Source of the DNA: Nanobdellota archaeon
GTDB taxonomy: Archaea; Nanobdellota; Nanobdellia; Pacearchaeales; GW2011-AR1
Assembly (NCBI GenBank): GCA_038045165.1
Contig: JBBSYR010000093.1
Span: forward strand, 1 to 12,724
Reading direction: 5' to 3'
DNA length: 12,724 nucleotides
Every line of letters begins with the position of its first letter. Positions within the stretch are counted from its first letter, which is position 1. Positions 1 to 12,724 of this stretch are shown one piece after another. The translations under genes and the position numbers were made by a program. Below the pieces are notes generated by a model. That model was given only the letters and a program-made list of their open reading frames with translations. It made no database searches and was not told the DNA's origin.

Positions 1-3
1 AGT

Positions 4-19
4 AATGCAGTTATCCATA
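4..19. repeat. 16-nt motif AATGCAGTTATCCATA (core GCAGTTATCCAT), identical to 808-823; any inverted partner would lie outside the window
   Basis: Exact 16/16 match between 4-19 and 808-823, read directly. It has the same orientation as the right half-site of the 776-822 palindrome. It lies 37 nt beyond the stop of the minus-strand ORF 56-586. Confidence 0.7.
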
Positions 20-55
20 ACTCAAAAATTGGAGGGTTATTCAAAGCTCTCTATA

Positions 56-586
56 CTAATTTTCAAGTCTAACCACATCAATCTCAGCATTTTTAAAATA
101 TGGAATCTGATATTCTTCTAACGCTTTTCTTTGTATCACTTCTCCATCTCCGTCATCTAAAGACTCATATTCAACACCGCAATATCCTTCTGATGAATCA
201 GGAGTTAGTGTAAATATTCTTTTTATTCTATTTGCTTTTAACATCTTTATTGCACCTTCTTCCCTAGGAACCCCATCAGAATCAACTCCCAATCTTCTTA
301 TTAGTTCGGCATCTATTTTTTGATAGAGTTCAATACCTTCAGAATTTTCATAATGTTCTTCTGCCCAAGAATCATAGACGTAAAACGCAAACCATTTTCC
401 TCTGGTGGCAAGATTCTGTGCATTTCTAAGAAGTTTTATGTCTATCTCTAACTTGCCCTCTAAATCAGGACTCAAGATATTTCTGCCTTTTACAAACTTA
501 AGAAAACTAACTCCTACATTATACATCTCCGAATTGCCTGCTAAAAGTTTGGCTAATTTTTCAGGAGTGCACTTAAAGATTCCCAT
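56..586 (-). CDS. Hypothetical protein, 176 aa, no family recognised
   Basis: Long uninterrupted ORF with a balanced, acidic, soluble-looking composition. The overlapping plus-strand ORF 405-671 is low-complexity and looks spurious. No motif I can name. Confidence 0.6.
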   Translation of the reverse strand: MGIFKCTPEKLAKLLAGNSEMYNVGVSFLKFVKGRNILSPDLEGKLEIDIKLLRNAQNLATRGKWFAFYVYDSWAEEHYENSEGIELYQKIDAELIRRLGVDSDGVPREEGAIKMLKANRIKRIFTLTPDSSEGYCGVEYESLDDGDGEVIQRKALEEYQIPYFKNAEIDVVRLEN

Positions 587-732
587 AAAAATAGGTTATA
601 ACTCGCATATTAAAATATTATTGTGGTGCAGAGAATTCATTCAAAACTTTATGTATCGAGCAATACTTTAAATTAATCAGCATCTTATAGCATACACTCT
701 ATCTCAACAATCTTTTTAATACAAGAGATATA

Positions 733-773
733 GATAACTGCGTAGGTTAGATTACATTTTATACGCAGTTCTC
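733..773. repeat. Imperfect palindrome GATAACTGCGTA-N17-TACGCAGTTCTC (half-sites GATAACTGC / GCAGTTCTC, 23 nt apart)
   Basis: 736-744 AACTGCGTA is the exact reverse complement of 762-770 TACGCAGTT. The outer positions 733-734 and 772-773 also pair, with one mismatch (735 against 771). Confidence 0.75.
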
Positions 774-775
774 TA

Positions 776-822
776 ATGGATAACTGCCAAAATCTAGTCA
801 CTTAAACAATGCAGTTATCCAT
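776..822. repeat. Perfect 12-bp palindrome ATGGATAACTGC-N23-GCAGTTATCCAT, ending 13 nt before the ATG at 835
   Basis: 776-787 is the exact reverse complement of 811-822. The core half-site spacing (788-810, 23 nt) equals that of the 733-773 element (742-764). The two elements are offset by 46 nt. Confidence 0.8.
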
Positions 823-834
823 ATTATAATTCTT

Positions 835-1125
835 ATGAATGGGTATCAACTTCAAATTCAAAGAACAAGCGCTGGAAGATATCTAGTTGTTACCAGAGGG
901 GGGAGAGCAGCGAAAAGTTTTCCAGATAGAACAGAAGTTGTTGAATATCTTGAAAAATTAGATCCTAAACTCCTGGAAAATCTAAGTTATAGCTTTGTGT
1001 CTTTTCAGGGCTTTCAAGAACATGAAGAAGCAAGAAGAGATATTCACGATTCATTTAGAAGGCTGTGCAAAACACCGCAAGATAGAAATAAAATTGAGAT
1101 TAAATCATCACAGCAAGCGAAATAG
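835..1125 (+). CDS. Hypothetical small protein, 96 aa
   Basis: ORF in the intergenic gap directly downstream of the palindrome array. Its 3' end overlaps the convergent EamA gene by 26 nt. No family recognised. Confidence 0.45.
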   Translation: MNGYQLQIQRTSAGRYLVVTRGGRAAKSFPDRTEVVEYLEKLDPKLLENLSYSFVSFQGFQEHEEARRDIHDSFRRLCKTPQDRNKIEIKSSQQAK

Positions 1126-1972
1126 CTGCAATAATTGCCAATATTAATCCTATCTTCTGATGAATTCTTAATTTTTCTTTTGCAACAAACATGCCCAAGA
1201 GAACGCAAATAATAATATAACTTTCAGAAATTGCTACTGCGATAGAAATTGGTGCTAATACCATTGAAAAACCAAAAGCAACCCAAGCAGCATTATCTAA
1301 AACGCACATGCTTCCAAGAAGTTTTTTGTTTTTAGAGATATCCAATTCCATTCGGTGAATTCTTTTTGTCGCAAAAATATAAATGAAAGATACTAAAGCT
1401 ATGAATGTGTCTACAAACCATTTTGTTGCCAACGCCCCTGTTTCACGAGAGCCCCAGCCTACGAAAAAATTAGCCGCACCCATCATAAGTGCAGCCGCAA
1501 GAGCCAGAAATGCTGCCTTTTCCAGCCAAATGTGCTTTGAAAGATGATAAGACCTTAAAGAAACTAAAATAAGCCCAAAAATAAGTGCGACTATTAATAT
1601 AATTTGTGTAAGCGAAACATTTTCTTTTATAATAAGAAAAGCAAGAAGCGCAGAAGCAGGAATTTCCATTGACCAAATCGGCTCAACAACAGAAATTTTG
1701 CCCTTTTTAAGAGATTCAAACTCAAATAAGGCTGCAAAAAGCAAAATAACTGATGCTGTTATAAGAAGCAGAAACTTCGAGTTGTGAAATGAGAAAATTG
1801 AAGGAATCTCTTTGTATACAAAAGGAAATAAAACAATTGAGCCAAAAATAGTAATAATAAACAGCGTCTCCCAATCTCCAAATTTTCTTGTAGATTTTTG
1901 TATTAAGAAATCTCCAAATCCCCAGCAAAGCATTGCCGCAAATGCTAAAATAATTCCCAGTTCTATGCTCAT
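1100..1972 (-). CDS. EamA/DMT-superfamily permease (about 10 predicted TM helices)
   Basis: 290 aa, hydrophobic throughout, with a two-halves pattern. The N-terminus ILAFAAMLCWGFGDFLIQK is typical of EamA (DUF6) domains. The internal out-of-frame ORFs 1470-1676 and 1722-1928 are rejected. Confidence 0.85.
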   Translation of the reverse strand: MSIELGIILAFAAMLCWGFGDFLIQKSTRKFGDWETLFIITIFGSIVLFPFVYKEIPSIFSFHNSKFLLLITASVILLFAALFEFESLKKGKISVVEPIWSMEIPASALLAFLIIKENVSLTQIILIVALIFGLILVSLRSYHLSKHIWLEKAAFLALAAALMMGAANFFVGWGSRETGALATKWFVDTFIALVSFIYIFATKRIHRMELDISKNKKLLGSMCVLDNAAWVAFGFSMVLAPISIAVAISESYIIICVLLGMFVAKEKLRIHQKIGLILAIIAAISLAVMI

Positions 1973-1986
1973 TTTTTAATTTCTTG

Positions 1987-2023
1987 ACCTTTAAATGATT
2001 AATAATCTAAGGAATTTAAAGGT
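1987..2023. repeat. Perfect 10-bp inverted repeat ACCTTTAAAT-N17-ATTTAAAGGT in the divergent EamA / HD-gene intergenic region
   Basis: 1987-1996 is the exact reverse complement of 2014-2023. It lies 15 nt from the EamA start codon, so it may be an operator or a hairpin. Confidence 0.5.
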
Positions 2024-2083
2024 TACTTATTCTGCAAGATGACTTATGAGGTCAATTGCTATATCAAATGCAGCTATTCATAT

Positions 2084-2720
2084 ATGCTCTCTGCAATCTT
2101 TTGCGAGTTTAGTTACACTTTTGGCAAAGAAGTCCTAAGAGAAAGTATACAGGAATTTTAAAGTAAGTCGGGCTTTTGGAGACTTATTTTTTAGGTATGC
2201 TGACACCAAAAGATTTTATCATACTCCAAAACATCTTTTAGATTGTTTAAAAGAATTTAAGGGTACTGAAAAATTAGCAAAATCTCCTTTAGTAATCGCT
2301 TCAGCATTATGGTTTCATGATGTAGTTTATGATACGAAAGCAAAGGATAATGAACTGAGAAGTGCAGATTATATGAAAAGAGTTCTTTCAAATCTAGGAG
2401 TTTCATCTCAATTAATAAATTTGACTAATAGAATAATTTTAGTAACAGACCATAAAACTCCTATTGAGAGCGCGGATGAAGCCTTAGCAGTAGATGTTGA
2501 TTTATCAATATTTGGAAAACCAGATGAAGTTTTTAATGATTATGATCAAAACATTAGAAAGGAATATCTTTGGGTTCCAGAAGATCAATATAAAACGGGA
2601 AGAAAACAAGTTTTAAGAAGTTTTTTGGATAGGTCACAGATTTATCAAACGGAACAATTTAGGCAAAAATATGAAGAAAGAGCAAGAACTAATTTAGAAA
2701 GAGCAATTAGGAATCTTTGA
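2084..2720 (+). pseudogene. COG4339-like HD-domain metal-dependent phosphohydrolase, with its reading frame broken near the 5' end
   Basis: The tracked ORF 2373-2720 is only the C-terminal part. The same frame stays open back to 2139 and encodes ...AFGDLFFRYADTKRFYHTPKHLLDCL...ALWFHDVVYDTKAKDNELRSADYM, the R-x-YHT and WFHD-x-x-YD signatures of this family. It has no ATG, GTG or TTG there. TAA at 2136-2138 closes the frame. ATG 2084 in the +2 frame runs to TAA 2159-2161, and ATG 2046 is in frame but stops at 2136. Confidence 0.6.
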
Positions 2721-2814
2721 TGGATGGTTTAAGCATTATTGAAAGGTAGTCTTAAAATTTCTATTAAGGGGCACCTAATTTTCTAAAAAGAGGATAATAA
2801 TGAAGCTCTTTTTT

Positions 2815-2911
2815 AATTATATTCAAGGACTTAATCAATTGAGCAGTTTGGTCCTTGAATATCAAGGGAAAAACATACAATTTTGCTCAATTATTTATGT
2901 TTTTCACTATA
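2815..2911 (-). mobile_element. Copy A of a roughly 96-nt MITE-like structured repeat (intergenic, inverted relative to copy B)
   Basis: The reverse complement of 2865-2911 is identical over 47 nt to 7158-7204. The rest aligns with 11 substitutions and 1 indel. Internal inverted repeats are 2821-2830 with 2851-2860 (10 bp, perfect) and 2837-2845 with 2884-2892 (9 bp). Confidence 0.75.
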
Positions 2912-3030
2912 GACAGAATTTTAATTCTTTCTTTATTCTAAAAATAGATTTCTATACCCATAGTTAAAAAGAAGAAAGAAACTATAAAAAATTATGCTGG
3001 AACATTAACTATGGTCGTCTTGTATGAAAT

Positions 3031-3354
3031 TCAAAATCCAAATAATCTGTTGTAATCTTTATGATTCATCCAATCTAAAATTGCAGCAATAATTTCGATT
3101 TCACCGCCCGAAGTTACTGAATACAAAAGTCTCCAACCGCTCGGCAAATCATAAATCCAAAGATTTGTGAGCTCATATTTATCAATCAGTTTTCTAGGAA
3201 TCAGCTCTTTCTTGACGTTTCTTCCGCAGGAAAAGTTTTCTTGAATTGCGCTGATTGCCTGAATAATGCCGCGCTTGATAGGATCGTTATCTGAAAGTTC
3301 GTTGAAACTTATTTCAAGTTCTTTATCAACAAAGACAATTTTGTTCGGTTTCAT
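3031..3354 (-). CDS. RelE/ParE-superfamily-like toxin, 107 aa (putative)
   Basis: The C-terminal pattern NLWIYDLPSGWRLLYSV....IEIIAAILDWMNHKDYNRLFG resembles the (G)xRxxY....I.I..I..H(K/R)..Y core of RelE/ParE toxins. Small size. A 4-nt ATGA overlap (3351-3354) couples it to the upstream small ORF. Confidence 0.5.
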   Translation of the reverse strand: MKPNKIVFVDKELEISFNELSDNDPIKRGIIQAISAIQENFSCGRNVKKELIPRKLIDKYELTNLWIYDLPSGWRLLYSVTSGGEIEIIAAILDWMNHKDYNRLFGF

Positions 3355-3641
3355 ATTTTAATTGCAGGTCTGTTCTTTACCTTTTCAAAAAACGCAGGAT
3401 TCCAGATATAAACAACATAACTCTCTGTGTCGTATGCAACTTTATGAATACTTTCAAGGTATTCCATAATGACCTGAAATGTCTGCCACATAACTTTTCG
3501 CGGCAGGCTGTTGAATAACTCTGTTTTCTTGTATGCACCGCTATGTTGTTTAATATAATTCTCAACCATAAGCACGGTTTGTAAAGTTGGAGAGCGCGCA
3601 AAGGGAGATTGTTGTTCAGTTGTGGATTCCATACTTATCAT
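3351..3641 (-). CDS. Putative antitoxin or small DNA-binding partner, 96 aa, family not recognised
   Basis: Translationally coupled and upstream of the toxin-like ORF, which is the classical type II order. The middle region (TLQTVLMVENYIKQHSGAYKKTELFNSL) could be a winged-helix. An alternative start is Met4 (ATG 3632-3630), which would fit a leaderless mRNA. Confidence 0.45.
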   Translation of the reverse strand: MISMESTTEQQSPFARSPTLQTVLMVENYIKQHSGAYKKTELFNSLPRKVMWQTFQVIMEYLESIHKVAYDTESYVVYIWNPAFFEKVKNRPAIKI

Positions 3642-3648
3642 ATCAGTT

Positions 3649-3676
3649 GATATTATTTAAACCTTTCTATCGATAG
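3649..3676 (-). promoter_or_regulatory. TATA-like box (TTTAAATAATATC on the minus strand) plus perfect 10-bp palindrome CTATCGATAG (3667-3676), upstream of the toxin-antitoxin-like pair
   Basis: The AT-rich TATA-like element lies 10-25 nt upstream of the two candidate ATGs. The palindrome sits immediately upstream, where an autoregulatory operator would be expected. Confidence 0.3.
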
Positions 3677-3757
3677 GACTAAGAGTTCTTTGAAAGTTTA
3701 TGGAAAACGGCAGTCACTTAGGTTTAAAACCAGAAATTTGTTGCAACTGACAATATT

Positions 3758-4570
3758 TTATTTAACCTTTCCAAAATTATACCTAAATACTAATGTGCCG
3801 CTTATTCCTTCAGGCATATTGCAAGAAGCAATATCATTATCTGCCCATCCTTCTATATGCCATCTTTTAGTATTGACTGGAGTAAAACGCACGCCTGTTC
3901 TTAGAGAGACTCGATAATTTCCGTCGTTGTTCCCTCCTAACTGATAATTTACGATTGGACCTGCAAATGCCCTTAAAGATGAAGAGCTGGTTGGTTTTGC
4001 TCCAAGAACAGCTCCAGTAAACACATTGTCTGAGCGGTGATTTCTGTCTTTCCCTGCAAATGTAAAAACACCTGCAGCATCAACATTAAATTGTTTATCA
4101 GGCGTTAAATAAGTAAAGCCCGCATTAAGCATATAATCTATGCTCCCTGATCCAAGGGAAGGTTTTGCGTCTGCATCTCCGGTTGGCAGGCGAACCCCTC
4201 CCGCAATACTATAATGAAGGCTGCCAAAAGAATATCTATGAACAAATCTCGGACCAAGTAATAAACTGATATCTCCTATTCCTTCACTTTGTGCTGCTCC
4301 GCTCTCTGCATACTTATAGGGAATAGACGCTCCTGCAAAAATCCATGAAGGATTTTTTGGCCACCATTTGAGAATAGAATTGTTTTCTAAAGAATAATTG
4401 TTTAATTTTCCTGATTCGCGCTCTGATAGGGTTAATCTGTTATCCAACTGAAAATCTGTTGGACCTTCTGCACCGCGGAAAGGATGCTCTGCACGAAGAG
4501 AAGTTAGATTGCTTGCTATCCCAAGCAATCCAATTAATGCACAATTTCGCAAACGGCGTTTTAATTTCAT
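3758..4570 (-). CDS. Outer-membrane beta-barrel protein of the MetA-pathway/phenol-degradation transporter type (COG4313 / PF13557-like), with signal peptide
   Basis: N-terminal signal-like MKLKRRLRNCALIGLLGIASNLTSLRA. Alternating beta-strand pattern with Gly/Tyr-rich turns. Motifs GIGDISLLLGPRF and RLPTGDADAKPSLGSGS are typical of this family. Aromatic-rich C-terminus LVFRYNF. AGGAG lies 5 nt upstream of the ATG. GC is visibly higher than in neighbouring genes. Confidence 0.65.
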   Translation of the reverse strand: MKLKRRLRNCALIGLLGIASNLTSLRAEHPFRGAEGPTDFQLDNRLTLSERESGKLNNYSLENNSILKWWPKNPSWIFAGASIPYKYAESGAAQSEGIGDISLLLGPRFVHRYSFGSLHYSIAGGVRLPTGDADAKPSLGSGSIDYMLNAGFTYLTPDKQFNVDAAGVFTFAGKDRNHRSDNVFTGAVLGAKPTSSSSLRAFAGPIVNYQLGGNNDGNYRVSLRTGVRFTPVNTKRWHIEGWADNDIASCNMPEGISGTLVFRYNFGKVK

Positions 4571-4614
4571 GTTACTCCTACTTAGTTTAATCAGATTAAA
4601 TGCTATTTAATTCT

Positions 4615-4646
4615 ATGTGGTATTGATAAAACACCACATTTATATA
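4615..4646 (+). promoter_or_regulatory. Inverted repeat ATGTGGT-N11-ACCACAT abutting the TATA box TTTATATA, upstream of the TrmB-like gene
   Basis: 4615-4621 is the reverse complement of 4633-4639. TTTATATA at 4639-4646 ends 22 nt before ATG 4668, which is archaeal leaderless-type promoter geometry. Confidence 0.45.
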
Positions 4647-4667
4647 GTGATAATTATTTAGAGAATA

Positions 4668-5411
4668 ATGCAGCTTGATGTATTACGGAAGGTCGGGCTT
4701 TCTGAAGGAGAAATAAAAGTCTACTTAGTATTGCTTACTTTTGGAAGCGCGCATCTCAACAAAATTCATGAAAAAACAGGCATTGAAAGAAGAAATATCT
4801 ATGACATTTTAAATAAGCTTATTGAAAGAGGTTTAGTAAGTTATATGGATGAAAACAAACGGCGCTCATTTACAGCTGTCCATCCAAAAAAGTTAATTAG
4901 TTATCTTGAAGAAAAACAGGAAAATCTTCTGTCTATTAAGCAGGAAGTGAATAAGATGCTGCCCGCTATTATAAAAGTATTTGAATCAAAAAAATCGCTG
5001 ATTGGCGCAGAAATATATAGAGGAGAAGAAGGCATTAAAGCAGTATGGGAAGACAGCCTGAATTATAAAGAAACTTATTGGATAGGCTCCGGCAGATATG
5101 TCCCTAAAAAATTTCCATTATTCTTTTCACATTGGAATAAAAGAAGAGTTCAGAAAAAACATCATTGGTGGAATCTTATAAGGGGCGAAATCAGGAAAGA
5201 ATTATATAAACCTTTATTATTTGAGAATCATAAATTTTTACCTCGAGAATTTAGCGGCAACCCTACGGTTATTTGCATCTATGGAAACAAAGTGGTTAAT
5301 TTCTTGTATGGAGAATCATTGTTTGCCTTTGTAATAGAAAGTAAGGAGCTGGCGGATAACTATCGCACTTATCATAAATATCTCTGGGATAATGTTGCAA
5401 AACCTAAATGA
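4668..5411 (+). CDS. TrmB-family transcriptional regulator
   Basis: The N-terminus LRKVGLSEGEIKVYLVLLTFGSAHLNKIHEKTGIERRNIYDILNKLIERGLVSY is the canonical TrmB winged-HTH. It is followed by a coiled linker and a C-terminal domain. 247 aa. Confidence 0.85.
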   Translation: MQLDVLRKVGLSEGEIKVYLVLLTFGSAHLNKIHEKTGIERRNIYDILNKLIERGLVSYMDENKRRSFTAVHPKKLISYLEEKQENLLSIKQEVNKMLPAIIKVFESKKSLIGAEIYRGEEGIKAVWEDSLNYKETYWIGSGRYVPKKFPLFFSHWNKRRVQKKHHWWNLIRGEIRKELYKPLLFENHKFLPREFSGNPTVICIYGNKVVNFLYGESLFAFVIESKELADNYRTYHKYLWDNVAKPK

Positions 5412-5462
5412 TTAAAATCCCTTTTAAGCTAATAGAAAAGATGGGTGATTCAAAAAGTTGTT

Positions 5463-6434
5463 TTATTGCGGGTTGTTCTCTAAATATTCCTCTGCCACTA
5501 TTTTACCTTCCAGTTCAGGAAATTGGTCAACAATATAAATATCAGTAAGAATTGTCTTAGGAGAAGGAAGCGAACATAAAAGTTCATCAAGAGTTTGCCT
5601 TCTTTCTGTTTCTCCAAACCTATCTACTCTATGCTTCATTACTTCTTGCAATACATCAGCAGGAATCTCTGCCAAACCCTGTGCTCTTGAGCCTGCTTCA
5701 AGCATTTCTCGCATTCTTTCAACCCAATGAGGAGTTTCAATCTCATCTTGTAGACTAACCTCATATAAATAAGGCGGAAAAGTTTTAGGTGCGTGATAGA
5801 TTAATGGAAATCCAGCAGATACTCTATTCGCCTCAAATCTCTTTTGGTATATTCCTTGAAGTTTTTCAATATCTTTCCATGTGGGAAAGTGGGTCATTGT
5901 TTCTTGAAAATCTTCTCTCCATTCTCTCGTTTCTGGCAATTTGCCTTCTGAGGCCTTAAAAACCCTTAACATAAAATCAGCAATTTGCTGCATGTCAGGA
6001 ATAATTGGTGCTAAGATAATCTTAGCCTTTTCATCATTACTAAGTCTTTCATCTAATCCTAATGCAGGATTTCCGGCAAGAGCCATTAACATTCTATTTC
6101 CATATTCTTTCATTAAAGGGTCTTGAGTTAAATCTTCGTCTCGCAAACTTAACATTTTATTTATAACTTCTAAGGGCAAATATCTAGTTTTTGGATTAAT
6201 TCCATACACCTCTGGCAATTCTTCCCATTCTTTCTTGAATTTTCTTTTAAAAATATAATCAAACGTAATAACTCCAACCTTTTTTGGTAAGACAACCTTT
6301 TCAGAAAGACCTTTGTATTTAAGACGAATATCTTTAACAGACTTATCATCAGAATTATGTTCGCATCCTATTTGATAATCTTGCAATCTGAAACCTTCAG
6401 TTTCAGGCACGTAAATTATTCTTACTTGTTCCAT
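5463..6434 (-). CDS. Hypothetical protein, 323 aa, no family recognised
   Basis: Long clean ORF encoding a charged, soluble, helix-rich protein. It runs in the same direction as the tRNA and starts 137 nt downstream of it. The antisense ORF 5941-6126 is rejected. Confidence 0.7.
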   Translation of the reverse strand: MEQVRIIYVPETEGFRLQDYQIGCEHNSDDKSVKDIRLKYKGLSEKVVLPKKVGVITFDYIFKRKFKKEWEELPEVYGINPKTRYLPLEVINKMLSLRDEDLTQDPLMKEYGNRMLMALAGNPALGLDERLSNDEKAKIILAPIIPDMQQIADFMLRVFKASEGKLPETREWREDFQETMTHFPTWKDIEKLQGIYQKRFEANRVSAGFPLIYHAPKTFPPYLYEVSLQDEIETPHWVERMREMLEAGSRAQGLAEIPADVLQEVMKHRVDRFGETERRQTLDELLCSLPSPKTILTDIYIVDQFPELEGKIVAEEYLENNPQ

Positions 6435-6570
6435 ATTATCTTCCCAGAATTAGGCATCCGAGGTTGCCATCGCCTCAAAGAAATCAGCGAGAATCTCGGT
6501 TTTAAACATTTCGATTGAAATAAGCAGGATATAGAGTGATGGATAGCCACAACCATATTTTGATTATGAA

Positions 6571-6646
6571 TAGCGGGGGTGGGATTTGAACCGCACGACC
6601 TCCAGGTTATGGGCCTGGCGAGCACTCCAGGCTGCTCTACCCCGCT
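6571..6646 (-). tRNA. tRNA-Met (anticodon CAT), archaeal initiator-like (A1:U72), no encoded CCA
   Basis: Minus-strand read: AGCGGGG TA GAGC AGCCTGGAGT GCTC G CCAGG CCCATAA CCTGG AGGTC GTGCGG TTCAAAT CCCAC CCCCGCT A. This gives a 7-bp acceptor stem starting with A:U, a 4-bp D stem, a 5-bp anticodon stem and a TTCAAAT T-loop. Confidence 0.85.
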
Positions 6647-6690
6647 AAGCCTTAGGGCTTAACCCTGCTTTAATTGAAAGAGGCGGAAGA

Positions 6691-6698
6691 CTTTTAAA
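6691..6698 (-). promoter_or_regulatory. Candidate TATA box (TTTAAAAG on the minus strand) for the tRNA gene
   Basis: AT-rich box about 45 nt upstream of tRNA position 1. This would imply a leader of about 20 nt. Weak positional evidence only. Confidence 0.3.
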
Positions 6699-6913
6699 CC
6701 TAACGGATACCTGCTTATAAGTCTGCGTTTTCATCGAATATGATTCTCACTTTTTAGTAAGCGAACAAGAAATGCTTCTATTCTCAAGCTCTTTCTTAAT
6801 AAATCTGCAAGTAAGTTAGTATTTACGGCGAGCCAACGCAAAAACCCTGACTTTGTCGTTAAAAAAAGTATTGAGGCATACAACAAGTATTACTTACTAC
6901 TATAAAGATATAT

Positions 6914-9467
6914 ATGCTCCCTTTAATCGTTAACATCATGAAAGAAAATAAAATGAATAAATCCAAATACAATTGGATTATTTTTGCATTGTTGTCTGCA
7001 GTGATTATTTTAGCTGCAGAGTTTGCTTATGCACAATCTACTATAAATCTCGGAACAGCAGGTAATTTTGCTATATTAGCAAAGTCAGGAATTTCAATTA
7101 CTGGAACAACTTCGATTATTGGTAATATGGGAATTAGTCCTGCTGCTTTTAGTTATATATAGTGAAAAACATAAATAATTGAGCAAAATTGTATGTTTTT
7201 CCCTCGATAGTCAAGACCTTTTTGCTCAATTTATTAGGTCATTGACTATAACTGGATTTTCGTATACAATGGATTCCTCTAATCAATTTGCGACATCACC
7301 TTTAATCAACGGAAATATTTATGCGGCAGACTTTGCTTCTCCAACTCCTTCTGTTATGATTACTGCTATAAACGACATGCAAACAGCATATACTGATGCA
7401 TCTGGACGGACATTGCCAGATTATACTGAACTAGAATCTGGAGATATTGGCGGATTAACTTTAACACCGGGGCTTTACAAATGGAGCACTGGCGTGACAA
7501 TTCCCGCTGATGTAACTCTCTCAGGAAACTCAACTGATATCTGGATATTCCAAATAGCACAAACTCTCGATATCAGCTCCGCTACACAAATTATACTAAT
7601 TGGTGGTGCACAGCCAAAGAACATCTTCTGGCAAGTCGCCGGTCAAACGACACTGGGAACCGCTTCTGTTTTCAATGGAAATATTTTAAGTCAAACGGCA
7701 ATTGTGCTAAATACTGGCGCAACATTAAACGGAAGAGCATTAGCACAAACAGCAGTTATCTTAGATTCAAATAATATCTCATCACCTATAGAACTAATTA
7801 GTGATATACTCCCCCCAGTCATAACTCTTAATGGCGCAAGCTCAATTAATGTGTCTTTAGGCTCAGTTTATATTGATGCAGGAGCAACAGCAGAAGACAA
7901 TCTCGATATTACGGCGGTTATTTTTGAAGTTAGCACTGTAGACACATCAATCATTGGAGAATACACGGTAACCTATACTGCGACAGATACTGCGGGCAAC
8001 ACTGCAATATTGATAAGGACAATTAATGTTATAGTAGAATCCCCTGTTTTGACAACAATCACCTTGTCACCAACTTATGAATTACTTACTGCTGGAGATA
8101 CTTTGCAGTTGAAGGCTACAAGTCTTGATCAGTTTGGCGCTCCTATAAATGCAATTATTTCTTATTCTTCAAGCGTCCCATCTACAGCTACAGTAGATGC
8201 TGTAAGCGGTCTTGTTACTGCTGTTGCTTTTGGGATTAGTACTACCATTACTGCAAGAAGCGGAAATGTAAGTGGAATAATGTTAATCACTATAGACAGC
8301 ATTGCTCCAGTGCTTTCTCCTATAGGCCCAAGAAGTGTGACTCAAGGAAATTTGCTTAATTTCACAATAACAGCTACAAGTCCCGAGGGACTTGATTTAG
8401 CATTTATGATAGCAGTTGAACCCCCTACAACCGCAACCTTAACAGATCATCAAGATGGAACTGCAACATTCAACTGGATGCCTGATTTAAATGACGTTGG
8501 CACAACTAATGTGAGATTCATCGCTCTTGATGGCAGAAGAACTACATACGAAGATGTAGCAATAATTGTAAATGCGTTCCCAGCACCAACAACAATTTCA
8601 ACAAATCTAGGAAATGTAGAGAAAAACGCTGACTACAACATTGCCTTGAACGCTACAGGATTTAATAACACACCAGTCGCATATATTAACTATTCATTAA
8701 ATAATGTTTCTGGGCAAATAAACGGAAGTTTCGGAAACGTATTAATAAACACAAACGGAAACAACGCTCTGATATTTTACGCTGTTGACATCTTAGGAAA
8801 CATAGAAACACCAAACACAATTTATGCACTACTGAACAAAAACACGCCCTCCCCAGAGGGAGGCAATGGAAATACTGGAAGCAGCGGTGGCGGAGGAGGC
8901 GGAGGCATTACCGCAACGACAGTAATAGCTGCTGTTAAGACTTATATTCCTGCAAATGCTGAATTAAGCATAGGATATGCAAACGTGCTAAGTAAGAATG
9001 ATATAGTAAAATTTGTTAGCAGCGATAATGATATACATAGTATTACAATTAGCGACCTTAGCGCAACTGATGTTAAGATAACTCTTGCATCAACGCCTCA
9101 GATAGTTGTTATGAAGTCTGGAGAGACAAAGAAATTTGAATTGACCTGGGATAATAAATATGATTTGGAAATCGCTGTTGGAACATTAAATACTGGAAGT
9201 GTAACTATGGTTGTAAAGACTATATCGGAAGATATCTATCCTGTTGTCGAACAGCTCGAAACAGTCTCATCAACAACCCAAGCTGAAACTACGCCTGCAT
9301 CAGCTTCTGCAGCAAATTCTGAAGTTACTAATGGTAATGGAATAACTGGAGCGGCAATAGGAGCTTTTGTAAAGAAACCTCTTACCTTAGGAATTATCGC
9401 TCTTCTTTTGATTGCAATCGTATATTCCATAGTCGTTCTTAGAAAAATAAATTCTTCAAGGAATTAA
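6914..9467 (+). pseudogene. Large cell-surface protein interrupted by the 96-nt repeat. Order: signal peptide, ice-binding-like DUF3494 beta-helix, Ig-like domains, poly-Gly linker, C-terminal TM anchor
   Basis: ORF 6914-7162 encodes the signal peptide (NWIIFALLSAVIILAAEFAYA) and the domain start LGTAGNFAILAKSGISITGTTSIIGNMGISPAA. ORF 7179-9467 resumes at 7245 with TITGFSY...TPGLYKW...IWIFQI...GGAQPKNIFWQV...LNGRALAQTAV, the rest of DUF3494. Next come a DUF5011-like segment (PVITLNG...YTVTYTATDTAGN), a Big_2-like segment and a He_PIG-like segment. Then GSSGGGGGGG (about 8880-8905) and the TM segment LTLGIIALLLIAIVYSIVVL. The true start is probably ATG 6938 or 6953, downstream of the TATA-like CTATAAAG at about 6900. 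Confidence 0.8.
7158..7253 (+). mobile_element. Copy B of the roughly 96-nt MITE-like structured repeat, inserted within the DUF3494 coding sequence
   Basis: Homology to the reverse complement of 2815-2911 begins at TATAGTG (7158) and ends at TATAACT (7253). TATA is repeated at both junctions (7156-7159 and 7247-7250). Terminal inverted repeat: TATAGTGAA against TATAGTCAA. Internal hairpins: 7177-7188 with 7220-7231 (12 bp) and 7209-7218 with 7237-7247 (10 bp plus a bulge). It carries the stops TAG 7160 and TGA 7163. Confidence 0.8.
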
Positions 9468-9476
9468 AAATCTCTA

Positions 9477-9523
9477 TTTTTTTAAAGTTTCCGCAAGAAA
9501 TCCGTTTGCTTTAGCTAACGGAT
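9477..9523 (+). terminator. Oligo-T tract (T7, 9477-9483) followed by hairpin ATCCGTT-N10-AACGGAT, downstream of the surface-protein gene
   Basis: The T7 run starts 10 nt after stop codon 9465-9467, which is archaeal oligo-T terminator style. The 7-bp perfect stem is 9500-9506 with 9517-9523. Confidence 0.45.
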
Positions 9524-9561
9524 GAATTGTGATAGATATTTATTTTAGAAATATTTTGATT

Positions 9562-9597
9562 CGGGGAGAGTTTGTTGCAACTCCCTGAAAATTTTTT
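9562..9597 (+). terminator. GC-rich hairpin (GGGAG...CTCCC) followed by T6, resembling an intrinsic terminator
   Basis: CGGGGAGAGTTTGTTGCAACTCCCTG (9562-9587), then AAAA and TTTTTT (9592-9597). It lies between the surface-protein gene and the micro-ORF, so what it terminates is unclear. Confidence 0.35.
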
Positions 9598-9648
9598 GTC
9601 GTAGTTGTAACTAGCTTTCTAACTAAATAAACTTATCAGGAGGTAAAA

Positions 9649-9705
9649 ATGTATAACAACTCTGGAAATTCAAACGGGAATAACTTAAGGCAGAAGAACT
9701 TTTAA
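9649..9705 (+). CDS. Candidate 18-codon Asn-rich micro-ORF (MYNNSGNSNGNNLRQKNF) with a perfect AGGAGGT ribosome-binding site
   Basis: AGGAGGT at 9638-9644, 4 nt before ATG 9649. The stop TAA at 9703-9705 is 27 nt before the phosphatidyltransferase ATG. 6 of 18 codons are Asn. Too short to support by composition alone. Confidence 0.25.
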   Translation: MYNNSGNSNGNNLRQKNF

Positions 9706-9732
9706 AGCTCATTATTCTTATGTAATGATAAA

Positions 9733-10335
9733 ATGGATGTTAAAGCAAAAAAAGTATTTTTAAATGAAGCGCTTCTTGCAAATATTCCTAATTTTTTCAG
9801 CATAAGCAGAATTATCTTAACCTTTATTGTAGTTTATATGATATTTACTAGGATGCCTGTTAAACTAATTGTATTTATTTTTATCATTGCTGCGATTACT
9901 GATTTTATTGATGGCAAATTAGCCAGAAAATTCAAGTGGGAAAGTGAATTTGGCAGACGGACAGACATTATTGCTGATAGATTTTTATGGGTGGGAACTG
10001 CTTTGGCTTTTATCATTTCGTATGGAATTGCAAAAGAGCTAAATTGGGTGCATGGCGTGCAATTGTTATTAATGATGTCTCGTGAAGCAATAGGTTTCCC
10101 TTTTGCGATAATTGCATTTTTTTCAGGAAATCCTCTGCCTCAAGCCAGAAATATCGCAAAACTTACAACTCTCCTTCAAGGTTTTGCTTTGCCTGCCGTA
10201 ATATTAAGCGTTTCATATCCTGCTTGGATTTATTTATCGCTTCCAATTTCAATTGTCTGCTGTATAACAGGATTTATCTCTGCATTGCATTACATTCAAG
10301 ACACTAAAATGAACAGCGAGGAAAAGAGAAAATGA
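9733..10335 (+). CDS. CDP-alcohol phosphatidyltransferase family protein (polar-lipid head-group synthase; substrate not assignable)
   Basis: Exact family signature D-G-x2-A-R-x8-G-x3-D-x3-D, seen as DGKLARKFKWESEFGRRTDIIAD. About 6 TM helices. 200 aa. Confidence 0.85.
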   Translation: MDVKAKKVFLNEALLANIPNFFSISRIILTFIVVYMIFTRMPVKLIVFIFIIAAITDFIDGKLARKFKWESEFGRRTDIIADRFLWVGTALAFIISYGIAKELNWVHGVQLLLMMSREAIGFPFAIIAFFSGNPLPQARNIAKLTTLLQGFALPAVILSVSYPAWIYLSLPISIVCCITGFISALHYIQDTKMNSEEKRK

Positions 10336-10568
10336 GCGGTCCAGGAGAAGGAAAAATTAAATTAGGCAAAGCAGAGGTTTATATTCATCTAAAAGGAAAG
10401 TCAGGAGCAAATATAACTCATATTGATATAGAGCTTTCAGAGTTAAATAAAATTATCAAGCCAGGAGAGAGCAGTTATGTTGGAGGAAAAGAAGGCGGAG
10501 TTTTTCTCGGCCTGAAAAAAGAAATGATTAAAAGAGCAGAAGAGATTGCTAAAAAAGATAGTAAATGA
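10332..10568 (+). CDS. Hypothetical small soluble protein, 78 aa, translationally coupled on both sides
   Basis: ATGA overlaps at 10332-10335 and 10565-10568 link it to the flanking genes. Lys/Gly/Glu-rich. No family recognised. Confidence 0.5.
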   Translation: MSGPGEGKIKLGKAEVYIHLKGKSGANITHIDIELSELNKIIKPGESSYVGGKEGGVFLGLKKEMIKRAEEIAKKDSK

Positions 10569-10969
10569 AAAAGAAAATAATTTTATTTTTGTTTATTGCA
10601 TTAATACTAAATGGAATATGGGAATTTTTGCATTATAAACTCTACAACGATTTAAGTTCAATTACTGGAACCCCTCATTTATTAATCGCAAGTCTGACAG
10701 ACGCTCTTTGGCTATTTTTAATATATCTTTCAATTTCCTTTATTAACAGAAATCTTAATTGGATAAATAAGCCAGTTAAAAAAGATTATTTTTTGTTCAT
10801 ATTAGAAGCGCTAATCTTAGCTATCTTAATAGAAATAATAAACCTTGAGTTGGGAAGATGGTCTTACAAAGAAACAATGCCCGCGATTTTCGGAATAGGG
10901 TTAAGCCCGATGCTTCAATTAGCCGTAACTGGAACATTAGCTTTGTGGATTATCAAACAAAAATCCTAA
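10565..10969 (+). CDS. Small integral membrane protein, 134 aa, about 4 TM helices, family not recognised
   Basis: Four hydrophobic segments: ILFLFIALILNGIW, LLIASLTDALWLFLIYLSISF, YFLFILEALILAILIEII and IFGIGLSPMLQLAVTGTLALWII. Last gene of the coupled trio. A T6 run at 11005-11010 follows. Confidence 0.6.
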   Translation: MKKKIILFLFIALILNGIWEFLHYKLYNDLSSITGTPHLLIASLTDALWLFLIYLSISFINRNLNWINKPVKKDYFLFILEALILAILIEIINLELGRWSYKETMPAIFGIGLSPMLQLAVTGTLALWIIKQKS

Positions 10970-11012
10970 CATCTTATGGAAATTTTCACATTATTGGCTG
11001 CCTATTTTTTCC

Positions 11013-11065
11013 AAAAAGCTTATAAATCATAATTCATCAGATTTATTGTAATTAATAGTGAAAAA
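11013..11065 (+). promoter_or_regulatory. Candidate promoter region for the DHH nuclease gene: AAAAAGCTTATAAAT (BRE/TATA-like) and TTAATAGTGAAAAATCACT
   Basis: There are two TATA-like boxes. The second (11052-11070) lies 14-32 nt before ATG 11084, contains the palindrome AGTGA-N4-TCACT, and shares ATAGTGAAAAA with the left end of the 96-nt repeat. Confidence 0.3.
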
Positions 11066-11083
11066 TCACTTTTTTTAGATTAA

Positions 11084-12724
11084 ATGGGAAAAAATTTCAA
11101 AAAGAACAGTAAAGGTTCATTCCAAAATAAAAAGTTCGATAGTTTTAGAGATATCAAGAAATTTAACAGACCGGAACCTAAAATAGCAAATATAGAAGAA
11201 ATTACTCCTGCCCAGAAAGATAAGGTATTTATTCTAACTGGAATAATTGATCAGATTGAACAAACGGGGGGTCCAACAATATTTTATATTTCTGATGGAA
11301 CTGGAACTTTAGCTTTAAAGGTATTTGAAGGAGCAGGAATAAGAGCTTATCCTGAACTAAATGTGGGTGATGCTGTAAATACTACTGCAACAATCCAAGA
11401 ATATAATAATGAACTTGAAGGAGAAGTTGAAAGATTGAAGAAATTAACTGAAGATGAAAGAAATCAGTTAAATGAAAAAGTTGCTCAAATGGAAAGGAAA
11501 AGAGCAGAGGTCAAAGACATTCCATTTTTAGTGAAGGATAAAATTTTAGATAAATTAAAAGAGAGATTCATAAAAGCTGCAACTGAAGTAAGACTCGCAA
11601 TAATTCAGAATAGGTCCATAATAATAAGGCACCATAATGATACTGATGGTTATTGCTCAGGTTATGCATTAGAAAGAGCAGTACTTCCCTTAATTGTGAA
11701 ACAGCACAATTCTGTAAAATCTGCGTGGGAATTTTATACTCGTTCTCCTGTCGCCGCCCCGATGTATGAAATAGATGATTCAATAAGAGATACAGCACAT
11801 TCACTTCTTAGAGCCGCAAAATTTTCAAATAAAATGCCTCTTGTTTTAATAGTTGATACTGGATCTGGAGAAAAAGATCTTTTAGGAATAAAACAAGGAA
11901 AAGTTCATGGGATGGATTTTATAGTTGTGGATCATCATGCATTTGATAAAGATTTAATATCAAAAGAAACAATTGTGCATATAAATCCATTTTTAGTAGG
12001 GGAAGATGGGTCCAAGTATTCTGCAGGAATGCTTTGCACAGAGCTTGCTAGATTTATCAATTCTGATTCTGAATTAAATATAAATCAAATTCCTGCAATG
12101 GCGGGACTTGCAGATAAGACGGACAATGCGCAGGCAATGGAAGAGTATCTTAAAATAGCTCAAAATAATGGATATGATAAAAATCTTTTAGGTGAAATTG
12201 CCAGAGTTATTGACTTTGTTTCATCAAAACTCAGATTTATGGAGGCGCGCGAGTATGTAGAAGTATTATTTGGAGAGCCGATGGAAAAACAAAAGGCTTT
12301 AGTCTCTTTACTTGCCCCCCATATAAAAAATCTTGAAAATAAGGGCCTTGAAATAGCAAAAGATCATGCTAAGAAAGAAAAGATAAATAATATAACTCTT
12401 CAAAGTTTAGAAATCGAAAGTACTTATGCGAGAGGTTTTTATCCTAAAACTGGAATGTGTGTTTCAATGATACATGATTATGCATATACTCAAGAGAAAG
12501 TAAAAAAATTAGTTACAATAGGTTTGCTGGCAGATGCAATAACGATAAGAGCAACTTCAGAATCCAATTTTTCAGTACAAGAATTGCTGGCTAACTTAGA
12601 AAAAAATATCCCTGACGCATATCCTGAAGGTGGAGGGCATAAGTTCGCAGGTTCAATAAGATTTCTTCCAAGCAAACAAAAGAAAGTTCTTGAAGCTGTG
12701 AAGGAATATCTCAAGAATTTATAA
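11084..12724 (+). CDS. Archaeal RecJ/Cdc45-like DHH-family nuclease with an N-terminal OB-fold and a coiled-coil linker
   Basis: DHH motifs: I HHNDTDGYCSG, II LIVDTGSG, III VVDHHAF. DHHA1 motif: GGGHKFAGS. The N-terminal 45-115 (VFILTGIIDQIEQTGGPTIFYISDGTGTLALKVF...VGDAVNTTATIQEYNNELEGEV) has the OB-fold (tRNA_anti-like) pattern. It is followed by a charged heptad-like segment. Complete ORF ending at TAA 12722-12724. Confidence 0.8.
   Translation: MGKNFKKNSKGSFQNKKFDSFRDIKKFNRPEPKIANIEEITPAQKDKVFILTGIIDQIEQTGGPTIFYISDGTGTLALKVFEGAGIRAYPELNVGDAVNTTATIQEYNNELEGEVERLKKLTEDERNQLNEKVAQMERKRAEVKDIPFLVKDKILDKLKERFIKAATEVRLAIIQNRSIIIRHHNDTDGYCSGYALERAVLPLIVKQHNSVKSAWEFYTRSPVAAPMYEIDDSIRDTAHSLLRAAKFSNKMPLVLIVDTGSGEKDLLGIKQGKVHGMDFIVVDHHAFDKDLISKETIVHINPFLVGEDGSKYSAGMLCTELARFINSDSELNINQIPAMAGLADKTDNAQAMEEYLKIAQNNGYDKNLLGEIARVIDFVSSKLRFMEAREYVEVLFGEPMEKQKALVSLLAPHIKNLENKGLEIAKDHAKKEKINNITLQSLEIESTYARGFYPKTGMCVSMIHDYAYTQEKVKKLVTIGLLADAITIRATSESNFSVQELLANLEKNIPDAYPEGGGHKFAGSIRFLPSKQKKVLEAVKEYLKNL

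Follow-up and report, generated by a model that had tools for sequence, protein, structure and literature searches.

The window analysed here, a stretch of 12,724 nucleotides of a Nanobdellota archaeon, carries the same short element twice in opposite orientations, and the question that this locus raises is whether the repeat is a mobile element, a structured RNA or a piece of DNA whose fold is itself under selection. The window has 30-40% G+C, archaeal-type genes (TrmB, CDP-alcohol phosphatidyltransferase, OB-fold/DHH protein) and one tRNA-Met. A preliminary description, made from the letters of the window, had read the repeat as a mobile non-coding element present in a second, inverted copy, and our analysis supports this reading. 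Considering all the evidence as a whole, the best explanation, to which we give a probability of about 0.75, is that both repeats are copies of a non-autonomous MITE of the IS630/Tc1-mariner type. Its sole unusual feature is a pair of local hairpins that appear to have been kept intact via compensatory mutations.

Anatomy of the two copies

Pairwise alignment of the reverse complement of 2818-2911 with 7158-7250 gives an end-to-end match: nucleotides 1-47 are identical, and 10 substitutions and 1 one-base indel separate the copies over the remainder. The preliminary description had placed the copies at 2815-2911 and 7158-7253 with 11 substitutions and 1 indel; the inverted second copy, the 47 identical nucleotides and the indel stand, whereas bases 2815-2817 and 7251-7253 belong to the flanks and the substitutions number 10 once these are excluded. 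A repeat search of the window recovered both this inverted pair and the internal TIRs. A degenerate 28-nt TIR pattern, derived from the window's own four element ends, has exactly 4 matches in the window, which are those four ends, for 0.00 expected from 200 shuffles. The element is 93-94 nt long, without coding capacity, and its TIRs of 28-31 nt (TATAGTSAA..AC.TAA..AATTGAGCA) consist of a terminal part, TAGTSAA..AC, and an inner box, AATTGAGCA (Table 1).

Two complementarities had been reported previously: H1, which pairs the boxes AATTGAGCA/TGCTCAATT and is extended by AAAA/TTTT in copy B, and H2, ATTCAAGGAC/GTCCTTGAAT in one copy and AGTCAAGACC/GGTCATTGACT in the other. When the sequence was re-read the letters of all these arms proved right, as did their order (H1-5', H2-5', H1-3', H2-3'). 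A third complementary pair, GAAAAACATA/TATGTTTTTC, had been missed. The arms are interleaved because this third pair makes a hairpin of its own, hereafter hairpin 1, and each box sits in a hairpin loop. The layout of the element is thus hairpin 1 (loop containing box AATTGAGCA), a 2-5-nt linker, and hairpin 2 (the former H2, loop containing box TGCTCAATT). The return arm just inside each TIR is complementary to the terminal ~12 nt of the same TIR, and each half of the element therefore folds as a hairpin with the box in its loop.

Table 1. Positions of the element copies, their parts and the interrupted gene in the window
Feature	Positions	Strand	Remarks
MITE copy A	2818-2911	-	94 nt including both TA copies; covariance-model score 102.9 bits
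Site of copy A			Convergent intergenic space, ORF 2373-2720 (+) / ORF 3031-3354 (-)
Copy A left TIR, TATAGTGAAAAACATAAATAATTGAGCA	2884-2911	-	Conserved box AATTGAGCA at 2884-2892
Copy A right TIR, TATATTCAAGGACTTAATCAATTGAGCA	2818-2845	+	Box TGCTCAATT (element strand) at 2837-2845
Copy A hairpin 1	2868-2905	-	Arms 2896-2905 and 2868-2877 (GAAAAACATA/TATGTTTTTC); left box in loop
Copy A hairpin 2 (former H2)	2819-2862	-	Arms 2851-2862 and 2819-2830; right box in loop
MITE copy B	7158-7250	+	93 nt; TA 7158-7159, core 7160-7248, TA 7249-7250; covariance-model score 113.8 bits
Copy B left TIR	7158-7185	+	Box AATTGAGCA at 7177-7185
Copy B right TIR, TATAGTCAATGACCTAATAAATTGAGCA	7223-7250	-	Box TGCTCAATT at 7223-7231 on the + strand
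Copy B hairpin 1	7164-7201	+	Arms 7164-7173 and 7192-7201 (GAAAAACATA/TATGTTTTTC)
Copy B hairpin 2 (former H2)	7207-7249	+	Arms 7207-7219 and 7236-7249; one bulged A
Ice-binding-like (DUF3494) surface-protein gene split by copy B	6914-9467	+	Pfam Ice_binding profile

Target duplication and the interrupted gene

Two pairs of filled and empty sites were found. In the first, the empty site (locus L138) reads GGAAATTAA-TA-ATCGG and the filled sites (L020 and L059) read ggaaattaa-TA-TAGTG...GACTA-TA-atcag; in the second, L019 is empty (CTTGATG-TA-GCG) and L010 holds the element between two TAs. Copy B provides a further case. The frame of the ice-binding-like gene is open over 6914-7159 and resumes at 7251, and the ORF 6914-7162 terminates at a TAG (7160-7162) that falls within the element. 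Positions 1-29 of the Pfam Ice_binding profile end at residue 82, the last before copy B, and positions 30-207 begin at 7251. When 91 nt (the element and one TA) were deleted in silico, the frame was restored, profile positions 29 and 30 were joined and the invariant ITGF motif was recreated. No intact empty site of this same gene was found, the closest homologues being only 59-73% identical, and a protein alignment with homologues was used in its place: the joined product (...SPAAFSYITGFSY... / ...GISPAAFSYITGFSY...) aligns to them free of gaps, ITGF being invariant. Because the profile match resumes across the element and removal of the 91 nt restores the frame, copy B is a gene-disrupting insertion, and it has inactivated an ice-binding-like surface-protein gene. 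Given the two filled/empty pairs and this 91-nt restoration, the duplicated target is TA, which leaves TAGT...ACTA as the element itself.

Distribution and genomic sites of the family

In a single scan, species-representative genomes yielded 27 loci, in assemblies of Woesearchaeota, Pacearchaeota, Nanoarchaeota and Aenigmatarchaeota and on one contig labelled Bdellovibrio (L021), and one scan of metagenomes gave at least 118 further loci; a scan of viral contigs for the element gave 0 matches. Among the matches listed, L021 is the only named host that is not a DPANN archaeon, and the element is common in tiny groundwater DPANN archaea. Pairing of the ends yielded at least 103 elements. These include at least 84 short copies of 92-95 nt, at no fewer than 72 distinct sites and with at least 48 distinct sequences, alongside which long variants of 143-315 nt were also recovered. 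One short-copy sequence is identical at 21 sites or more, which argues for a recent burst. Many matches lie ~70-210 nt from contig ends, where they cluster because the repeat breaks assemblies, contigs ending within copies.

Among the matches listed, 63 of the 72 distinct sites are intergenic, with 2 divergent, 14 convergent and 20 tandem gene pairs. The element occurs in both orientations and, in the same set, lies 13 times in the same direction as co-directional neighbour genes and 7 times opposite to them, without bias. This intergenic, rarely divergent placement is the usual pattern of tolerated insertions, i.e. ordinary MITE ecology. The element is short and non-coding, bounded by TIRs, flanked by a TA duplication by comparison with empty sites and inserted at many unrelated sites, and it has in this way every defining property of a MITE. 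It is present in many copies and has been active recently in more than one lineage of DPANN archaea. Very small DPANN genomes carry in it an active, multi-lineage MITE family that is able to inactivate genes.

A candidate partner transposase

The preliminary description had held that a match to known IS termini would explain the repeat as an ordinary MITE. Such matches exist, at 24-25 of 28 TIR positions with an autonomous-looking IS and at 20 of 28 with a Pfam-verified IS630, and since the TIRs match IS termini we consider the element to be a MITE, albeit one with structure-conserving evolution. The first of these relatives, called IS-B here (end sequence TATAGTCAAGGACTTAAATAATTGAGCA), is multi-copy in Woese-, Pace-, Nano- and Aenigmatarchaeota DNA; its 27 loci among the matches listed are nearly always near a contig end. 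The 24-25 identical positions are those between its 30-nt TIR, TATAGTCAAGGACTTAAATAATTGAGCAAA, and the TIRs of the window copies. At one end of IS-B the TIR is followed by a TTTATATA box and the start of an ORF (MDLLKYSLQEIEKAY...), and at the other an ORF terminates with its stop codon inside the TIR (...NLLNYLSP*). The second match comes from two-ORF IS630 elements of groundwater metagenomes (HTH_33 and DDE_3; L149-L158), which end with TA followed by TAGTATATAACATTAATAATCGG; the 20 positions shared with the left TIR of the MITE include the TA and the adjoining TAGT (shuffle p about 0.004).

All IS-B contigs break 97-211 nt inside the transposase, of which 45 N-terminal and 39 C-terminal residues were recovered. 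The 45 N-terminal residues align colinearly with an HMM of 120 IS630 ORF1 proteins (profile positions 10-47, 17 bits, E=1.8e-7 for one comparison) and match by BLASTP (E=1e-5) the ORF1 of L011, an element that is IS630 by NCBIfam and ends with TA followed by TAGTAAGGGAG. The C-terminus has a marginal similarity to IS630 ORF2 (2.3 bits, E=0.008 for one comparison) and no BLASTP match. A 45-aa N-terminal query gave no candidate for the full transposase among 5.8-billion proteins, tblastn over all loci returned contig-end fragments only, and a Pfam and NCBIfam search of the fragments gave only a weak HTH_23 match. No contig among the matches listed holds both IS-B and the MITE, an absence that is weak evidence since MAGs are incomplete. 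Three observations underlie the assignment to the IS630 family: the TA duplication, the similarity of the TIRs and the N-terminus of IS-B. As far as they reach, they also bear out the initial guess that the partner would be IS630/Tc1-like with TA as its target. We suggest that the MITE may depend for its mobility on a trans-acting IS630-family transposase like the one that IS-B encodes, whose N-terminus resembles the HTH of IS630.

Two other sources of mobility were considered. One is that a RAYT (HUH) transposase moves the element through single-stranded DNA as a REP/REPIN-like pair of hairpins. Such a doublet would likewise have two opposed hairpins, a structure kept more than the sequence and mostly intergenic sites; this seems hardly credible for an element with clear 28-nt TIRs and a TA duplication, whose TIRs are moreover common to an IS with an IS630-like N-terminus, and no RAYT gene was noticed. 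The other is that the MITE was derived from, and is mobilised by, an IS1634-family IS. Indeed, MITE-type ends surround an IS1634 transposase gene at L098 409-1975 (1567 nt; the same as L144) and at L076 2564-4418 (1855 nt), and the encoded proteins score 153.6 and 257.3 bits, respectively, against the NCBIfam IS1634 cut-off of 100. However, the inner segments of both units carry their own ends (CCTGAG.../...CCCAGG) and are flanked by a 6-bp direct repeat (TAAATA or TATCTA) of which the intact MITE has a single copy at the corresponding position. IS1634 elements make 5-6-bp target repeats, unlike the TA duplication of the MITE. Because of these own ends and nested 6-bp duplications, the 1567- and 1855-nt units are read as IS1634 elements inserted into the centre of a MITE; IS1634 was rejected as the parent, an origin that we regard as extremely improbable.

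As a separate observation, the IS1634 insertions contained in the MITE copies of L098 and L076 fall between the two hairpins.

Folding and covariation of the hairpins

Whichever strand is folded, and whether it is treated as DNA or as RNA, both window copies take the form of two tandem hairpins at minimum energy (z -4.9 to -6.7); folded as RNA, the copies reach -23 to -25 kcal/mol with z about -5. Covariation was counted for four helices on an alignment of 48 distinct short copies, kinship being ignored, such that related copies inflate the cell counts. A covariance-model search recovered all the copies, yet on both strands and with partial matches to the long variants, and its 191-column alignment was too untidy and was left out of the pair counting.

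In hairpin 1, 93.7% of the cells are paired and 7 of the 12 pairs have changed on both sides. In hairpin 2 the paired fraction is 88%, a figure understated since the bulge shifts the register between subfamilies, and 7 of 13 pairs have changed on both sides. Neither the covariation score nor the paired fraction observed for the whole tested structure was matched in any of 500 shuffles, and with the partner slid by 1-3 columns only 35-44% pairing was left and the compensated cells, 73 in the unshifted register, numbered no more than 32. A register-free check, in which all 5' arms were folded against all 3' arms, gave -6.85 kcal/mol for cognate against -4.32 for permuted arms of hairpin 1 and -8.08 against -4.84 kcal/mol for those of hairpin 2, with 0 of 2000 permutations as good in either case. 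The cognate advantage persists if duplicates are removed so that every distinct arm pair enters a single time (21 pairs in hairpin 1 and 33 in hairpin 2). Examples of arm variants are GAAAAACAT/ATGTTTTTC, GAAAGACAT/ATGTCTTTC, AAACGAACA/TGTTCGTTT and CAAAGACAC/GTGTCTTTG for hairpin 1, and AAGACC/GGTC-TT, AAGGAC/GTCCTT, TCTGTGAC/GTCCCAGA and AAAGGCGC/GCGCCTTT for hairpin 2. Even the extreme tips are compensated (GGCTATA with ATAGCC in L074, GGATATA with ATATC in L064). On this comparison of sequences, both hairpins appear to have been preserved through many compensatory double substitutions. The compensatory change first noticed in H2 is therefore general and not an accident of two copies, cognate arms having been better in 2000 of 2000 permutations, and it extends to the overlooked hairpin 1, which covaries too.

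The box-box helix H1 behaves differently. Its cells are paired at 96.5%, with 0 of 9 pairs compensated, all departures being broken or one-sided pairs. The AAAA/TTTT extension, which the preliminary description had derived from an AAAC-to-TTTT change, is paired in just 23% of the cells (2 of its 3 pairs changed on both sides) and does not hold as a conserved helix. If the boxes are forced to pair, the whole element closes into one TIR-TIR stem, which in both window copies is less stable than the two-hairpin fold by 2-6 kcal/mol. H1 is thus not upheld as a selected helix, and its complementarity is, as far as the alignment tells, the ordinary TIR-TIR complementarity of such elements, with no selection for pairing. 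These results bear on the alternative of a dispersed structured ncRNA gene with an H1/H2 pseudoknot. The arms are interleaved and both complementarities are present in both window copies, as a pseudoknot would have them; yet H1 and its extension lack the expected covariation, the H1 conformer is energetically inferior and the fold is two tandem hairpins. Such a gene would not account for TIRs, a TA duplication, both orientations and an interrupted ORF, and in the Rfam scan that had been proposed neither copy has a match, the sole window match at E<=1 being the tRNA. We consider this alternative very improbable. A centre-spanning fold, preferred by 20 of the 48 copies under RNA parameters, may be regarded as a conformer on paper, without covariation support. 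G:T and A:C mismatches number 9 and 19, which gives no strand-specific signal.

Both terminal hairpins are kept in the 143-315-nt variants, and between these hairpins lie extra ones, of which the 143-166-nt variants have two and the longer variants more. The stems of the extra modules are often TCAAGA...TCTTGA, and their distal sequences are unrelated between variants. The family is a modular hairpin array between two TIRs.

What may maintain the hairpins

We tentatively favour, short of an even chance, a cis role of the hairpins in the mobilisation of this very short element, because a MITE has no gene and what counts for its master copy is above all that it can be mobilised and is tolerated, and because internal sequence is known to tune the transposition of Stowaway MITEs (Yang et al. 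2009, as cited in PMC3718332). As a cis-acting feature, the hairpins would help a substrate of just ~90 bp, far below the persistence length of DNA, to transpose or persist: a folded strand, for instance in single-stranded or unwound DNA, would bring both cleavage sites within a few nucleotides. Folding of single-stranded or unwound DNA is preferred here to classical cruciform extrusion since the loops are long (16-20 nt) and extrusion from the duplex is costly. The return arm of IS-B is at most 6 bp at the 3' end (TAGTCA...TGACTA) and there is none at the 5' end; as IS-B is without full return arms, which counts against the proposal, the hairpins would be unnecessary for the autonomous element and would have arisen in the MITE lineage. 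A stronger form of the proposal, which we consider unlikely, is that an IS630-type transposase working on ultra-short substrates could not do without the hairpins in cis, with a stem from the terminal ~12 bp and the recognition box in the loop. If true, this would be a cut-and-paste DDE-type element acting on single-stranded folded DNA, loosely like integron attC or IS200/IS605 ends, and it would explain the modular hairpin arrays and perhaps also the precise insertion of IS1634 between the hairpins.

Selection could instead act at the RNA level, the MITE being a portable stem-loop in read-through transcripts (3'-end stabiliser, processing site or insulator) whose benefit or lessened harm keeps the pairing, as proposed for bacterial REP/BIME, ERIC and Correia elements. 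The strong RNA folds given above are in agreement with this, and so are the enrichment of sites 3' of genes (convergent and tandem pairs against 2 divergent, among the matches listed) and the position of copy A between two convergent 3' ends. On the other hand, orientation to the neighbour genes is unbiased (13 against 7), G:U is not in excess over A:C mismatches on either strand, no Rfam family matches, and selection on dispersed single copies would not alone yield compensated master copies. We judge RNA-level selection to be unlikely as well, and a strand-specific RNA role seems to us less likely than one in mobilisation.

Complementarity of the arms might also be kept without selection, by arm conversion or repair in a folded strand or by repeated fold-back birth, and covariation would then be uninformative on function. 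The arms of palindromes do homogenise in other systems, which sets a precedent, and the short, one-ended return arm of IS-B indicates that the arms arose within the MITE lineage. Against this, the subfamilies share loops, linker and layout and differ by paired substitutions (e.g. GAAAAACAT/ATGTTTTTC vs GAAAGACAT/ATGTCTTTC), which argues for descent with compensation and not for independent births. In addition, hairpins 1 and 2 have 21 and 33 different arm pairs, the modules of the long variants share the hairpin layout with unrelated stem sequences, and arms of ~12 bp are short for conversion. This explanation appears slightly less probable still than RNA-level selection.

The family amounts to a natural experiment on what a transposase needs of a 90-bp substrate, and its compensated ends are the kind of evidence for a structural requirement that TIR elements seldom offer. 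Should the hairpins prove necessary for mobility, this would be a new twist on IS630/Tc1 mechanics; should they prove unnecessary, the family would be an ordinary though well-documented repeat, to be masked by annotators of DPANN genomes.

Comparison with known repeat families

Archaeal MITEs have long been known (PMC3718332), and what distinguishes this family is its self-folding ends with compensatory evolution and its modular hairpin arrays. Correia elements (CREE) of Neisseria are MITE-like, ~100-155 nt long, with a TA duplication and hairpin-forming transcripts. They have the first 7 nt, TATAGTG, in common with the window element; past these the sequence is unrelated, their hosts are bacteria, and they form one long TIR-TIR stem instead of the two local hairpins seen here. 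Their TIR begins tatagtggattaa (PMC5039591).

IS630 MITEs and the Stowaway elements of plants (Tc1/mariner) resemble the window element in being ~100 nt long, non-coding and multi-copy, with IS630/Tc1-type TIRs and a TA duplication, and in their mostly intergenic sites with occasional gene disruption. In ISfinder, RUP (Streptococcus pneumoniae) and MITEEc1/ERIC stand under IS630, and the latter is named MITEEc1_IS630 in PMC11602168. By comparison with these families, the window element is hosted by DPANN archaea, forms two tandem hairpins instead of a single TIR-TIR stem, has compensatory hairpin evolution and long arrays of hairpin modules, and comes with a partly recovered candidate transposase.

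Among archaea, the SM/SMN MITE families of Sulfolobus are likewise non-autonomous TIR elements that rely on the transposase of a resident IS; their partners, ISC1733 and ISC1058 (PMC3718332, citing Redder et al. 2001), are unlike the IS630-type candidate proposed here. A comparison of Sulfolobus SM1 and ISC1048 as an IS630 pair was dropped, ISC1048 being called an IS607 element in the literature found. A MITE census (2024; PMC11602168, in the part available to us) finds DPANN genomes to be MITE-rich and ranks a Woesearchaea genome, with 105 MITEs per Mb, as one of the archaea densest in MITEs, the counts there being given without anatomy. Finally, BOX and REP/BIME/REPIN repeats share with the window element modular hairpins, structure kept over sequence and intergenic sites; they are without the TIR and TA-duplication signature seen here, and REPINs rely on RAYT (HUH) enzymes.

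A recent burst of one MITE sequence

Twenty-one distinct insertion sites carry one identical MITE sequence (L029 9705-9797 and 20 others, including loci L033, L034, L039, L045, L051, L092 and L095). As these copies are identical, and as three of them lie within 2.5 kb of each other in L095, they indicate a very recent burst in a single groundwater population.

Length variants and interrupted copies

Longer variants with MITE-type TIRs (143-315 nt, see table) contain additional internal hairpins, two in the variants of 143-166 nt and more than two in the longer ones. The stems of these hairpins often start with TCAAGA and end with TCTTGA and are otherwise divergent in sequence. The 315-nt variant encloses a long insert without structure.

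The outer TIR pattern is common to other MITE types, namely a 115-nt element (L062 1321-1435 and L087) and a locus in L112 near position 832. On inspection by eye of the unfolded sequence, return arms (inner segments complementary to the terminal nucleotides of the same TIR) were not evident in the 115-nt type; elements with these TIRs may therefore not all have self-folding ends.

The short linker between the two MITE hairpins is a common insertion point for two different IS1634-family insertion sequences (L098 and L076), which encode transposases of 453 aa and 530 aa, are flanked by 6-bp duplications (TAAATA and TATCTA) and interrupt MITEs of two different subfamilies. The MITE centre could be a structure- or site-specific target of IS1634 elements.

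Elements and ORF pair discussed in the text
Feature	Locus	Position	Strand	Remarks
Longer MITE variant	L020	1255-1397		
Longer MITE variant	L116	5994-6143		
Longer MITE variant	L127	948-1097		
Longer MITE variant	L023	5404-5556		
Longer MITE variant	L101	3486-3708		
Longer MITE variant	L125	12306-12590		
Longer MITE variant	L050	8023-8337		
IS1634-interrupted MITE	L098	409-1975		= L144 926-2492; L083 is the same locus
IS1634-interrupted MITE	L076	2564-4418		
Full two-ORF IS630-family element	L011	2098-3202		HTH_33, then frameshift into DDE part
Two small ORFs (96 aa, 107 aa)	window	3031-3641	-	4-nt overlap

IS-B, IS630-family neighbours and assembly breakage

The IS630-family element of L011 has the ends TA|TAGTAAGGGAG and its DDE part contains LPPYSPELNPIEQYW. 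At 1.7 kb from it lies a solo TIR (4922-4949) of the type found in IS-B, the autonomous-looking insertion sequence with MITE-like TIRs, directly abutted by a 118-aa ORF. In L052 (12407-12474), an IS-B end is nested in another IS-B, at the TA right after its TTTATATA box; the contig covers one junction only, so that the duplication is unreadable.

DPANN assemblies are fragmented by these repeats and the IS interior is absent from bins: IS-B ends are nearly always contig-terminal, and at many loci the matches lie 70-210 nt away from the end of a contig. The window locus is also covered by an independent assembly (L147, ENA ERZ1292638 contig, 7318 nt), which stops about 50 nt past the stop codon that closes the 82-aa N-terminal ORF, inside copy B, the MITE that splits the ice-binding-like gene.

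Other features of the window

The 16-mer AATGCAGTTATCCATA occurs three times (within 775-823, and at 4-19 and 2067-2082), two of them exact. At 808-823, just upstream of ORF 835-1125, it stands opposite an inverted copy (GGATAACTGC...GCAGTTATCC), and the inverted pair resembles an operator. Positions 424, 1312 and 2611 carry a second repeat, TTCYAAGAAGTTTT. Neither of the two small ORFs has a Pfam match on record; their arrangement resembles a toxin-antitoxin layout, and the pair is adjoined by copy A, the MITE between convergent genes.

Follow-up and report, generated by a model that had tools for sequence, protein, structure and literature searches.

The known systems closest to the element described here are TA-duplicating MITEs derived from IS630/Tc1-mariner elements, exemplified by the Stowaway elements of plants. 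Like the present element these are ~90 nt in length, non-coding, carry terminal inverted repeats (TIRs), duplicate TA and occur in many copies, and they also share with it a mostly intergenic location with occasional gene disruption and presence/absence polymorphism. They differ in that each TIR of the present element is located in its own covarying hairpin and not in one foldback. MITEs are well known in archaea, and the present family is apparently new and undescribed. Archaeal MITEs are 88.9% intergenic and about 11% intragenic, with DPANN genomes among the densest in these elements (PMC11602168; also PMC10969869), and SM1-SM4 of Sulfolobus are cited as archaeal MITEs in PMC10969869.

Several bacterial repeats are also similar in one respect or another. 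The Correia elements of Neisseria (CREE/NEMIS) are of comparable size (about 100-150 nt) and start with TATAGTGG where the present element starts with TATAGTGAA, but they are bacterial and have 26-bp repeats of an otherwise different sequence. Correia elements duplicate TA and form hairpins in transcripts, and they have no known transposase. Their inverted repeats are described as beginning 5'-TATAGTGG... (PMC5039591), and the 7 nt that they share with the present element (TATAGTG) may reflect chance or convergence on TA-(C/T)AGTG ends. REPINs and BIMEs, which are REP doublets mobilised by RAYT, also consist of two inverted hairpin units of ~100 nt in total with stems that are kept by compensatory change. 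However, REPs lie outside genes, carry a 5' tetranucleotide of the GTAG type and do not duplicate their target, whereas the present element disrupts genes and demonstrably duplicates TA. Another group of small palindromic repeats, the Rickettsia palindromic elements, occurs within protein-coding genes (PMC10969869), but these are inserted in frame and translated as part of the protein while the present element introduces stops in all forward frames as well as a frameshift. Finally, a ~167-nt MITE from a Saprospiraceae MAG (loci L004 and L005; contigs JAHDGC010000329 and JAHDGC010000436) is flanked by TA and has 24 of 25 nt in common with the present element (TAA[G/A]TAATTGAGCAAAATTGTATGT) as well as a second common block of 9-10 nt (GTCAAGGCG / AGTCAAGAC). 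In the Saprospiraceae MITE the larger common block is its TIR, whereas here it is located 16 nt inside the end in a hairpin loop, and the host of the former is labelled bacterial while the host of the latter is archaeal. Overall, the present element resembles TA-duplicating IS630/Tc1-type MITEs most closely in behaviour and REPIN-like doublets most closely in architecture.

A surface-protein gene is split by 91 extra bases

The window, which is the whole stretch of 12,724 nt that was analysed (34.8% GC), contains an ice-binding-like gene in two parts:

6914 to 7159, plus strand: 5' gene fragment coding for the signal peptide and the first ~40 DUF3494 residues (from the ORF list and homologue alignment)
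7251 to 9467, plus strand: 3' gene part coding for the remaining DUF3494 residues, Ig-like domains and a C-terminal membrane anchor

The first ORF (6914-7162) ends in ...GNMGISPAAFSYI-TAG and codes for a Sec-type signal peptide, with start codons at 6938 or 6953 giving a better fit to the N-termini of homologues (MKQ.K...) than the one at 6914. The second ORF (7179-9467), with the sequence ...LTITGFSYTMDSS..., occupies another frame, and its product has no signal peptide, as the earlier note had pointed out. From 7251 to 9467 this ORF is fully open for 738 codons plus a stop, which agrees with the claim that more than 2.2 kb downstream of the insertion has remained open. Deletion of 7160-7250 (91 nt) rejoins the frame as had been proposed, giving a 2463-nt ORF of 820 amino acids with a single terminal stop. 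The deleted interval can be shifted by up to 4 nt, and TATA is indeed seen at both junctions.

The rejoined junction reads ...GISPAAFSYITGFSYTMDSSNQF (...SPAAFSYITGF...). Pfam matches PF11999 to the repaired protein as one stretch (residues 54-258, profile positions 1-207 of 208, 256.6 bits), which together with the two ORFs bears out the earlier reading of a single ice-binding-like gene split by an insertion. The comparison with PF11999 that had been suggested as a check is gap-free at the junction. The junction also aligns without a gap to PDB entries 9li0, 9lhn and 9lhs (E values of 4e-90 to 1e-85) and to 11 full-length homologues, with I82, T83 and G84 being invariant. The six residues that the earlier note had counted between SP and TGF are found in the query as well as in the alignments with the structures and the homologues. 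None of the residues encoded by the insert is needed by the protein.

In the databases the 5' fragment is an 82-aa 'hypothetical protein' (NCBI MEK6893386), and the 3' fragment is a 732/741-aa 'ice-binding family protein' with a start inside the transposon, with the pair MEK6893386/7 labelled '[Nanoarchaeota archaeon]'. Both entries are halves of one disrupted gene. This gene codes for a surface protein with a DUF3494 (ice-binding-like) domain, which is secreted and anchored in the membrane, in a DPANN archaeon from groundwater. An Rfam search of the whole window at the gathering threshold also places a tRNA-Met at 6570-6647.

The insert is one copy of a repeat element

The features of the insert, and of a second copy of the same element in the window, are as follows:

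7158 to 7159, no strand: probable left copy of the target TA (from family boundaries, frame arithmetic and analogy with the L014/L036 empty site)
7160 to 7248, plus strand: MITE body, 89 nt, TAGTGAAAAAC...CATTGACTA
7249 to 7250, no strand: probable right copy of the target TA
7158 to 7188, plus strand: left TIR, 31 nt, with core AATTGAGCAAAA at 7177-7188
7220 to 7250, plus strand: right TIR, with core TTTTGCTCAATT at 7220-7231
2818 to 2911, minus strand: second MITE copy, 94 nt, with a right end of a different subfamily

The second copy is intergenic, located between the 3' ends of the convergent ORFs 2373-2720 (plus strand) and 3031-3354 (minus strand). The left 58 nt of the two window copies are 97% identical while the right part has diverged more, and their comparison sets the element boundaries as TATAGTG... 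and ...(C/A)TATA. The length of 96 nt given previously for the insertion therefore needs correction, as the element is 93 nt with both flanking TAs and has an 89-nt body and a net gain of 91 nt. Only this net gain, the one given by the TA-duplication model, brings the window gene back into frame. A 93-nt element without a duplication, an 89-nt net insertion, and an IS605-like model with insertion 3' of TATA of an 89-nt element starting from GTG were each rejected, as by sequence arithmetic none of them restores the frame. Any of the TAs in TATATA could equally be the duplicate.

The two TIRs are imperfect (81% complementary), while their 12-nt cores AATTGAGCAAAA and TTTTGCTCAATT are almost invariant across the family. 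The element has no coding capacity, with stop codons in all three forward frames of the MITE body within 24 nt, the first of which (TAG at 7160-7162) terminates the upstream ORF.

The family in groundwater archaea

Further copies were collected by scanning public collections for exact matches to a 20-mer from the conserved part, supplemented with an nhmmer profile. The 20-mer scan of the metagenome set gave 30 loci, about 25 of which are true relatives. Together with the second window copy, the at least 21 further complete and independent insertion sites outside the window, in addition to a few partial or shortened copies, confirm that the DNA between the two gene parts is a repeat element. 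Nearly all copies are 93-94 nt, and every complete copy starts with TATAGT(G/T)AAA and ends with (C/A)TATA between unrelated flanks, with the end pattern TATAGT...ACTATA present in the 21 complete copies tabulated. The flanking context is weakly palindromic around the TA, being weakly A-rich on the left and T-rich on the right. The host contigs are from groundwater metagenomes, are low in GC (31-35%) and carry the archaeal hallmark genes aEF-1alpha, aIF-2, CDC48, MCM and Trm5b. About 4 of the ~23 sites are genic, with the element in both orientations, and the other sites are intergenic.

Two longer variants (L023, 285 nt; L033, 150 nt) were considered as ISs and rejected, since they are MITEs with internal insertions, and a 'solo end' at L012 4696-4708 was dismissed as a chance match. 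A scan of the GTDB representative genomes, a set from which the window organism is absent, matched only the Saprospiraceae MITE. Neither BLASTN searches of plasmid and phage collections with the element nor a scan of viral contigs gave a match. Rfam 15 returned only 17- and 16-bit chance-level matches (thresholds 97 and 52) for 7100-7310 at E<=1, and at the gathering threshold it gave no family for the element over the whole window. As far as the Rfam, plasmid and phage comparisons go, the sequence of the element is apparently unrelated to described families. A search of the ~260 kb of retrieved loci for inverted end motifs 0.06-4 kb apart gave no autonomous IS, as no inverted end pair 0.6-4 kb apart encloses a transposase, and there are no multi-copy ORFs or proteins.

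An empty site at a second disrupted gene

When the element plus one TA was removed at every site, long ORFs were rejoined at four of them, namely the window gene, L009, L014 and L024/L019. At L009 a YdeI/OmdA-family ORF is restored, in which a PF13376 match of 43 bits (residues 76-128) spans the junction at 83. The L014 site gives an isochorismatase-like ORF with a sub-threshold Pfam match across the junction, and at L024/L019 the ORF of a protein with at least 988 amino acids recovers its final 21 codons.

No empty site was found among the retrieved loci by means of joined flanks; one was found instead by a protein search with the repaired L014 product. This search recovered a shortened product (P0125) that is 100% identical and present on 13 contigs, and an uninterrupted full-length allele (P0124, DNA L036) that is 97% identical. 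The empty site in L036 reads ...GTTTTAG-TA-GATGAGG..., and the filled site in L014 reads ...GTTTTAG-TA-TAGTCAAGG...TTTAACTA-TA-GATGAGG.... The gap between the two DNAs is exactly 91 nt, with flanks that are about 98% identical. The L014/L036 pair thus establishes that there is presence/absence polymorphism, that the target TA is duplicated and that an element of 89 nt adds 91 nt in total, which is the same arithmetic as needed by the window gene. For the window copy itself, we infer a TA duplication from the frame arithmetic, the family boundaries and the L014/L036 pair.

The conserved structure is a pair of hairpins

The insert folds well beyond chance both as RNA in context (z = -3.9) and as DNA (z = -4.9), with no shuffle equalling it. 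Two local hairpins are present:

7164 to 7201, plus strand: hairpin 1, stem 7164-7173 (GAAAAACATA) with 7192-7201 (TATGTTTTTC); the 18-nt loop holds the left TIR core
7207 to 7249, plus strand: hairpin 2, stem 7207-7218 (ATAGTCAAGACC) with 7237-7249 (GGTC-A-TTGACTAT); A7241 is bulged and the loop holds the right TIR core

Across the family, 96% of the pairs in these hairpins are standard, and 5 pairs are altered on both sides in 22 cells (17 distinct copies). The compensatory changes are A:T / G:C / T:A at column pair 13-42 in hairpin 1, and are at column pairs 55-92, 57-90 and 64-83 in hairpin 2. The covariation score of the hairpins is 0.187 versus 0.084 in shuffles, with none of 500 shuffles reaching 0.187, and the score is at most 0.055 when the partners are slid. 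In contrast, pairing of TIR with TIR in the family alignment gives 81% pairs and no covariation. This supports two local hairpins as the maintained structure, and a single long end-to-end foldback was rejected on this account. Given that each repeat core is located in a hairpin loop, the element consists of one hairpin unit of ~45 nt and its inverted counterpart.

Origin of the insertion and alternative explanations

The 91 extra bases very probably represent a MITE that was inserted at a TA with duplication of this TA, thereby disrupting an intact surface-protein gene. Of the readings offered by the earlier note, inactivation of a surface protein by a TA-duplicating MITE is the one that is supported, by the multi-copy family and by the sister empty site in L036. 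Insertion would have occurred at a TA inside codons 81-82 (TAT ATA) of the gene, converting a single TA into TA...TA. Translation stops after 82 residues because the first element codon in the gene frame is TAG, and the remaining 738 codons are shifted by +1 and left with neither a start codon nor a signal peptide. The window allele would thus appear to be a null (pseudogene) allele, and the insertion is probably recent in evolutionary terms, since the 2.2 kb downstream have not acquired a stop or frameshift.

Mobilisation would presumably be in trans by an IS630/Tc1-mariner-type DDE transposase, as suggested by the TA duplication, by TA-TAGTG ends that are similar to the TA-CAGTG of Tc1, and by the weakly palindromic target. 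The transposase family is proposed from these features, as no autonomous element or transposase with matching ends occurs in the retrieved loci. The conserved inner motif AATTGAGCAAAA may be the transposase-binding site. Bacterial and archaeal IS630 transposases are interspersed in their phylogeny (PMC13343696), which would fit a core shared with a bacterial MITE. A caveat is that covarying local hairpins are not required by a simple double-stranded cut-and-paste model.

A first alternative is that the MITE acts as a reversible on/off switch, with precise excision making the surface-protein gene population-variable in a manner like phase variation. A transposase could mediate the excision, or replication could slip across the hairpins from one TATA repeat to the other. 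The 4-nt TATA at both junctions, the strong hairpins and the presence/absence polymorphism of the family at another gene (L014/L036) are in favour of such a switch, as are the intact ORF downstream of the insert and the contig of assembly L002 (ERZ1292638) that starts exactly at 7158, the element edge. However, any recent insertion also predicts an intact downstream ORF, and repeat-induced graph branching explains the L002 break equally well. The distribution of alleles also argues against a switch. Window DNA is present as well in ENA assemblies of Hainich groundwater, and the inserted allele is the only one seen in at least three assemblies. All assemblies that read through the site contain the insertion, which is identical base for base in the independent assemblies L001 (GCA_964363325.1) and L003 (ERZ1292629). 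A junction without the element would read GCTTTTAGTTATATAACTGGATTTTCG in the window gene. When the repaired protein was looked up for exact matches, from each of three possible start codons, no intact allele was present among 15 billion proteins, Hainich assemblies included, and the homologue search gave no intact allele of the window gene above 66% identity. Mobility at the window site is therefore argued by analogy with L014/L036, as no insertion-free allele of this gene was found. We regard a switch as unlikely.

It is also quite unlikely that the element is a REPIN/BIME-like doublet that an HUH (Y1) enzyme of the IS200/IS605-RAYT type mobilises in the form of single-stranded DNA. This explanation would account for an architecture in which a ~45-nt unit, composed of TATAGT followed by stem, conserved loop and stem, is present twice in inverted orientation, and for compensatory changes that are found in both hairpins and not in the long TIR-TIR pairing, and no other IS family is as widespread in archaea as IS200/IS605 (PMC13343696). 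Nevertheless, IS200/IS605 elements and REPs make no target duplication, while a TA duplication is demonstrated by L014/L036, and they need a specific left flank of 4-5 nt where here TA alone is shared. True TIRs are also present, some insertions are genic, and a non-systematic look noticed no Y1 gene nearby.

Removal or skipping of the element at the RNA or translation level, another reading raised in the earlier note, is very unlikely. In one version the element would be a bulge-helix-bulge (BHB) intron, that is an archaeal intron cut by the tRNA-splicing endonuclease, with the spliced junction AGTTATATA-ACTGGA. Such introns have two 3-nt bulges that are separated by a 4-bp helix, together with at least one flanking helix. 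The host is archaeal, and for a removal of 91 nt one can draw a 4-bp helix between two AUA 'bulges'. However, central helices with 4/4 pairs are common by chance in this AT-rich stretch, the best 91-nt candidate has flanking helices of only 1 bp (both G-U), and the hairpins that would compete with it have a much greater stability. A BHB motif scan that covered excisions of 70-111 nt with every bulge position gave nothing convincing. In the other version ribosomes would bypass the element by jumping from ATA (7157-7159) to ATA (7248-7250), with matching take-off and landing codons and with a stop codon and hairpins after the take-off site. Matching ATA codons nevertheless arise whenever TA is duplicated within TATATA, and the corresponding codons at L014 (GTA versus ATA) do not match. 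Removal from RNA is also at odds with copies that are mostly intergenic, with genic copies in both orientations and with the lack of an Rfam family match.

Finally, an assembly artefact or chimera, conceivable in that mis-joins can occur at repeats and that the L002 contig ends at the element, is extremely unlikely, as both junctions are identical between assemblies that were made independently with different samples and different assemblers, which answers the concern that a chimera would undo the finding, and the flanks are one gene with halves that fit perfectly.

Implications

Insertion of a TA-duplicating MITE is an ordinary transposon process that is well supported here. A broader idea, which we consider improbable, is that the family may constitute a DPANN hairpin-doublet replicator that combines selected stems, a core shared across domains and reversible insertions in surface-protein genes. 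If true, selection on the stems would mean that there is a single-stranded DNA or RNA stage, the core shared with the Saprospiraceae MITE would imply one transposase lineage mobilising elements across domains, and precise excision between TA(TA) repeats would amount to a crude phase variation for episymbiotic archaea.

The practical value lies mainly in annotation, for which DPANN MAGs should have this MITE family masked. Leads on how such elements are recognised come from the covarying hairpins and from the core in common with a bacterial MITE; neither is surprising enough to alter current views. More generally, these results document an active TA-duplicating MITE family, with a real empty site, in groundwater DPANN archaea, where the element hits genes in small, gene-dense genomes, including that of a surface protein with a possible role in cell-cell contact.

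Interrupted and intact alleles

Public data contain both alleles of the isochorismatase-like gene, with the allele interrupted by the archaeal MITE (locus L014, truncated product P0125) found on 13 contigs versus one contig that carries the intact allele (P0124). The MITE-bearing allele is the commoner one in these data, and only the last ~50 residues of the product are lost. Regarding the split DUF3494 gene of the window, the 741-aa NCBI model of its 3' fragment (P0121) takes as start codon a TTG at 7242-7244, which lies within the transposon, and a 732-aa model takes ATG 7269 as its first codon; the two models are annotation artefacts that arise because the gene is split. Position 1 of an independent SPAdes contig (L002) corresponds to window 7158, the exact first base of the element. 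The repeat could have made the assembly graph branch there, or the population could be heterogeneous at the left junction.

Variant and paired copies

Several copies of the archaeal MITE depart from the usual form. The copy at L013 8608-8700 (minus strand) has a hairpin 1 loop that runs opposite to the remainder of the copy, reading TTATAATTGAGCAAAATTG as compared to CAATTTTGCTCAATTAT in the other copies when read in the same orientation, while the stem is the same, as if the 10-bp stem arms of hairpin 1 had recombined. At L017 1466-1513 and L026 222-269 the 16-nt left end TATAGTTAAAGACATA occurs in tandem triplicate before an otherwise normal copy. Long variants were also observed:

L023 12306-12590, minus strand: 285-nt variant, ends normal
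L033 1548-1697, plus strand: 150-nt variant, ends normal

Both contain additional palindrome-rich DNA, placed between or within the hairpins, that could be nested small repeats. Finally, locus L006 has an inverted-orientation pair of copies, 2119-2211 (plus) and 4365-4457 (minus), enclosing 2.1 kb with two ORFs, one of them SAM-methyltransferase-like, an arrangement that resembles a composite transposon.

Other genes

A signal-peptide protein encoded at window 3758-4570 (minus strand) matches PF13557 (Phenol_MetA_deg; E 6e-8). This is a bacterial outer-membrane beta-barrel family, and the match is odd in an archaeon. Contig L035 encodes a 1203-aa elongation-factor-2-like ORF (3417-7028, minus strand) with HHGKC ISGKSKILLADG immediately after the P-loop region, which looks like an intein insertion.

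An element with shared blocks in a bin labelled bacterial

A TA-flanked MITE of ~167 nt is present in a MAG labelled Saprospiraceae (L004 ~4590-4760 and L005 ~2925-3095, both minus strand). Its terminal inverted repeat TAAGTAATTGAGCAAAATT and the archaeal element's inner TIR/hairpin-loop agree at 24 of 25 nt, and a further block of 9-10 nt (GTCAAGGCG) is also common to the two elements. The similarity suggests that archaeal and bacterial elements have a transposase-binding site in common, or else that the contigs are mis-binned.
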